Below, one piece after another: positions 1 through 64,000 of a stretch of DNA of 64,000 bases; within the stretch, counting starts at the first letter, position 1, and each line of letters starts with the position of its first letter. This DNA comes from a virus. A program made the translations under genes and the position numbers. The stretch spans positions 96,001-160,000 of IMG/VR virus record IMGVR_UViG_3300035670_013228. The stretch is one strand, 5' to 3'. The notes beneath the pieces are model-generated. The model saw nothing but the letters and a program-made list of their open reading frames with translations. It searched no databases and was not told the origin of the DNA.

Positions 1-2
1 AT

Positions 3-3000
3 AAAAATTTTTCTTCTACAGGTTATGTTTATAACACAGAAACAGAATGCGATACTGCTGTAGAGTTATATAGAGTATCATCTTTATCTGGTCCGTTTTT
101 AATGCCAACCGACGATAATGGTAATAGACTGCTCAGAGTTGTAGGTTCTAATGTTATAGTCGGTAAAAAAATTGTTGTACAAATCACCAACAAAGAAGGA
201 CAACCAATTTTAGGAGGATCAGGATCAGAAGATAATACATATATTAAAATTTATACAGAATTTAGATTTAGAGACAAGATATTAGATACTGATTTTGATT
301 TGGTGTGGCCAACCGAACCGAATAGATCATCCGTAGTAGTTTACGACGGTAGAATGATATCAACAGATAAAGATATTTTATTGTCTAATAAAAAATATAT
401 GACAAAATGGGGAGATTTAATAAAATATGATAATGAGCTATTTAATAATCCTCATTTGTTTTCTTACGCACAAATACCTACGAGCATATATAATAATCTA
501 TTTTTAAAACAAATTGTTAATGATAATTTATCTAGTGGTATTTTTAAATTAGATATTAATAGAGACAACACTAATGAATTAGATAGAATAGAGTGTTTAG
601 GAAACATATCTTTACCGTTAGACTTACGATATTATACATCAGAAAACAAACCATACTATTGTATATATCAAAAATATGATTTGGATCATACCAAACCATG
701 GAATATAGGACTAGACCAGTATCAAAATTATATTCCTATGATGGAAGTTAATTTTTCAGAAAAAATACCCGATGCTATGATTAGCGGTACGATACTATCT
801 TCTGCGTTATATAGAAAAAACACAGTATTAGATTTTGCACCATTTTATCATATACCAGCTTTGGGCACAGAAGATGATTTTCTATTTAATGCTATTAATA
901 ATGAAGAAGAAAGATTAAGAAGATCAAAAAGAATAAGTGAAATAGAAAAAATTAAAAGAGAACAAATATCTGATAATGCATATAGTCTTCGTAATGATTA
1001 TCGCCCCCCACAACATAATGTTTTTTTTATTAAGATACCGAATATTTTTAAAAGTACTATTGGTTTTTCTAATCCCAGAGGAGATTGGATAGAAACTTTG
1101 AAAGTTCAAACGCCAAGATATGTTTTAGCCAAAACTATATTAGAAGATAATCAAGTATCGCGAGATGATGTTAGACAAATATTTAGACCTATTAATCTTA
1201 ATATTATAGATAATCAAGCATTAATTAATAATAGCATGAATACTGATGCTTTTATTTTCGGTTCGGTAGAACGAGACACTCCTTTTATTTCTAGAACGAT
1301 ATATGCCGATATAGACAAACCAATGGATAATACTGTTGGCTGTGGATCAGAAAAATGCGAAATAACAACTGCTGGCGATATTAATTTAAGAGCTAACTAT
1401 ACTACATTTTTAAGTAGATATGCTACATATGAACAGTTACTACGCGGTACAAATTTTGAGCTCACATATGATGCTGGAACAGTTAATCTTGTTGGTTTGC
1501 GTCGTAATATGTCTAAAAAAATAGTTAGAACAATGTTGGATCCAGATAATCCTATTTTTTATGATAATACTTGTTTAACTACTACTCCAAAACCTAAAAT
1601 GCCATTTTATAGATTGCTTAATGATATAGACGCACAAGACTATTTGAATAACCAATATGCAGATAATGGAAATAGTATATCTCCAGAATTAGACATTTTA
1701 GATGATAATGCTAATGAAATGCTTTTTAGATTACTAAATGGTGAAAATCAAAAAATCAACAGAAAACAATTATTTAAGAAAAATTATATACTAACACAAA
1801 ATGAATTAATAAATTTTGTAGAACCAGAAATTACAGCTAAAGAAATTTATAATCAAATTTTATATAACTATGATAGTAGAATTAATCCAGGAGCTAATAT
1901 TAGTGGTTCATTAAATATTAATGGTACAAAAAATATTGGTGATTTTATTAGTATAGATATTTATAATGTAAATATACAGCTAAGTATTGTACAAGTTGAC
2001 GGAAACAATGTTGTATTAGTGGGTAATATTGGTAATAATAATGTTAATGAGCTTTTATATAGAAGAACAGAAACGCAAAATAGTTTGATAGTGGTTGAAT
2101 ATTCAACTTCGACATCTTCTGCGGCAGCAGCGGCGATATCGGCGGGATATCGTCCGGGAACAGGATCTGACGGAATTTTGGTACCACCCGACACAGAACC
2201 AAATATTATTCCTGCTGATCCGGAACCAACCGACGATAGCGAAAGTATAACACTAATAGCTACTCGTACTACTACTGATACTAGTATTGGTGTTTACGTT
2301 GATATAAGCATAAAAGAGGGATCTTGTGATCCGTGGAGAGAACCATTCGTAAGACCACCAGATTGTCCGGAACAAGGGGGATCCGAGATTGATCCAGTCA
2401 CTAATCTTCCTATTGGTGGACCCGTAGAAGAACCACCAGGATGTAAAGATCCTTGTCCATATGCTGGTGGAGCCGGGCTCGTAGATGGTCCAACAATGAT
2501 GACAGATATCCGAAGATGGAGAGGTTCAATAGAGTATGCTCCAACAACATGTGGGAAATCTAATTGGTACGATCCTTTTAAATATGGTTATTGTAGACAC
2601 ATAGATACTGAGGCTATTAAAAATAATCCAGAATTTAAACCAAAATGTGCAAATTGTAATTCATATTTTACTAATTATATTGATAATTACGATGGAATAG
2701 AAGGAGGTCCAGAATTTGATTATGAATTTCAAAAATGTTCTACCACATTTAGACTCAAAGGACACTTGTATAGACTTAAATTCACACCACAAAATGAAAG
2801 ACCATCATTTAGATGTAATCCGGAACTTTATAGTCCTTTCCTCCCAGCAAAAAATAATGCATGTACTGCAATTTTAGGAAATGTAGTAGGATGTTGGGCG
2901 GGTTGTACTCCTGGGCCAAAAAGTCCGAACTTTTGGCATCTGTCTAGAGTAGCAGATTGCTACAGCGATCCTTATGCACCATATTTTCTTTGTATTCCAA

Positions 3001-4244
3001 CTTTCGGAGATCCTTATCAATGTACTAAAGTATCAACAAGTAGCACAACCACAACAACTAGAAAAGTTTTCAAAAAAACCAAACAGATTGATTATGGTCC
3101 ATATACTCCACCAAGCTGTGCCGTTCCTTTTGTAAATATCTCATATACCAAAAATAAAGTAACTGTAAGCATACCATCTATCGGCAAAACTTACTGTTTA
3201 GCGATTAATTCTAATAGTAATTGTCCAATTATTAATATTGATATGCCCAAAAAATATACTGTAACAGAAAATATTACTAGTGAGTGTGTGAGCAATTGTG
3301 GAGATCCTGTTTCTATAGAAATTCAAGAAGAAAATAACGATTTTGATTTTGCTTATCAGGATTATACTGTGGTATGCGAACTAGGTCGTATATCTTATGG
3401 CGATTTACAGGGAGATGCTGTTGTAACAAATGGTTACAGGTGGCCCGATGGTTCATCAAGCGTACCACCGGGCGAATTTCCTCCGTGCGGAGATAGGGCC
3501 GGATGGATAATCTCGCTGTGCGGAGGAGGGCCGTTATGGTATAATTGTGGACCATTCTCCGAAAGAAATCTAACTTATGGAGGATGGACAGCTAGCGATA
3601 TGGCTGCTGGATGGAGACAAAAAATGGAAAATATATATAATAATGCTCAATTACCATGCAAGGTTAGTCCCGCAATACCAACAGAAGATATAATAGAAGG
3701 CATTATTCCTGGTTCATGCTCTTTAAATTTTCAAGATATTAGTCTTGAACAACCAAAATATAAAGATGTTAGTTATGATGAATTTGCTTCATCTTCATGG
3801 ACTGTAACTACATCTATTGCCTATATTACATATACCTATAGAAAAGCTAAAACTATACAAGATCATTTAATATCTGGAACTAATAATGGAAATATTAATA
3901 ATAGTATTGTAATAGAATATGAGAAAAATTCTTATATACCTTACGTGAGAACAGTAAACGGTATTGGCTCTTGTAAAGAGTTAGGTTTCCCACCGAGATT
4001 TCTAGCAGACACAGATTCGATTACAGGCGCATTATATAATACCTTTAAATTAACTTCACCGATTTATAGAAGAACATCTTGCGATACTGCTCCTACTTGT
4101 TATTATGATACTAAACTAGACGATAAACAAAGTCCTTGCAATTATGGAGATTGGATATGTTGGTCAACCGTCGGTTCTGCTAATAGAGCCTCGTTTTTAA
4201 ATAGAATATTCAAAGATCCTACAGGAAATAATAGGTGGGTATAA
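3..4244 (+). CDS. Large hypothetical protein, Cys-rich C-terminal half, 5'-partial (possibly virion-associated)
   Basis: ORF track gives 102..4244, but the same frame has no stop from position 3 to 102 (KNFSSTGY...GPFLM), so the gene runs off the window. No recognisable family. Confidence 0.8.
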   Translation, partial: KNFSSTGYVYNTETECDTAVELYRVSSLSGPFLMPTDDNGNRLLRVVGSNVIVGKKIVVQITNKEGQPILGGSGSEDNTYIKIYTEFRFRDKILDTDFDLVWPTEPNRSSVVVYDGRMISTDKDILLSNKKYMTKWGDLIKYDNELFNNPHLFSYAQIPTSIYNNLFLKQIVNDNLSSGIFKLDINRDNTNELDRIECLGNISLPLDLRYYTSENKPYYCIYQKYDLDHTKPWNIGLDQYQNYIPMMEVNFSEKIPDAMISGTILSSALYRKNTVLDFAPFYHIPALGTEDDFLFNAINNEEERLRRSKRISEIEKIKREQISDNAYSLRNDYRPPQHNVFFIKIPNIFKSTIGFSNPRGDWIETLKVQTPRYVLAKTILEDNQVSRDDVRQIFRPINLNIIDNQALINNSMNTDAFIFGSVERDTPFISRTIYADIDKPMDNTVGCGSEKCEITTAGDINLRANYTTFLSRYATYEQLLRGTNFELTYDAGTVNLVGLRRNMSKKIVRTMLDPDNPIFYDNTCLTTTPKPKMPFYRLLNDIDAQDYLNNQYADNGNSISPELDILDDNANEMLFRLLNGENQKINRKQLFKKNYILTQNELINFVEPEITAKEIYNQILYNYDSRINPGANISGSLNINGTKNIGDFISIDIYNVNIQLSIVQVDGNNVVLVGNIGNNNVNELLYRRTETQNSLIVVEYSTSTSSAAAAAISAGYRPGTGSDGILVPPDTEPNIIPADPEPTDDSESITLIATRTTTDTSIGVYVDISIKEGSCDPWREPFVRPPDCPEQGGSEIDPVTNLPIGGPVEEPPGCKDPCPYAGGAGLVDGPTMMTDIRRWRGSIEYAPTTCGKSNWYDPFKYGYCRHIDTEAIKNNPEFKPKCANCNSYFTNYIDNYDGIEGGPEFDYEFQKCSTTFRLKGHLYRLKFTPQNERPSFRCNPELYSPFLPAKNNACTAILGNVVGCWAGCTPGPKSPNFWHLSRVADCYSDPYAPYFLCIPTFGDPYQCTKVSTSSTTTTTRKVFKKTKQIDYGPYTPPSCAVPFVNISYTKNKVTVSIPSIGKTYCLAINSNSNCPIINIDMPKKYTVTENITSECVSNCGDPVSIEIQEENNDFDFAYQDYTVVCELGRISYGDLQGDAVVTNGYRWPDGSSSVPPGEFPPCGDRAGWIISLCGGGPLWYNCGPFSERNLTYGGWTASDMAAGWRQKMENIYNNAQLPCKVSPAIPTEDIIEGIIPGSCSLNFQDISLEQPKYKDVSYDEFASSSWTVTTSIAYITYTYRKAKTIQDHLISGTNNGNINNSIVIEYEKNSYIPYVRTVNGIGSCKELGFPPRFLADTDSITGALYNTFKLTSPIYRRTSCDTAPTCYYDTKLDDKQSPCNYGDWICWSTVGSANRASFLNRIFKDPTGNNRWV

Positions 4245-4246
4245 TT

Positions 4247-4711
4247 ATGTTTTGTGAATTTGAAGATACAAAAAAAATCTATAATAATAAAAAAATCTAT
4301 AAATGTAAAAATTGCAAATTGGAAGTTGCTTTAGAAAATCCACAAACCAAAATTATTTGTTTTCATTTTACCAGGCAAGATATAGATGCTTCTTTATTAG
4401 CGGCTGATTTTCAACCATCAGTAAATTATGGTCATATAGATGATCCAACATCTTTTATAAGACAGCAGGCAGAAAATCATCTAGTAAAAATGGGCAAAGA
4501 TCCTGCTACTCCAACGTATGATCCAAAAGATTTATTATGTTCAGAGGACCAGATCAAAGACAGAATGAATATTTGTAAAACATGCGAATATTTTCAAAAT
4601 AATTCGTGTAATTTATGTGGTTGTTCTATTACTAGAGATAAAAACTATCATAATAAACTAGCTAATAAACAAGCTAGTTGTCCAGCTAAAAAATGGGGAC
4701 CTATTAGTTAG
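4247..4711 (+). CDS. Small Cys-rich protein (DUF6171-like C-terminus)
   Basis: ATG at 4247, 2 nt after the upstream stop. C-terminal RMNICKTCEYF...CNLCGC...ASCPAKKW resembles DUF6171-type phage proteins. Confidence 0.7.
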   Translation: MFCEFEDTKKIYNNKKIYKCKNCKLEVALENPQTKIICFHFTRQDIDASLLAADFQPSVNYGHIDDPTSFIRQQAENHLVKMGKDPATPTYDPKDLLCSEDQIKDRMNICKTCEYFQNNSCNLCGCSITRDKNYHNKLANKQASCPAKKWGPIS

Positions 4712-5687
4712 TAAAAGTTTCTATAACTTGAATATCTTGTCCCAAAACAACAACTGAATTTCTAGTATATACACCCTTTAGAGTTTTGATACGCACAGTC
4801 ACAGGAACTCTAGTATTGCTCGTCCAACTTCTAAAGAAATGCACACCCACAACAAATCTTCCGTGCGGAGAGCTGTTGTAGGGCCAAAAAACATTTTCTA
4901 TAGGATTATTATTTCTAGGTCCTCCAGCATTCATATCAATATCCAAAATCGCTCCGGATACACCGGCTCTTTTTCTCCAAAAAATAATCTCATTAATTCC
5001 GGATCCAATATATTGAACATGTAAGTCTATATCATCGGGAGTAGACCATGATAAAGATATTTGAACATCTCCTGTTCCGGCCCCATACATTTGTATTTTT
5101 TCTTCTATAGAATTTGTAGCATTAGGAGCACCTGTAGAGACGCTAGGAGTAATGGTTCGTTTAGGAATACCTTTGCCAATGGAAGTTCCTTTAGACACAA
5201 GTTGTTTTAAGGTATTGTCGGCACTCGTTTGACTTGTTGAATTCTCGCTTTTAACTTTTACAGGAGATTCTACATCATCAAACATTCTGTCGATATTAGG
5301 CTTGTGATTTACCATCGATTCCAATAGGGTAGATTCCTCCATCGAAACAATATCCGAGGTGTCAGATGATTCCGGTATTGATTCTTCCTCGAATACCGGA
5401 TTGATACTGGACTCTGGTTCCGTAATCAGTTCGGTATTATTGGTGTCTGTAACAAAATGCGATGTTGTTACTTCTAGTTCCAAGTTTACTGTATTGGTAT
5501 TGTCGTACTCAACCACCTCAGACAATGAAGATAGTTCAATAACTATAGGAGGCTTTTGTTTTTCTGCAACTATAAACACAAATGACAGTGTTAATAATAC
5601 AACGCAATGTATTATTAAGCTTTGCCAAAAACCATGTTCATAACCATAAAATACAATATTATCAATTATTCTTGTTCTTTTTTCCAT
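4704..5687 (-). CDS. Membrane-anchored protein with C-terminal YfaP/DUF2135-like domain
   Basis: N-terminal hydrophobic helix (FWQSLIIHCVVLLTLSFVFIV), acidic linker, then VQISLSWSTPDDIDLHV...LDIDMN...PIENVFWP. Start taken at ATG 5687 (track 5696). Confidence 0.65.
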   Translation of the reverse strand: MEKRTRIIDNIVFYGYEHGFWQSLIIHCVVLLTLSFVFIVAEKQKPPIVIELSSLSEVVEYDNTNTVNLELEVTTSHFVTDTNNTELITEPESSINPVFEEESIPESSDTSDIVSMEESTLLESMVNHKPNIDRMFDDVESPVKVKSENSTSQTSADNTLKQLVSKGTSIGKGIPKRTITPSVSTGAPNATNSIEEKIQMYGAGTGDVQISLSWSTPDDIDLHVQYIGSGINEIIFWRKRAGVSGAILDIDMNAGGPRNNNPIENVFWPYNSSPHGRFVVGVHFFRSWTSNTRVPVTVRIKTLKGVYTRNSVVVLGQDIQVIETFTN

Positions 5688-5989
5688 TTGTGCCAACCGT
5701 TATTTGGTAACCAATTGCCTTCATCATCTTTTCTTTTAGGAAATAATGTGCCGCCTTTTTTATGTTGACCGAAAGCTAAAATAGCTCCGCAATCCATACA
5801 TCTCAATTCATAATAATCATTACCCTCTACATTTCGTACAATAAATCTGAGATTAGTACTTCCGCACAACCCACATTTTGTTTCTCCAAAAATTTCCTGT
5901 ATAAGAGCTATCTCCTTAAAAACTTCCTTTTGACCACTACCCTCTAATTCAAACTGCAATTTATCATTAGCCTTATATAGTACTTTCAT
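5666..5989 (-). CDS. Zinc-ribbon hypothetical protein
   Basis: CGLCG and CMDCG pairs; tightly packed in the operon. Confidence 0.7.
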   Translation of the reverse strand: MKVLYKANDKLQFELEGSGQKEVFKEIALIQEIFGETKCGLCGSTNLRFIVRNVEGNDYYELRCMDCGAILAFGQHKKGGTLFPKRKDDEGNWLPNNGWHKWKKEQE

Positions 5990-5992
5990 ATA

Positions 5993-6709
5993 TCACTTCC
6001 ATTCTGTTTCGTAGCCTTTAATGTTTTCTGAAATCGAAGCAGCATTCTGTTGTAGACTATTCAGATTTTGTATTATAGAAACCGCCTCGTGGTGTTTTAT
6101 ATTATATACAGAATCGCAGGATATGTCAAGATGCTTCAATAGTTTTACGACATTAACGTTTAGTCTTTGTGCTAGTACATCTATAAAATTGATTTGATTA
6201 ACGCTAATTTTAGACACACTATCTCCATTCGGATCATCTTCGATATTTGATGATATTTCTTCTGCCGCTACTACTTTGCGTAATTTTAATGCTCTTCTTA
6301 AGGCTCTTCCTTCTGCTCTTGTTTCGGCCACGGCCACGGGATGATTACGATATACTTTGTCGCAATTGCCCCAATAAACGTCCGCAGAGCCATCCACAGT
6401 CTGAATATTAATTCCGTCTGGGTCTGGAGTACCCGGATTTAAACGATACGTCAACGAATGAATAACCGTTGCTCTTTTTTCATTGTCCGGGCTGGGAGAC
6501 TGAGCCACAGACGATGTTGACGACATTAATCTACAATTTAGAGCAATCTCAAAAATACGACGCAATCCATCTGTAGTGGGATTACCTGAAATTTTTTCGT
6601 CATCAGATAACAATCCTAATACATAATCTGTCCATCCCAAATCTGTTGGTTTTAGTGTGATTTCTTTACTATCTTTCGTGTCTTTAGTTTCTTTGGTTTC
6701 CTTTACCAT
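5993..6709 (-). CDS. Single-strand annealing protein (Rad52/Sak/ERF-like)
   Basis: Motif PVAVAETRAEGRALRRAL resembles phage annealing proteins; lies in the replication block. Confidence 0.55.
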   Translation of the reverse strand: MVKETKETKDTKDSKEITLKPTDLGWTDYVLGLLSDDEKISGNPTTDGLRRIFEIALNCRLMSSTSSVAQSPSPDNEKRATVIHSLTYRLNPGTPDPDGINIQTVDGSADVYWGNCDKVYRNHPVAVAETRAEGRALRRALKLRKVVAAEEISSNIEDDPNGDSVSKISVNQINFIDVLAQRLNVNVVKLLKHLDISCDSVYNIKHHEAVSIIQNLNSLQQNAASISENIKGYETEWK

Positions 6710-6710
6710 T

Positions 6711-7502
6711 TTAGTCCTCTATTTCTATAATTTTGGTATTGTCAAATGCCTTTTGGTCATTAAGTACTGATATTAAAAGATCATATAATTTATCTGCTCG
6801 ACTTTTGGAAAAGTCTTTCAGTTGTTTGATTCGTATCAATTTCAAGCCTTTGCCCAAGATGAGTCCTGATTTTTTATTATCATATTTTTGATTTCTTTTT
6901 AGGGTGTCGTCCCCCCATACTGGTAAAAAATGAGAAGGTCCATCTATTTCTATAGCAATGTTCATTGTTGGTAAGAACAGATCTATTTGCAATTTTGTTG
7001 TTAATAACATTTGTTCTTTGTGAAAATCTACTTTGAATCCATCAGCTAATAATCTATCTAGTAAATATAGTTCTAATTTAGATCCTGTTTTACTACTATC
7101 TCTAACAGCTTTATTCGCCAAATTCAGACGATATTGTTTTTCGTCATCTGTTAAATTGTCCCAAAGTTCTTTGGCGGTTTGTTTTCTTTTTTGTATTTCT
7201 TGAGCACTTAATCCTTCCCAAGATTTCATCACAGATAATCCTATTTTACTTTTTGTGTCGTCTGATCTAGATGTTCCTTTTGTGGGATGTTTATGAGCAC
7301 CTGTTTTTATAGCATTGGATTGTGCTTCGCTCTTGTTCCTGATCGGAATTTTATATTTTATAGCATCTCTTCTAATTTTATTCGAATATGTGTGGAGTAA
7401 TTCAGCAATATCAGAGAAGCTTTTTTTCTCTTTTACATATAAAGTATTTAAGATTTGTTTTTTATCTATATCAGAATAGTTCTCATAATTTTTGTATAAC
7501 AT
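6711..7502 (-). CDS. HTH/NUMOD3-like DNA-binding region fused to a DUF559/Vsr-like endonuclease (homing-endonuclease-like)
   Basis: HPTKGTSRSDDTKSKIG (NUMOD3-like); GSKLE...QIDLFLP..NIAIEIDGPSH...YDNKK...GLKLIRI (PD-(D/E)xK/EDxHD-like). Confidence 0.6.
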   Translation of the reverse strand: MLYKNYENYSDIDKKQILNTLYVKEKKSFSDIAELLHTYSNKIRRDAIKYKIPIRNKSEAQSNAIKTGAHKHPTKGTSRSDDTKSKIGLSVMKSWEGLSAQEIQKRKQTAKELWDNLTDDEKQYRLNLANKAVRDSSKTGSKLELYLLDRLLADGFKVDFHKEQMLLTTKLQIDLFLPTMNIAIEIDGPSHFLPVWGDDTLKRNQKYDNKKSGLILGKGLKLIRIKQLKDFSKSRADKLYDLLISVLNDQKAFDNTKIIEIED

Positions 7503-7950
7503 TATGCATATCCGTTGGGTTGTATTCGTCTATAATAGCTATTGGTGTTTTCCAACATATGTTATATTCCGCATATAATTTTGGATTAGAAACTATTAAC
7601 TCAAAGTCTTTATTCATAAATATGTCTTTCCAAAATACATAAGGAGCTTTTGTATTAGTAGACCAATCATTTGAGGTTAGATATAATACTTGTTTTTTAG
7701 GACACGGAAAAGTTCTTGTTAATAAAGCACTTTTAATATCGAATACAAATAGTATACCATCAAAATATTTGGCCTGATTGATATGTAATATGTAGTATTT
7801 ATGATCTAAGTCAACATTATTATATTTACTATTGAACAATACTATATTATCATAGGGTCTTAGTTTGCACAGACTATTAATGGATTCTAAAATTTTTGCA
7901 TGTTGTTGATTTTTAGAATTGATATCCAGTAGGTAGAATCCTATATTCAT
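7483..7950 (-). CDS. Hypothetical protein of the glycosylation cassette
   Basis: ORF overlaps its neighbours; weak GT-B-like character only. Confidence 0.55.
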   Translation of the reverse strand: MNIGFYLLDINSKNQQHAKILESINSLCKLRPYDNIVLFNSKYNNVDLDHKYYILHINQAKYFDGILFVFDIKSALLTRTFPCPKKQVLYLTSNDWSTNTKAPYVFWKDIFMNKDFELIVSNPKLYAEYNICWKTPIAIIDEYNPTDMHNVIQKL

Positions 7951-8732
7951 CTATCACCCATAATATGTGGTATTAAATACTTATCAATAAAGTATTTGTA
8001 TGTTTTTGTTTCTATGTTTGAAATTTTTTCTGTTAATCTGATATTATCTATAGCATCAATAATAGAATAGTTTACTATATCATAATGATTGATTCCAGAA
8101 GCTTGACTTTCTAGTAGATAGTTTTGGTCAAGATCAATAACTCCACTATAAAGAGAAAGAATATTTGCCAAATCAGGATAATTAAAAACGCCGACATTAA
8201 CTTCTGATTCGTATTCTGGATTATTCATAACTACTATTTGTCTATTTGTTTTTGGATAAATAATATCTGACAATAACTCTATATTTTTTTCATTATTTTT
8301 TGAGAGCAAAACAACGATCTTATTATTTCTTTCCGGGCCGGTATCAAAGAAAATAGTATGGTCATATAAATTATCAAATAAACATACTGTATTTTTATAT
8401 TTACTATCTATATTCTTTTTCAGCACAACATTTATATTGGTATTATTGATATGTTCAACAAATTTATCATCCACAAGACCATCTACAACAAGATAAATTT
8501 TTACAGAGTCGTCGTGGTCTCTGACAAAGTCATGAAATTCTTGGGTGTATTCCGATATATGCCAGACCAGATTAGAAAATCTGTGTTTTTGATATGTGCT
8601 GAATAACTTGCCGTGAAATTTGCCAAATAAAACATCGGTATTAGACATACTATTTATGCCGTCGATCAAGAACTTATTCATTCCTTTGCTGCAATTATTC
8701 TGAGCGTCGTGCAATAGTGTTGTTTGTTTCAT
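7947..8732 (-). CDS. Hypothetical, glycosyltransferase-like protein
   Basis: C-terminal DLANILSLYSGVI...LLESQASG resembles a degenerate GT-B donor-binding motif. Confidence 0.5.
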   Translation of the reverse strand: MKQTTLLHDAQNNCSKGMNKFLIDGINSMSNTDVLFGKFHGKLFSTYQKHRFSNLVWHISEYTQEFHDFVRDHDDSVKIYLVVDGLVDDKFVEHINNTNINVVLKKNIDSKYKNTVCLFDNLYDHTIFFDTGPERNNKIVVLLSKNNEKNIELLSDIIYPKTNRQIVVMNNPEYESEVNVGVFNYPDLANILSLYSGVIDLDQNYLLESQASGINHYDIVNYSIIDAIDNIRLTEKISNIETKTYKYFIDKYLIPHIMGDR

Positions 8733-9427
8733 TATGATATCTTATATTTGTCTCTGAGTCCTTTGATCTCTATGCTATCGGTAGTATTAATTTCATTAAT
8801 ATAAAATTTGTATCCGAATTTTTCTATTAGAAAATTAATAATCTCGAAATCAAACATATTATCGTAACAGTTGTCTATATCACATATGATACTCTGAGCA
8901 TCCCTCTTTGTCAAATAAAAACTTTTATTCCACAGATAATCTCCCATATTATAAAATATAGAACTAATCAATTCCGAATCGATTGTATTTATTCCGAGAT
9001 AATCAGTTTTTATACGATTTCTTTTGTGATGTTTTTTTGTTAATATCCATGATATATTTTTCTTTTTTGTAGAGATATTTTTAATTAGAGTATTAGAATC
9101 TAGAAAAAAAATACCATAATAATTATTTATTGTTGGCTTAATATGATTTAGAAATAGCTTGATAGCATAAGAATCATTTGTATTTTCATATTGAGAATTA
9201 TTAATTATATGCACATGTTTTTTTTTATCAAGAGATTTTATGATTTTGTCTTGTCCAAATCCAAGTACTAGAAATATGTCCACAGGGCCGAATATTTTAC
9301 GTAAATACTCTATTTGATAACTAATAAGTTCTTTCGATGCTTTATTCTTTTTCAGAGTGCCTATTGGACCATATGATTTCATGCCCTTAGTAATGTTATA
9401 TGATAATATACAACAGGCGGTTTTCAT
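8732..9427 (-). CDS. Sugar/choline nucleotidyltransferase-like (NTP_transferase/LicC-like)
   Basis: ITKGMKSYGPIGTL...ELISYQIEYL...FLVLGFGQDK...NSQYENTND pattern. Confidence 0.6.
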   Translation of the reverse strand: MKTACCILSYNITKGMKSYGPIGTLKKNKASKELISYQIEYLRKIFGPVDIFLVLGFGQDKIIKSLDKKKHVHIINNSQYENTNDSYAIKLFLNHIKPTINNYYGIFFLDSNTLIKNISTKKKNISWILTKKHHKRNRIKTDYLGINTIDSELISSIFYNMGDYLWNKSFYLTKRDAQSIICDIDNCYDNMFDFEIINFLIEKFGYKFYINEINTTDSIEIKGLRDKYKIS

Positions 9428-9837
9428 ATTGTTTTTTCTAGAGTAGAAATAGTATAAATTTGATCAAAATATATATTATTGGTTTTTAGTTTCATCTGAT
9501 TAATAATATCTAAAAATTCTGGTTCAGACCATGCCGAAAGAATGTGTTGAAATATACCAGAAAATTTTTCTCCTGTTATTTCTAGTTTTTCTATTTTAGA
9601 TGCTAATAAGCTCAAATTAATAAACTTAATAGATACAGTACCACCTAAACATAACTTATTTATTATAGTCACAAATAAATTATTTCTTTCGTCAAAAGTA
9701 AAATTATCTAAACATAAACAGTCGATGTGGTTCACATAATTATTTGTAATATTATTGAGATTTTCAACATCAATATTATTTAATCCTTTTGGACATGTAT
9801 CATCAATATGTTTAACAATGTTGAGATTCGCTATCAT
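9424..9837 (-). CDS. Small degenerate methyltransferase-like protein
   Basis: IDCLCLDNFTF...IINKLCLGGTV resembles the back half of class I SAM methyltransferases. Confidence 0.35.
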   Translation of the reverse strand: MIANLNIVKHIDDTCPKGLNNIDVENLNNITNNYVNHIDCLCLDNFTFDERNNLFVTIINKLCLGGTVSIKFINLSLLASKIEKLEITGEKFSGIFQHILSAWSEPEFLDIINQMKLKTNNIYFDQIYTISTLEKTI

Positions 9838-10742
9838 AATATGAAAGCCTTTCTTTTTGAATCGTGTTCTATTATATCGGATAATTTAATCTTGAACAGA
9901 TCGAAATTATGGAAACGTGTGAGGTATTCTACGACAGATTGCTTTACGGGGGGATTTTTAAGATCGCTATTGATATTTCTAGCTATATTATCTATTGATG
10001 ATCTATATATCAGTGATGGTATAGATGTGGTGTCCGATGATGGTACGATAGATAAGCACCCGCAAGCTATAGAAATTAACGAGAGTAATTTATCTGATTG
10101 TAAATTAATTATGCTCTTAAACCCATTTAGATACTCACACAGTTCCGACAATGACATAGATGGTATCTGATCTATAATATCACACTTAATATGTTCGTTT
10201 TCGAGATGGTGTTTTAATTGATGTCCAACCATGTTATTGGGTATATTTAGTATTAGTATATCTTTTTCTCTTTTGTCGTACTCTATAGTAGTATTAAAAA
10301 TTTCCAACGGAATTCCGTAATTTAGTATAATACTATTATGCTGATTCCAGCTTAATGCATAGTTCTCGTCAAAAAAGATTTTTTTGGTATATTTTAATTT
10401 TTGATTGATAATAGACAGATCTTCTTTTTTGATTTGATTTTGTTTAGGACCATGTTCAAAAACAAGAGAATTTAGATGTAACTGTTTTGGTAAAACATCT
10501 TGAGCCGATTGTAACAGAGAGTTGCAAATAAATAGATCATACGAATATAGATCAATATGAGATTCTGGCAAACCCAATGCATTTTCTGAGTTCGATATAT
10601 AGTTATTATCGAAAATGTAAAAGTTATAACCTACATAAAATAGAATTTTATCAAATACAGTATTCGCTGGTCTATATATAATATTTCTTTCGGATTCTAT
10701 AATTTGATGTATAATATTACTATTAATAATATTTAGTCGCAT
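9834..10742 (-). CDS. GT-B glycosyltransferase-like protein
   Basis: YGIPLEIF, ELCEYLNGFKSII, SLISIACGCLSI: degenerate GT-B motifs. Confidence 0.5.
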   Translation of the reverse strand: MRLNIINSNIIHQIIESERNIIYRPANTVFDKILFYVGYNFYIFDNNYISNSENALGLPESHIDLYSYDLFICNSLLQSAQDVLPKQLHLNSLVFEHGPKQNQIKKEDLSIINQKLKYTKKIFFDENYALSWNQHNSIILNYGIPLEIFNTTIEYDKREKDILILNIPNNMVGHQLKHHLENEHIKCDIIDQIPSMSLSELCEYLNGFKSIINLQSDKLLSLISIACGCLSIVPSSDTTSIPSLIYRSSIDNIARNINSDLKNPPVKQSVVEYLTRFHNFDLFKIKLSDIIEHDSKRKAFIL

Positions 10743-11854
10743 ATTTTTTTACCTATTGTTTCATAACTAAATTGATTTATAGAAGAAATACCTATCTCTC
10801 TTTTTGCTTCATATGCTTTTCTATCGTTTTTGTACATAGTATAAATTTTTTGCATATTTTCTATTAGACTATAAACATTTGGCTTATACCAATATTCATA
10901 AGCATTATAAATATCAAAATCATTAGAAAGAGTTCTTTGCTTTAGCATAACTGGTTGTTTATGACTATTAATTAGAAATCCATTATTATTATCTATAAAA
11001 TCAGCCATACCTGTGTGATCGGTTACTATAGGGGTTTTGCCGAGAATTAAACCTTCTGCTGCTGGACGACAAAATGCTTCTCCGTATGAAGGCATTACTA
11101 GACAATCGCAAGTATTATGTAGACCTATTATATCTATATCGGAGAGTCTATCAGAGATTATAAACTCTTTTTTGTAATACTGTTTAATATTCATTTTCTT
11201 TTTGATCTCTGCTATGTCATCTTTGATAATAGACACAGATTGAGACTGAGAAGCTCCAGGTACGCTAGACTTAATTACTAGTACCACATTGTCTGTATCT
11301 TTAAAAGCTAGATGAAAAGCTATAATCAAATCTGCAAAATTTTTTCTCTCCACATACTCACCTATACAATAAAACTTAAAAGCTTTTTCTGGTAATCCTG
11401 AAATAGACAATTTATAGTTTGCATTATTTTTATACATGTCAATATCTATAGGTTCTGATACGACTTTGATTTTTGTTTTTACTCCAGACTTTTTTAAACA
11501 TAGTTCTTCTTGTTTGGAGGGTACGCAGATTTCGTCTATATTATTAAGATTGTGAATACAAATAGATTTGGATATATTATTAGTTTCTAATACAAACAAT
11601 CCTACATTTTTTGGTCCATTTTTGATAGGAGCTATGCAATGCGGAAGAGTTTTCTGAAAAATAATATCGTATGACGAATATATAGAGTTTTCATACTGTA
11701 TAATTTGTTGATCCGGTTCAGAAGAATTATTGATAAAGAATATCGGTCTGGCGGTTATATTGGGTATCTTGGTGGCTATGGCTTTAATATAGTCTTTGGA
11801 CGCCATACCCCACCCATCTGTTTGCCTATACGGACCTATAAATAAAGCATTCAT
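10733..11854 (-). CDS. Glycosyltransferase family 4
   Basis: ERKNF...CDCLVMPSYGEAFCRPAAEGLILGKTPIVT: GT4 signature. Confidence 0.85.
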   Translation of the reverse strand: MNALFIGPYRQTDGWGMASKDYIKAIATKIPNITARPIFFINNSSEPDQQIIQYENSIYSSYDIIFQKTLPHCIAPIKNGPKNVGLFVLETNNISKSICIHNLNNIDEICVPSKQEELCLKKSGVKTKIKVVSEPIDIDMYKNNANYKLSISGLPEKAFKFYCIGEYVERKNFADLIIAFHLAFKDTDNVVLVIKSSVPGASQSQSVSIIKDDIAEIKKKMNIKQYYKKEFIISDRLSDIDIIGLHNTCDCLVMPSYGEAFCRPAAEGLILGKTPIVTDHTGMADFIDNNNGFLINSHKQPVMLKQRTLSNDFDIYNAYEYWYKPNVYSLIENMQKIYTMYKNDRKAYEAKREIGISSINQFSYETIGKKICD

Positions 11855-13512
11855 TTGGTTTGATCCTTCATATTGGCATAGATAATAAAATCTTCTTGAG
11901 ATAATAGTTCTGGATTATCTTTCGCCTGCATGGTAATATTATGATTGTTGATTAGTGACTCGAATGTTTGTTTTACATTATCAACATTGTAAGGTTGGGT
12001 ATTCATACCATTTATAGCAAAACCATAATCAAGATCTCTTATCATATTCAATAGAATCATAGATGTTGTTATTTGATTATCGGGAACATTTTTAGATGCC
12101 CAGTCTACTATCATGTCGTATGGATTTTTATTTTTTTCTAGTTCAGTGAGTGATGTTATTTGTGGTAATTGAGTGTCCCATTTACCTTGATAATTAGTTA
12201 AGATAATATTATCTAAATAATTTTCCCATTTTTTAGCTATAATATTCCAATCATAGTGTTTTTCTACCAATGTTCTGGTTTCGTGTCTTTTTTGATTTTT
12301 AAGAATATCGGGAGAAGAAATATAGTTTTTAATGATTTCTACTAGATGATCGTTATCTGGATACACTCGGATAGCTTTGGTTTCTAGTTCTTTAAAAAAG
12401 TGCTTTACTTTTACCGGAAACCCATTAAGTTTTTGTACAACGTCAGACATGGCACTATAATCTACTGATGCCACAGGGACGCCGCAAGCAGCGGCTTCGA
12501 CTTGGGGCATACCGAATCCTTCGCATATAGCATATTGAACATATAGGTCAAAAGTATTGATAATTGTATTCAAATCCTCTTGAGATAATCCATTGCTAAC
12601 ATTCGGCATAGAAAATGAGTAATTTCCACACTTAGGACAAAATGTTACAGGATGTTGGTATAAACACGGTCTTAGAAAATTACATGCTTTACAACTGTAA
12701 GTAAATAAAACTCTATTGCCTATTTCATATTCTTTTAATAGTTGAGGAATATCCCAACCAGCATCAGGATAGCTAGTATGTAGATATAGATATATATTTT
12801 CTCCTGCTGGATTATTTGACTCTTGATAATGGCCGAGTAATTTTTTGAAAACAACGAATAGTTCTGGAATTAGTTTTCTTTTTTGGTTTCTCATTATGCT
12901 TCCAACAACAAAAGCATTTTCTAAACCCATTACTTTTCTGATCTCATCCCTATTGACTAATGGACGAAAGATTTCTAGATTTATACCCGGCGATGTTGTG
13001 TCAATGTAGTTTATTTTATTGTTGCTTTGTATACGAAGAGTATCTCTACCAAAATCTGAGTATGTAAAAATAGCATCAGCATGTAAAAAAGTATCTATCC
13101 ATTCTTCTTGCTGTGGGGCGGAGTCTACTGTTGGCATCAAAATCCAGTGGAAAAATGGTCTTAATGGAGATACTTGCTGATATGAATTCATCCAATAGTC
13201 ACGTATGTCAATAACGACATCTGGTTTAAAATCTAGTAAGACTCTTTCAAATCTCCATCTTCCGAACTGGTTCTCCATAGAACTATTGTATTGTGAATGT
13301 CTGGGATCAGAATGATCCACGGCATTAGCGTAGTATCTCCATGTTATGGAACTATCTTTTGGATCATTCACTTTTCCATAGCAAGCAAATTCTGCTATAT
13401 CGTATTTTCCAGTCGAGTGAAGTCTTGATAACAACTCTTTGGTGTATGTTCCAAAACCAGAATTAAGAAAACTGGCCTCAGAAACCATTAGTATTTTTAG
13501 TTTAGAACTCAT
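11851..13512 (-). CDS. Glycosyltransferase family 4 with internal CxxC pair
   Basis: RNQKRKLIPEL; FDLYVQYAICEGFGMPQVEAAACGVPV; CKAC...CPKC insert. Confidence 0.85.
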   Translation of the reverse strand: MSSKLKILMVSEASFLNSGFGTYTKELLSRLHSTGKYDIAEFACYGKVNDPKDSSITWRYYANAVDHSDPRHSQYNSSMENQFGRWRFERVLLDFKPDVVIDIRDYWMNSYQQVSPLRPFFHWILMPTVDSAPQQEEWIDTFLHADAIFTYSDFGRDTLRIQSNNKINYIDTTSPGINLEIFRPLVNRDEIRKVMGLENAFVVGSIMRNQKRKLIPELFVVFKKLLGHYQESNNPAGENIYLYLHTSYPDAGWDIPQLLKEYEIGNRVLFTYSCKACNFLRPCLYQHPVTFCPKCGNYSFSMPNVSNGLSQEDLNTIINTFDLYVQYAICEGFGMPQVEAAACGVPVASVDYSAMSDVVQKLNGFPVKVKHFFKELETKAIRVYPDNDHLVEIIKNYISSPDILKNQKRHETRTLVEKHYDWNIIAKKWENYLDNIILTNYQGKWDTQLPQITSLTELEKNKNPYDMIVDWASKNVPDNQITTSMILLNMIRDLDYGFAINGMNTQPYNVDNVKQTFESLINNHNITMQAKDNPELLSQEDFIIYANMKDQTK

Positions 13513-13534
13513 AATGATATTTATTGTAATTAAC

Positions 13535-13566
13535 GATCTGGCGTAAAATAAGTCTTACGCCAAATC
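13535..13566 (-). terminator. Intergenic hairpin after ssb (terminator or processing site)
   Basis: TGGCGTAA/TTACGCCA 8-bp inverted repeat at 13539-13546 and 13555-13562, extendable. The U-tract is weak. Confidence 0.45.
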
Positions 13567-13591
13567 GAAAATTACTTATTATACGAAATAA

Positions 13592-13960
13592 TTAAAAAGC
13601 TACCTTTTCCTTATCTTCTTTGTGATTCCTAGATAGCTTAGTAATCTTAGAAAAATTATTAACTCTTACCTTCAAAGAATTATGCTTAACGCCATCTTTT
13701 TCCCAGCTATCATTTCTCAATGAGCCTTCAACCAAAACCAAATCACCCTTTTTAAAGGATTCTCCTATGATTTCAGCCCCAGTATCCCAAGCTTCGCAAG
13801 GAACAAACGTTGTGATCTTATCCTTTTCTCCGTTTGCCTTTGTGTAGTCTCGTGAAACAGCAATGGTGAAGTTTACAACAGATGTTTGTTTATCTCCTGT
13901 TGTGACAGTTCTAACTTCTGGATCACGAGCCAAATTACCACGTAATATATTAATGTTCAT
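13592..13960 (-). CDS. ssb: Single-stranded DNA-binding protein
   Basis: MNINILRGNLARDPEVR...VNFTIAVSR...KKGDLVLVEGSL OB-fold pattern; AGGAG RBS upstream. Confidence 0.95.
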   Translation of the reverse strand: MNINILRGNLARDPEVRTVTTGDKQTSVVNFTIAVSRDYTKANGEKDKITTFVPCEAWDTGAEIIGESFKKGDLVLVEGSLRNDSWEKDGVKHNSLKVRVNNFSKITKLSRNHKEDKEKVAF

Positions 13961-14002
13961 TATTAATTATCTCCTAAGTTAAATAACCAAGCCTACGACA
14001 GT

Positions 14003-14031
14003 ATTATACCAAAAAGACACACAGATGTCAA
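14003..14031 (-). promoter_or_regulatory. Consensus sigma70 promoter for ssb
   Basis: TTGACA (14031-14026), 17-nt spacer, TATAAT (14008-14003). Confidence 0.85.
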
Positions 14032-15644
14032 GTTTTCGGTATAAAACACTTTTCTACTATAAATGAATCATCACCCTGTCCTTTTTTACCCTTAATAATA
14101 ATTATGTTATTGTCAAATAGAATATGTTTATATGTTCTATATGCTTCGGGGAAAAAGATAACACTATCTATAGATCCATAGCCGTCCGTTAAGCATACAA
14201 AAGCCATCTCTGCACCAGGAGATTTTCCAGACTTTGTTTTTGTTATATTTAAGCTAGAAATTTCTCCGCACACAATAAGATTATCTTTTAGTAAAATAGT
14301 TTTAAAATCTTTGCAGTTACAATTAGTCATGCTAACATCATACATATCCACTTTTGAACAAGTAATAGGACATCCTAAAACCTCATCTTCGGAATCAGCA
14401 ATCCATTCAGGATTATCATCCAGAGAATATGGTGGTTTTTTAATTGTGTCTAACATACTATTAATAGTAGTTTTTCTTTTTTGTGTTAATTTATGTTCAT
14501 GACATAGTTTATATATATACTCATATATAGTACTACATGAAGATATTTGATTTATTAGATATAATATTTCTTTGTTGGTAAGCTCGCTAACTAAACTAAA
14601 TTCAAATAACATACTTGTTCTAGTTTTTTTTGTAAAGTCAAGAGATCCCGATTTTATTAGAGCTTTAGCTGCTGTAGAATTAATATTAAGTAATATACGA
14701 AATAGAATATCGTACCAACTAGATTGGTATAGATCAATCTTATTATCTTCTACTATAGTAGATAATTTTTTATATACAGAAGATCCAAAACCTTTAATAT
14801 CTGTTAAACCAAAATATATATTTTTATCTTTTAGTATAAATAGTTCATTCATAAGACGTAAGTCTGGAACACTAACCAATATATCCATTTCTGTAGCATT
14901 TTGAACTAAAGATTTGATTTCTGCTTTAGGATCTATTTTATCTTTAGCGAATCTAAGATACGAAGCAAAGAAAACTTTAGGAAAATGAGCCTTACAATAT
15001 GCGGATAAATAGGCATTAATCGCATACGATACTGCATGACTTTTATTAAAAGAATATCTTTGGCTTTTTTCTATCCATCCAAAAATTTCCTCAGCTTCTG
15101 ATACCGAAACTATTTTTTTGTGTTTGGCCCCATCTATAAATTTATTTTTTAGTTTGGACATTTCTTCTGGTTTTTTCTTACCAATAGCTTTTCTAAGATT
15201 ATCTGCTTCTTGTAGGTCAAATCCGGCTATTTCTTTAGCTATTTCCATAGCCTGTTCCTGATAAATCATTTCACCATAGGTCTTTTTAAGTATGGATTCT
15301 AGTGCTGGATGATAATAATCTACAGATTCTTTGCCATTCTTTTTATCTATATAATGACTACTAACAGTTTTACCGTCTCTTACCGCTTCTAAGCATCCTG
15401 GTCTTAGAATGCTGATTAATGCGGATAGCTGTTCTATGTTCTGTGGTTTTAACTTTTTCGCCATTGATCGCCCTAAACGAGACTCTAATTGAAAACAACC
15501 TTTTGTGTTACCATCAGAAATAAGATTCCATGTTTTAGGACAATCTAGATTTATTTGATTGTTTATCGGATTAAAAGCAATATTTGTTTTATTTTGATCC
15601 AATAAATCAAATGAACAACCACATGAGTATGCAAATTTCTTCAT
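14028..15644 (-). CDS. dnaE: DNA polymerase III alpha, C-terminal half
   Basis: GCFQLES, SILRPG, GEMIYQEQAM, LRKAIGKK, YSFNKSHAVSY, GLTDIKGFG, OB-fold MAFVCLTD. Confidence 0.92.
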   Translation of the reverse strand: MKKFAYSCGCSFDLLDQNKTNIAFNPINNQINLDCPKTWNLISDGNTKGCFQLESRLGRSMAKKLKPQNIEQLSALISILRPGCLEAVRDGKTVSSHYIDKKNGKESVDYYHPALESILKKTYGEMIYQEQAMEIAKEIAGFDLQEADNLRKAIGKKKPEEMSKLKNKFIDGAKHKKIVSVSEAEEIFGWIEKSQRYSFNKSHAVSYAINAYLSAYCKAHFPKVFFASYLRFAKDKIDPKAEIKSLVQNATEMDILVSVPDLRLMNELFILKDKNIYFGLTDIKGFGSSVYKKLSTIVEDNKIDLYQSSWYDILFRILLNINSTAAKALIKSGSLDFTKKTRTSMLFEFSLVSELTNKEILYLINQISSCSTIYEYIYKLCHEHKLTQKRKTTINSMLDTIKKPPYSLDDNPEWIADSEDEVLGCPITCSKVDMYDVSMTNCNCKDFKTILLKDNLIVCGEISSLNITKTKSGKSPGAEMAFVCLTDGYGSIDSVIFFPEAYRTYKHILFDNNIIIIKGKKGQGDDSFIVEKCFIPKT

Positions 15645-16327
15645 CTAAAAGAATCCTTAAATTTAATGTTCTTAGAGAGTCTTCTGTGTAGTTTCATAAA
15701 TCTAATCATTATATTCGCTGTGTCTATGACATCTTTGGAAGCATCGTGAGCACCTTCCTTTGATATTCCGAAATATTCTCTTAGTGAATCTAAAGTATAA
15801 CTCTTAATATCACTATTCTGTTCAAACCAATAAAATATAAGATTAATTACATCTATAACATCTCTAGGATAAAAAAGATCTGTTTTTCCTTCTTTATTTA
15901 TGTTTTTATATTTGCTACTAAGTCTATTGATTATGGGTAAATCAAATCTATATATATTATATCCAGCAGCTATTGGTGCTGTAAACTGACTTTTTTTAGA
16001 CGATCTTGTATGGTATTTATCGAGATAGTCTGTAAACATTTTCCAAGAATGTTCTTGAGCAGGATTTGCTTTCCATTTACTTATAATATCTTCTTTTGAG
16101 CAACCATAAACCTTGGCATGAAAATCTACAACATCTGTGGTATATACGTAGTCGGAATCTTTTTCAAGAGTTTCTGGCTTAAAATAAATATTAAATTCTG
16201 AATTGGGTATAATTTCTAGATTAATGGGATCGATTATCACAGCAGCCAATTGGACAGGACTGCAAGACTCTGCATCTACGCCGTCCGTTTCAAAATCAAA
16301 AACACAAATTTTGTTATAATTGATCAT
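15641..16327 (-). CDS. DEDDh 3'-5' exonuclease (DnaQ-like)
   Basis: VFDFETDG, AGYNIYRFD, GAHDASKD. Confidence 0.9.
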   Translation of the reverse strand: MINYNKICVFDFETDGVDAESCSPVQLAAVIIDPINLEIIPNSEFNIYFKPETLEKDSDYVYTTDVVDFHAKVYGCSKEDIISKWKANPAQEHSWKMFTDYLDKYHTRSSKKSQFTAPIAAGYNIYRFDLPIINRLSSKYKNINKEGKTDLFYPRDVIDVINLIFYWFEQNSDIKSYTLDSLREYFGISKEGAHDASKDVIDTANIMIRFMKLHRRLSKNIKFKDSFR

Positions 16328-16509
16328 TCTGTTACAACTTCTACCTCTGTAATAGGAATTATGAAATGTTTTTTTGTTGAATCTGTGGCAAGAACAGCAT
16401 TGAAGAGTTTACAGCAAGATATTCTTTCGTCTTGAATTTTAATAAATTCTTTATTATCTGTTTTAAACTTGGTGCCAACCGAAATATCTGCAAATTTTTG
16501 TAGTGACAT
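16324..16509 (-). CDS. Small hypothetical protein
   Basis: 61-aa ORF filling the gap between the exonuclease and dnaE-N, overlapping the former by 4 nt. Confidence 0.65.
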   Translation of the reverse strand: MSLQKFADISVGTKFKTDNKEFIKIQDERISCCKLFNAVLATDSTKKHFIIPITEVEVVTE

Positions 16510-16511
16510 AA

Positions 16512-18359
16512 TTATTCTCCTTCTTTTAATAGATCTTGAATCGTCATAATTTTATCTAGCATTGCTACACCGAGAATATCAAATTTTATTATTCCTAATG
16601 ATTCTAGATCTTGCATCTCCATTCCAGCTATCATTTGTTCATTTTTAGAATCATAAATCATAGGACAAATATCTTTGAGTGGACTAGCGCTTATGGCTAT
16701 TCCGGCCGCATGTTTAGATTGATTCGATTTTGTTCCTTCTAGTCTAATAGCCTGCTCGAATCTTTTTGCAAGTGGACCATTTAAAGTATTATTAGAATCT
16801 ATATAACAATAATCTTTTAAGCCGTCTGCATTATTTTCTAAAGCCCATCTTATAATAGATGCTTCTCCTGTTTCTTCTTTCATTTCTTGAAGCTCATCGG
16901 CAATTTTTGCTTCATCCGGGATATTCTTAGTAATTTTATTCATTTCGTCAAAAGATATATTGCCATATACTCTAAGAACATCTTTAAGAGCACCCCTACC
17001 TTTGATAGTGTTAAAAGTTATCATTTGAGAAACCTTATCTTCTCCATACTTATTTTTAATATATTGTATGATATTTTCTCTTTTATTAATTGGTACATCC
17101 ACATCTATATCTGGCATTGATATTCTATCTTTAGTATTTCTTCCAGAATTATAAAATCTATCAAACATTAGATTATATTTAATAGGATCAATATTTGTAA
17201 TGCCGATCAAATAAGACACCAGACAACCAGCAGCACTGCCTCTACCCGGTCCTGGTAACCAATTATTAGTTTTTACATAATTCACAATATCTTGTACAAG
17301 TAGAAAATAACTAGAAAGATTGGCACCTTGCAAAACATCTAGTTCGTATTTGATACGATCAACATAAATACCCTGATCATTTTCTGGTACTGTTTTTGCT
17401 ATTTTTTGTTTCCAGCCCTTTCTACATAATTCCCTAAGATATTCAGCATCTGTATACCCTGCCGGACAACTAAAAGGAGGTAAATTAGGCTTATCTAATA
17501 TATTATATTCTTCACACATACTATCTATTAAGTTTGTATTTTCTATTTCCTCCTCAGTATGTATACTATGCATTTCTTCTTGAGATAATATATGAAAATT
17601 GTCTGATGTAAAAAAAGCAGAGAGAGGAATATCTTCGTGATTATGAATTTTTTTACTAATTTCTCCGAAAGTTGTTTTTAGATTATTACATAGTAAAATT
17701 CTTTGATCTACCGCGTCTGTTTTTCTACAGTAATGGGCATCTGGTGTGCAGACAACCTTGGTATCGGTTATTACGCCTAGTTCTCTAATGCAGTCTGTTA
17801 GGGTCTTTTGTATGGGTAAGTTTTCTTGATCCATTAGTTGGGATTCTAGAAAAAAATTATCTTTTCCAAAGATGTCCTTAAAAGAGTTAATATGTTCGAT
17901 TCCAATATTTTTCCAATCTGATACAATCTTGTCGGCAATAACAAGCTTGTCGGCAATAAAAGATCCTAAATGTCCACAGATACAGACTAGATCACCTCTA
18001 ACGTATTCTTTTAATAAGGACAAATCTAATCTTGGTTTATGATAGTAAAAATTGGGTCTGTTAGATAAAGAAACAATTTCTATTAAATTCTTCCATCCTC
18101 TGTAATTTTTGGCCAAAACCAGTAAATGGCTTAGTTTTTTATTTTCCTTAGTTTGAACAGAAGCATCGTCGGAAGCGATATATAGCTCACAGCCAATAAT
18201 AGGCTTGATGCTATTCTTCTTCATTTCTGTATAAAACTTAATAGCTCCAGAAATATTTCCATGATCTGTTAGTGCGCATGATTTTGCATTAATTTCCAAA
18301 CATCTATCGGCGATTTGATGAGGTTGAGAAAGTCCATCCAATAGTGAGTAATGAGTCAC
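16512..18359 (-). CDS. dnaE: DNA polymerase III alpha, N-terminal half (PHP + palm), lacking the first HxH motif
   Basis: HYSLLDG, ALTDHGN, PGRGSAAG, MPDIDVD, SKHAAG, KFDILG; ends in a stop. GTG start overlaps the upstream TAG. Confidence 0.92.
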   Translation of the reverse strand: MTHYSLLDGLSQPHQIADRCLEINAKSCALTDHGNISGAIKFYTEMKKNSIKPIIGCELYIASDDASVQTKENKKLSHLLVLAKNYRGWKNLIEIVSLSNRPNFYYHKPRLDLSLLKEYVRGDLVCICGHLGSFIADKLVIADKIVSDWKNIGIEHINSFKDIFGKDNFFLESQLMDQENLPIQKTLTDCIRELGVITDTKVVCTPDAHYCRKTDAVDQRILLCNNLKTTFGEISKKIHNHEDIPLSAFFTSDNFHILSQEEMHSIHTEEEIENTNLIDSMCEEYNILDKPNLPPFSCPAGYTDAEYLRELCRKGWKQKIAKTVPENDQGIYVDRIKYELDVLQGANLSSYFLLVQDIVNYVKTNNWLPGPGRGSAAGCLVSYLIGITNIDPIKYNLMFDRFYNSGRNTKDRISMPDIDVDVPINKRENIIQYIKNKYGEDKVSQMITFNTIKGRGALKDVLRVYGNISFDEMNKITKNIPDEAKIADELQEMKEETGEASIIRWALENNADGLKDYCYIDSNNTLNGPLAKRFEQAIRLEGTKSNQSKHAAGIAISASPLKDICPMIYDSKNEQMIAGMEMQDLESLGIIKFDILGVAMLDKIMTIQDLLKEGE

Positions 18360-18403
18360 TAGGAATGGACATGAAGAGGAACATACGTTCTTCTCATATC
18401 CAT
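18359..18403 (-). CDS. 14-codon micro-ORF carrying the DnaE N-terminus (MDMRRTYVPLHVHS)
   Basis: AAGGA RBS upstream of ATG 18403. Encodes the LHVHS motif that normally precedes xYSLLDG; ends in TAG TGA. Confidence 0.75.
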   Translation of the reverse strand: MDMRRTYVPLHVHS

Positions 18404-18455
18404 TATATTTTTATCCTTTCCTTTTCTAAAGATCTGTCAACTATTTATAACAAAA

Positions 18456-19502
18456 CTATTCGGCACTACCCGGAGCTTTGTACTGTCCTACATTATACCC
18501 CGGAGCTTGGTATTCGTCAACCACCACATCTATGCCCTTAACCGATATGTCGTGATGAACTTGTTCGCACATTGTCATATGTTCACCAAGTGGTGTAATC
18601 TGATTTTCTCTATATTCTATTATGGGAAGATGATTGGTATTATTAAATGTATTTTTGCCAAAATGACATAATTTTGTACATTTCCAGCTTTTGTTTAGTT
18701 CTGGATTAGTAGTATTTTTTATGGTTTCAAATTTATTCTTTAACATATTTTCAATTTTAGATATATGAGACTTGTCAAAACAGATCGAAAACATACCACC
18801 ATCATTAATAAAATATATAGACACTATAACATATTTAGCATCTGGGTATAATTTATGTACAGCATAGTAGTAGAGCATTAGTTGTGGATCTTCATGTAGT
18901 TTTGCCAAGGTTTTTTCCTGACCGGTTGCCCAATCTAATCTCTTGCCGGTTTTATAGTCTATAATTTCTAGTGTATCGTCATTGACGCGCGCTATTAGAT
19001 CCATAGTTCCTTTAATAGCTAAGTACCCATTAATTTGTCCCGTTTTAGTTTGATAATTATATTTAGCCCATTCTTTTTTTATTTCTATATCAAAATGCTG
19101 TTCTGGTTGTACAATATTTTTATTCCTAGGATCAAATATGCCATCAGAATAATTAAGGGCTTTAAAAATCCATTTTTTGCATTCATTATAGTCGGCTGCC
19201 GACCACTCATGATGATTAAATTTTGATATGTAATAATCGTATACTTTTTCTATAATTAGATTAATATCATAATTATTAATATCTATTATACCCAATATTT
19301 CTGTATCATTATAGTACTGTTGATTATTTTGATCACACAATTTTATATGTGCAAGAATTTCGAAAACTTTGTGACATATAGTACCTTTATCTGCTTTTTT
19401 GTTGGATTTAGATTTTATCCCAAGAACATATTCGAACATATATTGCATAGGACACATGGAGTGTGTTCCGTAACTGGAACTTCTTAGATATGTGATAATC
19501 AT
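18456..19502 (-). CDS. Cas4/AddB-like PD-(D/E)xK exonuclease with four-Cys cluster
   Basis: N-terminal CPMQY; KGTMDLI...EIIDYKTG...QLMLY; C-terminal CTKLC...C. Confidence 0.85.
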   Translation of the reverse strand: MIITYLRSSSYGTHSMCPMQYMFEYVLGIKSKSNKKADKGTICHKVFEILAHIKLCDQNNQQYYNDTEILGIIDINNYDINLIIEKVYDYYISKFNHHEWSAADYNECKKWIFKALNYSDGIFDPRNKNIVQPEQHFDIEIKKEWAKYNYQTKTGQINGYLAIKGTMDLIARVNDDTLEIIDYKTGKRLDWATGQEKTLAKLHEDPQLMLYYYAVHKLYPDAKYVIVSIYFINDGGMFSICFDKSHISKIENMLKNKFETIKNTTNPELNKSWKCTKLCHFGKNTFNNTNHLPIIEYRENQITPLGEHMTMCEQVHHDISVKGIDVVVDEYQAPGYNVGQYKAPGSAE

Positions 19503-20092
19503 ATAGTTTCTTTTGGTAGAATATTTTTCTGAATAATAATTTTTTTTATGGTCTCAAATTGTTCTCTTACGGTCATATGAGCATTATTAATGATAAAATC
19601 AAATTTATTCCAATTATAATTTATTGCATCTAATATTGTTTCACTACTGTGATCAGAGTTGTGTGGATTTCTATTCAGACGTATAATAATACCGTTTTGA
19701 TTTTTAATAGCTTCTATTTCATTTGGAAATCTACAATCAGATACTATGACAACCTCATGTTTATTTTTCTTTATTTTATTCATCAAAGCATTAACCCAAA
19801 CATTATTATTTAATTTTCTAAATAAATCAGTGCCTATTAATTGCATCAGATCTCTAGCGGTCAATTGTTTATTATCCCAATAGGCATCAACTAGTTCATT
19901 TTTATTATGATCTTCACCATAACATTGAACATAGGATAATCCAAACATATTCATACAGATGTCTTCTTTCAATGGGTCTGCAAAATTATATATTGCAACA
20001 TCTGAGTATCCATTGGCCAATAATAATCCTTTTAAAAAATCTGAACAAATAGTTTTGCCGGATTGTTTACGTCCAGATAGTCCTATGATCAT
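19499..20092 (-). CDS. Deoxynucleoside monophosphate kinase
   Basis: GLSGRKQSGKT, FADPLK, RDLMQLIGTD, SDCRFPNE, HSSE. Confidence 0.9.
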   Translation of the reverse strand: MIIGLSGRKQSGKTICSDFLKGLLLANGYSDVAIYNFADPLKEDICMNMFGLSYVQCYGEDHNKNELVDAYWDNKQLTARDLMQLIGTDLFRKLNNNVWVNALMNKIKKNKHEVVIVSDCRFPNEIEAIKNQNGIIIRLNRNPHNSDHSSETILDAINYNWNKFDFIINNAHMTVREQFETIKKIIIQKNILPKETI

Positions 20093-21249
20093 AGTACAAT
20101 ATTCCTAATAAAAGTTTTGATTTGCTGTTCTATCTCAACAGAAGTCATCTCTGCAACGTCACCTTTTGAAATTTCTGGACAATATACCTTATAAGTATTT
20201 TCGCATTTTTCTTTGATCTGTGACGATGCTTTTTTACCGGCTTCATCGTTGTCCATTAGAAGTATTATAGTCATAGCTCCGGTTGAATCCAGAATCATTT
20301 TTTGCTTATCACTGAGCGAACAACCAAAAATGCCAACGCTGTTATGGATATTATTTTCTTCTAATTTCCATACATTACCAGGACTCTCTACGAGAATCAC
20401 AATACCGGTTTCCTGAATATGTTTTTTAGCAAACCATATATTGTATAGAGAGTTTTGACTTTTAAAGTTTAGGCTGTGTTTCCATTTTGGATATAAATAT
20501 AGCTTGTCCTCAGATGGACAATTATCTAGCTGGTTATGAAAACACGAACATTTTTGACATTTTTCGAAAATACTTCTTCCGGAACAACCTATAACGTACT
20601 CATGATCTAAATCATAAATAGGAACTACCGTTCTATTATACATTTCTCTGTTTGGGTTAGAGCATAAACCAACATCATATTTATCTAGTATAGCTCTGCT
20701 GAATCCTCTGTTAAGATAATATTCAGATGGAATATTAAGTAAAGATCGAGCTTTATCTCTATTGATTGTTTTTTCTGTATTGGATATGTGATTTTGTATA
20801 GCTATTTGACTAACAGCATTTGTAAAAGTATTTTTATTTTTAGATACTTTACATATTTTGATATTACTTAAGTCTTTATTTAGAAATTTTGATACAAATT
20901 GTATAGTATCTTCAAAAGATACCATTTTATCACCATCTTTTGACCAATTATATTTTTGATAGGATAATAATCCTCTGGTAAATCCTAGAATAGATCCTTT
21001 AAACGTTTTTTCACACTGATGTGTTCGACACTTCCAATTTCCTCTATAAGAATCGCCTTCTATATATAGATTTAATGCACTACTATTGTCTCCTTGATGT
21101 ATTGGACACGCCATTGATACCATTTTACCGGCATGTTTATACTTTATATCAAAATAAGATAATAGGTCATCTATATTATCACATAATAAGTCACATAATA
21201 TTTTATATTTATCTTGATCATTGGAACGGGATTTCTTCATCATTTGCAT
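20089..21249 (-). CDS. dnaG: DNA primase
   Basis: CPIH...C...C zinc finger; TOPRIM LVESPGN and MDNDEAG. Confidence 0.88.
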   Translation of the reverse strand: MQMMKKSRSNDQDKYKILCDLLCDNIDDLLSYFDIKYKHAGKMVSMACPIHQGDNSSALNLYIEGDSYRGNWKCRTHQCEKTFKGSILGFTRGLLSYQKYNWSKDGDKMVSFEDTIQFVSKFLNKDLSNIKICKVSKNKNTFTNAVSQIAIQNHISNTEKTINRDKARSLLNIPSEYYLNRGFSRAILDKYDVGLCSNPNREMYNRTVVPIYDLDHEYVIGCSGRSIFEKCQKCSCFHNQLDNCPSEDKLYLYPKWKHSLNFKSQNSLYNIWFAKKHIQETGIVILVESPGNVWKLEENNIHNSVGIFGCSLSDKQKMILDSTGAMTIILLMDNDEAGKKASSQIKEKCENTYKVYCPEISKGDVAEMTSVEIEQQIKTFIRNIVL

Positions 21250-22681
21250 GAATATCCTCCATTATAAATCCATCACTATTATTTTTTGTATTTGTTACTA
21301 GCTCTAATCTGGTTTTACCTTCTGTAATTTTAGCGCACCAGCCTTTCATATGACAATTGATATAGTCATTATCGTCTAGTCCTCCACCATGACGACTAAT
21401 AAGCGGCACAAGTTTTCTATTACCATTTTCTGGACCGTCCTCAGATATCTCTTCTGGAGTTTTTCTTTTAAAGATGCTGAAATTACTACACAGCCATATA
21501 ATTCTATCTGAACCACTGGCTGTGTCGGTGCTCTCTTTTGTTATGCCGTCCCTATTTAATTGTATAAATGCCACTATTGGAATTTTATATTTGGTAGCAA
21601 AATTATGTAGCGATGTCATCATAAAACCCAATACTTGGTATTCTTTCATATCCTGAGATATCCCAGCAGAGTCCATTAGTTTCAGATAATCATAAAAAAT
21701 TACACAATCTTTAGCTGTTCCGTCATCATTTAAGCCAACATCTTTAATAAGCCATCGTCTCATAATCGAAAGTTGATCTTCGAATGGCTTACCGGCTATC
21801 GATTTATAAAATAATTTTGTTTCTTTTAGATCTTCTACAGCTGCTTTTATTTTTGATAGTTTGTTTGGTGTATCAGAAAACTTGCCGGTTTCGATATGAT
21901 TAATTTCTATTTCTGTCATCATAGCCAAAACTCTGTTCAAATGATCTTCTTTGGACATTTCGGTGTCCATATTTAGTACAGGAATTTTAAGCTTATTTGC
22001 TATGTAAAATCCCATATTATCGGACAAAAGAGTTTTACCAACTTTTGGTCTGGCTGCTATAACATTGATAGTGCCTTTCCTAAGACCTCCGCCTATAGCC
22101 TGATCATAAACAGGAAATCCTGTTGGTATACCGACTTGATCTATTTTGTTCTCTAGTAAGTTATTTATATAATCATCAAGATTTGAGCCAATACGTTCCG
22201 CATTATTATCAACATCATTTAGAAGATTAGAGAAATCAAAAATACTATCCTCAGCTATACCTAATATAGAACCTATGCTTTCGTTGCCAGTAACGTCTAA
22301 TATTTTGTCTTGTGCTTGTTCTAACTGTTGTCTTAATAGTCTAGCTATTTCTAGCTTACGAATTTTTGAAGCAAATTTTCTAATATTAGAAATATTAACA
22401 GGAAAATCTAGTATGGCTTTAAGATGTTGTATTTCCTCTTTTTTCGATAGAATATGAGATAATCCAAGTTCCTCTGCTACAGAAAATATCGACGCTACAT
22501 CGATAGATATTTTTATATCTCTATCCAATAATGTTTTAAGACATTTAAATATAAACTTATTACTATCTACTGTAAAAGAAGATTCCTGAATAATATCAGA
22601 AATATCTAGATACGCATCTTCAGTATATTTACATATTCCTGCCAAAACAGCTCTTTCGGCAGAAGTATCGCATAGGATCAT
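21218..22681 (-). CDS. dnaB: Replicative helicase
   Basis: GIPTGF, IAARPKVGKT, FYDYLKLM, AFIQLNR, ASGSDRI. Start moved to ATG 22681 (track 22735). Confidence 0.92.
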   Translation of the reverse strand: MILCDTSAERAVLAGICKYTEDAYLDISDIIQESSFTVDSNKFIFKCLKTLLDRDIKISIDVASIFSVAEELGLSHILSKKEEIQHLKAILDFPVNISNIRKFASKIRKLEIARLLRQQLEQAQDKILDVTGNESIGSILGIAEDSIFDFSNLLNDVDNNAERIGSNLDDYINNLLENKIDQVGIPTGFPVYDQAIGGGLRKGTINVIAARPKVGKTLLSDNMGFYIANKLKIPVLNMDTEMSKEDHLNRVLAMMTEIEINHIETGKFSDTPNKLSKIKAAVEDLKETKLFYKSIAGKPFEDQLSIMRRWLIKDVGLNDDGTAKDCVIFYDYLKLMDSAGISQDMKEYQVLGFMMTSLHNFATKYKIPIVAFIQLNRDGITKESTDTASGSDRIIWLCSNFSIFKRKTPEEISEDGPENGNRKLVPLISRHGGGLDDNDYINCHMKGWCAKITEGKTRLELVTNTKNNSDGFIMEDIHANDEEIPFQ

Positions 22682-22682
22682 A

Positions 22683-23063
22683 TCAGCCTGCTCCCTGTGA
22701 ACATTTATTGCACTTATATCTCTCAACATTATCATGTATCAATGTTGGACTTATGCTTTCTTTTTTACCACAAATTCTACACACAACAGATATTGGCTGA
22801 AATTTTCTAACCCTTGGTGTGGGAGCATATTTAGCTAATTTTTTATCAATTTCTACATCGTCTTTATGTAAATTAGCTTCTGTCATACTATCAAACTTAT
22901 TAATAGACGATACTCTTGGTTTTTTATCACGAGTTTTTATAGAATAATTTGACTCTGCGATTTTGGGTTCATCATCAGTTATACCGCTTGGCACGTCCTT
23001 TGTCAACATGCTTTGCAACAAAGAGATCATTTCTTTAATTTGTTCTTGTGATAGATTATCCAT
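22683..23063 (-). CDS. Hypothetical protein with C-terminal zinc ribbon
   Basis: CRICG and CNKC pairs. Confidence 0.7.
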   Translation of the reverse strand: MDNLSQEQIKEMISLLQSMLTKDVPSGITDDEPKIAESNYSIKTRDKKPRVSSINKFDSMTEANLHKDDVEIDKKLAKYAPTPRVRKFQPISVVCRICGKKESISPTLIHDNVERYKCNKCSQGAG

Positions 23064-23550
23064 GTTTTGACGCCTTAGTTTTTTGAATAGAAATAAGTAT
23101 ATCCGATAGATTTTTAATAGATGTTGCTATATATGTTAGTCTGTCTGATCTTTGTTTAGCATATTTTTTAATTTTATTTAATGCCGATGCCCTATCATTA
23201 TGCTTGATAGCTTGTGCGGATTTTTCTATATATCCGTAGCCCTTATATGAATTAATATCATCTGCTATAATATCTTTAATTGTTTCTTCGGACCAATTAT
23301 ATCTAGCTATTTCTCTATTTAATGTTCTTTGTATATGAAAAGAAAACTGTCCTAATCTATAACTGATTTCACCGCATTGTTCCGGAGTAAGTTTTTCTAG
23401 GACATCTCTATTCATTGTTAAGTATGATTGTAACTCTTGTTCAGGTAAAGCATTCGATAAATACGCTGGTAATCCAATATTATTTTCATATTCATCTAAA
23501 ATAGAATCCCAATGTTCTATTTCTTCTTTTGCTGTTCTACTAGTATTCAT
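23056..23550 (-). CDS. Helical hypothetical protein (possibly a UvsY-like recombination mediator)
   Basis: Size, predicted helical pattern and position near the recA-like gene; function is inferred. Confidence 0.6.
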   Translation of the reverse strand: MNTSRTAKEEIEHWDSILDEYENNIGLPAYLSNALPEQELQSYLTMNRDVLEKLTPEQCGEISYRLGQFSFHIQRTLNREIARYNWSEETIKDIIADDINSYKGYGYIEKSAQAIKHNDRASALNKIKKYAKQRSDRLTYIATSIKNLSDILISIQKTKASKHG

Positions 23551-23950
23551 TTAGTATTCTCTTTTTCCATTCTGGTAATGATTCATTATATGGTAACTCT
23601 ATATATTCTATTTTATTAATACCGCACCATTCTTGCTTATCTTTATCTCTTTTTTTATGTCTTAAAAATCCCATCTTGTCTTTATGATAAAATCTAGAGA
23701 ATGCATAATGTTGTTCTCCGTGAACCTCTATACATTTTTTATTTAATGGCAGATAAAAATCTAAGAATAAAATTTCTGTTTTTCTGATATGAACAGGTAT
23801 TTCTTCTAATACTTGTAGTGTTGGAAAACAATCTCTAATTAACTGTCTTGCTAGTAAATGATAAGAAGATTTTTGTTCATCGTAGCTATTAGAAATACCT
23901 CCAATTAATTTCCAGTGATATATATTTCCGTCTAGGTCTTTGACTTGCAT
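23540..23950 (-). CDS. DUF559/Vsr-like endonuclease
   Basis: FLDFYLP...CIEVHGEQHY...RDKDKQEWC. Confidence 0.7.
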   Translation of the reverse strand: MQVKDLDGNIYHWKLIGGISNSYDEQKSSYHLLARQLIRDCFPTLQVLEEIPVHIRKTEILFLDFYLPLNKKCIEVHGEQHYAFSRFYHKDKMGFLRHKKRDKDKQEWCGINKIEYIELPYNESLPEWKKRILNEY

Positions 23951-24957
23951 GGTGTACCAATAGTCTCATTTAGTTTTTCGTATAGTTCGTTATAAACCGT
24001 TTCATTCTCTGCTATATATTGTCTAAGTTTTTCTGTTCCTTGATATTTTTGCTTATCTCCTAAGCAACTAATTGTATACCATGCTCCGCTTTTATTAATT
24101 AGTCCAAAATCTATACACAAAGTTGCCAGCTCCATTGGTTTATCTATACCCTCTCCATACCTTATGAAACTTTTAATAGAGCCGCCAGGAGGGCCTAAAG
24201 CAGAGCATATGGTTTGCCAATCTACTTCCTGACCTATTTGAGGACCATCGGCACCGCTCAACCATGGCTTGAACATCTTAGCTTTAATTTTGATATCTGT
24301 TTGATATGCTATAGCTTGACCACTTTTTTCTTTCCACTCAACATTACCGTATCCAGGATTACCCATTAAATGAGTAATGCCTATAACTATGTTTTTATTC
24401 ACAGGTATTACATTCGCTACTTTACGACAAAATTTTGCTAGTAATTTTGCACCGTCTGCTCTTTGCATTTTATCCATTTCGCTAGTTATCTCAGCTTCTG
24501 TGCATAAAGCAGAATAGGAGTCGATTATCATAACAGATCCTGGTTCTTCATTAATAATTCTTTCTGCTATTTGAAGATACTCTTCTGCATGTAATATTTT
24601 ACCCTGTTGACTACCTATAATATTTAGTCTATTACAATCTAAATTTTTTATTCCTTCCAAGTCTCTTTTCTTGATTCTACCTTCTATGTTTAGATAGAAC
24701 ACTTCCCTAGGATTTTTTAAGGTTCCTTGATATTCTTCTTTCTGAGCAGTAGCCGCAAAGTCTAATGATGTTACTGTTTTTCCACACTTAGGATGTCCAG
24801 TCAATATAACAAAACTACCTTCTGGTATTCCACCATTTAGTATAATATCTAGAGCAGGACTAACCGGTATGGTGACCAATTCTCTGTCTATGATTGAATT
24901 AGCAGATAATAGTATATCTGAGCCGAAATCCTTTTTAACATCTTCTTTAATGCTCAT
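23932..24957 (-). CDS. recA: RecA/UvsX-like recombinase
   Basis: GGIPEG...GHPKCGKT, MIIDSYSAL, GEGID, GLINKSGAWY. Confidence 0.9.
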   Translation of the reverse strand: MSIKEDVKKDFGSDILLSANSIIDRELVTIPVSPALDIILNGGIPEGSFVILTGHPKCGKTVTSLDFAATAQKEEYQGTLKNPREVFYLNIEGRIKKRDLEGIKNLDCNRLNIIGSQQGKILHAEEYLQIAERIINEEPGSVMIIDSYSALCTEAEITSEMDKMQRADGAKLLAKFCRKVANVIPVNKNIVIGITHLMGNPGYGNVEWKEKSGQAIAYQTDIKIKAKMFKPWLSGADGPQIGQEVDWQTICSALGPPGGSIKSFIRYGEGIDKPMELATLCIDFGLINKSGAWYTISCLGDKQKYQGTEKLRQYIAENETVYNELYEKLNETIGTPCKSKT

Positions 24958-25379
24958 TCGTCTAGGTCCTTAATTCTGGAAATAATATTTTTATTTGATT
25001 GTATATTTTTGATACCAAAAATTATATCTTCTTTTCTATCAACATGCTTAGTCATGGTCTGATTTTGTTGATCTAGTTTTGCTTGTTCCTTTACTATCAT
25101 ATCTGGTAGATGCGGCGCTCGCAAAGAATAAATTTTTTGTCCGTCTCTACTCAAAAGAGCAGCTATGATAGCTTTATCTGAATATTGTTTAAGTAGTTTA
25201 TTAGCAGAACCTATTTGGTTTCTAAAAAACTTGCTCCATTCTTTACTAATCCAAAACCTATAATGTAGGTCTTGCTTATCTTTTACTGCTTTTCTTTCAC
25301 ATATTATTTCTGTAATGTATTGTGCAGCAGAGACTAGCTTATCGTTGGAGTATTTAGATATGTACTTCTTTGATACCAT
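24954..25379 (-). CDS. Hypothetical protein
   Basis: ORF with 4-nt overlap to recA. Confidence 0.7.
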   Translation of the reverse strand: MVSKKYISKYSNDKLVSAAQYITEIICERKAVKDKQDLHYRFWISKEWSKFFRNQIGSANKLLKQYSDKAIIAALLSRDGQKIYSLRAPHLPDMIVKEQAKLDQQNQTMTKHVDRKEDIIFGIKNIQSNKNIISRIKDLDE

Positions 25380-25782
25380 CTTTTTTATGTATTTTCTTTG
25401 CGCAATCTAATAGGCTACTATCAAATTTATCGATGAATCCAGATATTTGACATAGATAATCGACACCGGAGGGTACTGGTATATGATAAAAGCTTTCGAG
25501 TATTTGAGATATCTCTGTAAATTGTCCCATATCATTTACTGCCGACATTTCCATCCTTAGCTCCACATAGATTTCTCTTGGATAAGTACTAATATGTCTT
25601 GGATGTATAGGATCGTCAACAAGAATATTGGGATCATGGAGAAGTCCAGATAGATCTATATTAGGATCTAGTGGTTTGTTTTTAAGATTATCTTTTAGCT
25701 TATCTTTGATTTGTTCTCTAACTTTCTCAAAAACCTTTTGTTCTTCCGGAGACAAATCTAGTTTTATATTTTTATGATCCAT
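25354..25782 (-). CDS. Hypothetical protein
   Basis: ORF packed in the operon. Confidence 0.65.
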   Translation of the reverse strand: MDHKNIKLDLSPEEQKVFEKVREQIKDKLKDNLKNKPLDPNIDLSGLLHDPNILVDDPIHPRHISTYPREIYVELRMEMSAVNDMGQFTEISQILESFYHIPVPSGVDYLCQISGFIDKFDSSLLDCAKKIHKKDGIKEVHI

Positions 25783-26107
25783 GTGGCCTATATATATGGG
25801 TAGAGGGTTTGATACTATTATTCGAATAGTTTAGTTTTTTATTTTCATCATTCATCTCTGAAGCAGCTTTTGTCATAATAGCTACATTTCTAGTACCAGA
25901 CTGACTATTTCTGATCATAAGATCCTTTGATGTAATTTTGTTTTCTTTAACAGGGGCTTCTGTAGTTGACTTTGTGGTTGTATTCTTAATTACGCTAATT
26001 ATTTGCTTAGAGTCTAATTTAAGTTCTTTTTGTATATCTTCTATGGTTAGATTCTGCGACTGTAACCATAATATAGCATATTTTTGCGTTTTAGTAATCC
26101 TTGCCAT
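25772..26107 (-). CDS. Hypothetical protein with possible N-terminal HTH
   Basis: QNLTIEDIQKELKLDSKQI pattern. Confidence 0.6.
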   Translation of the reverse strand: MARITKTQKYAILWLQSQNLTIEDIQKELKLDSKQIISVIKNTTTKSTTEAPVKENKITSKDLMIRNSQSGTRNVAIMTKAASEMNDENKKLNYSNNSIKPSTHIYRPHGS

Positions 26108-26497
26108 TCAATCAACCTCTCTTTCTGCATTATGATAATAAGCTATATTTTTTGAAGTTAAAAATTGTATATAAAAATTAAAAGCTTTTTCATTGACTGT
26201 CTTAAATTTAGTAGATGATTTGCATACACTATCTAAAAAAGTATTAGTTTTTTCTTCTCCGTATATAGAGATAGGATTATATAGTTTACCATTATTGGCA
26301 AGTTTGATCATATACTTATATGATCCATCAATTTTTCTATATTTTTTGGCATATACCAGATTATCATCCTGGTTCCTTAATGGAATATTATCGAGATATG
26401 CTTCTTGAGACCCATCAAGGGTATAAAAAAGGGTTTGATGAGCCCCGGCAGTGTTTTGTTTATCAAAAATACTATTGTTTGATCGAAAAAAATCCAT
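26108..26497 (-). CDS. Hypothetical protein
   Basis: ORF; ATG 26497 follows the upstream stop (track start 26509). Confidence 0.65.
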   Translation of the reverse strand: MDFFRSNNSIFDKQNTAGAHQTLFYTLDGSQEAYLDNIPLRNQDDNLVYAKKYRKIDGSYKYMIKLANNGKLYNPISIYGEEKTNTFLDSVCKSSTKFKTVNEKAFNFYIQFLTSKNIAYYHNAEREVD

Positions 26498-26499
26498 AA

Positions 26500-26844
26500 T
26501 TATGTCCATTTCGGTTTTGGAGGTTTTTTTACTCTAGACATACCTTTAGGTAATGGTTTATCACTTACCGTTTGTTTATATTCATTATGTTTATGAGCTA
26601 GATATTGTTTATGATCATCGGTCAGTCTATCTCTATTACGATTTGCTAAGTCTCCAACAGTGCGTAATTCCGAGTCATGTTTTTTAATTGACGAGGATAC
26701 AGAACATATGTCGTCGTGATAGCTTCGTTCTGTTTTTGACGAATCACAAAATACGCATAATGGGCAATCGGTATAATCGGATATATGAAAAAATAATTCA
26801 AATTTTTTACTACATTTATTACAATAATATGTATATGTGGGCAT
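26500..26844 (-). CDS. FmdB-family zinc-ribbon protein
   Basis: MPTYTYYCNKC..FE...CVFCDS. Confidence 0.8.
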   Translation of the reverse strand: MPTYTYYCNKCSKKFELFFHISDYTDCPLCVFCDSSKTERSYHDDICSVSSSIKKHDSELRTVGDLANRNRDRLTDDHKQYLAHKHNEYKQTVSDKPLPKGMSRVKKPPKPKWT

Positions 26845-27443
26845 TATGGTTTCAGTAAATCAAGATAAGAATCAATATATTTCTTCCATTCCTCATAGTC
26901 TGTACTACTGTATATAGTAGTTAACTCCTTTGCTAGAGGCAAGTATCTTAATTCATAAAAAGGTTTTGTAGGCGCGGTAAGTATCTGCATATTAGCTTGT
27001 TCGGGTGTTTTATTAGATTTTTTACGATTGCAATTAATGCAAGCAGTAGTTATATTAGACCAATTTGTAGCAGAACTTTTATTAGAATAGAACTTACTTT
27101 TTGGCACAACATGATCATATGTTAATTCATTATATGAAAATTTTTTTCCACAATACTGACAAGTATAATTATCTCTAATAAATAGATTTTTTCTAGAAAA
27201 TTTTAGAGATCGACTATATATATCAAAGTATTTTGATGTTTTTGCCACCATTGGTACAGAGAATGTTCTTCCATTTGTTCCTTGTATATATTTATCTTTA
27301 TAGTACTCTATGATTTCGATTTTAAAAGTAGGATTATTTTCGTACTTAATAGACCATACTATAGCTTTTTGCCATCCAATAATTCTCAATGGCGAATAGT
27401 CTGCATTAAGTAGTAAACATTTACTATTTTCTGCTTTCTTCAT
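26844..27443 (-). CDS. HNH endonuclease
   Basis: CLLLNADY; RDNYTCQYCG...TYDHVVPKS...NITTACINCNRKK. Confidence 0.9.
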   Translation of the reverse strand: MKKAENSKCLLLNADYSPLRIIGWQKAIVWSIKYENNPTFKIEIIEYYKDKYIQGTNGRTFSVPMVAKTSKYFDIYSRSLKFSRKNLFIRDNYTCQYCGKKFSYNELTYDHVVPKSKFYSNKSSATNWSNITTACINCNRKKSNKTPEQANMQILTAPTKPFYELRYLPLAKELTTIYSSTDYEEWKKYIDSYLDLLKP

Positions 27444-28161
27444 AAATATCTAACTTAGCTAAGATTTTTGCTATTATAGGATTGCGAATAATATCATTGT
27501 CTGTTAAAGTAGAAATACCAATACCCTCAACATTAGCAAGATTGGTTATCATCTCATAAAAACCACCCTGTAAATGTCTGGCTAGATCGGATTGTGAAAC
27601 ATCTCCGGTCAATACCATTTTACTGTTTTGTCCAATCCTTGTCAACAACATTTTTAATTGTTCGTACGATGCATTTTGACACTCGTCAGCAACTATAAAA
27701 CTATCATGAAAATTACGGCCTCTCATAAAACCAAGAGGAACAATCTCAATTTTATTGTTGAGTTTTAGCGTTGTATTTAGAGCTTGTCCAATAAAATAAT
27801 TGATTTCGTCTTCTATTGGCAATAGATAGGGAAATAATTTTTCTTCGTATTTACCTGGTAGATATCCTATTTTTTCTCCTGCTTCAACAACGGGTCTTGT
27901 TATGATAATTTTTTTGATTTTGTCTTCTAGCAAATATTCTAACGCTAAACCAACAGCACAATGTGTTTTACCGCTACCAGCACTACCTTGACAAAAAGTA
28001 ATAGTATTTTCTACTATAGATCGTATATATTCTTTTTGATTTTCTGTTCTTGGTTTTAATCTATTCCTGGATGATAATCTTGTATTGTCTTGATTAAGGG
28101 GCGAATTTGTGAGATCAATAATTTTTTCTTTTCTAGTGCTACCATTTTTTTTCTTTCTCAA
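27424..28161 (-). CDS. phoH: PhoH-family ATPase
   Basis: GSAGSGKT, ITRPVVEAGEKIGYLPG, FMRGRNF, DECQN, LTRIG, GDVSQSD. Confidence 0.95.
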   Translation of the reverse strand: MRKKKNGSTRKEKIIDLTNSPLNQDNTRLSSRNRLKPRTENQKEYIRSIVENTITFCQGSAGSGKTHCAVGLALEYLLEDKIKKIIITRPVVEAGEKIGYLPGKYEEKLFPYLLPIEDEINYFIGQALNTTLKLNNKIEIVPLGFMRGRNFHDSFIVADECQNASYEQLKMLLTRIGQNSKMVLTGDVSQSDLARHLQGGFYEMITNLANVEGIGISTLTDNDIIRNPIIAKILAKLDIYEESRK

Positions 28162-28207
28162 GTTATGCCCTTTATAATAAGTGATATATTAATAATAACA
28201 TATTAAT

Positions 28208-28214
28208 ATACACC
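28208..28214 (-). promoter_or_regulatory. GGTGTAT motif (candidate phage promoter)
   Basis: Intergenic, followed by an AT-rich tract, upstream of phoH; recurs at other gene junctions. Confidence 0.5.
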
Positions 28215-28219
28215 ATATA

Positions 28220-28585
28220 TCATATTACAAATGAGTTAAGGTCAGGAGCTTTCCATCCGTCTGGTTTTAGTACTTTACCATCTTCTCTCTTTTTTACTTT
28301 TCCTGTAACAGGATCTACTTTAGCGAAATTGGTTTTCATCACTTCATCCCATGCCCCTTGAGCATTGCTGCCTGTGCTGTTTATAGCTCCTGCTGTAACC
28401 ACAATGATATCTATTAAAGCATCTAGTATTTCTACTTTATCTTTATTATGTAGAGCCTCTTGTAATTCCGATACTTCTTCTTTGATAAGAGTATAATACA
28501 TATCTAGTTGAGATTGATTCCATTCGCAAACTGTTTGGTCACAAGCAACCATAAATTTTGTTTGATCTTCAAATACATTTCCCAT
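28220..28585 (-). CDS. MazG-like NTP pyrophosphohydrolase
   Basis: LIKEEVSEL...EILDALIDII...WDEVMKTNFAK...GKVLKPDGW. Confidence 0.85.
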   Translation of the reverse strand: MGNVFEDQTKFMVACDQTVCEWNQSQLDMYYTLIKEEVSELQEALHNKDKVEILDALIDIIVVTAGAINSTGSNAQGAWDEVMKTNFAKVDPVTGKVKKREDGKVLKPDGWKAPDLNSFVI

Positions 28586-28598
28586 TATATATTCTCCT

Positions 28599-30251
28599 TT
28601 AAGATTCGCAATTACTACATGACAAAATATTTCTTGCTAATTCTTGAGCGGGGTTGGCGCTTCGTTGATAATAAAAGGTTTTAATGCCTAATTTCCACCC
28701 TTCTATAAGAAGATCACTAACTTGTTTTGGTGGTATATCTGGACCTATCATTAGATTTAAAGACTGAGACTGATCTATATATTTTTGTCTCTGAGACGCT
28801 TGAATAATAATTTCTTTCTGACTAATTTCTCCAAATGTTTTAAATACTTCTTTTTCATTATCGGATAAGAACTTTAGATGTTGAACAGAACCTCCCTTAA
28901 CGAGAATACTCTTCCAGACAGTTTCGTCATTTTTATTGTATTTTTTAAGAATTTCTTTTAGATGAGGGTTCTTATATGTGAATTTTCCTTTTGCTAAATT
29001 CTTAACAAAATAATTACTATTCAATGGTTCTATGCTAGGACTTACTTGTCCCAATATAAAACTACTGCTAGTTGTTGGAGCAATTGCTAGCGTTGTTACA
29101 TTTCTACGGCCATATCCTTCTAGAATAGGAGCCTCTCCGAATTTTTCTGCTAATTCTCTTGATGCTTTATCTGATCGTTCTCTAATAGTTTGCCACATAT
29201 TAGTATTAATTAGTTTAGCTTGCATACTTTCAAAGCTTATCATTTTGCTTTGAAGATATGAATGCCATCCCAATACTCCCATACCTAATGCCCTATGATT
29301 TAAGGCAAAGTTTCTTGCGCTCTTCATAAAACGAATATTCTCTGTTTTATTTACAAACTCTTGGTTAACGCTATCTAAGAAGTAGATAAGAGTTTCTATC
29401 GCGTCGGTTTGTATAATTTCATCCCAATGAAGTAGATTAAGAGAACTTAGAACACAAACAAAACTATTATTTTCATCTGATGCTAGATTAATTTCTGAAC
29501 ATAGATTGCTACTATTTATTTTTATATTTTTGTCTTTATAAGCTTGCGGAGCATTATTGTTTACAGTATCATAAAAGAATATATATGGATATCCACTCTC
29601 AAATCGTTTTTGAATAATTTTAGCCCAAATTTTTCTTTTGTGCTTATCTCCTTCTACCATACTATGCATCCACTCATCGGTTATTGTAACACCAATACTC
29701 ATATTTTGAATAGGATGACCTTCATTACGAATTTGTAAAAATTCCTCTATATCAGGATGCTCCACCGGCAAGTAGGCCGCAAAGCTTCCTCTTCGTGCCG
29801 ATCCTTGACTAATAACATCTGCTACTTTATCGAACAATTCCATAAAGTGAACAGGGCCGCTACTTTCTCCTCCAACACTAATACTCGCTCCTCGTGATCT
29901 TAATTCTCCGAAATAACCACTAGTACCACCGCCTAATTTGCTCATCATACCAACTTCGGCCACTTTATACAGAATGCTGTCCATTCTGTCGCTGATATGG
30001 GAATTAAAGCAACTAACTGGCAATCCTCGGGAATTACCATAATTAGTCCAAACTGGTGTGGATAATGAGTAAAATCCTAAACTCATATACTTTTCAAATT
30101 TTTCTGCAAAATTTGGAATACCTAATAATTTTTCAGCATTTTGAGATATATTTTTTATTCTATCTTCTGGAGAAACATCTTGTTGAAGATATCCTCTTTC
30201 TAAGAATAGGCGACTATGTGAATTAAGCCAATAGTATGGTTGGGTCGTCAT
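28599..30251 (-). CDS. nrdA: Class Ia ribonucleotide reductase alpha subunit
   Basis: PVSCF, GGGTSG, SNLCSEI, FVCVLSSLN, IAPTTSSS, YIDQSQSLN, KTFYYQRS; no intron or intein. Confidence 0.95.
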   Translation of the reverse strand: MTTQPYYWLNSHSRLFLERGYLQQDVSPEDRIKNISQNAEKLLGIPNFAEKFEKYMSLGFYSLSTPVWTNYGNSRGLPVSCFNSHISDRMDSILYKVAEVGMMSKLGGGTSGYFGELRSRGASISVGGESSGPVHFMELFDKVADVISQGSARRGSFAAYLPVEHPDIEEFLQIRNEGHPIQNMSIGVTITDEWMHSMVEGDKHKRKIWAKIIQKRFESGYPYIFFYDTVNNNAPQAYKDKNIKINSSNLCSEINLASDENNSFVCVLSSLNLLHWDEIIQTDAIETLIYFLDSVNQEFVNKTENIRFMKSARNFALNHRALGMGVLGWHSYLQSKMISFESMQAKLINTNMWQTIRERSDKASRELAEKFGEAPILEGYGRRNVTTLAIAPTTSSSFILGQVSPSIEPLNSNYFVKNLAKGKFTYKNPHLKEILKKYNKNDETVWKSILVKGGSVQHLKFLSDNEKEVFKTFGEISQKEIIIQASQRQKYIDQSQSLNLMIGPDIPPKQVSDLLIEGWKLGIKTFYYQRSANPAQELARNILSCSNCES

Positions 30252-30280
30252 TTAAAGTCCTATAAAACCTGTAGCAGTGA

Positions 30281-31252
30281 TTAAAACAAAGCCTCTATGT
30301 CGAACGACAGAGCTTTCTTAGAGTATTCTACGGGGCGAGAATGGAAGAAATCGGTCATATTGTTACCAAGAATCTGTTCGTCGAACCATAATGTTTTTGA
30401 CAACAATTTTTGATCAATATCAAATACAGGTTCGTATCCTATTTGGCTCAACGATTCATTTAGTCTATTTTTGATGAACTCTTTAAGAAGATCAGAATTT
30501 AGATTTTCTTCTACATAACCATTAACAATCCAGTCAATAATTTCGCATTCGTATTTGACCGCTTCCTTGGATTCGTGAATAATTTTATCTTCTAGTTCTT
30601 TATCAAACAGTTCTGGATATTCTTGTTTAATGGTGTTGATTATTTTAATACCTATCATAGCATGAAGATTTTCTTCTCTACTGGTATATTCAACTTGCTT
30701 ATTTGTATCTTTAAGTAAATTCAGAAATCTACCAAAATAACTAATAGTATAAAATTGAGAAAACAATGCTATATTCTCAACGAATAGAGTAAATAGAATA
30801 AGAGAGTAAATAAATTGTTTTTTGTTATCTTGATGGAATTTATGTAAATGCTTACGAAGATAATTAACCCTGCCTTTGATAATATCTAATTCTAAGATTT
30901 TTTCGAAATTATCATCTATGCCCAAAACTTCTAAAAGTCTTTCATAAGCATCGCCATGAATAACTTCCACATGAGCCATTGTATATCCTAAATCATTCAG
31001 AGATGGATGTGGCAGATTGTCTCCTAGTTTGGCCCAAAATTTCTTCACACTGATTTCTAGTTGGCCTATAGTTGATAGTGCTCGAATTATTATTTGTTTT
31101 TGTTGTTCAGTTAAATTAACCCTGAAATCTTGAGTATCACTACTAAAATTAAATTCTCTGTGTGTCCAAAAGCCATTATGCATAGCCTCTATGAAGTCTT
31201 GTGTCCATGGATAATTATCCGGCTTGCGACTAATTTGCTCATCAAAAATCAT
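30281..31252 (-). CDS. nrdB: Class Ia ribonucleotide reductase beta subunit
   Basis: FW, EVIHGDAY, VENIALF, REENLH, DFFHSRPVEY. Confidence 0.95.
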   Translation of the reverse strand: MIFDEQISRKPDNYPWTQDFIEAMHNGFWTHREFNFSSDTQDFRVNLTEQQKQIIIRALSTIGQLEISVKKFWAKLGDNLPHPSLNDLGYTMAHVEVIHGDAYERLLEVLGIDDNFEKILELDIIKGRVNYLRKHLHKFHQDNKKQFIYSLILFTLFVENIALFSQFYTISYFGRFLNLLKDTNKQVEYTSREENLHAMIGIKIINTIKQEYPELFDKELEDKIIHESKEAVKYECEIIDWIVNGYVEENLNSDLLKEFIKNRLNESLSQIGYEPVFDIDQKLLSKTLWFDEQILGNNMTDFFHSRPVEYSKKALSFDIEALF

Positions 31253-31398
31253 AATAAGACTCCGTTATTTTTTTAGTAGTAAAGACATAAACCCCAACAT
31301 GACCAAACTAGCAAATTCTTTATCGACAGGATTAAAAGTTGGGTCAAAATATATTCTTATCGTATGTATTATAGACACAATATAAAATAGGGTAACTA

Positions 31399-31872
31399 TC
31401 ATAATACACCAATACTTTGTTTCATCCAATCAAGATTTGGTTGTATGTAAAAAATTTTTATACCACTCATTTTCACAAATTTATCGAATCTTTCCTTTGC
31501 TTTGTTATCAAACAGAACCGTCCCGTGATTATCTATCATATAGACGGTGTCGATGCCTTCTTGCCATAATGCTATAATACAATCATTGCAACATTGACCG
31601 GTAACATATGCTGTTCCGCCATCTGGTCTTACTACGCAATTACTAAGAGCATTTCTTTCGCTATGTACCATCCAATCGTATTTGTCTGGTCTTTCGGTTG
31701 GTAACTGGGAATCATCCAGACCACGAGGAAAACCATTATATCCCACGCCTAAAATTCTATTTTGCTTATCTGTAATCACACATCCGTGTTGGGTGTGTAT
31801 ATCGTGGCTTCTTTGAGAAACTACTTTGGATAGTCCAAGAAAATAATCTGTCCAGTTTGGTCTGTTTTTCAT
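31399..31872 (-). CDS. dCMP deaminase
   Basis: GYNGFPRG, HSERNAL, CCNDC. Start moved to ATG 31872 (track 31959). Confidence 0.9.
   Translation of the reverse strand: MKNRPNWTDYFLGLSKVVSQRSHDIHTQHGCVITDKQNRILGVGYNGFPRGLDDSQLPTERPDKYDWMVHSERNALSNCVVRPDGGTAYVTGQCCNDCIIALWQEGIDTVYMIDNHGTVLFDNKAKERFDKFVKMSGIKIFYIQPNLDWMKQSIGVL
31404..31410 (-). promoter_or_regulatory. GGTGTAT motif (candidate phage promoter)
   Basis: Overlaps the last codons of the deaminase gene and precedes the AT-rich gap upstream of nrdB. Confidence 0.45.
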
Positions 31873-31916
31873 ATAACATATGATACCGCAGATCACAACT
31901 ATGTCAATAGGATCAT

Positions 31917-32747
31917 TTATATTTTTAAAATTGGTTGGTTCATGAAATGATAATGACAAAGATTACCAATATTAGAATATTGTATATTTTTATGACTACC
32001 GTCTCCTATTTTATAAGCATAAACAGCTTCTATAATTTTTGCTGTATCGTTATCAGACAGTAGATGATATGCTTTGAGATTATTATCTATAATTGTTTTT
32101 GCTAACATACTCTCGCAATCACATCCCTGTATAGCATCCCAAGGATAATAATGTGGGTGTTTCTTTTTTATTTCTTCATAAAGAGTTTTTAATCTAATAA
32201 TTTCAGAATAATCCGGATACCAGTTAGTAATTTTGTTTTTATATATATAGTAGTTAGTTTGTGGATAAAAATAAGATTGGTTTTTTATATTATCAAATAA
32301 TTGTTTTTTGCTAACATTATTAAAAGCAGCATATCCTATATTATTAATATAGAAAAAATCATAGTTATTATCTATAATCACATCAAAAATACTCATATCC
32401 GAAATAATATCATTTGAAAATTTCCAAACATATTTAGTATTTGTTTGTTTAAAATATTCAAATAGAATAAAATCTAGATGCATAGCACCAAAAATAGGTC
32501 CTATGTTTTTATTATATAGGATTTGTATTTTATTTTGATTATATATATTATTTAATTGTTTATTGCAATCGTTTGCTAGTGATTCATCTGATCCATTAAT
32601 ACTTAATACAATTTTATTAAATTTATTAAGCCATGTTTCATTGAAAATAAAATATTGTATAAATTTTACTAAAGATTCTTTGTCACTGATATTTCCAACA
32701 AAACCAACCGACGAATCAGATATTATATTACTTAATTTAATTTGCAT
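31917..32747 (-). CDS. Hypothetical protein in glycan cassette (possibly GT-A-like)
   Basis: ORF; family assigned from context only. Confidence 0.6.
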   Translation of the reverse strand: MQIKLSNIISDSSVGFVGNISDKESLVKFIQYFIFNETWLNKFNKIVLSINGSDESLANDCNKQLNNIYNQNKIQILYNKNIGPIFGAMHLDFILFEYFKQTNTKYVWKFSNDIISDMSIFDVIIDNNYDFFYINNIGYAAFNNVSKKQLFDNIKNQSYFYPQTNYYIYKNKITNWYPDYSEIIRLKTLYEEIKKKHPHYYPWDAIQGCDCESMLAKTIIDNNLKAYHLLSDNDTAKIIEAVYAYKIGDGSHKNIQYSNIGNLCHYHFMNQPILKI

Positions 32748-33516
32748 TGAGACACTTAGAGTTATCTATTGGGTTGTGTTGTGCTAGTCTTCCCCATTTA
32801 TACTTAAAATATAAATGACTATTATATTCATATATTTTAGATTTTTCAATTTGATCAGGCGATTTTGCTGATACTGATACAAAATGATAAAAGTGAAGGC
32901 TATATATTCTTTGCATTTTAAGACCATTCATTTTACATTTCATAAAAAATTCCCAGTCTGCTACAAAACCGCTAGGAGAAGGATAATCTTGATCGAAACC
33001 TCCACATCTTAGAAAATTTATTTTATTCATAAAAATAGGAAATGTTGAACCGGAATCTTCTATAATATTTTTACTGATTCTATCAGAATACTCAAGAAAA
33101 CTATTAAGATCAAAACTTTTAGGATCTCTACCTAAGTCTTTGATGTGAAACTGACTAAATATGCTATTATATGGTTCTATTTGATTCGGACTAATAACGC
33201 TTTGGGATATGTCTATATCAGATAAAATAATATCCCATTTTTTAGGAAAAACATTATCATCATTAACAATTAAGATAGAATCATATTGAGATTCATAAAC
33301 CCCAATATTAGTTGCTTTGCATGTTCCTACATTCTTGTCAAGAATAATAGGATTAATATATTTTTTATATTTGAGTAGTATATCTTTATTAATTTCAAAT
33401 GTTCCGTCAACTACAACAACAATATTATTTATATTATTTTGTGATTCTATAGCAGATTTTATACATAAATCAAGAGCCGTTGGAGTATTATATGTAGGTA
33501 TAATAACACTAATCAT
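32737..33516 (-). CDS. Glycosyltransferase family 2
   Basis: ISVIIPTYN, VVVVDG, NIG, VNDDN, GGFD, DWEF. Confidence 0.9.
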   Translation of the reverse strand: MISVIIPTYNTPTALDLCIKSAIESQNNINNIVVVVDGTFEINKDILLKYKKYINPIILDKNVGTCKATNIGVYESQYDSILIVNDDNVFPKKWDIILSDIDISQSVISPNQIEPYNSIFSQFHIKDLGRDPKSFDLNSFLEYSDRISKNIIEDSGSTFPIFMNKINFLRCGGFDQDYPSPSGFVADWEFFMKCKMNGLKMQRIYSLHFYHFVSVSAKSPDQIEKSKIYEYNSHLYFKYKWGRLAQHNPIDNSKCLNAN

Positions 33517-34147
33517 AGAAATTATAATATTCTCCTATTTTAAATTTGGATTTCATGTTGATAGATCCGTGTTCACTAGGAATATAATTCTTATATTCTA
33601 TTACTCTAAAATCGATACTAACTCTTGTTTTACCAGTTGTATTTATTTTGTTTCCATGTAAAAGATTTGGCCCGTCCCACTGTATAAATTCACCATATTT
33701 ACAAATCATTGGACTAAAATCATTTTTATCTTCAGAAGATTCTACCCATATGGTATTAGTATCAAAAGCATCTGTAAAAGGCAGGAAAAAATTTAATTCT
33801 TTAACTTTTGCTGCCCAATCGCCATTTCTATACCACTTATCTTTATGGAATTCTCCAACAGCTATATTATTAGGATAACAAATGCGAAAAGTGGGGATTT
33901 TTTGAATAACAATTGAGTTCTCATATAGTGGCCTAATATATTGCTTAATAAATAAATCATACATAGAGGTAAAATCACCAGTCCTGCTCCATTCATAAAA
34001 TAATTTATGATGAGGTGTACTTTGATCATTTTCTCTTTTCAGCAGATCAATATCGCTATTGATAGTTGCTAAATCAGCAACATTGAAAATTTTAGCTAGA
34101 CTTGAAGCAAAGTTAAATTCATTTGTATTATACATATATTTATACAT
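33509..34147 (-). CDS. Fe(II)/2-oxoglutarate dioxygenase (StrG/phytanoyl-CoA hydroxylase-like)
   Basis: QKIPTFR, FHKD (HxD), LLHGN, RVSIDFR. Confidence 0.75.
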   Translation of the reverse strand: MYKYMYNTNEFNFASSLAKIFNVADLATINSDIDLLKRENDQSTPHHKLFYEWSRTGDFTSMYDLFIKQYIRPLYENSIVIQKIPTFRICYPNNIAVGEFHKDKWYRNGDWAAKVKELNFFLPFTDAFDTNTIWVESSEDKNDFSPMICKYGEFIQWDGPNLLHGNKINTTGKTRVSIDFRVIEYKNYIPSEHGSINMKSKFKIGEYYNFYD

Positions 34148-34832
34148 AATTGTTCCAGTTAATTAATGGTGATAAGTATTGTGTTTCTCCGTGCGTAGAA
34201 TATCCCGGGATAGGCGAAATTAAAAATTTTTGGTTTTTTGCTAGTTCTAAAAACATTTGAAAGTCATTAGGATGCGTACCACTTGTCCATTTTCTCAAAA
34301 TATATTCATCTTGCTTTAGCGTTTTAACGGTGGTTGCAAAGGTCATGGTAGTAGAATTGGTAATTTTCCAATGACACGATTGAGATAAATAGACTCTGGT
34401 GTTTTCCGCCCCACCACTACAAAAAGGATTGCCTCCATTAGAAGGATCTATATATTTATCTGGATGGTCATATAGTGTAATATAAGGAAATCCTATTGTA
34501 AATCCTTCTAATAAAATATTAGAACTTCTAGTTCTATGAAGATAATCGTTTTCAACAAAATAGATATATTCTTCGTCATCTAATAATAATGCTCTATCTA
34601 GAGCTAAATTAAATGTTCCTGCTCCATGACCCACTGCAACTTTTTCGATTTGATCTTTTTTAACATATTCATTAATCATTTTATATGTATTATCGCTTAC
34701 ATTGTCTGCAATGATGTTGATGTCAGATGGATCAAAATGTTGACAAAAATTATGTAAACAATTTTTATTATTGATATAAGATGGTTTGTTTTTTGGATAT
34801 CCAGTATCACTAATCCTATAGAAAATTTTCAT
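34140..34832 (-). CDS. GT-A glycosyltransferase-like protein
   Basis: YFVENDYLH, LYDHPDKY, PIPGYSTH. Start at ATG 34832 (track 34865). Confidence 0.7.
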   Translation of the reverse strand: MKIFYRISDTGYPKNKPSYINNKNCLHNFCQHFDPSDINIIADNVSDNTYKMINEYVKKDQIEKVAVGHGAGTFNLALDRALLLDDEEYIYFVENDYLHRTRSSNILLEGFTIGFPYITLYDHPDKYIDPSNGGNPFCSGGAENTRVYLSQSCHWKITNSTTMTFATTVKTLKQDEYILRKWTSGTHPNDFQMFLELAKNQKFLISPIPGYSTHGETQYLSPLINWNNYV

Positions 34833-35407
34833 AAAGCTTTTAGTCCATAAAAATATAAGTCGCAATGAGGCTCGGGATTATAGAAGAATTGGTAAGAAGC
34901 AAAGATTTTATCTATGTCTAGAACAGATCTAATATCATATTCTGTTATATTTCTGTAATAGTTCATCCAGTCTCCCTCTTCTATATTCGCTGTTAAGGGA
35001 GAAGAGAAGGCATCTTTGCCTTCGGACCTAACTGTGCCGTGTTCGGGCCTGCCTGTGGAAGCGCATGTAATAAGCATTAATTTACCTGGTTTCAGTAAAT
35101 CTACCATACGTTGTATAGATTTTTCCCAAAACATATCGTGCTCAAGAGCCTCTGTGCTTATAACAATATCATAAGTTTGGTCGCTTTGAAACTCATGAGT
35201 TTTTGATACTATATCAACATTATTTCCTGGACCAATATCAACACCAGTATAGTTATAATTAAAGAATAAAAAACGATTATTTCCATTGATATCTTGAGAT
35301 CCAAAGTCTATGACATTAATTTTATCAGATAGAGATTTTCCTATAAAATAAGATAAGAAATGCCTTCTAACATTAATTAAAAATTCTTGTTGAGCATAGT
35401 GAGCCAT
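34829..35407 (-). CDS. Class I SAM-dependent methyltransferase
   Basis: VIDFGSQDING, GVDIGPGNNVD, ISTEALEHD. Confidence 0.85.
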   Translation of the reverse strand: MAHYAQQEFLINVRRHFLSYFIGKSLSDKINVIDFGSQDINGNNRFLFFNYNYTGVDIGPGNNVDIVSKTHEFQSDQTYDIVISTEALEHDMFWEKSIQRMVDLLKPGKLMLITCASTGRPEHGTVRSEGKDAFSSPLTANIEEGDWMNYYRNITEYDIRSVLDIDKIFASYQFFYNPEPHCDLYFYGLKAL

Positions 35408-35447
35408 ATTAAATTTTTATTTTTCAGTTTAAGGTATGTATAGGTGA

Positions 35448-36146
35448 TTATTCTTTTATAATATAGCATCCTGCCGGTAAGCCTGAGTTATCATTGGTGT
35501 GTTTTTTATTAATGTCTAAAGGCTGATCGGTTACCGGATGGTTAATGAATTCAGGAATATTTCTTTGCCCGAAGAATGTTTTAATAGCGTCCAAAGTTTC
35601 ATATAGACACGAATCATCAAATATAATATATCCTCCACATTGAACTTTATCATATAATTCTTCTAAGGTTTCTAATGTGGCAGAATAGGCGTCTACATCT
35701 ATTCTTAGTAAAGCTATCTTTTTGATTCCGGAGGTGGGTAAAGTGTCTTTAACAAATCCTTTTAAAAATTTGATTCGATCTTGATTGCCCAAACCATAAT
35801 TTTCAAAATTAGTTTTAACTTGCTCTAAACTAATAGCCAATGGACCCACAGCATTATGTGTAAAGTTAGGAGTATGTCTTTCTTTGTCATACTTATGTTT
35901 TGCTGTTGCTAAGGGCTGGAATCCTTCGTATGAATCACATACCCAAATAGTTTTGTTTTCAAATACACGACTTAGAAATATGGAAAATCCGCCCCTCCAG
36001 ACGCCGCATTCAACTATGTCTCCTTCAACTTCGGATATTTTGGAATAATGTTTGAATATTGTTTTAAATTCATCTGGACGAACCATAGTAATTTTTTTAT
36101 TGATCAGATCCTTAGCTAGATCTTCGTATTCTTTAATTGTTTTCAT
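35448..36146 (-). CDS. TylF/MycF-family O-methyltransferase
   Basis: GDIVECGVWRGG, DSYEG, LRIDVDAY, GGYIIFDD. Confidence 0.9.
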   Translation of the reverse strand: MKTIKEYEDLAKDLINKKITMVRPDEFKTIFKHYSKISEVEGDIVECGVWRGGFSIFLSRVFENKTIWVCDSYEGFQPLATAKHKYDKERHTPNFTHNAVGPLAISLEQVKTNFENYGLGNQDRIKFLKGFVKDTLPTSGIKKIALLRIDVDAYSATLETLEELYDKVQCGGYIIFDDSCLYETLDAIKTFFGQRNIPEFINHPVTDQPLDINKKHTNDNSGLPAGCYIIKE

Positions 36147-36176
36147 ATTTTACTCGACTATATTGTTTATATTTAT

Positions 36177-36782
36177 CTATAGAATTTGTTTTGTAAAAAG
36201 AATATCAAAACCACTATTTTGTTTTATTGTATAGTTGTGTGATGTTAAATAAGATATTGTTTGTTCAAGTTTTCTACCTTTAGAAAAAGGGCCGTCGCTA
36301 TGAACCTGTTCAAAGAATATATTATTAATATCTAAATTGTCAAAATTTATAGACAATAATATATCGCAATCATGTCCTTCTGTGTCTATATATAGATAAT
36401 CTATAATGCCTTTTATATTAAACTTATCTATAAAATCATTTAAGGTATAGCAGTCGGCCTCGATTTTCTCTATATTGTTCTGGTGTCCGTGGGCTAATAA
36501 GTGATCATAACTAATAGAGCAATGTTCATCTAAATTATTGGGATTGCGTATATTTTTTTGACAGTATAGAGGTATTTTACCAGTAAATGTTGAAATAGCA
36601 CATTTATAAAAAATAACTTGATTAATAGCGGCGATATTTTTATAGTTTATTTGTAACTTGGCAAAATTATTATCTAGAGGTTCTATCAGATGAATTGTAG
36701 TATTCGCTAATGGTCTGGTGAGAGATTCAGTAACATGATCTTTTCCACCACAAGCACCTATTTGTATTATGTGTTTTTCCAT
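36177..36782 (-). CDS. FkbM-family methyltransferase
   Basis: IQIGACGG, LIEP, LYIDTEGHD, IFFEQVH. Confidence 0.85.
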   Translation of the reverse strand: MEKHIIQIGACGGKDHVTESLTRPLANTTIHLIEPLDNNFAKLQINYKNIAAINQVIFYKCAISTFTGKIPLYCQKNIRNPNNLDEHCSISYDHLLAHGHQNNIEKIEADCYTLNDFIDKFNIKGIIDYLYIDTEGHDCDILLSINFDNLDINNIFFEQVHSDGPFSKGRKLEQTISYLTSHNYTIKQNSGFDILFTKQIL

Positions 36783-36793
36783 ATCAAAAATGA

Positions 36794-37426
36794 TTATATA
36801 TGTTTATAAAATTCGTTTTGTTGTCTTTGTTTTTCTATAGTTTTATGATGTATAATAGATAGATTCGGCTCACTCGGCAAGATCGCGGAACTTCTATGAT
36901 TTACAAGTTGTTCATGTACATCTCCGCGCCATTCTATTCCACAGTTGTTTTTGTATATTCTTGGTTGATAGTCGGGCCAATTTACCCACCCGTGTTGATT
37001 TATTGACCAATTATATTTTTTAATATCCTCGATAGTATAATTATCAACAGTATTAATTCTAGGTACAAAAAATAAATCATTATTATTATTTTGTTGTATA
37101 ATAGTTTTCCATAATTGTAGTGTTTGACTATAGATCATCTCATCTGCATCTAGATTTATAATAAAATTTTTTGTTGCTAAATTATTTAAAGTGTTTTTCA
37201 TACTAGAAAAATTATTTTGAAAATGAAAATTTTTATATATATGACTATATTTTTTACAAATATTTTGTATGTCTAAGAACCATTGTTCGTATTGTTCTTC
37301 TGGATTTCTATATGTATGAAGTACAATTATTTCATCTTCAATTGTTATCTCTTTAAATAAAAAAGATAAAAGTTTTTCTATTTCTAATATTTCATTATAA
37401 ACACTAATAGTATAAGATATGTTCAT
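36794..37426 (-). CDS. Glycosyltransferase family 2
   Basis: NLDADE, VPRIN, WPDYQPRIY, VHE, IIHHK. Confidence 0.85.
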   Translation of the reverse strand: MNISYTISVYNEILEIEKLLSFLFKEITIEDEIIVLHTYRNPEEQYEQWFLDIQNICKKYSHIYKNFHFQNNFSSMKNTLNNLATKNFIINLDADEMIYSQTLQLWKTIIQQNNNNDLFFVPRINTVDNYTIEDIKKYNWSINQHGWVNWPDYQPRIYKNNCGIEWRGDVHEQLVNHRSSAILPSEPNLSIIHHKTIEKQRQQNEFYKHI

Positions 37427-38532
37427 ATATTTGTTATAGTTCCATTATTAATAGTATTTTCATTTGCTATAAATCTTCCTCTAATAGAACCGTAGTTGAT
37501 TCCATTTTTTAAAGTAATTCTTTCTCCAACAACAGTACCATAATTAATAAAATTATCTAAGAGAATATTAGGACTAACAATGCTACAAGAAGGAGTAAGT
37601 ACTGTGCTATTATCTTCGTTATCAGCTCCTTCTATTCGTATAGAGTCTGATGGTCCAAGATATTGATTTATTCTGGATCTACCGTCATAAGGTAAATTAT
37701 TTTGATCATTAGATAACGATCCCTGCATCTCAATAACCATTCTTTGTGTTTTTGTTGCTTGTAATCCATTAATAACGTATGCGTTAACTATATTTATTTC
37801 TGGACTATCAATTAATCCTATAATATTTTGTGAATTAGAAATATTGGCTGTTTTATCAGCTATTACTGATAAATCAAATAAGTTAAAATTATTAATGTTA
37901 ACTATATTACCAGAAATCAAGGTATTCTTAAAATCATCGTTATCTCCGTCGTTTAGGGTGATAGTCTTTGTAGATCTTATAGATGAATTTAAAAAAACAG
38001 AATTATTAATTTCTATATTGCCAACAAAAATATTTGTATCGGATAAGTTTACAGTATTAAATAATGATGTATTATTTATATCTTTTTTAGATTGATTAAG
38101 ACTATTAATACTTCCACTAATATTTGTTAGTGTTGTATTTTTATTAACGCTAATACTAAATGGTTTAATATAGCATGGTCCACTTATGGTGAGTGTATCA
38201 CAAGATATTAAGGCTGTAGAAAAACGAGTTTCATCAGCTGGAGATACTATATTTAGTGTTGTGGATGTATTACATATAAGTTGAGCTATTCGGTTTGATG
38301 ATCCAGACTTTAAATTTATGGTAAAAGTACCATTAGGGGGTTGATTAACAGTTAAAGAAGCTATCTCATCCAAACAGTTTAAAGAATTCATATTTAGAGT
38401 AAGATTATTGGCGCTTGGTAAATCTGCTAGTAAACAAACAAAATCTTGGTTTCTTCTTGATATAATTTTAGCTGGTTTTGTGGTAATAACATCTGTCCAG
38501 AGATTAGAAATATCGCATAAAGATAAATTCAT
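37423..38532 (-). CDS. Asn/Ile-rich hypothetical protein (possible beta-solenoid)
   Basis: Repetitive NxxI/L pattern; no family recognised. Confidence 0.65.
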   Translation of the reverse strand: MNLSLCDISNLWTDVITTKPAKIISRRNQDFVCLLADLPSANNLTLNMNSLNCLDEIASLTVNQPPNGTFTINLKSGSSNRIAQLICNTSTTLNIVSPADETRFSTALISCDTLTISGPCYIKPFSISVNKNTTLTNISGSINSLNQSKKDINNTSLFNTVNLSDTNIFVGNIEINNSVFLNSSIRSTKTITLNDGDNDDFKNTLISGNIVNINNFNLFDLSVIADKTANISNSQNIIGLIDSPEINIVNAYVINGLQATKTQRMVIEMQGSLSNDQNNLPYDGRSRINQYLGPSDSIRIEGADNEDNSTVLTPSCSIVSPNILLDNFINYGTVVGERITLKNGINYGSIRGRFIANENTINNGTITNI

Positions 38533-40322
38533 GTTGGTGGTGGCCTATAATAAAGTTTTTGCTCTTTTAAAATATCTTTAATAGATTCTACAGGATAATA
38601 TTTTTCATGATCTAGATCTTGTTTTGGAAATCCCTCAGACAAAGAGATAGCGAATAGAAATCCAAATGCAGATTGATATTTTCTACAATCATAGGGATCG
38701 CACCTTCCAACAGAATCCGCTCCACAATTACTACATCCAGCAAAGTCATGAGTAGGAAAATAAGAAATCATACATCTAAGATGGCTTTCTGTAACTAAAA
38801 AAGCTCCTGTGGGTAATTCTCCCCATTCCGGATGACCGCCACTATTCCACTCTCCAAAAGGACATTGTAACACATATACACACTCATTATATAATGTTTT
38901 TGTGTCGTCGTAACCTATAATACTATAGGTTTGATAAAAAATACGATCCGGATACGATACGCCCGTAGAATCTCTAGTATCTGGGAATCCTACATTAGTC
39001 AATAATAATACTCCATATCCATTCCACAATAGATCTTTTACTCTTTTTAACATCCATTCGGAGTCTGTTGTTACATTAGCATAACTATCTACACTTGCTT
39101 TAAGAATCAGAGAAATAGTTTTAGCTTTATAAATGAACAAATAAGGAAATTCTTGTAATTCGAGAACTCGATTTTTTAGAAATGTATCTTCAAACATTAT
39201 TGGTAAATTATATGCAGAACATTGACTTGTAAAATCGGCATATCCATCATAACAAGCTCTTTCTAAGAGTCCGACTTGTTTTAATCTATCTCCAACTCTA
39301 CCATTAGCAAAGGTACCATCAAAAATTCCATCATCAGATTTTACCCATAAAGAAAAATCTATTAATCTATTACTTAGTGCTTTACTTTTATTTTTGAGTG
39401 TTGTGCTTAAGGATCTAGCTGCCGATCCGGTTACTCCCTCGGCTTTTAAAACACCTTTTTCTATTACATCAAATAAGCCGGATTTTTCTGATAATGTTAT
39501 CATTACGGTGGTATTACAACATTCATTAGCATAATATATAGTCCCTTCTTTGCAACATGGATGATTTGGATCTATTGGTTCTCCATTTTCTTTTTTTGGA
39601 CATTCTGAACAACTGGCACATTGTGGATTTTCGGCATTAGGAGGAATACAAGTATGACTTGCTCCCGCAACTCCTTTTGGAGTAGTTGGAAAACATAACA
39701 TACCCACATCATTTTCGGCAGCTTCCTCTAGAATGGATCCGTCCTGATCATCGGATGATGCTCCAGATATATCATATGGCTCATTACTTTTTACCTTATA
39801 TCCTGGGGCTCTATAAAATTCTGCTACTACAGGATCTACTAGATCTGGACCGCACATCATTAAACAATCTGGTAAAGAATTATGAGCAAAATATTCTAAA
39901 TATTCTGTAGCCATTCTAGCATACCAGTGATTTTGCAAATTATTTGCTATTAAATAACAAGCTCTTGATAAATCACATGTATTTCTTACAGAATGAGATG
40001 TTCCCGCCCTAACATTGGGTTGTCTCTCTTTGTATGCTTCTATATCCATAGATTGTAAAAATCTAAAAGATAAACATAATTTATACTGCCCAGTATCTAG
40101 TATTTCGTCTATATGTGGAGCACTTTCGAAACAAGGATATTTTACATGTTTAAAAAATTTGGTTATTCTAAGCCAATTAATAGGGGTCCCAGCTCCGACA
40201 TCATAAAATGGTCCAAGAGGATCGTATACATCATCAAAACTTAACTGACTGTACGGAGATCCTAAATATCTTGTGCAAGGATCGTTGGAATATTTTTCGT
40301 ATAATTCTTTTGGAGTTAGCAT
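38529..40322 (-). CDS. Degenerate papain-like (C1) peptidase paralogue with Cys-rich insert
   Basis: Shares ERQ...SHS.RN..D..RA and WNSGGHPEW motifs with 43376..45322 but lacks the catalytic residues. Start at ATG 40322 (track 40394). Confidence 0.7.
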   Translation of the reverse strand: MLTPKELYEKYSNDPCTRYLGSPYSQLSFDDVYDPLGPFYDVGAGTPINWLRITKFFKHVKYPCFESAPHIDEILDTGQYKLCLSFRFLQSMDIEAYKERQPNVRAGTSHSVRNTCDLSRACYLIANNLQNHWYARMATEYLEYFAHNSLPDCLMMCGPDLVDPVVAEFYRAPGYKVKSNEPYDISGASSDDQDGSILEEAAENDVGMLCFPTTPKGVAGASHTCIPPNAENPQCASCSECPKKENGEPIDPNHPCCKEGTIYYANECCNTTVMITLSEKSGLFDVIEKGVLKAEGVTGSAARSLSTTLKNKSKALSNRLIDFSLWVKSDDGIFDGTFANGRVGDRLKQVGLLERACYDGYADFTSQCSAYNLPIMFEDTFLKNRVLELQEFPYLFIYKAKTISLILKASVDSYANVTTDSEWMLKRVKDLLWNGYGVLLLTNVGFPDTRDSTGVSYPDRIFYQTYSIIGYDDTKTLYNECVYVLQCPFGEWNSGGHPEWGELPTGAFLVTESHLRCMISYFPTHDFAGCSNCGADSVGRCDPYDCRKYQSAFGFLFAISLSEGFPKQDLDHEKYYPVESIKDILKEQKLYYRPPPT

Positions 40323-40326
40323 AAGA

Positions 40327-41508
40327 TTAAGAGATAATGTTTTCTGTTTTGATAAATAATGGATATATAGTAGCGGACGTAGAGGAGTACGCATTAGCGG
40401 ATACGTATTTTATACCATTAATAAAATCTGGTCCTACGTATGTTCTAGTATATTGTACATTACTAATACTTGCATATATACATATAGTATTAGAATTATT
40501 TGGACTATTAGAATTTAATGTCAATGTTATAGGTTCTCTAATAATAATTGGATCTATACCATTCAAAGCAAAGCCAGGAATTCCGTTTCTGTAGATTTCT
40601 GAACAATCAGTATCATTAGGACCATTGGTATTTTTTATAGTTATAGGATAAGTATGTATAGTATTAATAAAATTATTACCTCCTCCACTAATACCAACTT
40701 TAAGTTCGAATGTATCAACAACAAAAGACGAGCTAGTTTCTGCAAAATCCTGAGAATTTTGATTAGATAGTTCTAGTTGTTTTCTCTCATTCGTAAGGCC
40801 AGAGGCTGGAACGAATGGAATAGGATCGAACGTTATATTTGATACCTTTAATCCAATGGTACACAACAGTTTCAAACTTTCATTAGTCTTTGATTGATAA
40901 AAATCACTATAGTTAATTGATAATAAATTATATCCGCTAGTCGATGGAGCAAAATTATTATCTAGATTAGATATTATTTCAGCAGTGGTCTTGGTTTTGG
41001 TTTTTTCAGAATTCAGAATAGTATATTTGTGTGGCCATGCGGACTCTATCGTGTATGCTATACCATTACCGTCTAACATATTTAGACCAGTAGTAGATAT
41101 TATTCCGCTATGGAATGGTGGTCCTGTTTTGCCGTAAACAAGCGACGATGCAGTGTTGGAGGCAAAATTTAATTCTATATTATTTCCAGCTACACAATTT
41201 AAACCTGTGGTGCTAATAGTTTGATTATAAGGAAAATCTGTAGCATAATCATATCTCATTAGATTACCGGTGAGCGGCGAATGATTAATAGTTAAAATAT
41301 TTGCGCCACTATTATAATATGTACTAATTCCAGACTGTGGACTAGTTAATAGATTTAGTCTAACTATATATCTTCTGATTAAACCTAATGGTACTTTGAT
41401 ATTTTCTGGAAAAGATCCTTCCTCTAAATGACCAGTAACCACAACCATTAGATCTTTATCCAAGATGTATGGAGATAGTGGTAGATCAGAAATTTTACTA
41501 TCTGCCAT
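40327..41508 (-). CDS. Putative virion structural/fibre protein
   Basis: MADSKISDLP...DLMVVVTG N-terminus, Ser/Thr/Asn-rich body; paralogous start with the next gene. Confidence 0.6.
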   Translation of the reverse strand: MADSKISDLPLSPYILDKDLMVVVTGHLEEGSFPENIKVPLGLIRRYIVRLNLLTSPQSGISTYYNSGANILTINHSPLTGNLMRYDYATDFPYNQTISTTGLNCVAGNNIELNFASNTASSLVYGKTGPPFHSGIISTTGLNMLDGNGIAYTIESAWPHKYTILNSEKTKTKTTAEIISNLDNNFAPSTSGYNLLSINYSDFYQSKTNESLKLLCTIGLKVSNITFDPIPFVPASGLTNERKQLELSNQNSQDFAETSSSFVVDTFELKVGISGGGNNFINTIHTYPITIKNTNGPNDTDCSEIYRNGIPGFALNGIDPIIIREPITLTLNSNSPNNSNTICIYASISNVQYTRTYVGPDFINGIKYVSANAYSSTSATIYPLFIKTENIIS

Positions 41509-41528
41509 TTTTTATCCTATTTTTATTA

Positions 41529-42323
41529 TTAGATTATTTTTTCCGCTTTAAGCCAACTACCTTTCTTTAGTACTCCGCTTGTAGCTTGGTCGTTACTATC
41601 GGTAGTAAAATCGAACCGTATTGTATCAGCTTCTGAACTATTTGTTTCTACAATAAATTTATTGACCAAGGAAATAGGCAGGCCAGTGGCGGATGAATGA
41701 ATAGTTTCTACTGCTAAACCATAGCCACTAATTGATGATGTTGATCCTCTTAAAAGTAAGACTCCTTCATTATCCAAATGATAATGATTCCAATTTCCAT
41801 ATATTTGTGTAGGATAATTAACTTCCATAGTACCTGTTACAGCAATAGAGCCTGATATGTTCATATCTACTTCGTTACCAACAAATATTGCGCCAAGTTC
41901 ACATAAGTATTTACTGTTACCGGATAAAGGTATACTTAGATCTGAACTTTGAACCCATAAAGATCCGGTGGCTGGTAAATCGGAACTTTGAAATTTAATT
42001 ATTTGTTGTATTTGTCCACTTACAGTACTAGCAAAATCTGTAATATTTGATGCTGTATGAGTATGGGATGTGTATGCATAGCCACTAACATTAATATTGA
42101 CTTTATTCGGTAGTGTTGCGCTGATAGTTGGTACTAGATGTATACCGGTGCCATTAGTAATAAGTTCATCTATATTAACAATATTATTTACTAATCCAGA
42201 TAATGGAAATTTATGTGTGACTAGTGTTGCTCCGGGGGTGCCTACTCCGGTAACAACAACCATCAAATCTCCGCTAGCTACACTTTGTGTTGCTGTTAAT
42301 TCAGATATTTTTTTATCGGCCAT
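41529..42323 (-). CDS. Putative virion structural/fibre protein
   Basis: MADKKISELTA...GDLMVVVTG; YAYTSHTHTASNITDF tail-fibre-type motif. Confidence 0.65.
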   Translation of the reverse strand: MADKKISELTATQSVASGDLMVVVTGVGTPGATLVTHKFPLSGLVNNIVNIDELITNGTGIHLVPTISATLPNKVNINVSGYAYTSHTHTASNITDFASTVSGQIQQIIKFQSSDLPATGSLWVQSSDLSIPLSGNSKYLCELGAIFVGNEVDMNISGSIAVTGTMEVNYPTQIYGNWNHYHLDNEGVLLLRGSTSSISGYGLAVETIHSSATGLPISLVNKFIVETNSSEADTIRFDFTTDSNDQATSGVLKKGSWLKAEKII

Positions 42324-42334
42324 ATTTTATCCTT

Positions 42335-42583
42335 TCACTTATTTAAAAATTTGTTATATAATATTAAGCTTATAATACCACCAGCAACACCCATAAATAT
42401 ACCCGAAGGACTTAGACTATCATAAGTGCCTAAGATATATAGTATAGCTCCACCCATGTAAGAACCAGCAACACCAAGAGCTATTGTTTGAAAAAATCCA
42501 AGTCTTAAATTTATTGGTACAATAGCTTTAGCCAATGACCCCACAAATAAACCATACACTATCCAGATTAAAAGATTAAACAT
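42335..42583 (-). CDS. GlsB/YeaQ/YmgE (transglycosylase-associated) membrane protein
   Basis: WIVYGLFVGSLAKAIVP...TIALGVAGSYMGG...GVAGGII. Confidence 0.85.
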   Translation of the reverse strand: MFNLLIWIVYGLFVGSLAKAIVPINLRLGFFQTIALGVAGSYMGGAILYILGTYDSLSPSGIFMGVAGGIISLILYNKFLNK

Positions 42584-42965
42584 TTGTTGCCTCCAGAAGC
42601 GTTAAAGATTCACTATCATTGAGATTCTTACCAACTTCCATGATGGCATTTTTTAAACTAACTCCATATTGTTTATACTGTTGTTTACTCAAGTGTTGTT
42701 TGATTATTTTATTTAATCTATAATTATTTAGCCAATTATCTTTAATAGTTAAATTTACTATGGTATGTCTAAGATCCAAAGCTTCGCTCATTTTATCATT
42801 TTTGCGTCTTTTGCTTCTACATTCTTGAATAACTCTTATTAAACTAAGTATAACGCCAATCACAATAATTATTGTTATTGGATCAAAACCATAGTTATTA
42901 TTTTTAATATTTGCTTTATCTATTACTTTTTGAGCAATATGTTCTAAATTAGGATCTATTTGCAT
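42576..42965 (-). CDS. Single-TM hypothetical protein
   Basis: FDPITIIIVIGVILSLIRVIQEC hydrophobic segment. Confidence 0.7.
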   Translation of the reverse strand: MQIDPNLEHIAQKVIDKANIKNNNYGFDPITIIIVIGVILSLIRVIQECRSKRRKNDKMSEALDLRHTIVNLTIKDNWLNNYRLNKIIKQHLSKQQYKQYGVSLKNAIMEVGKNLNDSESLTLLEATNV

Positions 42966-42977
42966 ATTATATCTCTC

Positions 42978-43208
42978 TTAGGGTAGGCAATAACCACAAT
43001 CAACCATTTTGATTCCATCGCCACTCAAATATTTACCACTTCCTTTGCACACCGGACATTCTTTTCTTTTGTATTTTTTAACTGGTTCATTGCCAATATT
43101 TTTTATTATAGCTCCGGATAAAACAACAGGAGCAGACGAATTACCACTGTATCTGGATGATCCAAATATTATAGCAATAAATAATAGTGGTAGTATTAGT
43201 TTATTCAT
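42978..43208 (-). CDS. Signal-peptide protein with DnaJ-type CxxCxGxG motif
   Basis: MNKLILPLLFIAIIFG...ECPVCKGSG...DCGYC. Start at ATG 43208 (track 43268). Confidence 0.65.
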   Translation of the reverse strand: MNKLILPLLFIAIIFGSSRYSGNSSAPVVLSGAIIKNIGNEPVKKYKRKECPVCKGSGKYLSGDGIKMVDCGYCLP

Positions 43209-43368
43209 TTCTACCTCTTGGAAATAGTCGTTTGCGTTTTGTTGGTGGTTTGGGAACGATAGAATCATCTGATTCTGTTTTTGGTACTACTAATTTTATA
43301 ACAGATAATATAAAGCTTAAAATAATAGATATTAATCTATTTAGCGCTAATTTATCCAGAAATCTCAT
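43201..43368 (-). CDS. 55-aa membrane protein absent from the ORF track
   Basis: Translates as MRFLDKLALNRLISIILSFILSVIKLVVPKTESDDSIVPKPPTKRKRLFPRGRNE*. Fills the gap and overlaps the next start by 8 nt. Confidence 0.7.
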   Translation of the reverse strand: MRFLDKLALNRLISIILSFILSVIKLVVPKTESDDSIVPKPPTKRKRLFPRGRNE

Positions 43369-43375
43369 ATTGTTC

Positions 43376-45322
43376 TCAGCTTTCTAAATAATCAAAACCA
43401 TAGTCTGGTAATTTTTGTAATGGAAATCCATCAAAGTCGCTAAAAGCATATGCTCCGTTGCCTTTTAACATACCAGCTGCTACATCTGCTTTTATTAAAA
43501 ATGACCCGTTTGGAATAGTGTCCCATTCAGGATGCCCTCCAGAGTTCCAACTATTCCCACACCAAACAGCCCTTCCGTTTCTTCTAACATACATAATATG
43601 ATTAGGAATAGTAGCACAATATATTTTACCATTATAAGGTAATAATATTGGTTTTGTTCCGTTATGTTCTCTTGGTGTTAGTGAAATTTCTTTTATATTA
43701 AGTCTATATTCTTTATGTCTAGTTATATTTTTATGACCATTTTTTTCATTATCTCTACCAATACGATTAATCTCTATTATATCTGCGGCTAATCCTATTT
43801 TTAGTATTAGTTCTTGCATATCATCTGCTAGTTTTTTTGAGGATGTATAATAATTAATTTTCCCATTAGACCTAGAACCATCTCCTAGCATCATAGCATC
43901 AAAAAATATTTTTTGTTGTCTTGATGATAAATTTTTTATATAGTCTGGGATATATTTTTGATGAGCTTTACCATAAATTTTCAATTTATTATATAAGCTT
44001 TTGTCATAAGACACCATATTCGAAGAAAATCTAAATGGTAGCTTATTTATACAATTTTGTATTATTTCTCTTGATTCTTTTTTATTCTGACTTATACCAA
44101 CTAATCCATAATATTTAATATCTCCATTAGACATTACTTTTTTATGATTACAAGTATGTCCTTCAGAAATAAAATATCCTAAAAATTCTAACCATAAGTC
44201 CATAGATATAATATTTGAGCCTATTTTTATATTCTCGACTTCTTCTCCTTTCCATTTTGCATTTTTTTTAATATGAATATATTTAGGGCAATTTTGTGAT
44301 TCTATTAATTGCCAAGAATCAATTCTATCTAAATCAGAATTTAACTTACCAATATACATATTATGATTATCTGTAACCAATAAATCTACTCCTCTAAAAT
44401 GATAATGATTTAAATAGCCATTATAATCATACTCAAATTTTTGTTGAATTTGTTGCCACTCTAAATAATGATTATTGGGATTTAATGTTGCTAATATGTC
44501 AGTGTCTGTTAAGTTTTTAAATAATTTCCATCCTGTTTTAGTAAGCACTTCAGTATCGTCTGAATAACAACCCCAACTATTTTGTACTAAAAACGCTGGT
44601 TCACTACCAGTATCATCACAAGCAATCCAGGCCATAGCGTGAGCCCAAGAACCTTGTGGTTTAGCAAAACCCTTATTATCTCTTTTATTACTAAAACCAT
44701 ACATACTACAAACACTAATACCATAACCATTAGCTAAGGCATCTCGTGCTTCTTCTACTGTTCTTACTAAACTAACAGTTTTTACTTGATGATCATTAGC
44801 TAAATCTATAACTTTATCTGGTAGTCCTCGTCCTCCCCAACCAGCACCTAGCATACCTTGATATTTTGTTAAATCTATAACACCCTTATAATCTTTTCTG
44901 ACTAAAACTCCACCATACTTACTTACAAATTCTGCTGCTCTAGCACAACTCATACCCTGACCACCATGTCCTCTTGCTCCATAAATAGCTTCTGTTGCTC
45001 CTCTTGCTATCCATGCTTCTCTATTTCTCTTAACATCTATTTCTACAGCACGAGTAACATCTACCGCATTACGGGTAGAGTGGCTAACACAGTCACTCGT
45101 CACCTGACGCTCATTATATGGATTCTTATCAAACTTCAAAACACTTTTGTATGGAGTAGATAGTTTACCCTTGCCTGTCCCAACTATTCTTTTTGCTCCA
45201 TCACCAAAATAAGCATATTTAGAAACTTCTAATAAATGATCAAAAATATGCTGTTCCCACAAGCACCCTTGAAATCCATCCTTATAAAGTTTGTATAATT
45301 GTTCTGGTGAGTATCTAGCCAT
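43376..45322 (-). CDS. Papain-like (C1) cysteine peptidase precursor interrupted by an intein (309 aa after splicing)
   Basis: Catalytic motifs QVTSDCVSH, WAHAM and QNSWG; intein at aa 252-590. Confidence 0.85.
   Translation of the reverse strand: MARYSPEQLYKLYKDGFQGCLWEQHIFDHLLEVSKYAYFGDGAKRIVGTGKGKLSTPYKSVLKFDKNPYNERQVTSDCVSHSTRNAVDVTRAVEIDVKRNREAWIARGATEAIYGARGHGGQGMSCARAAEFVSKYGGVLVRKDYKGVIDLTKYQGMLGAGWGGRGLPDKVIDLANDHQVKTVSLVRTVEEARDALANGYGISVCSMYGFSNKRDNKGFAKPQGSWAHAMAWIACDDTGSEPAFLVQNSWGCYSDDTEVLTKTGWKLFKNLTDTDILATLNPNNHYLEWQQIQQKFEYDYNGYLNHYHFRGVDLLVTDNHNMYIGKLNSDLDRIDSWQLIESQNCPKYIHIKKNAKWKGEEVENIKIGSNIISMDLWLEFLGYFISEGHTCNHKKVMSNGDIKYYGLVGISQNKKESREIIQNCINKLPFRFSSNMVSYDKSLYNKLKIYGKAHQKYIPDYIKNLSSRQQKIFFDAMMLGDGSRSNGKINYYTSSKKLADDMQELILKIGLAADIIEINRIGRDNEKNGHKNITRHKEYRLNIKEISLTPREHNGTKPILLPYNGKIYCATIPNHIMYVRRNGRAVWCGNSWNSGGHPEWDTIPNGSFLIKADVAAGMLKGNGAYAFSDFDGFPLQKLPDYGFDYLES
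43553..44569 (-). mobile_element. Intein (339 aa) with LAGLIDADG homing endonuclease
   Basis: Starts CYSDDTEVLTKTGWK, ends IYCATIPNHIMYVRRNGRAVWCGN followed by Ser+1. Internal FLGYFISEG and AMMLGDGS motifs. Confidence 0.93.
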
Positions 45323-45825
45323 TATTTACTTCCCTCATAAAAAGCCCATGCTAAACCATTAAAAGCTTCAACAGCTTTTTTTCTAAGTTCAGGATCTAGG
45401 GCCACATTATCATCTCCGATATGCTGTACAACAACATAAGTAGCGGCCTGCGTTAGATCAGGATATTTACCCTTAAGATCAAGATTATAAAAAGCTCCAG
45501 CTATTTTATTAGCTTCTCTAATCTCATCAGTATTTTTAATTACTTCATCTTCACCGTCTAGTTCTATTAGTCTTGCCAAGTCAGAGAATAAACCACTTAA
45601 TTTCACACCATCAACTGATCGATCAGAACTTCCGGATTTTAGAATTTCGGTTACTTTTTCACAATTATCTTTTAGTGATGGATCCAACGGCGCTAGTACT
45701 AATGGAACATTATTTATTGGATTAGTTGATAGATTATTTTTAATAACTGGTCCAAGTAATCCGTATGCTAGTAATAGTCCTCCAATAGTTAGAACTATTA
45801 TATTAGTATTATTTTTAATATTCAT
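45322..45825 (-). CDS. N-terminally anchored membrane protein
   Basis: IIVLTIGGLLLAYGLLGP; TAATG overlap with the peptidase start. Confidence 0.7.
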   Translation of the reverse strand: MNIKNNTNIIVLTIGGLLLAYGLLGPVIKNNLSTNPINNVPLVLAPLDPSLKDNCEKVTEILKSGSSDRSVDGVKLSGLFSDLARLIELDGEDEVIKNTDEIREANKIAGAFYNLDLKGKYPDLTQAATYVVVQHIGDDNVALDPELRKKAVEAFNGLAWAFYEGSK

Positions 45826-46178
45826 TTGTTCTCCTGATCACAAACATTAGGACTAAGATATGGAAATGCACTATCTAAAACCTCAACAGCTTTTGGACAC
45901 CCCATTTTTTCTGCTAAATCCCTAGTATTTTTCCAACTACTAATTAGTTTGAGAAAATCATTATCATTAGTTTTAACTGTGGTTACAGGCGTAGATGTTA
46001 CGGCGTCGTTTTTGACCTTATTCACAACGCTATTATAAGTATTAATTATTAGATCTTTTAATGGAGTTAATTTATCCTTGAACAATACAAATAATACTAA
46101 AGCGGCTCCGCCGTAAACCATTAAATCCGTTGTTGATAATCGACTACTAAATTCTTGAAAACTTTCGGCATAATTCAT
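45822..46178 (-). CDS. Single-TM hypothetical protein
   Basis: LMVYGGAALVLFVLF segment. Confidence 0.7.
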   Translation of the reverse strand: MNYAESFQEFSSRLSTTDLMVYGGAALVLFVLFKDKLTPLKDLIINTYNSVVNKVKNDAVTSTPVTTVKTNDNDFLKLISSWKNTRDLAEKMGCPKAVEVLDSAFPYLSPNVCDQENK

Positions 46179-46191
46179 AAGATTCGTCCTT

Positions 46192-46620
46192 TCAGACTAA
46201 ATAATTGTTTTGAACTGTTAACTTTGGTTTAAAGACGCCCGCTTCTCTAAAGATTTTAACCATACTATCAATTGTTGAACTGACCAAAATCATAAGAAAA
46301 CTTTTAACATAAGAATGAATGTACCCTTCTATTATGTGAGGTACAACAGGAATGTCAACTGCTAAAAATAAGCTATCGTAGAATTTACTAATCATGCTCA
46401 TAGCAAGAGCTTTTTTATCTGGACTACTTAAATCATTTCCTATTATTTCTATAATTTGAATAATACTAGCTATTGCTAACTGTAAAATTTTCCATGCTTG
46501 ATCAATTGCAAATCTTTTAACATCCTTAAATGATTCTTTTGTTCTATTTATCAGTTTTTCTACTTCGTTTAGTATTAGTTCTTGGCTTTTTGGTTGTTCG
46601 GGACTTTCTTGGTTTATCAT
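46192..46620 (-). CDS. Hypothetical amphipathic protein
   Basis: ORF; ATG 46620 preferred (track 46659). Confidence 0.65.
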   Translation of the reverse strand: MINQESPEQPKSQELILNEVEKLINRTKESFKDVKRFAIDQAWKILQLAIASIIQIIEIIGNDLSSPDKKALAMSMISKFYDSLFLAVDIPVVPHIIEGYIHSYVKSFLMILVSSTIDSMVKIFREAGVFKPKLTVQNNYLV

Positions 46621-46888
46621 CTTTTTTCTCCTCATTAACAACTGGTGGGGTGTTGACAACTTCTGGTTTGATTTCAGCTTTAATATTTTTTCTACTATTA
46701 ATATACTTATATAATATTACAAATTGACCACCAATTAGAATACAACTTTCCACAGCATGACTAACAACACTAATAAGTTCTTCTTTATTAGTATGATCAT
46801 TAATAATACCGGTTAGATATAATCCACTAAAAATAAAACTAACGAGTGTAAACCAGAACTCGCTTGTGCGGTATCCGGGTTTGATCAT
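46544..46888 (-). CDS. Putative holin-like membrane protein
   Basis: KPGYRTSEFW followed by two hydrophobic segments and a very basic C-terminal tail. Confidence 0.5.
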   Translation of the reverse strand: MIKPGYRTSEFWFTLVSFIFSGLYLTGIINDHTNKEELISVVSHAVESCILIGGQFVILYKYINSRKNIKAEIKPEVVNTPPVVNEEKKDDKPRKSRTTKKPRTNTKRSRKTDK

Positions 46889-46920
46889 AATTTTTCTCCA
46901 AAAATAAATACTATATAATA

Positions 46921-46927
46921 ATACACC
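46921..46927 (-). promoter_or_regulatory. GGTGTAT motif (candidate phage promoter)
   Basis: Intergenic, AT-rich tract, then GGAG RBS and ATG 46888. Confidence 0.55.
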
Positions 46928-46939
46928 ATCTCATTTTTA

Positions 46940-47809
46940 TTATTGTTTATCAAATTTTACGGTTTTTAAAGCTTGGTCAAATATATTTTGTATAGAATTT
47001 TCTGGTATTCTTGATTTAAAGTATGAGAAAATTTGCTTTATCATTTCGTGGTCTGGATCTTGAGTTAATTCCAACCATCCAATAAAATAATTCCATATTC
47101 TATCTTCAAGTATTAGTGGATATTTTACACCAAGCGGTCTTCCAAATCTATGTACCCATCCAAGTTGTGGCAAGCATATATTTTTGCCACCATTTCTTCT
47201 AAATTTTTCTGCTATATATCCTTCTTCTCCACCAAATCCTTTAAAGTGTTCACATATTCCCGGCCAGTTTTTCTTTTCAAAAGAACACAAACCCATACCA
47301 TGCATTAGTATCTCAAATGGTTTATTAGATTTATATTTTTCATGATCAGTAGCCCATGTTCCGTACATATCTCCGCTCCAATTAGGATCAAAATGAGTAG
47401 AAAAATTTTTTAGATCATCATAAATCAACGGACCTTGTATCAAGTTCTTACAATCCGTATTTTCTGCATAATAATTTAATAATGAATTAATAGCATCTTT
47501 AACTAATAAAATATGACAATCAATAATAAGAATATATTTTCCAATAGCGTGTTTTACTATTTCATATTTGTTAAAACTAGAATTTTTATCTGTTTTTGGT
47601 AAATATTTTCCCAGTTGATTTAATCCGTTTTCAACAAATTTTTTTGTAACTTTCCCGCTTTCGCTATTTGAATTATTGTCTAATATAATATATTCTACAG
47701 AATCTGTGTTACAGATTTCATGATACATTCTTAAACTTTGTATTGTAAAAAATACTCCATCATAATCATCGTATGTTGCCATGCCAATTGTTAATAATTT
47801 TTGATTCAT
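46940..47809 (-). CDS. Glycosyltransferase family 2
   Basis: LTIGMATYDDY, ILDN, IIDCH, FKGFGGEEG, WVHRF. Confidence 0.85.
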   Translation of the reverse strand: MNQKLLTIGMATYDDYDGVFFTIQSLRMYHEICNTDSVEYIILDNNSNSESGKVTKKFVENGLNQLGKYLPKTDKNSSFNKYEIVKHAIGKYILIIDCHILLVKDAINSLLNYYAENTDCKNLIQGPLIYDDLKNFSTHFDPNWSGDMYGTWATDHEKYKSNKPFEILMHGMGLCSFEKKNWPGICEHFKGFGGEEGYIAEKFRRNGGKNICLPQLGWVHRFGRPLGVKYPLILEDRIWNYFIGWLELTQDPDHEMIKQIFSYFKSRIPENSIQNIFDQALKTVKFDKQ

Positions 47810-47812
47810 AAA

Positions 47813-48307
47813 TTATCTTTTATTTAAATATGGATATTCTACATTCGGTATAGATTTATTTAAATAATTACACAATTTATCCCACTTGTTCGTGTCATTA
47901 AGATATAATACTAATAAATCATTTGGTCTATTTTTGAAATAGTTCGTTACAAAATCGTGATAATTGTCGTATGCGTCTAGAAATTTGTTTCTGTCAAAAA
48001 CTATAGTTTTGTATAATATCGCCCTGCCCTCTAGTAACCAAAGAGGATCGTTGTGATTACGAACCAAAGATGCGGCGCTGTCTATCCAATTGTATTTGTC
48101 TCTGGTTGTAAGTATAAACTTGCTATTAGGATAAAAAATGTCTAGTATGGGAAATCTTGCGGCAACAGGAGTATCTGTGCTAGCATCATAATTTTCTATG
48201 TCGTGATAACTCATAGGAAGATGCTTGGCGGAATAGCCTAATATTCTCAACGCTTCTGTTAGCGATGTTGTACCTGTTCGTGTTAGTCCGATACCAAATA
48301 TTTTCAT
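47813..48307 (-). CDS. Sulfotransferase-family protein
   Basis: KIFGIGLTRTGTTSL (5'-PSB loop), KFILTTRD...W..S. Start at ATG 48307 (track 48376). Confidence 0.85.
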   Translation of the reverse strand: MKIFGIGLTRTGTTSLTEALRILGYSAKHLPMSYHDIENYDASTDTPVAARFPILDIFYPNSKFILTTRDKYNWIDSAASLVRNHNDPLWLLEGRAILYKTIVFDRNKFLDAYDNYHDFVTNYFKNRPNDLLVLYLNDTNKWDKLCNYLNKSIPNVEYPYLNKR

Positions 48308-48879
48308 ACCAACTTGGAACCTTCTGGCACACAAAATCCAAACATAAACATTATTCTTGGAGATTCTCCATGACACTGGTCTACGCTGTGGTAAAGATCC
48401 GTTACAAGGTATGCCATCAAGTCTCCGGGATTCATTTGATAAGTTTTGTCTTGTACATGAATTAATCCGCCACTTTCTGGTACGCTTGAAAGTATATTGA
48501 ATCTTGCTCCGCTCAAACCTTCTCCAACACTAGGATCTTTATGTTTATAAACATCTCCATCGTTATAGGTTACACTAACAACCACTCCATCTTTGCCGTG
48601 ACCGTCAATAACTGGAGCATCAGATATTTTAGCAAAATCATTCTTGAGTCTTTTTTGGATAGTGTATACAGTTTCGCAATAATTTATGTTTGTACTCATT
48701 CTGTTGGTGAGTCGTGTTTTTACTCTTGTAAATTCTTTAGTGTCCCAATTTCCACTCACGCCATCGACAAATTGGTTCTCTTCTACGGCTTCCATGGCCC
48801 ACTTTGTTAATAAATCGCACTCTTCCTTGGTTGCGTAATTTCTTACTACAACAACCTGACCGTCGTATTGTATTTCCAT
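48304..48879 (-). CDS. 2OG-Fe(II) oxygenase (prolyl-4-hydroxylase-like)
   Basis: YNDGDVYKHKD (HxD), ESGG, LYHSV, RIMFMFG. Start at ATG 48879 (track 48957). Confidence 0.8.
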   Translation of the reverse strand: MEIQYDGQVVVVRNYATKEECDLLTKWAMEAVEENQFVDGVSGNWDTKEFTRVKTRLTNRMSTNINYCETVYTIQKRLKNDFAKISDAPVIDGHGKDGVVVSVTYNDGDVYKHKDPSVGEGLSGARFNILSSVPESGGLIHVQDKTYQMNPGDLMAYLVTDLYHSVDQCHGESPRIMFMFGFCVPEGSKLV

Positions 48880-48880
48880 A

Positions 48881-49981
48881 TTAATGCTCCAGAAATAAAC
48901 AGTTAACATCGCTACTATCGCTCGGGCCAAAAACATAACCCAGCGGCACATTACCATTCATCAATCGTCTTGGAAGTCGTGAGTTGCTGAACAAGTAAAT
49001 ATCTCGTAATCTGCCTAGCGTGTGATTAGAGGCATATGATCTAAAAACTATTGGTACTTTTACCAATCGTCCAGATCTTGTAAATAAAGACAATGAAGAT
49101 ACAAGACCGGAGATATCTGACCAAAAGTTTCTTGCTTGATTTGCGTCATTATACCAAGTTAGTGGAATAATTCTCATGGAACTTGAAGTATTTGGCTGAA
49201 ATATAACGCTTTTTATTGATGATAGTTGATTTGTATTAAGAGCTATACTAGTACTATTTTGTTTTACACTTTCTAACCAATTACTACTAAAAGTGTTGAT
49301 AATAGTACCATATAATTTACCATCACTCTCACTGTCCAGTGTTGTGTCGGGACTTTCAGGATCAATTATTGCTCCTGCAAGTAGGAAATAATTTTGTGAA
49401 CCCACAAACGCCACCGCCAAACAATCACTTGACTCATAAACATAAACGCTTCCTGTGAATCCTGAACTGGTTGTAACTAAAGTTTTATAATATCCGTAAA
49501 AAGAACCACTAGTAAAAGGATTAACAGCGGTCCAGTGAGAATAATTTCCGGGGTTTTTTATGATGGTGGAAAAAATTGATAGATGACCACCGTTTGCCTT
49601 GTAAGATCCCAAAACCCAATAACTCCCCCCTTTACCGCTGCTAAAACCATCTTCTCCAGTTGCTATTGTTGGTAGTCTGCTTGCTCCGTTGGGAAGTGAT
49701 GTTGCTGCATTAGCAGCAGTATCTATCCCAGCAGTATCCGCACACAACACTATTTTGTTGTTTATGGTGCGCACAGAAGGATCAATATGTAATACTCTGG
49801 TTGTGCCGCTAGAAACAAGGTTATATGTTCCGGCGGAACCACTACCGGGAGTTCTTGCTGAACCATCAGGATAGGTCGTGCCTAATCCCAAATTATATAT
49901 TCCGTCTATAATTGTTGTTGTGGTTGCTGCACTACAAGATACAACTCCCAAATATCTCCATTGTGTTTTTGGTAAACTCAT
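48881..49981 (-). CDS. Hypothetical, probably virion structural protein
   Basis: Gly/Ser/Thr-rich 366-aa ORF among fibre-like genes. Confidence 0.6.
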   Translation of the reverse strand: MSLPKTQWRYLGVVSCSAATTTTIIDGIYNLGLGTTYPDGSARTPGSGSAGTYNLVSSGTTRVLHIDPSVRTINNKIVLCADTAGIDTAANAATSLPNGASRLPTIATGEDGFSSGKGGSYWVLGSYKANGGHLSIFSTIIKNPGNYSHWTAVNPFTSGSFYGYYKTLVTTSSGFTGSVYVYESSDCLAVAFVGSQNYFLLAGAIIDPESPDTTLDSESDGKLYGTIINTFSSNWLESVKQNSTSIALNTNQLSSIKSVIFQPNTSSSMRIIPLTWYNDANQARNFWSDISGLVSSLSLFTRSGRLVKVPIVFRSYASNHTLGRLRDIYLFSNSRLPRRLMNGNVPLGYVFGPSDSSDVNCLFLEH

Positions 49982-50178
49982 GATAATACTCCTGTAGAAG
50001 TTATGTGTTCTGAAAATGTAGTCATAAGATTATCTCCCAATCCAGCCTGTGTATAATAGTTGGAAGATAAAATCTTGGGCGAATTAGGCTCATAAAAAGA
50101 GTTAGGATAGTTTCCACCTAATATGTAACTATTAATATCTTTTAACTTAAACAAACCATTGCTATTATTTTTATTCAT
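49978..50178 (-). CDS. Small protein sharing the N-terminal motif of 50746..52413
   Basis: NGLFKLKDINSYILGGNYP versus NGIYSLNAINDAIIQGQYP. Confidence 0.65.
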   Translation of the reverse strand: MNKNNSNGLFKLKDINSYILGGNYPNSFYEPNSPKILSSNYYTQAGLGDNLMTTFSEHITSTGVLS

Positions 50179-50728
50179 TCTTTAACCTCTCATAAAGAGA
50201 TATATCATCGGCAAAATAAGCTTGAACTCTAACTAATTCTTCGGGGGTTAATGTTGGCTTGTTCTGTTCGCCATTTAATTCTGGTAGGGGCAAATCTAGA
50301 CCAAGATAAGCGGCGCAATCATTTAGTTGAGTTTCAAAAAGAAAATATTTAGCCAAAGGAGCATCTAGTAGCCCCATGCTTTTTAGTGTCCAAACATGAA
50401 CATTATCCATATGACTATCCAAAACTTCTGTGGGACTTTTCATTAATCTAGCACATGAACTAGCGAATCTTTCCACAGGATTTCGTACCATCACAGCAAA
50501 TTCTTTGGTTAAAAACTCTTTTGGTTCGTGACTCATATCAATAATGTTGGGCAGATTCATTACTGGATGCCATCTATCCTCTGTATTTACAAACGGCCAA
50601 TTACCGCCGTCTTGAGGCAATTCTGGATAGTATTTGCTTAGTATGCTTTTGAATAGAGCATGACTACCACTTCGTGTTACCAGAGCCACACCCACATTAC
50701 CATTGTGCCATAAAACGCCTTTGCTCAT
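50171..50728 (-). CDS. Sulfotransferase-like protein
   Basis: VALVTRSGSHAL and FAVMVRNPVERFASS resemble the PAPS-binding loops. Confidence 0.65.
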   Translation of the reverse strand: MSKGVLWHNGNVGVALVTRSGSHALFKSILSKYYPELPQDGGNWPFVNTEDRWHPVMNLPNIIDMSHEPKEFLTKEFAVMVRNPVERFASSCARLMKSPTEVLDSHMDNVHVWTLKSMGLLDAPLAKYFLFETQLNDCAAYLGLDLPLPELNGEQNKPTLTPEELVRVQAYFADDISLYERLKNE

Positions 50729-50745
50729 AATATTCTCCTTTTTAG

Positions 50746-52413
50746 TTAACTATTTAAAATGTATGATAATTGTTCTGTTGGTACTGTTACGCTTGTTAAT
50801 CCGGGTTTGTTGTTAATAATAAATTCATCTATATATCCAGAATAGTAGTTTAGGTTTTGAAATCTCCAAAATATAGGATAATTATATGATAATAAAGTAC
50901 CATAAGCTTCATTAGCTCCATATCGAGGAGTAATACCAATAACCATTGTGCTATTCTCTGCGGCAAGATTGCTAGATGATGATCCTGTTGCTACTTGATT
51001 TCCATTTAAGAAAAGTCTAAGAGTATTATTATTTCTAGATACATGTATATGATGCCAAGTATTAGCACTTACCAAGTTGTTAGCGCTTCGTATAGTAGTA
51101 TTACCTATAGTAAATGCTACTGATCCATTGTTGGGATTTTGAAATCCGCTCTTAGTACTATATGTTCCACCACCAACTCTAAGATATGAAGAATAAGCAG
51201 TAGTAACAAAATTAGGATTGATTTGCGCAAAATCATTGATAAAAAATATAGGACATTCGCTAACAACTGAAGGTTTGATCCAAACGCTAATGTTAAAATC
51301 ACCAGTAATAGATTTAGGATCCATTAGTATTTGTTGATATGAATTGTTTAAATATAATGATGAAGATCCAAACTTTTTATCATTAGAAACTACTGTCGTG
51401 TTGCTGAATATATATTCGTTTCGTTCTGTTAAATCTTTTTGTCCTCCTCCAACAGTATCTAAAACTTCATTTTCAAAATTATTATAGAATAGTATGCTTG
51501 GCGTTGGTTCACTTGCAAATTCTGTGTCTGGTGGCGTAAAATTAGAAGTATATTTTGCAATATTATTTGTAAACATTACTTCATCGCCAAAAAAAGTATT
51601 ACTACCCGTTACACCCGTAAATAGAGATACATTGCTATAATTTATATTAGATGTTTTTAAATATCCTCTTTGCGTATTTCTGCCATCTTCAGACCAATTA
51701 AGTAAGTTCCTTACGGGGTAATTACTACTTGAAGTATCAATAGAAGTATTAGGAACAAAGTTTAAAATATTAACACCATCTAAAAATACTCTATAAGTAT
51801 TATTTTGTTTTACTAATGCGATATGTTGCCAAACATTAGTGTTTAATGCAGAAGATGATTCTGAACTTATATTTGAGGTTATATTCAGACTGCTGCCAGG
51901 ACTGCTAATACTTCTATTAATTCTTAATTTACCATTGCTTCCAAAGTATAAAGCAATATAATTTCCACTACCAAAATCACTATCGGCTATAACAAAAATA
52001 TTTCCAGTACCACCAAGCGCTGTCAGATATATCCAGCCTTCGATTGTAAAGTTGTTATCTCCTATGTTAATAGGTTCACCACGCATAAATATACCATCAT
52101 TGTTTCTATAACTAGAAACATTATTATTACTATAACACGAAGATCCAAACTTAGATCTAGTATTTACAACTGATCCGTCCCCCGTGGTTCCTGTCTTTGT
52201 ACTGAATCTTGATGTTGCAAACCAACGTCTTTTATTAACACTATTATAGTATGTTCTTGATCCATTACTTTCTTCAAACTTTAATAAAAATTCAACAACA
52301 GGATCTCCTTCAACAATATCTTGTAATGAACCGGGATATTGACCTTGTATAATAGCATCATTAATAGCATTTAACGAATAAATACCATTAGCACCTTTTT
52401 TTGAACTATTCAT
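50746..52413 (-). CDS. Tandem LamG/concanavalin A-like lectin-domain protein (putative fibre/adhesin)
   Basis: Two copies of SKFGSS...FTIEGW/FNISVWIK...WQHIALV/WHHIHVS...L.VFLDG/LFLNG...DE. Confidence 0.85.
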   Translation of the reverse strand: MNSSKKGANGIYSLNAINDAIIQGQYPGSLQDIVEGDPVVEFLLKFEESNGSRTYYNSVNKRRWFATSRFSTKTGTTGDGSVVNTRSKFGSSCYSNNNVSSYRNNDGIFMRGEPINIGDNNFTIEGWIYLTALGGTGNIFVIADSDFGSGNYIALYFGSNGKLRINRSISSPGSSLNITSNISSESSSALNTNVWQHIALVKQNNTYRVFLDGVNILNFVPNTSIDTSSSNYPVRNLLNWSEDGRNTQRGYLKTSNINYSNVSLFTGVTGSNTFFGDEVMFTNNIAKYTSNFTPPDTEFASEPTPSILFYNNFENEVLDTVGGGQKDLTERNEYIFSNTTVVSNDKKFGSSSLYLNNSYQQILMDPKSITGDFNISVWIKPSVVSECPIFFINDFAQINPNFVTTAYSSYLRVGGGTYSTKSGFQNPNNGSVAFTIGNTTIRSANNLVSANTWHHIHVSRNNNTLRLFLNGNQVATGSSSSNLAAENSTMVIGITPRYGANEAYGTLLSYNYPIFWRFQNLNYYSGYIDEFIINNKPGLTSVTVPTEQLSYILNS

Positions 52414-52772
52414 TAACTAATCCTTTCATAACTAACAAAACCACTCAAATCACCACTAACACTGGCGGTTAGTCGTAAACTCTGATTTTCAGTAATATAG
52501 ATGGGAGTTTCAACAGTCACAATATTAACAGTACCACCAGCACCAACATTTAATCCTTTGGTAAGATAACTCAAAACCTCTGATCCGCTGTATACATCAG
52601 CAGTTACTGATGCTGTATTTGTTCCATCAATATTACTTACATAAAGACTATTTATTTTTAAAACTTGATTACTTGAACAAGTTACTATACCACTAGCAGT
52701 AGTAGGAATATCAGCTATACTAGCATTTTCGCCCAATACCGTTGTTAAACTTTTAAGATTTACGTTAGCCAT
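52413..52772 (-). CDS. Putative virion structural protein
   Basis: MANVNLKSLTTVLG...VLKINSLYVSNIDGT...SYERIS pattern of aquatic-phage structural proteins. Confidence 0.6.
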   Translation of the reverse strand: MANVNLKSLTTVLGENASIADIPTTASGIVTCSSNQVLKINSLYVSNIDGTNTASVTADVYSGSEVLSYLTKGLNVGAGGTVNIVTVETPIYITENQSLRLTASVSGDLSGFVSYERIS

Positions 52773-52785
52773 ACTTTTCTCCTTT

Positions 52786-53880
52786 TTATAATAGATCGTA
52801 TTCTAAATCGTATATGTCATTATTAATACTATCAATGTAGGTCAAATCTAAAATTTTGTAAACATAACTAAATGTTGCTGGCGGTAATGTTGTTGTTGTT
52901 GTTGTTGTTGGTTCTGGAGTTGTGGTGGTAGTTGTTGGCGCTGGCGTGGTTGTGGTCGAAACTACCGTTGCTGATTCTTGAGCTATTTGATTTGCTATAT
53001 TAGATATTGTTGTGGTTTTGTTTTCTGTTACACTTCCAATATTTTCTAATATTTTTTTTGTAAAAACTATAGAAGAAAATGTATTACCTTTTGAGAATTC
53101 TTCTATATCTTTATTTATTATTGACGTTGTATTATTAGAAATAATATCAATTTCATTTGTTTGTTCTTGTGTTAATTGTTGATTGTTATTTAAGTTAAGA
53201 ACTTGTTTTTTAGACTCAACTAAGATAGTATTAGTTTTTTGATTAAAAAATTCTGTTGGATTTAATCTTATAGTATTATCTTCTATAATTGTTTTAGCAA
53301 TTGATGAAAAAACATTACTTTCGGTAGTTTCTAATGCTGTTTTTGCAATCAAAACAACAGAAGATAATTTTCTATTTGTTTCGTATGCATTATTTATTGT
53401 ATTAGAAAACGTAAATTCATCGTTTCCATTTGGATTAATATAATTTGTTAGATCAAATCCAAAAAGATTTTGAATACGATTAATAGGATTATTTTCTCCA
53501 AGTCTAACAATTTCATTATAAATAGTAGAAATAGCAGAAAATATAATTCTATTATTAATTTTGTTTGAATTATAAAGATATGTATATCTAAACTCTATGG
53601 GTTGATTTGTTTCTGTGTCTATTGATAAATTATTGCTATTAACTACAAAATAATCAGGACTTAATTGTATAATTTGATTAATTTCATTTTGTGATAAAAT
53701 CAAATTACTTCCACTAACGGTTTTACTAAATCCTATTGAATTATTATTTTTTACCATTCCAAATGTAAAATTAGAAATCGTGGATCCTTCAATCAAAATA
53801 GATGGAGTACTAGTCCTTCTAACTTTAGCAACTCCGTTTACCATTAATAATTTATTAGTATTAATTTTAAATGATGTCAT
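52786..53880 (-). CDS. Hypothetical protein with shared N-terminal tag and Thr/Pro-rich linker
   Basis: [19 protein letters not shown] N-terminus; [27 protein letters not shown] near the C-terminus. Confidence 0.75.
   Translation of the reverse strand: [364 protein letters not shown]
52888..52908. repeat. (TGT)7 trinucleotide tract encoding poly-Thr
   Basis: Read directly from the sequence. Confidence 0.9.
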
Positions 53881-53881
53881 A

Positions 53882-54080
53882 ATTTAAATCTTAGAGAGTT
53901 ACTCAACCTGTTATGCTGTATTATACACTACTACATTTGTATATTTTTTTAATTTTCATTGTACCGTTATTATTGAATATTTTATTAACTTTGACCTTAA
54001 ACTTTGCTAATATTTCTGATATAGTTGTAAACCATCAGTTACAATACAATTATGTGACATGATTTAAATCTTAGAGAGTT
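53882..54080. repeat. 19-nt exact direct repeat ATTTAAATCTTAGAGAGTT at 53882-53900 and 54062-54080
   Basis: Each copy lies just upstream of a minus-strand ATG (53880 and 54060). Confidence 0.9.
53921..54060 (-). pseudogene. Frameshifted small gene carrying the FKxxxNK...NG.xK.RK tag
   Basis: The ATG frame reads MSHNCIVTDGLQLYQKY*; the -1 frame reads ...LAKFKVKVNKIFNNNGTMKIKKIYKCSSV*. One extra base between about 54008 and 54034 would join them. Confidence 0.6.
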
Positions 54081-54274
54081 CCTGAGCCTATTGTATAGTA
54101 TGTTATATCATCAAATCGTTCATCATATTTATTTTCAATATCAGCAATAACTGGTTTATTATAAACGTTAGAATTTTGATATTGAAAACTATTTGTAAAA
54201 GGAGACGGGGCCACTACAAGAGTGCCATGTTTGATAGATGTGCCGCTTTTTGCTAAAGTTATATCGTTTGCCAT
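54071..54274 (-). CDS. Small hypothetical protein
   Basis: 67-aa ORF with AAAGGG RBS. Confidence 0.7.
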   Translation of the reverse strand: MANDITLAKSGTSIKHGTLVVAPSPFTNSFQYQNSNVYNKPVIADIENKYDERFDDITYYTIGSGTL

Positions 54275-54286
54275 ATTATACCCTTT

Positions 54287-55255
54287 CTAACAAGAATAAT
54301 TTGAAGCTACTGGACCGTTACCATTAGAATCTGCTGCTACACAAGTTGGATCTGTATCGCTTTGAGTAGCATAAACCCAGTATCCAGCATTAGTTCCGCC
54401 GCCTTTGTAATATGCCGCCTTGTGCCATTCATTTTCGGTGGGTAAATGATATTTAGCATCATTATTACTGGGTACAGCATTTCCAGTAGTTCTTCCGTCT
54501 GGAATAGTGTATGCTCCACTTTCGGTACTGCCATTGCCTTTTCCGTTATGTAGCCAGTTGCAATATCGGGCACAGTCAAACCAACTTACATAAGTTACTG
54601 GCTTGTTTCCCATGTTATTTTTAACACTATAAGTGTAACTACCACTAGAGCCGCTTCTAGTTATTCCGCCCCTAGCATGGATATTCATATCGGTATTGTA
54701 TAAATTGTAAGTGTCTATTGCTGCTACAGCATTTAAAAATTCAACATATTCACAGTTGGTAACAAGATATTGAGCTATAACATACTCATAATTCACACCG
54801 CCATACCCAGTGCTGTGATTAGAGTTGTTAATATCATTAACAAGGGCAAAGTGTGGTAGATTTAAAGGATTAAGGGTAACAAAACGACTTGATAGACGAA
54901 AACCGAGGCTGTCGTACTCGGCCGACGGGGCGAACGTGCTCCTGCTGGAGGACGACAAGTAGTACGCGATGTTGATCCAGGAGCCGCCCCGAAGCCCACG
55001 AGATGAACCTGTTGTATTATTTAAATCATTCCACTCATAAACTTGTCCACTTTGATCATATGTTCCATAAGCAGATGGTCCTCCATTAGAGCCAACCGTG
55101 GTAACATTACCGTCTTGGCCGTCCCAATCAGCACAAGAGTTAAAATTAGCACTATTAGGACCAGCACTAAAAGGCCCGGTAACATATGCTTGTTTTCTAA
55201 CTTTAGCTACTCCATTTTGATATTTTAATTTGTTAGTATTAATTTTGAATAACAT
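54287..55255 (-). CDS. Circularly permuted FGE/SUMF1 (C-type lectin fold) protein; candidate DGR target
   Basis: [17 protein letters not shown] block comes before [34 protein letters not shown]. Confidence 0.9.
   Translation of the reverse strand: [322 protein letters not shown]
54896..55000 (-). other. Candidate DGR variable region
   Basis: 67 of 105 nt are G/C and only 14 are A. Twenty-nine consecutive codons end in G or C. Covers RGLRGGSW...LGFR. Confidence 0.7.
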
Positions 55256-55575
55256 TATGTTCTTTCTATTCTCTCTTCTAATGCTTCTAGTGTTTTCCCT
55301 AATGTAACTAATTGAATTTTTAGTTCGTTCATAACTTCTGTGTTTCGTTGTAGTGCAGAAGCGAACGCTGCTTGACTTTCTTTATTAGCTGCTAATCTTT
55401 CCATAATAAATTGACGATCTTGAGAATACGGACTTTGAGTTTCTATCATATGTAAAACATCATTTTTTGTGGCCATATTTTTTCCTACAGTTACCCAAAA
55501 TCCTATAAGCGTTACCACTATTCCGAAACTTGTGGTTGCTACTACTTGCCAAAAATCGATAAGATTTTCATTCAT
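55255..55575 (-). CDS. Single-TM coiled-coil protein
   Basis: FWQVVATTSFGIVVTLIGFWVTV followed by a heptad-rich C-terminus. Confidence 0.7.
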   Translation of the reverse strand: MNENLIDFWQVVATTSFGIVVTLIGFWVTVGKNMATKNDVLHMIETQSPYSQDRQFIMERLAANKESQAAFASALQRNTEVMNELKIQLVTLGKTLEALEERIERT

Positions 55576-55593
55576 GATAAAATGTCTCCATAA

Positions 55594-55627
55594 GAAAAAA
55601 GCCAGAGATGCCTAAACACCTCTGGCT
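55594..55627 (-). terminator. Rho-independent terminator
   Basis: Minus strand reads AGCCAGAGGTG-tttagg-CATCTCTGGCT-TTTTTC. Confidence 0.8.
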
Positions 55628-55639
55628 CTCTATAAAAAT

Positions 55640-55646
55640 ATACACC
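55640..55646 (-). promoter_or_regulatory. GGTGTAT motif (candidate phage promoter)
   Basis: Intergenic, followed by ATTTTTATA. Confidence 0.5.
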
Positions 55647-55658
55647 TAACTTATATTA

Positions 55659-56234
55659 TCAAGTAGTTTTAGCAGGATAATCTACGGACACTGGTGAAGG
55701 TTGGCCGAGTTTATAGGTTAATTCGCCAGGGACACTTCGTGTAGGAGTTGCCGCTTCATCTGTTGAAGTAGACGAGGTTGTATCATTAGCAATATCCCAG
55801 AAAGCATCAACAGCAGTTGTTGGAGTTGTGCTCCATGTACCACTGTAAATATTCCAATAACCGGCTCTAATAGCAGTTGTTGTTCTTGTTGTTCTAACTT
55901 TTTCTTGACGATGAATACTACGTCTTGAACTTAGATCAGAAGCACCACTGCGTAAAAAAGTATTACTCTCAGAACCAGCAAGAGTTGTTGTGAACTTAAC
56001 TGCTACTGGTCTATTATTATTGTAGGCAAAAGTACCTCCGGAAAGAGCAGGATCAGCATAATCTGCCGTAGCATCCGAGACTACTGTTGATCCAAACACT
56101 GTTTGATTATTTGCACCTAGTGCTCTGTTTGCTAAAAGTGTAGCAGAAGCGCCTACGTTGATAGCGACGCCGCCATTGTTTACTGTGCTAGATGCTGTAA
56201 CAGCCGATGAACCATCTGTTTGTACTGTGGCCAT
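55659..56234 (-). CDS. Ala/Ser/Thr-rich putative virion protein
   Basis: 191-aa ORF with GGAG RBS and its own terminator, consistent with high expression. Confidence 0.7.
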   Translation of the reverse strand: MATVQTDGSSAVTASSTVNNGGVAINVGASATLLANRALGANNQTVFGSTVVSDATADYADPALSGGTFAYNNNRPVAVKFTTTLAGSESNTFLRSGASDLSSRRSIHRQEKVRTTRTTTAIRAGYWNIYSGTWSTTPTTAVDAFWDIANDTTSSTSTDEAATPTRSVPGELTYKLGQPSPVSVDYPAKTT

Positions 56235-56296
56235 AAATATTCTCCATAAATAAAGTGTATTATTACTTTAATTAGTATACCCCAAATTAGATTTTA

Positions 56297-56959
56297 TTAT
56301 GTTTTTTTCATTTTGTGAAAAATTTTTTCTAGAGTATGAATATTTGTGGTTTTATAGCTATTAATATTAGGATTTGACAATATTAAATTAATATGTTCAT
56401 CGGTCCATGCTTGTCCATTAACAATAACATTCATATTAGGATTTTTTTTAATAATCATCATAGCCACAAGGATATTGTCAGAAATATTATCTAATGAATA
56501 GCTACTAGATGGGTAAATATTAATAATATTTTTTGTATACAATATAGCTGCAATTTTTTGTAAAACATCCAGGGTATATAGTTTATATTCAAGAATATAT
56601 CTAATATCTATATTATTTGTAGAACATAACAACTTTATTTTATCTACTTCTAGTCTAAATCTATCATACTTTCGATTGCATAAAAAATAATTAGGACATA
56701 TAATTTCAATATTGTCTATTCCATCATCTATTGCTGTTCTGACGGCGTGTTCTCTAGATAAGGTATCAGAAAGACCAAACGGATAATCTATTATGGTACT
56801 AAGCCGTATGTATTGTGGTATTATTTTTTTAACATTTTTGACATATTGAGGTAATACAGAAATGATTGCTGGCATATACTTAATAGCTATATCAATATTT
56901 TCTTGGGTTTCTTTTTCATTACTATCTATATCATAGAAACCATATTCTAAATATTGCAT
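56297..56959 (-). CDS. Deoxyribose-phosphate aldolase-like TIM barrel lacking the catalytic lysines
   Basis: TIIDYPFGL...AIDDGIDNIEII...RYILE align with DeoC; KTSTG is replaced by YPSSS. Confidence 0.7.
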   Translation of the reverse strand: MQYLEYGFYDIDSNEKETQENIDIAIKYMPAIISVLPQYVKNVKKIIPQYIRLSTIIDYPFGLSDTLSREHAVRTAIDDGIDNIEIICPNYFLCNRKYDRFRLEVDKIKLLCSTNNIDIRYILEYKLYTLDVLQKIAAILYTKNIINIYPSSSYSLDNISDNILVAMMIIKKNPNMNVIVNGQAWTDEHINLILSNPNINSYKTTNIHTLEKIFHKMKKT

Positions 56960-56961
56960 AA

Positions 56962-57630
56962 TTATTTTTTTTTGTTTTTAAGAGTATCTATATTTGGAAA
57001 TCGTTTACTACCTAATACACCGTCAGCAAATCCATAACTCACAGCCTCATGGGAATCTAGTATCCAATCGCTTTTATTTGCTAATTGAGAAAGTATGTGT
57101 TTTTTAGCAATCATTTTATTCCAGTTTTTTTCTTTAGCTATTGGACTATTAGAGCATTTGTCTGCAAAAATATCTATCATTTTATTCGATTCTTTTTCGC
57201 TCCATTGTAAACTGCTCATTGCTGCTTTGTGATCGTGATCTAAGGTTAAAGACCCGTAATGAATTAATACATGAGTATTTGGCATTAAAATTCTATAGTG
57301 AGCCGCCTGAAAAATAATACTACTAGCTGATTCAACTTTAGCATAAGCTAGAATATATATCTTGGACTTTGAATATTTTATAGTATCATATATACCCAAA
57401 CCATCTTCCCATACTCCTCCTGGTAAATGCATATGAACAAGAATAGGTTCTGATCCAAGTATGTTTAGATATCTTACATTCTTTTCAAAGACTACTGCTG
57501 TTTTGTAGTCCACGCCGCCTTCTTCTTCAAAGTCCATATTAGAGTGGAGATATATCTCTCTTTGTTTAGTGTCTATACACATAGTATGTATATTATATAA
57601 ATCAGATTCGGAATTATTGATCATGCTCAT
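56962..57630 (-). CDS. ClpP-like serine protease
   Basis: HMHLPGG, GIYDTIK, VESASSIIFQA (Ser), VLIHYG (His), SDWILDSHEAVSYGFAD. Confidence 0.85.
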   Translation of the reverse strand: MSMINNSESDLYNIHTMCIDTKQREIYLHSNMDFEEEGGVDYKTAVVFEKNVRYLNILGSEPILVHMHLPGGVWEDGLGIYDTIKYSKSKIYILAYAKVESASSIIFQAAHYRILMPNTHVLIHYGSLTLDHDHKAAMSSLQWSEKESNKMIDIFADKCSNSPIAKEKNWNKMIAKKHILSQLANKSDWILDSHEAVSYGFADGVLGSKRFPNIDTLKNKKK

Positions 57631-57633
57631 AAT

Positions 57634-58074
57634 TTATATCTCTAAAAAAGATAATACTTCTTTACTAATTGAATTCATTACAGTTGGAGCATCAAAAAGT
57701 TTGCCTATTCCTATTCTAAATCTATATCTGGTAAAGACATCTAATGTTTCTACACCATCTGTCAATTCAATAATAGAAGCAACATGCGTTGTGATATTGA
57801 AATTTGTGTGTCCTATCCAAAAGTTAAAAATTTTATTAGATGAAGTATTTTCTGTATAAGGTATTATTCCCATAGGAGTTACAATAACCTTAGTTGGTCT
57901 TTCATAAAAATTGTGTTTTGTATTATTTTTATTATTAGGAATATTTTTTTCATAATCATCATTTTCATCATCATAAAATTCAGGTTCAAATATTTTTATA
58001 TCTTCTATGTCATCCTCTCCTAACGGATCAGACCATTTTTGCCACACTATATTAGGATTCGAATAGTTGCTCAT
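57634..58074 (-). CDS. Hypothetical protein
   Basis: ORF; no family recognised. Confidence 0.7.
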   Translation of the reverse strand: MSNYSNPNIVWQKWSDPLGEDDIEDIKIFEPEFYDDENDDYEKNIPNNKNNTKHNFYERPTKVIVTPMGIIPYTENTSSNKIFNFWIGHTNFNITTHVASIIELTDGVETLDVFTRYRFRIGIGKLFDAPTVMNSISKEVLSFLEI

Positions 58075-58108
58075 GTTTTATGATAAATACAATATAGATT
58101 AGAGCAAA

Positions 58109-58501
58109 TTATTGATAGTGCTTAAAAACTTCCGTTGGAGATACCATAGGCAAATAATTAGAAAGATCCTCTTTTTTCTGTAGTTTTTCTATATTAATAA
58201 GCTCTATTAAAACATTATGTACAAAAAGACTATCAAAAGGATTTTGTTTATTATGTTTTTTTAGAGTATTAATTGTTTCTTTTTCTAGGAATCCATTATT
58301 TAAAGCGTGTATAGCAATTGCGTAGAAATAAGCAACATCTTTAATTTTATCAGAATTTTCTTCATTGAAAATCGGCCATTCACATACTATATCTACTTTT
58401 CCATCATAGGATATTAAAAAATTTATAGCAGATATGTAGTCTTTCTTTTGGGGGGTCTGGTTCTTTTTATTCCAGAATATTTGTTTTATCAAATTAAGCA
58501 T
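58109..58501 (-). CDS. Hypothetical protein
   Basis: ORF overlapping the sigma gene stop. Confidence 0.65.
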   Translation of the reverse strand: MLNLIKQIFWNKKNQTPQKKDYISAINFLISYDGKVDIVCEWPIFNEENSDKIKDVAYFYAIAIHALNNGFLEKETINTLKKHNKQNPFDSLFVHNVLIELINIEKLQKKEDLSNYLPMVSPTEVFKHYQ

Positions 58502-59084
58502 ATGATTTAATCTTATTTAAGCCCTTTTGAATATTTTGTCTAATAGCTTCTCTTGTTACTCCATATTCTTTACCTATTTCAACTAAAGTTTTATTTTCAA
58601 AGTAATACTTATATATTTGATTTCTTTGTTTATCAGATAAAATATTACTATTTAATAGTTTTTGGATATCTTCCTTTAAATTATCTGATTCTTCTTTGCA
58701 AGATACTATTTCATATGGATCAGAAACGGATCTGTCAGGAATGTTTGAAGCATATGTGTTTAGTTCATCTTTAGACATCGAATCTATAGACAGTTTTGAA
58801 TACTGATTTTTTTTCTTATATTTGCTAGATATATATGTTTTTATGGCCCATATACCACACTGATTTCTATAAGAATAACGAGTTTTAGACTGTCCTTCGT
58901 GGCCTTTTCTATTTGCATCCCATTTCCAATCTGCCATCATGATTGCAGATGCTATATCAGATATTGCATCATCATTAGATAATAATTCTTTTCTAAGACC
59001 AATATAGAATGTTGGTGCAAATTTAGAAATAATTTTTTTTGCAAGATTAGTATATACCTCTAGAGTCTCAAATTGTTGTTCCAT
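58494..59084 (-). CDS. RNA polymerase sigma-70-family factor
   Basis: Region 4 HTH: LSDKQRNQIYKYY..KTLVEIGKEYGVTREAIRQ. Start at ATG 59084 with AGGA RBS (track 59141). Confidence 0.8.
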   Translation of the reverse strand: MEQQFETLEVYTNLAKKIISKFAPTFYIGLRKELLSNDDAISDIASAIMMADWKWDANRKGHEGQSKTRYSYRNQCGIWAIKTYISSKYKKKNQYSKLSIDSMSKDELNTYASNIPDRSVSDPYEIVSCKEESDNLKEDIQKLLNSNILSDKQRNQIYKYYFENKTLVEIGKEYGVTREAIRQNIQKGLNKIKSYA

Positions 59085-59122
59085 TGTCCTTTGTCCTTTT
59101 AAAGAAATAAATTCGAAATTAA

Positions 59123-59947
59123 TTAATATTTTCCACCGCACGAACAGGCCATAATATTATTTCCACACTTATTACAAACACCATTTGTGGACTTGGTAAG
59201 TTTTTTCCACTGTTGTTTATCTGGTCTGTCCGAATCCCCGGGTTTTGCTGGTTTATAATTTTTACCCTCTCTTTGTTTTTTTCTACGAATATTTTCCCAC
59301 AAGCCCGGTTTATTCGTCGCCCAACTAGTATCGTCATTCTGAGGTACAAACCTGACAAAATCATGAATAGTTCTCATGTAGTCCTCGGTGATAGCTATTT
59401 TACCCTGAATCCAGCTTTCTGTCAAGTTTTCTTTGACATGAGGATCTGAATCTATAGATCGTAATATTTCTAGAGCATGAGTTGCTATTGCATTTAATGA
59501 TCCAATATTCATAACTAAAAAATCTTGTTTATATTCGGATAGTTCATCTTGATCTTCATTTTCTTCTTCGTCTTCTTCATCCATCTCTGGTTGAGCATTT
59601 AAATCCATGAATGGATCTTTCATGGTTGCTAACTGAACCTCTGTTTTGGTTAATTCTGTACCAATTGTCCAAGTTTTTCCCTCATTAGTTGTTTTGTAAG
59701 AAATAACATTACCTATATTATCTGGTAAAGATTTAATTGCTGTTACAATACCTTCGCTCATATAGTGAATACAATCCGGATTGATATTTCTAACCATATT
59801 ACCGATACTAAATGAACATTTGGCTTTAGATGTTTTGTTAATACCTAGTCTGTCTTTTGTTGCTTCCGGTAGAGCCGCGACAAATGCCTGTTCTTTACGT
59901 TGGGCTGCTTCAGATATTGAAGATAATATTTCTTTAAATCTTTCCAT
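59123..59947 (-). CDS. Multidomain hypothetical protein
   Basis: Acidic tract, GLWENIRRKK phage-type motif, C-terminal CNKC...CSC. Confidence 0.7.
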   Translation of the reverse strand: MERFKEILSSISEAAQRKEQAFVAALPEATKDRLGINKTSKAKCSFSIGNMVRNINPDCIHYMSEGIVTAIKSLPDNIGNVISYKTTNEGKTWTIGTELTKTEVQLATMKDPFMDLNAQPEMDEEDEEENEDQDELSEYKQDFLVMNIGSLNAIATHALEILRSIDSDPHVKENLTESWIQGKIAITEDYMRTIHDFVRFVPQNDDTSWATNKPGLWENIRRKKQREGKNYKPAKPGDSDRPDKQQWKKLTKSTNGVCNKCGNNIMACSCGGKY

Positions 59948-59966
59948 GATAGCCTCTCATATTTTA

Positions 59967-60671
59967 CTAAAAGTATTTATTATCGAACTCTTTGATTAAA
60001 GGATACACCCTTTGAACAAAATCTATACTAGCTCTGTTATCACTATTAAAATGTACCCCTTGTAAGATTCTAGCCAAGCCACACTGATCGACAAGGGACC
60101 ATATATAATTTGAGTCTTCTGGACGCTGTTCAGATAAAATACAGGCCGCTAATGCCGCATATGCTGTGTGTCCGGAAGGATATGATGGTGTATGGTGTGT
60201 TTTTGTTTGTATAACATCAAGCTTAACATTATAAAAATCGGCTAATTGGAATGGTCGTGCTCTATTATAGAAATATTTAAGATCTTTAATCATTTGTCTT
60301 AAATAAATATATAAATTAGAAAAATTTTCATATGAAAATTTAATATTATATTTGTTTATATACGGTAAAAATAATTTAATTGGATTTTTATCAACCAGAT
60401 ATATTAAATCTATTTCTTTGTGAATTCTGTTATTGGCTAACGATATAACTTGGGTTAATTCATTGGTAGTTTTTTGACTACTATTTAATGGAGGATTTTT
60501 TATCATTGACCAAAAATCAATATTTAATTTATTAGATAAATTAGATTTATATTTTGTAAAAACTAGAGTAGGATTATAAACTATTTTATCAATATTTTTA
60601 GAAATTATAATTTGTTGTATAGATGATAAAAGTTTCACAATATTTACCAATACATTATGTTGGATCGGCAA
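59967..60671 (-). CDS. PAP2/haloperoxidase-family phosphatase
   Basis: KYFYNRARP, PSYPSGH, ARILQGVHF. Confidence 0.9.
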   Translation of the reverse strand: MPIQHNVLVNIVKLLSSIQQIIISKNIDKIVYNPTLVFTKYKSNLSNKLNIDFWSMIKNPPLNSSQKTTNELTQVISLANNRIHKEIDLIYLVDKNPIKLFLPYINKYNIKFSYENFSNLYIYLRQMIKDLKYFYNRARPFQLADFYNVKLDVIQTKTHHTPSYPSGHTAYAALAACILSEQRPEDSNYIWSLVDQCGLARILQGVHFNSDNRASIDFVQRVYPLIKEFDNKYF

Positions 60672-61224
60672 TTAGTGTTAAGAAATTTTCTAATCCCATC
60701 TGTTCTATTAGTTTTAAATAAGACTCGTATAATTCAATACCATCCTCACTACCTTTTAGTAATGGTATCATCATATTTGCTGTTATTTCATCTCCAACGG
60801 ATCTAGCTTTTACTATGGTTGCTCTTTCAGCAGCGGCGGCTTCTTTGACCGAGTCTAAATTATATTTAATCATAGCAACAATATCGTGTCTTGTCCATGA
60901 TTTCGGATTAACAGATAGAGGCTGATAATCTACATCAAAAAATTCTAATCTTTTTAGATTAATAGCAGAGTGTTCGTGCTCTTGATCAGCATCTGCTTTA
61001 ATAATAGCGGCTAGTTTTTTATAACCCCATCTTTCAAGATGAATAGCCTGAGCTGTTAAAGAAGTAGTTTGTTGCCAGTGTATATTTAATGATTTTTTTA
61101 AAAGCTCTATTACGGTATCGCTAGAATATCCAGAAGCTTCTTCTGAAATAACTTTGGTGTCCATACTATTATTTGCCTCATATTTAGATAATAGATCGTC
61201 GATTGCTTGATCTTTATTGGTCAT
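60655..61224 (-). CDS. Bacterioferritin-like protein with degenerate ferroxidase centre
   Basis: VIELL...WGYKKLA...EHEH...IEQMGLENFL align with Bfr. Confidence 0.75.
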   Translation of the reverse strand: MTNKDQAIDDLLSKYEANNSMDTKVISEEASGYSSDTVIELLKKSLNIHWQQTTSLTAQAIHLERWGYKKLAAIIKADADQEHEHSAINLKRLEFFDVDYQPLSVNPKSWTRHDIVAMIKYNLDSVKEAAAAERATIVKARSVGDEITANMMIPLLKGSEDGIELYESYLKLIEQMGLENFLTLIADPT

Positions 61225-61228
61225 AAAA

Positions 61229-61750
61229 TCACCATGCTTTACAAGACCAATATCTAGCTTTCCATTTTGGACCAGGATTATCGCAATTGTGTCTTGCTCT
61301 AAAGCTTTTTCGTCTTTCGGGTATATTTTTCTTAATTTTCATGTTTGGATCGCCAAAATTAACCTTCACCACATTTCCCTTTTCGTTCTTCACATAAACA
61401 CTAAATTTTTTAGGCCCATCCGGTGTTCTAAAAGGTTTATTTAATGTTACTTTACGACCACCCTTTTCTGCTGCAATGAGAATACCTTCTTCGGAGTATA
61501 CGTTGGTATCTGTTGATAATTGTATTTCTACAACAAATTCGTCCCACTCGTCGTCCCATGAGCAATTTGATGCTAATAAATTATTTTCAAATTGATCTAA
61601 AATAGAGGCTTTATTTTTTCTTGTTTGTCCTAAACATATGGCTAATCTTTGTTGTGTATTTTTATAGTCTTTTTTCATTGTCTCGTCTCCCATGCAACGA
61701 GCAGTGAATTTTTGTTTATCCTCATTGGGCTTTGGAGATGGTATTGGCAT
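61229..61750 (-). CDS. Conserved phage protein (DUF6321-like C-terminus)
   Basis: VKVNFGDPNMKIKK...RRKSFRARHNCD...ARYWSCKAW. Confidence 0.75.
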   Translation of the reverse strand: MPIPSPKPNEDKQKFTARCMGDETMKKDYKNTQQRLAICLGQTRKNKASILDQFENNLLASNCSWDDEWDEFVVEIQLSTDTNVYSEEGILIAAEKGGRKVTLNKPFRTPDGPKKFSVYVKNEKGNVVKVNFGDPNMKIKKNIPERRKSFRARHNCDNPGPKWKARYWSCKAW

Positions 61751-61796
61751 AGTAAATCTTTCTGGTTGAATTAGAGTATTTCCTATAAAAATATTA

Positions 61797-61803
61797 ATAC
61801 ACC
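61797..61803 (-). promoter_or_regulatory. GGTGTAT motif (candidate phage promoter)
   Basis: Intergenic, followed by TAATATTTTTATA. Confidence 0.55.
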
Positions 61804-61811
61804 AAAATATA

Positions 61812-62867
61812 TTATTCGGCTATTACCGACAGAAGACGATTCGATGAGTTTAACCAACTAAAATTTTTAGCTGTTTCAACACCATTTATATTGGTACTAA
61901 TAGAATTAGTATATACAAATTTCATGTAATCTATAATTTGATCTTTATGAGAGTCTCCTATTTTAGCCCAATTACCATTACCAAAAAACCACATTCCGTC
62001 AAACGCTTGTTCGGTTTCATTAATATCGACCAAAAAGCTATTATCAGTATTGCAATAGTCTTTATGAGCTGAATAATTTGTTACAATAACAGGCTTATTC
62101 ATGGACAGTGTCTCTAATAATTCTAGATTCCATCCTTCTCCTCTAGAAATGTAAATACCACAATCACTATAAGAAATAATTTCTGCAATAGCTTTATGAT
62201 TAGGTAGTCTAGGAAAAATTTTTATTTTTTTTCTAAGATTAGAGGATTCCACTAAAGATATCCATTGATTTTCTTGATCTTTATTAAGAAATGGATTATG
62301 GGTTACCATCCACAGCTCTACATCGTCCTTATCTGTAAAAGCTTTATTGAAACATTCAATAATAATATCATGAGATTTCCTTTTTTCCCACTTACCTATT
62401 GTGAGAAAAACATATTTATCCGTTTTATTTTGTAGAGAATGATCAAAAATAGATCTGTCAACTCCAAGAGGTACAATCTTTATAGGTTTATTTATATTAT
62501 TTTTTAGTAGTACATTTTTAGCCCATTCGGATGATACAATAATTTCATCAGGAAAATTTAAATGATATATTTCTTTTTGATTAAGAGTATCTACTTCAAA
62601 AAAGGGAAAAGCAAAATATTTTCCATCTCCTATTCGATTAAGTAAATCGAACTGATGCCAGATTTTAACGCACGGACTGTCGTATGGTATGATGTGACTA
62701 TAACTGATACAATTATTAAGTATAGATGCTTGTTCTTGAGATTCTACATTAGGATGTCCTATCGGACTTAATCCTATATTGTGATTGCTAGCTAAAGATA
62801 AAAGTATATTTAGACCAGCATATCCATATCCTGTCGATCCTATTGGCGTATTGAGATGTATATTCAT
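61812..62867 (-). CDS. Glycosyltransferase family 4
   Basis: GKWEKRKSH, ISRGEGWNLELLETLSMNKPVIVT. Confidence 0.85.
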   Translation of the reverse strand: MNIHLNTPIGSTGYGYAGLNILLSLASNHNIGLSPIGHPNVESQEQASILNNCISYSHIIPYDSPCVKIWHQFDLLNRIGDGKYFAFPFFEVDTLNQKEIYHLNFPDEIIVSSEWAKNVLLKNNINKPIKIVPLGVDRSIFDHSLQNKTDKYVFLTIGKWEKRKSHDIIIECFNKAFTDKDDVELWMVTHNPFLNKDQENQWISLVESSNLRKKIKIFPRLPNHKAIAEIISYSDCGIYISRGEGWNLELLETLSMNKPVIVTNYSAHKDYCNTDNSFLVDINETEQAFDGMWFFGNGNWAKIGDSHKDQIIDYMKFVYTNSISTNINGVETAKNFSWLNSSNRLLSVIAE

Positions 62868-63988
62868 AATGTTTTATCGAAATGTGTTCTGTTGACTCTT
62901 ATAAATTCTGCACACTTTGACAGATCTTTAAGGGATGAAGAACCAACATATGCACAAGCGCTTCTTATTCCTCCTGTTATATCCGAAATAATATTAGAAA
63001 CACAACCTTTATATGGAACAGTTAATACTCTGCCTTCGCTAGCGCGATAGTTTTTGACCCCTCCATATTTTTCTTGTGCTTTGTGTGAACTCATACCATA
63101 AAATTTTAATGTCTTTTTTCTTTTATCTGATGGATAATAGCCAGGATCATTTGGTTGCCACCATTCTCTAACTACTTCTCTGTCGTTATTAATAATTGCG
63201 CAACGATACTCGTATTCCCACTCTCCTTCGCATTGATCTGTTCCAGCGAGCATACCTCCAAGCATCACAAAGTCAGCATTTGCCGCAAAAGCCTTTACAA
63301 CATCCGATGGTGTTCTACACCCGCCGTCCGCACAGATCAATCCTAGTCGCCTGTCTTCGTTTTTTAAACCATGAGCAGCGTGTGAGCATTCTGCTATGGC
63401 AGACAGTTGGGGGAAACCCACACCCGTTTTTAGTCGAGTTGTACAAGCAGAACCTGGACCTATGCCGACTTTTACTATATCAACACCACCATGCAGAATT
63501 AACTCTTGAACCATTTCTGGAGTACATACATTACCCGCCATTATAATTGGACTACTACCAAATTCGTGTCTTATTCTATTGCAGAAATTAACGAAATCAT
63601 CAGTATATCCATTAGCAACATCTATACAAATATTTGGTATTTGATTTAAAATATTATATATATGATGTACTTTAACTATGTCTTCTTCTTTAATGCCTAT
63701 GCTAATCCATTGATAATTACTATCAAATATATTTTTGTAACTATCAATATTATAGTGTTTATGAAGACATGTTATCATATGTTGTCTGGCTAATACGGAT
63801 GACATATCAAAAGTCCCGGTTGTGTCCATATTAGCAGCAATAATCGGCACTCCACTCCAAGATCGACTAGAATGGTAAAAGGAAAATTTTCTTTCAAGAA
63901 TAACTTCTTGTCTAGATGCGGCTCTGGATCTTTGAGGAACCAAGAGAACATCATCAAAATCTAATTTTATCTGTTCATTTATTTTCAT
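62864..63988 (-). CDS. guaC: GMP reductase
   Basis: [62 protein letters not shown]. Confidence 0.93.
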
Positions 63989-64000
63989 TTTTATTTTTTT

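Follow-up and report, generated by a model that had tools for sequence, protein, structure and literature searches.

A putative short translational bypass at the interrupted start of a phage dnaE gene

The window analysed here, a 64,000-nucleotide stretch of the 178-kb genome of an uncultured phage (positions 96,001 to 160,000 of IMG/VR record IMGVR_UViG_3300035670_013228), carries on its minus strand a dnaE gene whose first codons are separated from the remainder by an 8-nt gap that begins with a stop codon. The anatomy of the site, its recurrence in related phages and two co-varying RNA hairpins around it suggest that ribosomes probably cross this gap by a programmed short translational bypass, or hop. 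In our best reading, the dnaE site would be an independent short counterpart of the bypass in T4 gene 60. To our knowledge, efficient programmed bypassing occurs in very few natural systems, namely T4 gene 60 and its homologues, one candidate in a Streptomyces phage and one yeast mitochondrion, and we found no published description of a bypass device in dnaE.

The interrupted gene opens with a micro-ORF of 14 codons (ATG plus 13 codons, MDMRRTYVPLHVHS; 18359–18403, minus strand) that starts with the ATG at 18403, ends in a TAG at 18361–18359 and encodes β-strand 1 of the PHP domain, including the H-x-H metal ligands. The ribosome-binding site that the first-pass annotation assigned to this micro-ORF is a Shine-Dalgarno-like AGGA (18414–18417, minus strand) located 10 nt 5′ of the ATG. 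It sits within a 52-nt spacer (18404–18455) that is missing in uninterrupted relatives; the distance to the PD-(D/E)XK gene on its upstream side is 13–99 nt at most interrupted loci versus −4 to +3 nt at most uninterrupted loci. A 615-residue ORF (16512–18359, minus strand) with PHP and Pol III α palm domains (PF02811, PF07733) opens at a GTG at 18359, which overlaps the TAG as previously noted. Its match to the PHP profile begins at residue 6, and the H-x-H strand is thus absent from the long ORF, in agreement with the earlier statement that the insert severs this motif from the domain. The dnaE-N body proper, comprising the rest of the PHP domain and the palm (16512–18353, minus strand; PF02811, PF07733) and proposed to be read after the hop, resumes 8 nt past Ser14 of the micro-ORF in the −1/+2 frame; this frame is open for 21 codons upstream, with the in-frame GTG overlapping the stop (UAGUG). 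Between the proposed take-off codon TCC (Ser14; 18362–18364, minus strand) and the proposed resume codon CAT (His; 18351–18353, minus strand) lies the putatively untranslated gap TAGTGACT (18354–18361, minus strand), composed of the TAG, TG and ACT (18356–18354), the last being the candidate near-cognate landing codon. Deletion of these 8 nt in silico affords the canonical motif of uninterrupted relatives (PLHVHSMYSLLDG or HCHTHFSLLDG), as had been anticipated from the window alone. The remaining PHP metal ligands are all intact in an alignment to Thermus aquaticus Pol III α (2HPI).

The genome context indicates that this gene is needed. dnaE is the sole DNA polymerase gene of the genome and encodes its only Pol III α palm, and neither PolA nor PolB is present in the genome, which is rated 100% complete; dnaE must therefore work. 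The genome encodes one tRNA (Leu-CAA) and hence no suppressor tRNA. Reassignment of the stop codon was rejected given this single tRNA, the occurrence of all three stops at the site among relatives, and the TGA that is met in frame 0.

The same 8 nt are found in six other independent assemblies, with dnaE-N proteins that are 85–93% identical. These assemblies (L002–L008, from ENA, Logan and JGI) share the gap sequence exactly while their upstream intergenic DNA has diverged. Seven independent assemblies with the same 8 nt eliminate the assembly error that had been listed as an option, and the insert is far beyond chance. Within this clade the gap is invariant, the micro-ORF differs only by synonymous or conservative changes, and the resume codon varies synonymously between CAT and CAC. 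Cultured phages gave no match by blastn and the best cultured relative is <36% identical (tblastn), so there is no annotated isolate for comparison.

Alignment of the site in related phage dnaE genes, proposed earlier as a check, shows that the relatives are not all uninterrupted. At least 47 distinct variants on 66 viral contigs are interrupted at the same position, each with a Ser codon, a stop codon (TAG, TAA or TGA) and then a gap of 5–12 nt. Because the His-to-Tyr distance is 11–18 nt in place of the canonical 6, all three frame relations are represented among the shifts that the gaps induce. These variants are phylogenetically related (FastTree), and the counts given here do not represent independent events. 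A TCN codon immediately precedes the stop in 47/47 variants, a figure partly imposed by the search, in which some members of the set were gathered with patterns demanding H-x-H, Ser and a stop. Retrieval by the downstream protein, which is unbiased with respect to the 5′ end, yielded 80 relatives (67 uninterrupted and 13 interrupted); H-x-H-Ser and the immediate stop are kept in 13/13 interrupted loci and none of these is decayed. The number of codons up to the Ser is 14 in 39 of 45 distinct interrupted genes, compared with 10–11 in uninterrupted genes, and deep branches preserve the Y-x-P-L-H-x-H-S peptide while its codons vary synonymously. Relatives with a 613-residue product were rejected as further interruptions, as their start calls fall at the internal Met of HSMYSLLDG; the exception is the L022-type forms, which are genuinely interrupted and have ATG as the resume codon.

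These observations bear on the possibility that the gap is a non-functional relic, either a tolerated lesion or an assembly artefact, in a polymerase that works without H-x-H thanks to a separate proofreading exonuclease. A DEDDh exonuclease gene does lie between the dnaE halves, and E. coli-type PHP domains have lost metal ligands. However, uninterrupted relatives with the same exonuclease arrangement retain H-x-H, the other PHP ligands are all kept, seven independent assemblies share the gap, no decayed form occurs among the 80 relatives retrieved by the downstream protein, and the micro-ORF and both hairpins described below are conserved and co-vary across deep branches. This explanation is largely refuted and we consider it very improbable; the related suggestion of a recent quasi-palindrome mutation that is tolerated by the phage is likewise refuted by the deep-branch conservation and the intact PHP ligands.

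The codon located two before the Tyr is TCN in 31/47 variants and ACN, GCT, TTT or TGA in the remainder, which places a Ser or near-cognate codon exactly where resumption yields the canonical PLHVHS-x-YSLLDG. The next codon, at which decoding would resume, is CAT in 24 variants, CAC in 13, ATG in 7, GAA in 2 and CAA in 1. In the window the landing-position codon is ACT, which matches TCC at two of three positions. Recoding was one of five options in the first-pass annotation and is the one that the data support; the accompanying objection that there is no matched hop codon applies only to the clade of the window (TCC or TCT to ACT), given the Ser codon at the landing position in 31/47 variants.

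Many of the variants close off the routes that would compete with a hop. A stop in the dnaE frame is located inside the gap in L094, L080, all 15- and 18-nt-gap forms and the 12-nt-gap form L348, which excludes simple frameshifting in these variants, and across the varied gaps, frames and stops the same canonical protein would be made in every variant only by a hop. For the clade of the window taken alone, a −1 ribosomal frameshift may be envisaged, with the Ser-tRNA moving back from UCC to UUC at U_UCC_UAG before decoding continues through CUA GUG ACU CAU. The product, PLHVHS-LVTH-YSLLDG (junction HVHSLVTHYSLLDG), would be three residues longer than the canonical sequence. The shift needed here is indeed −1/+2, the −1 frame is open, re-pairing of UCC to UUC would entail one G·U pair, and the TCC-to-TCT change in L004 leaves the amino acid unaltered in either frame. 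Frameshifting is typically stimulated by a stop in the A site and by a hairpin close by, and both are present. The site nevertheless lacks an X_XXY_YYZ heptamer (CAU UCC UAG), as the first reading had stated, and the hairpin starts right at the A-site codon instead of 5–9 nt downstream. Moreover, such a shift cannot serve the in-frame and +1 variants or L080 and L094 with their frame-blocking stops, and it adds three residues to a motif whose spacing is invariant across uninterrupted relatives. Frameshifting is thus quite unlikely to be the mode of decoding.

Termination followed by reinitiation was weighed against the same set of variants. In such a scheme the 14-residue peptide is released and translation restarts at the GTG overlapping the TAG (UAGUG), giving a DnaE-N without strand 1 and H-x-H, with the peptide either complementing the PHP domain in trans or being dispensable. 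Gene callers annotate the gene in this way, and a GTG overlapping the stop is present in frame in the window and its clade, with a stop-GTG also in several other in-frame variants. Yet 18/38 variants contain no in-frame ATG, GTG or TTG before the Tyr, forms with 16- and 17-nt gaps have the GTG in another frame, and the AGAA, GGAA and CGA forms lack it, the corresponding bases pairing there with the 3′ arm of a hairpin (see below). Nor does reinitiation give any role to the Ser or near-cognate codon that is conserved at one set position, and it sits poorly with the conservation of the Y-x-P-L-H-x-H-S peptide and with a PHP site that is otherwise complete. In Pol III α structures the first strand of the PHP domain is normally part of the same chain. 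The earlier suggestion of a trans-acting peptide with stop-start coupling may apply in the window, where the overlap is present, and does not extend to the variants that have no in-frame start; overall, we judge reinitiation an improbable explanation.

Inspection of the RNA identified two hairpins that flank the take-off codon, both co-varying and both restricted to interrupted genes. Hairpin 1 (18365–18403, minus strand) spans the whole micro-ORF, from the start codon to the second His codon, and its M-D-V codons are the reverse complement of the H-V-H codons. The outer stem pairs ATGGATATGA with TCATGTCCAT, such that the start codon is sequestered and the 3′ end adjoins the take-off codon. 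Its stability is −17.3 kcal/mol in the window, with means of −17.3 kcal/mol for interrupted and −1.2 kcal/mol for uninterrupted genes (Mann-Whitney U = 0), and 0/2000 permutations are equally stable. In the alignment, 99% of cells are paired versus 17–60% in slid controls, and pair 7–33 co-varies (GC 20, AU 11, GU 3). The G·U wobbles are compatible with the sense-strand RNA only. This hairpin had not been noticed in the earlier reading of the sequence.

Hairpin 2, the take-off hairpin (18337–18364, minus strand), begins at the stop codon, reaches into the Tyr-Ser-Leu codons and corresponds to the stem-loop of insert and downstream sequence that had been recognized in the window. Its 5′ arm TAGTGA (18361–18356; stop and gap) pairs with the 3′ arm TCACTA (18347–18342; Ser-Leu codons), TCC pairs with GGA as an outer extension, and the 8-nt loop contains most of the landing codon as well as the resume codon. 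Considered alone, hairpin 2 is marginal (−6.7 kcal/mol, z −1.97); both hairpins together (67 nt, 18403–18337) reach −24.3 kcal/mol with a z of −4.41, and 0/200 shuffles are as good. A single consensus structure on the MAFFT alignment failed because the pairing register moves with the Leu codon (CTA or CTT), and co-variation of hairpin 2 was instead judged by arm-swap tests. The arms fall into matched classes (TAGTGA/TCACTA, TAGAGAA/TTCTCTA, TAGCGA/TCGCTA and TAACGA/TCGTTA), and the value for arms with their own partner is −5.6 kcal/mol versus −2.9 kcal/mol with arms of other classes, the own pair being more stable in 35/38 cases. The post-stop GTGA was considered as a Shine-Dalgarno sequence and rejected, since the AGAGAA, CGA and ACGA variants are not Shine-Dalgarno-like and yet pair with their own 3′ arms.

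Two hairpins that bring the flanks together, and a deletion that restores the frame, could also be accommodated by removal of the 8 nt from the mRNA, through a micro-intron or editing. Splicing offers no role for matched landing codons or for a stop that invariably follows a Ser codon, both of which are features of translation, and the region 17900–18800 has no Rfam match at E ≤ 1. We know of no bacterial or phage splicing of 5–12-nt inserts, and consider removal at the RNA level highly unlikely. A group I or other self-splicing intron was rejected, as an insert of 8 nt compares with a catalytic core of at least 100 nt; the remnant of such an intron, proposed in the first-pass annotation, is unsupported by the size of the insert, the Rfam search and the gaps of 5–12 nt in relatives.

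The favored bypass can be outlined as follows. A ribosome initiating at the ATG at 18403 would translate 14 codons and stall with peptidyl-tRNA-Ser on TCC (18364–18362) in the P site and TAG in the A site. Termination would not occur; instead, the ribosome would slide 8 nt forward, the Ser-tRNA would re-pair with the near-cognate ACT (18356–18354), and decoding would restart at CAT (18353), producing a single polypeptide with the canonical PHP motif PLHVHS-H-YSLLDG. Hairpin 2, which starts at the stop codon, may fold within or at the A site and impede the release factor, by analogy with T4 gene 60. The 3′ arm of hairpin 1 would be inside the ribosome at take-off, and re-zipping of its 9–10-bp outer stem behind the ribosome would favor a forward slide of similar length. 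With a nascent chain of only 14 residues, a nascent-peptide signal of the gene 60 type is unlikely. The energetics of take-off are left without explanation by the hop. Two other hops were rejected: one from His to His (CAT 18367 to CAT 18353) makes a product that is short of two motif residues, and one to the Ser codon TCA at 18347 deletes x-Tyr-Ser, which is conserved with synonymous variation.

The distribution of neighboring genes hints at the origin of the element. HNH ORFs, intact or fragmentary, are located directly upstream at 7/62 interrupted loci versus 1/106 uninterrupted loci. This association is weak in the sample. ORFs of ~240 residues upstream give only weak HTH matches in Pfam and are HNH/EndoVII-type endonucleases by PHROGs, and no HNH profile match was found anywhere in the present genome at E ≤ 1. 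The element probably arose within an HNH homing-endonuclease cassette. Its gap would break up the nuclease target, which lies in a motif under strong conservation, and the present genome probably retains only the bypass part without the nuclease. A fuller proposal, for which our confidence is evenly balanced, is that the ~67 nt constitute a self-contained minimal bypass device, in which hairpin 1 re-zips behind the ribosome while the stop-codon hairpin blocks termination, driving a forward move of 5–12 nt that needs no long nascent-peptide signal and can end even on near-cognate codons. The device would have begun as the immunity component of an HNH homing cassette, in an evolutionary event separate from that of T4 gene 60, and would persist in many phages after loss of the nuclease.

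If correct, this interpretation would make dnaE a second, independent phage family for bypass. The dozens of dnaE variants, which differ in gap length (5–12 nt), frame, stop codon and landing codon, would provide a natural mutational series on the requirements for take-off, slide and landing, and re-folding of mRNA at the exit side as the driver of the slide would become directly testable on a 67-nt cassette. Annotation is concerned as well, as these dnaE genes currently figure as encoding N-terminally truncated proteins without two catalytic-site ligands. The interpretation would also lend weight to the view that homing endonucleases shield their own target sites in the most conserved motifs by recruiting recoding devices.

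The closest parallel is T4 gene 60, in which a 50-nt bypass is reportedly associated with the MobA HNH cassette (Huang 1988; Bonocora 2011). The dnaE site shares with it a take-off codon directly before a stop that is within a hairpin, a second hairpin upstream of take-off, proposed landing on a matched codon in most variants, a position in the metal-binding motif of a replication protein that is essential and, at some loci, an HNH gene just upstream together with an added N-terminal extension, the nuclease being often lost. In gene 60, a hairpin occupies the A site at take-off (Agirrezabala 2017, PMC5462505), exit-side pairing has been proposed as the forward driver (bioRxiv 10.1101/2024.12.09.627546), and the HNH cassette is often lost while the bypass is retained (Manning and Atkins, bioRxiv 10.1101/2022.08.31.505936). 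The differences are equally clear. The host site is the PHP motif of dnaE and not the gene for the large subunit of topoisomerase II, the gap is 5–12 nt (8 nt here) in place of 50 nt, and take-off is from Ser and not Gly (GGA take-off and landing in gene 60). Take-off would occur at codon 14, in contrast to the nascent-peptide signal within a 44–45-residue N-terminal extension; the start codon lies inside the upstream hairpin, which adjoins the take-off codon, and the candidate landing codon sits at the apex of the take-off hairpin. The two sites are unrelated in sequence, and this genome has no nuclease. Given its host gene, 8-nt gap, Ser take-off and 14-residue chain, the dnaE site would be like gene 60 in its working and not a member of its family.

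In the terminase of the Streptomyces phage phiHau3, 10-nt inserts are proposed to be bypassed at UUA, with a junction peptide obtained in E. coli as support (Antonov et al. 2023, PMC10732093). In both cases an essential phage gene has a short gap with a candidate landing codon nearby, and local RNA structures are predicted. The phiHau3 stall, for which a regulatory role is proposed, takes place at a rare sense codon, whereas in dnaE the stall would always be at a stop codon, and dnaE differs further in its two co-varying hairpins and large set of natural variants. The byp elements of Magnusiomyces capitatus are mobile inserts of 27–55 nt at many sites of the mitochondrial genome, in which the take-off and landing codons match and hairpins may form. 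PMC10732093 describes them as many short untranslated inserts in coding sequences that are bypassed in translation. In comparison with these many sites, dnaE has a single fixed site in one phage gene and much shorter gaps. Finally, low-level stop-hopping between matched codons on either side of a stop reportedly occurs in E. coli (Weiss et al. 1987, cited in PMC10732093), where peptidyl-tRNA is said to leave the pre-stop codon and re-pair, a few nucleotides further on, with a similar codon. Variant L348 (TCT TAA TCT) has exactly this layout. However, stop-hopping in E. coli represents rare errors on synthetic or chance sequences, whereas in dnaE the layout is conserved in an essential gene and accompanied by dedicated RNA structures.

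An 8-nt, stop-containing insert had been proposed in the first-pass annotation to cut the H-x-H motif off dnaE in the window, and it is present there. The micro-ORF (18403–18359, minus strand; product MDMRRTYVPLHVHS) reads ATG GAT ATG AGA AGA ACG TAT GTT CCT CTT CAT GTC CAT TCC TAG and is followed by TG ACT CAT TAC TCA CTA TTG GAT GGA. The dnaE-N body, a 615-aa ORF listed from the GTG at 18359 (minus strand) and containing PHP and the Pol III α palm, is in a different frame (−1/+2), and its PHP profile match begins at position 6. The gene is split a second time downstream, where the body is followed by a 61-aa ORF, a DEDDh exonuclease gene and then a fingers/HhH/OB gene. These two dnaE halves (615 and 538 aa) lie within 14028–18359 on the minus strand; the 61-aa ORF between them is without a known family, the exonuclease is 228 aa, and the same gene order is found in the interrupted relatives L002–L005. 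The source record (177,880 bp, 32.7% GC) is labeled 'provirus' in IMG/VR, yet CheckV rates it 100% complete; the sole tRNA gene found in it by ARAGORN is Leu-CAA (175989–176071).

A protein search with the window's DnaE-N returned many relatives. Those at most 81% identical with an upstream start call are uninterrupted (MKxYIPLHVHSMYSLLDG), and most 613-aa relatives have their start called at an internal Met. In the six closest (85–93% identical; ENA, Logan and JGI assemblies), the protein begins V/M-THYSLLDG. Exactly the same 8 nt occur in their DNA (L002–L006, and L007–L008 from IMG/VR), a recurrence across independent assemblies that disposes of an assembly error. The surrounding micro-ORF differs among these genes (ACG/ACA, TCC/TCT, CAT/CAC, ATG/GTG, AGA/AAA), and the spacer upstream of it has diverged. 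Judged by this comparison, the insert is neither an artefact nor recent.

The genome has neither PolA nor PolB, and dnaE-N encodes its only Pol III α palm. Alignment to Thermus aquaticus Pol III α (2HPI) shows that the remaining PHP ligand positions are kept (D of LLDG, H of TDHGN, E of GCELY, H of HLLVLAK, C of CGHLG, and D and H of PDAHY); the domain thus belongs to the metal-binding type, for which the H-x-H pair is required. We infer that dnaE must be read through the gap.

Viral contigs were scanned with a degenerate pattern (H-x-H, gap, YSLLDG) and with a second that additionally demanded Ser and a stop. Together the scans yielded 66 contigs with 47 distinct interrupted cores, counts that do not represent independent events because the variants are related; part of the set was gathered by motif-requiring patterns. 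The His-to-Tyr distance is 11, 13, 14, 15, 16, 17 or 18 nt instead of the canonical 6, so reading must shift by 5–12 nt, and all three frame relations are present. The stop in the 47 cores is TAG (23), TAA (20) or TGA (4). The second codon before Tyr is TCT in 18, TCA in 11, ACT in 9, GCT in 4, TCC in 2, and ACG, TGA or TTT in one each; the codon just before Tyr is CAT/CAC in 37, ATG in 7, GAA in 2 and CAA in 1. Typical layouts are TCT-TAGGTGAA-TCT-CAT, TCT-TAGAGAA-TCA-CAT and, in frame, TCC-TAAGTGGAG-TCT-CAT. The gap is minimal in L348 (IMGVR_UViG_3300014720_003491; TCT-TAA-TCT-CAT), where CAC GTC CAC TCT TAA TCT CAT TTT TCT parts the two segments by no more than the stop and a repeat of the Ser codon and uses CAC, not CAT, for the second His. 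Y-x-P-L before H-x-H, which the first scan did not demand, is invariant except in one variant and shows synonymous codon changes. No in-frame start codon precedes Tyr in 18 of 38 variants, and simple frameshifting is blocked in L080, L094 and every in-frame form, where the gap contains a stop in the dnaE frame. For these reasons a hop of Ser-tRNA from the pre-stop codon to the second codon, which would restore PLHVHS-x-YSLLDG in every variant, is the only single mechanism that would yield this product in all of them.

The region is predicted to fold into two abutting hairpins (18403–18337, minus strand, 67 nt; −24.3 kcal/mol, z −4.41, 0/200 shuffles as good). Hairpin 1 (18403–18365) spans the micro-ORF. 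The N-terminus is longer in interrupted genes, beginning MD[VM] or MGV with 14 codons to Ser in 39 of 45 (10–11 in uninterrupted genes), because its first codons base-pair with the H-x-H and Pro-Leu codons: ATG-GAC-GTG, codons 1–3, is the reverse complement of CAC-GTC-CAT, and codons 4–6 pair with Pro-Leu. From the start to the second His, the mean fold energy is −17.3 kcal/mol in 38 distinct interrupted genes versus −1.2 in 68 uninterrupted ones, without overlap in range. With the genes aligned without gaps, 99% of cells in the 9-bp outer helix are paired, versus 17–60% with the partner slid, and the inner stem passed a permutation test (0/2000). Pair 7–33 is GC in 20, AU in 11 and GU in 3, and three more pairs vary by G·U alone, wobbles possible only in sense-strand RNA; motifs containing Cys (TGT) accompany Thr (ACA or ACG) in place of GAC at codon 2.

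In hairpin 2 (18364–18337), the stop and remaining gap pair with the Tyr (third base)-Ser-Leu codons in the minimum-energy fold of 36 of 38 variants. Its predicted arms co-vary, from TAGTGA/TCACTA in the window to TAGAGAA/TTCTCTA, TAGCGA/TCGCTA, TAACGA/TCGTTA and AGGTGAA/TTCACTT in other classes. A gene's own arms were more stable than swapped ones in 35 of 38 cases (means −5.6 kcal/mol for own pairs, −5.2 for swaps within a 3′-arm class and −2.9 between classes), and the equivalent region in uninterrupted genes averages −1.1. In the predicted fold the loop contains or adjoins the landing and resume codons, and outer TCY/GGA pairs extend the stem.

At the start of bypassing, TCC with its Ser-tRNA would occupy the P site and TAG the A site. 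In T4 gene 60 a short A-site hairpin protects against termination (PMC5462505), and hairpin 2 would play that part here. At take-off the ribosome would enclose the 3′ arm of hairpin 1 (positions −1 to ∼−17), and the 9–10-bp outer stem of that hairpin could re-form only after forward mRNA movement similar to the observed 5–12 nt. Such re-formation would fit a proposal in which forward bypassing is driven by base-pairing of mRNA as it exits the ribosome (bioRxiv 10.1101/2024.12.09.627546). Landing in the window would be on ACT, giving HVHS-HYSLLDG, and the window clade's product may instead contain Thr or extra residues. Both the hop and the hairpin roles are deduced from sequence.

To avoid bias at the 5′ end, only the downstream 595 residues were used to collect 80 relatives, of which 13 are interrupted and 67 are not. 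Each of the 13 retains H-x-H-Ser and the immediate stop, and none shows other decay. In a FastTree phylogeny of 148 DnaE-N sequences, the basal long branches are interrupted, one 27-row clade is wholly so (SH-like support 95), and two small interrupted clades, one of them the window's, are nested among uninterrupted genes. At least seven state changes are needed, five of them forced by well-supported branches. With an arbitrary root and biased sampling, this distribution fits either ancestral presence with precise losses or repeated gain.

In five interrupted loci (L031, L032, L076, L093 and L131), a ∼240-aa ORF terminates inside the micro-ORF start; these ORFs match PHROG endonuclease, HNH and EndoVII families (E down to 5e-23) with no Pfam match above threshold, and L067 and L094 have nuclease fragments at the same position. 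An HNH ORF or fragment lies directly upstream of 7/62 interrupted versus 1/106 uninterrupted genes (Fisher p = 0.004, uncorrected for relatedness). The single exception, L209, has a same-family ORF (E 5e-90; ∼7,550–8,320, minus strand of the locus) adjoining uninterrupted dnaE (MKNTYFPLHCHSHYSLLDG); the nuclease can thus neighbor an unbroken site with differing codons (TCG CAC TAC TCA TTA CTC). More distant homologues of this HNH profile (E 1e-32 to 9e-19) in L022, L134, L138 and L142 (interrupted) and L222 (uninterrupted) are not beside dnaE but ∼1.1–1.5 kb before its Pro codon, upstream of the PD-(D/E)XK gene. That gene in L149 (1274–3325, plus strand) encodes 684 aa with a LAGLIDADG-like domain (PF14528, E 4e-7), possibly from insertion of an intein or endonuclease. 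A genome-wide profile search found no copy of the HNH nuclease in the window's genome, where a 52-nt spacer precedes the micro-ORF; stop and start codons overlap or abut in uninterrupted relatives.

Rfam gave no match, and no account of dnaE or PHP-domain bypassing turned up in the literature searched. T4 gene 60, together with MobA, is the nearest known system; there, bypassing shields the element against its own nuclease and often persists after nuclease loss (bioRxiv 10.1101/2022.08.31.505936); the closest gap length is that of the 10-nt inserts in the phiHau3 terminase (PMC10732093). Compared with gene 60, the dnaE element lies in a different host gene and at a different position within it (codon 14), and it has a different gap length, take-off codon and hairpin geometry. 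The two share no sequence, so the dnaE element lies outside the gene 60 family, although it would work in a similar way. On evidence that is comparative throughout, this analysis adds a nuclease-free, near-cognate variant with an 8-nt gap, and a hairpin 1 in which the start codon is enclosed as part of a sequence reverse-complementary to the H-x-H codons.

Follow-up and report, generated by a model that had tools for sequence, protein, structure and literature searches.

A GC-rich, DGR-type variable region inside a circularly permuted lectin gene of an AT-rich phage, and its possible rewriting in trans by a planctomycete DGR

The window considered here, a stretch of 64 kb that corresponds to bases 96001-160000 of a parent virus record of 177,880 bp and 32.7% GC, carries on its minus strand an open reading frame of 969 nt whose product has the FGE-sulfatase / C-type-lectin fold (hereafter, the lectin), and within this gene lies a sharply GC-rich patch that is the subject of this work (Table 1). 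The completeness of the record is put at 100% by the CheckV estimate, and its "provirus" label is doubtful, because no tyrosine integrase is found in it. Searches for tRNAs in the 64-kb window and for Rfam families in the GC-rich first 1.5 kb of the record return no match.

Table 1. Features of the lectin locus, in window coordinates.
Feature	Position	Strand	Basis
Neighbour gene (364 aa) with the same N-terminal module and no FGE domain; second cassette of the same docking type	52786..53880	-	ORF, Pfam, repeats
Gene for a 322-aa circularly permuted FGE-sulfatase / C-type-lectin-fold protein, likely virion adhesin/receptor-binding protein	54287..55255	-	ORF, Pfam, BLASTP, AF2, VIA
N-terminal two-thirds of the canonical FGE/CLec domain, permuted to second place, aa 139-318	54302..54841	-	Pfam, BLASTP, profile order, structure
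C-terminal third of the canonical FGE/CLec domain, permuted to first place, aa 36-125	54881..55150	-	BLASTP, profile order, TvpA, structure
TR-equivalent span, 124 nt, homologous to planctomycete template repeats	54888..55011	-	Gap-free comparison with the L090 TR (12658-12781)
Variable-region patch, aa 86-120, RGLRGGSW...GFR; A-free scaffold codons with interspersed NNC codons	54896..55000	-	Composition, codon runs, comparison with relatives
N-terminal module, aa 2-20, common to the 364-aa neighbour gene; putative virion-docking adaptor	55195..55250	-	Repeat D3, similar N-terminal peptides

The lectin matches PF03781 (FGE-sulfatase) in two stretches (E 7.9e-21, 75.3 bits against a cut-off of 23.3), and a profile search of the genome finds profile positions 156-253 encoded ahead of positions 36-134. 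The same exchange of halves emerges from BLASTP comparison with canonical bacterial homologues, in which phage residues 139-318 correspond to bacterial residues 32-211 at 60% identity and phage residues 13-123 to bacterial residues 191-303 at 56% identity; moreover, residues 27-118 of the phage query match residues 185-292 of TvpA. An AF2 model built from 52 homologues reaches a pLDDT of 86.5 and a pTM of 0.88 (an earlier model from 16 sequences was poor, with a pLDDT of 49), and all 15 of the structural matches that VIA-align reports for it are FGE-fold proteins. Specifically, CarF (5aoh) aligns with a Z of 6.2 (rmsd 3.7, 150 aligned) and TvpA (2y3c), a DGR variable protein, with a Z of 5.6 (rmsd 3.5, 139 aligned) over model residues 127-309 in the second half of the protein, and Mtd of phage BPP-1 (1yu0) superposes on the patch-bearing residues 36-127 with a Z of 2.1 (rmsd 3.0, 81 aligned). 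A sequential aligner fits one piece only of a permuted fold, hence the modest Z values, and the predicted fold rests on the family-wide consistency of the matches and not on the Z scores. As is expected for a permuted fold, Foldseek finds in the PDB no match at E <=0.001 and only partial ones to the FGE family. The swapped BLASTP segments, the profile order and the structural matches agree with the explanation first given for the position of the patch, namely that it lies inside the gene owing to circular permutation of the FGE/CLec domain.

The lectin gene belongs to a structural cluster; among its neighbours are genes for a head maturation protease and for a LamG protein with matches to baseplate/virion structural PHROGs. 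The N-terminal module that it shares with the 364-aa neighbour gene is visible in the DNA as the direct repeat D3 (56 nt, 80% identity, paired with 53817-53872), and 47 nt upstream of the lectin gene are likewise copied at the neighbour gene (repeat D4). A duplicated N-terminal module with its upstream region is typical of interchangeable virion-docked binders and, judging from sequence and gene context, the lectin is likely a virion adhesin or receptor-binding protein. To our knowledge, the CLec proteins of DGR type are binders, not enzymes.

On the coding strand, the 105 nt of the patch comprise 35 C, 32 G, 24 T and 14 A (63.8% GC), and of its 35 codons 30 have G or C in third position, 29 of them consecutively (from cgg to ctc), in a gene whose GC3 without the patch is 0.25. 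The chance of such a run at the gene background is about 0.25^29. No frame of the whole 177,880-bp record contains a longer one, the runner-up spanning 13 codons, and none of the 29 codons ends in T. Windows of 105 nt with 14 A or fewer make up only 0.17% of those on the patch strand. The recount upholds the low-A, GC-rich composition, the 29 G/C-ending codons in a row and the codon list of the original prediction. Other GC islands of the phage genome, that is, a collagen-like Gly-Pro repeat, a Gly/Pro/Cys-rich segment and the DUF1501 gene, are devoid of a comparable GC3 run. Chance and amino-acid composition were considered as sources of the GC island, and both are ruled out by the GC3 run and by synonymous-site tests.

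Comparison with 22 related loci drawn from IMG/VR defines the variable region (VR). In the closer relatives, phages of 32-40% GC, the equivalent segment has 50-66% GC and a GC3 of 0.55-0.87, and it preserves the same nucleotide scaffold, with landmarks that include cgg ggc ggc, TTGTCGTCCTCC, ccg tcg and ggt ttt cgt, between which the NNC codons vary from phage to phage; the distant relatives have ordinary AT-rich codons at the site of the patch (GC3 0.16-0.26). Where the phage and its relatives have the same residue, the share of identical third codon positions is 0.50-0.66 in the flanks and rises to 0.82-1.00 in the scaffolds of fresh VRs. The residues K, E, Q, M and W cannot be encoded by NNC codons. 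In 17 permuted phage-type homologues whose VR has the standard length, they account for only 2 of 272 residues at the variable columns, and in 51 canonical bacterial homologues for 6 of 714 residues at the same columns. By this NNC signature and by an adenine-poor scaffold common to relatives, the patch reads as a genuine DGR-type variable region, as had been proposed from its letters. A blastn search of the lectin gene against the phages collection gives no match, and a search for the scaffold pattern across IMG/VR retrieves three known relatives, two chance matches and no others.

The machinery that would be expected beside such a region is missing from the phage record. The original prediction reported no template, RT or Avd in the window, and this absence holds and now extends to the whole 178-kb record. 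Specifically, the record contains no match to RVT_1 (PF00078), and the best E is 3.9 when every record ORF of at least 50 aa is searched, without filters, with an HMM built from seven DGR RTs. Neither PF22296 nor the Avd of the planctomycete cassette L090 (see below) has a match in the record, small four-helix proteins being able to escape such searches. As for the template repeat (TR), blastn of the record at word size 7 finds none, an adenine-tolerant scan yields a best non-self match with 23 non-adenine mismatches against 22 in a reversed-genome control, and the repeats of the 64-kb window include no second copy of the patch. With RT, Avd and TR each searched for and none detected, the phage record does not constitute a self-contained DGR. 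Among the relatives, no RT is found in five records (three of them complete, 152-230 kb) or in about 40 AT-rich phage-type metagenome loci, and the two complete relatives searched for a 12-mer of the scaffold contain it a single time each. The AAC-rich windows of AT-rich phage loci were considered as TRs and dismissed, being Thr/Pro linker repeats.

The lineage could own a DGR in sequence that escaped sampling, on a satellite or co-infecting element or in the portion of the genome outside the record: the identical lectin protein sits on a parent contig of 189,401 bp, about 11.5 kb of which lie outside the searched record of 177,880 bp labelled provirus, and phage remote targets 20-80 kb from their RT are known (PMC5758913). 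Such an arrangement is, in our judgement, very improbable, in view of the CheckV estimate of a complete record and of the three complete relatives without RT, two of which hold a single copy of the scaffold. Moreover, residence in an AT-rich genome would be expected to turn the adenine-free codons of a TR into T-ending ones, and 0 of the 29 codons of the run end in T, which argues that the template is kept in a GC-rich genome.

Genomes of this kind carry counterparts of the patch. A scan of species-representative genomes assigns nearly all canonical homologues of the lectin to MAGs of freshwater Planctomycetota with 60-70% GC, a single genome often holding several; these proteins have a signal peptide and a PEP-CTERM anchor and are 70-80% identical to one another except in a hypervariable VR just ahead of the anchor. 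Three Planctomycetota MAGs (L036, L067 and L090) contain a full cassette in the order target, Avd and RT, with an AAC-rich TR directly after the RT, and the Pfam matches of L090 are bAvd PF22296 (E 1e-20), RVT_1 PF00078 (E 1e-20) and, for the target, FGE-sulfatase. The phage patch and the planctomycete PEP-CTERM lectin genes have the same 5' and 3' scaffold ends and, in several phage lineages, the limits of the patch coincide with those of the TR. Against the best TR, that of L090, the phage differs at 16 of 30 adenines and at 11 of 94 other bases (Fisher p = 8e-6). Of the 11 non-adenine differences, five fall at the two edges, where they are taken for changes to A or T, and six are internal. 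In most of these six, the phage has the base of the common planctomycete VR scaffold; one internal change, TTC to TAC, is impossible by adenine mutagenesis from any TR seen. The last 8 nt of the TR-equivalent span of the phage carry two substitutions.

The kinship extends to the diversified bacterial copies. At all strongly conserved bases, fresh phage VRs and 64 bacterial VRs have the same consensus, and the two sets have in common the odd codons GnC and aTC, whose TR counterparts are GAC and ATC; at the 3' end of the VR and in the first bases beyond it, the phage copies resemble bacterial targets, not TRs. The 3' target-recognition elements of DGRs comprise an IMH-like end followed by a hairpin or cruciform (Guo et al. 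2011, PMC3240598); in the phages, no conserved hairpin and no consistent structure is seen after the VR. Between phage and planctomycete genes, nucleotide identity in the flanks is about 0.60, with a third-position identity of about 0.3 at identical residues, whereas at most loci compared the VR scaffold reaches 0.88-0.96 and 0.8-0.9, respectively. Since synonymous identity in the scaffold is far above that of the flanks, the patch appears to represent planctomycete DNA-level information in a gene long recoded to phage composition, and this comparison dates the patch as younger than its gene. Moreover, copies of the VR 3' end number 5-9 in each of three planctomycete genomes, dispersed on different contigs, and 0 in controls; on this evidence, action in trans appears native to this planctomycete DGR family, which would serve dispersed targets. 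A guessed 30-mer of the cognate TR is not found, at up to 3 mismatches, in 401 sampled Planctomycetota genomes, a TR-type 18-mer finds nothing in IMG/VR, and neither collection yields a cognate TR with zero non-adenine mismatches.

These data bear directly on the earlier proposal of a remote target diversified in trans, which had offered two donors. The host option gains strong support from TRs that, with RT and Avd beside them, match the scaffold and its ends in Planctomycetota of 60-70% GC, while the option of a distant phage DGR is left unsupported by a record without RT or TR and by five relatives without RT. The explanation that we favour, with measured confidence, is rewriting of the phage VR in trans by the multi-target DGR of a bacterium, probably the host. 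According to this model, the planctomycete DGR would diversify several dispersed FGE-lectin surface proteins anchored by PEP-CTERM, and the phage would keep in its structural cluster a permuted homologue of the host lectin with the same VR scaffold and 3' junction. On infection, adenine-mutagenised cDNA from the bacterial TR would home into the phage copy as it does into the remote targets of the cell, and homing would both rewrite the binding loop and reset the patch to GC-rich codons; lineages that are no longer rewritten would drift back to AT-rich codons. We infer from the comparisons above that the donor is the host DGR and that transfer proceeds by retrohoming, not by DNA recombination.

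Patch recombination with a host homologue, the alternative named in the original prediction, accounts for most of the same facts as writing in trans. The phage gene would undergo gene conversion by the diversified VR copies of the host, or by TR DNA, through crossovers in the scaffold ends and with no reverse transcription on phage DNA. The 5-9 VR-bearing paralogues of each planctomycete genome are possible donors, the conserved scaffold ends, identical in phage and bacterial copies, could support short-patch exchange, and the loci L013 and L006 have a few bacterial-type codons just upstream of the VR. However, flanks only about 60% identical at the nucleotide level make the patch itself the sole available homology, the limits of the patch equal those of the TR in several lineages, and 0 of 64 bacterial VRs, a sparse sample, match the variable codons of the phage (the best has 16 non-adenine mismatches over 127 nt). 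We consider gene conversion unlikely, if the most serious of the competing accounts.

Replacement confined to the VR is documented in one close pair of phage-type proteins, 93% identical, which differ at 11 positions within 19 aa in the 3' part of the VR and by 12 substitutions in the other 372 aa; this replacement is seen at the protein level only. A partial replacement anchored at the 3' side is what retrohoming would give, and internal crossovers during gene conversion fit it equally. Among clusters of proteins at least 90% identical, four of six are without any VR difference. Logan contigs at depths of 70 and 314 cross the VR of the phage without differences and with one haplotype, rare variants being hidden in contigs; the identical lectin protein occurs on at least four contigs, including independent assemblies, and a 21-kb stretch from another assembly has 3 base differences, none of which alters the lectin protein. 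The sampled population is dominated by a single VR haplotype, with no sign of present hypervariability in assembled contigs. In the run with the smaller share of words, the contigs leave a gap over 54968-55045, at a depth of about 9. Given the four clusters without VR differences, rewriting, if it occurs, is episodic.

Among the relatives, the GC3 of the VR falls from 0.87 to 0.55, the 38-codon VR span of the phage itself standing at 0.79, and two paralogues, one fresh and the other decayed, adjoin on a single contig. Because of this decay series and of the paralogous pair, GC-richness is not inherent to the coding segment. The patch might also be a frozen relic, written earlier by a former DGR of the phage lineage or acquired by an old transfer and now inert, and to this end one may cite the single haplotype at high depth and the identical protein from independent assemblies, the several relatives with decaying VRs (GC3 0.55-0.77), the four clusters without VR differences and the two substitutions at the 3' end of the VR of this phage. 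We hold this to be distinctly improbable: each of the 29 codons of the run has kept its final G or C, in a gene of GC3 0.25 and a genome of 32.7% GC, so that the flanks were ameliorated long before the patch was written; lineages whose flank proteins differ by 20-35% each carry a fresh, different VR on an identical scaffold; VR-specific replacement has taken place in the close pair; and no relative with its own cassette is found among the five records and the roughly 40 metagenome loci.

As regards the host, a hint comes from the DUF1501 gene of the phage, which is full-length (E 9e-111) and whose protein is 63% identical to a protein of a Pirellulales MAG that holds nine VR ends. GC-rich freshwater Planctomycetota are the probable hosts of the phage. 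GC-rich homologous contigs are present in one run, a weak hint of co-occurrence. A phage of 32.7% GC on a host of 60-70% GC would be unusual; phiKZ on Pseudomonas has a similar phage-host GC gap.

Writing in trans by a bacterial DGR is favoured because the donor family is natively multi-target, the lack of T-ending codons in the run points to a template in a GC-rich genome, the limits of the patch match those of the TR, the VR turns over, a decay series is visible and the DUF1501 protein hints at the same hosts. A broader picture, to which we assign an even chance, is that large AT-rich phages of freshwater Planctomycetota dispense with a generator of their own, and that the permuted host lectin stays a substrate for the host DGR, which could rewrite the receptor-binding loop at each infection by mutagenic retrohoming across replicons.

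If this reading is true, the writing of phage genes by bacterial DGRs would open a new cross-replicon route of accelerated evolution, in which phages switch receptor specificity without paying for the machinery and tropism switching is outsourced to the host. The GC-rich patch would then be a molecular record of the host and, in Planctomycetota, a group with few phage-host links, would mark the hosts of uncultured phages from sequence alone; surveys of DGRs anchored on the RT would miss a class of targets. DGRs are regarded as diversifying targets within their own genome. No account of a phage gene written by a bacterial DGR turned up in literature searches, which does not disprove the existence of one. 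Roux et al. state that remote targets were beyond the reach of their RT-anchored mining (PMC8144416), and the survey of PMC5758913 expected remote targets not to be phage-associated; the same source describes an avd-TR-brt unit able to act in trans from a plasmid.

Among known systems, the DGR of BPP-1 (mtd VR, avd, TR and brt) resembles the present case in that its VR lies in a virion receptor-binding protein with a C-type-lectin fold, a role that is predicted for the phage lectin described here, and in its adenine-to-N signature, with AAC-to-NNC codons set in an adenine-free scaffold. Unlike here, its own avd-TR-brt adjoins the target and the VR is C-terminal, whereas the VR of the lectin is internal and the matching templates are located in bacterial genomes. 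Cellular multi-target DGRs offer a second parallel: the target of the Treponema denticola system (TvpA, 2y3c) is likewise an FGE-type CLec protein, and one RT-TR serves several distant VRs in trans (PMC5758913). The known remote targets of these systems all share a genome with the RT, whereas in the present case a phage carries the target and a bacterium the RT-TR. A third parallel is that of the planctomycete cassettes L036, L067 and L090, which share with the phage the VR scaffold at the nucleotide level, its 5' and 3' limits, the variable columns and a 56-64% protein identity elsewhere in the domain. In the planctomycete proteins the order of the domain is canonical, and both a signal peptide and a PEP-CTERM anchor are present; their genes have 60-70% GC throughout and lie next to Avd, RT and TR; the phage protein, in contrast, is permuted, starts with a phage N-terminal module and is encoded by AT-rich DNA everywhere outside the patch.

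The N-terminal ~20 residues of the FGE-lectin recur in the product of the adjacent gene, at 80% identity over 56 nt, and an upstream 47-nt element is likewise duplicated between the two genes. The neighbouring product has no Pfam or PHROG match; judging from these shared sequences, the two genes look like a pair of binder cassettes with a single docking module.

Two permuted lectin paralogues lie on a single phage contig (L110, the contig that also contains L006), and their variable regions (VRs) differ in third-position GC, with 0.86 in the fresh, GC-rich VR versus 0.37 in the decayed one. Homologues of the phage-type lectin are also held by GC-rich contigs: those of L112 (62% GC) and L184 (64% GC) have the permuted domain order and the VR pattern, and four further homologues (L116, L117, L128, and L140) are on contigs of 52-59% GC.

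In the planctomycete DGR locus L090, the target gene adjoins its own Avd, reverse transcriptase (RT), and template repeat (TR), and in its assembled VR (10797-10917) a TAG codon stands in frame opposite a TCG of the TR; this reflects a dead variant or, alternatively, a mixed population collapsed into a consensus. RT-like fragments of at most 45 aa, with 52-85% identity to the L090 RT, occur in planctomycete MAGs (G008 and G009), where they directly adjoin VR/TR 3'-end motifs, and they look like DGR cassettes in decay. At another locus, L144, the segment 6150-6276 lies immediately 3' of an intact DGR RT, the expected place of a TR, and combines a TR-type 3' end with VR-like, non-AAC codons; it is possibly a TR/VR misassembly.

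Other GC islands of the phage genome include one within a Cys-rich protein gene (local 60% GC), which encodes a Gly/Pro/Cys/Trp-rich segment. Since the NNC pattern is absent, it looks like an effect of amino-acid composition. The genome's top 105-nt window for GC (65%) is a collagen-like Gly-X-Y repeat. The record opens with ~1.1 kb of sequence at 50-56% GC that contains no convincing ORF, and an Rfam search of this GC-rich start gave no match; the peptides translated from 71-361 and 961-1233 are similar, and on this basis the element appears to be repeated.

Coordinates of the features (window positions unless a record or locus is named)
Feature	Position	Strand	Remark
Paralogue VRs	L110, starts at 10169 and 11655		one fresh, one decayed
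N-terminal module and upstream repeats	53817-53921 and 54055-54101 / 55195-55250		both genes
Neighbour gene	52786-53880		364 aa
RT-like fragment	G008:C3:92380-92514		L193
RT-like fragment	G008:C89:13827-13904		L194
RT-like fragment	G009:C194:6033-6170		L192
Cys-rich protein gene	102-4244	plus	1,380 aa; GC island at 3429-3541
Collagen-like Gly-X-Y repeat	G000:C1:45832-45973		outside window
GC-rich start of record	G000:C1:1-1233 (L030)		outside window
Full-length DUF1501 protein gene	G000:C1:165514-166818 (L195:2015-3319)	minus	E 9e-111; outside window

The phage also encodes a DUF1501 protein; next to its gene are those for an actin homologue of the Volactin type and a RuvB-like ATPase. In one Pirellulales MAG this DUF1501 protein has 31 matches, and it shares 63% identity with a protein encoded there.
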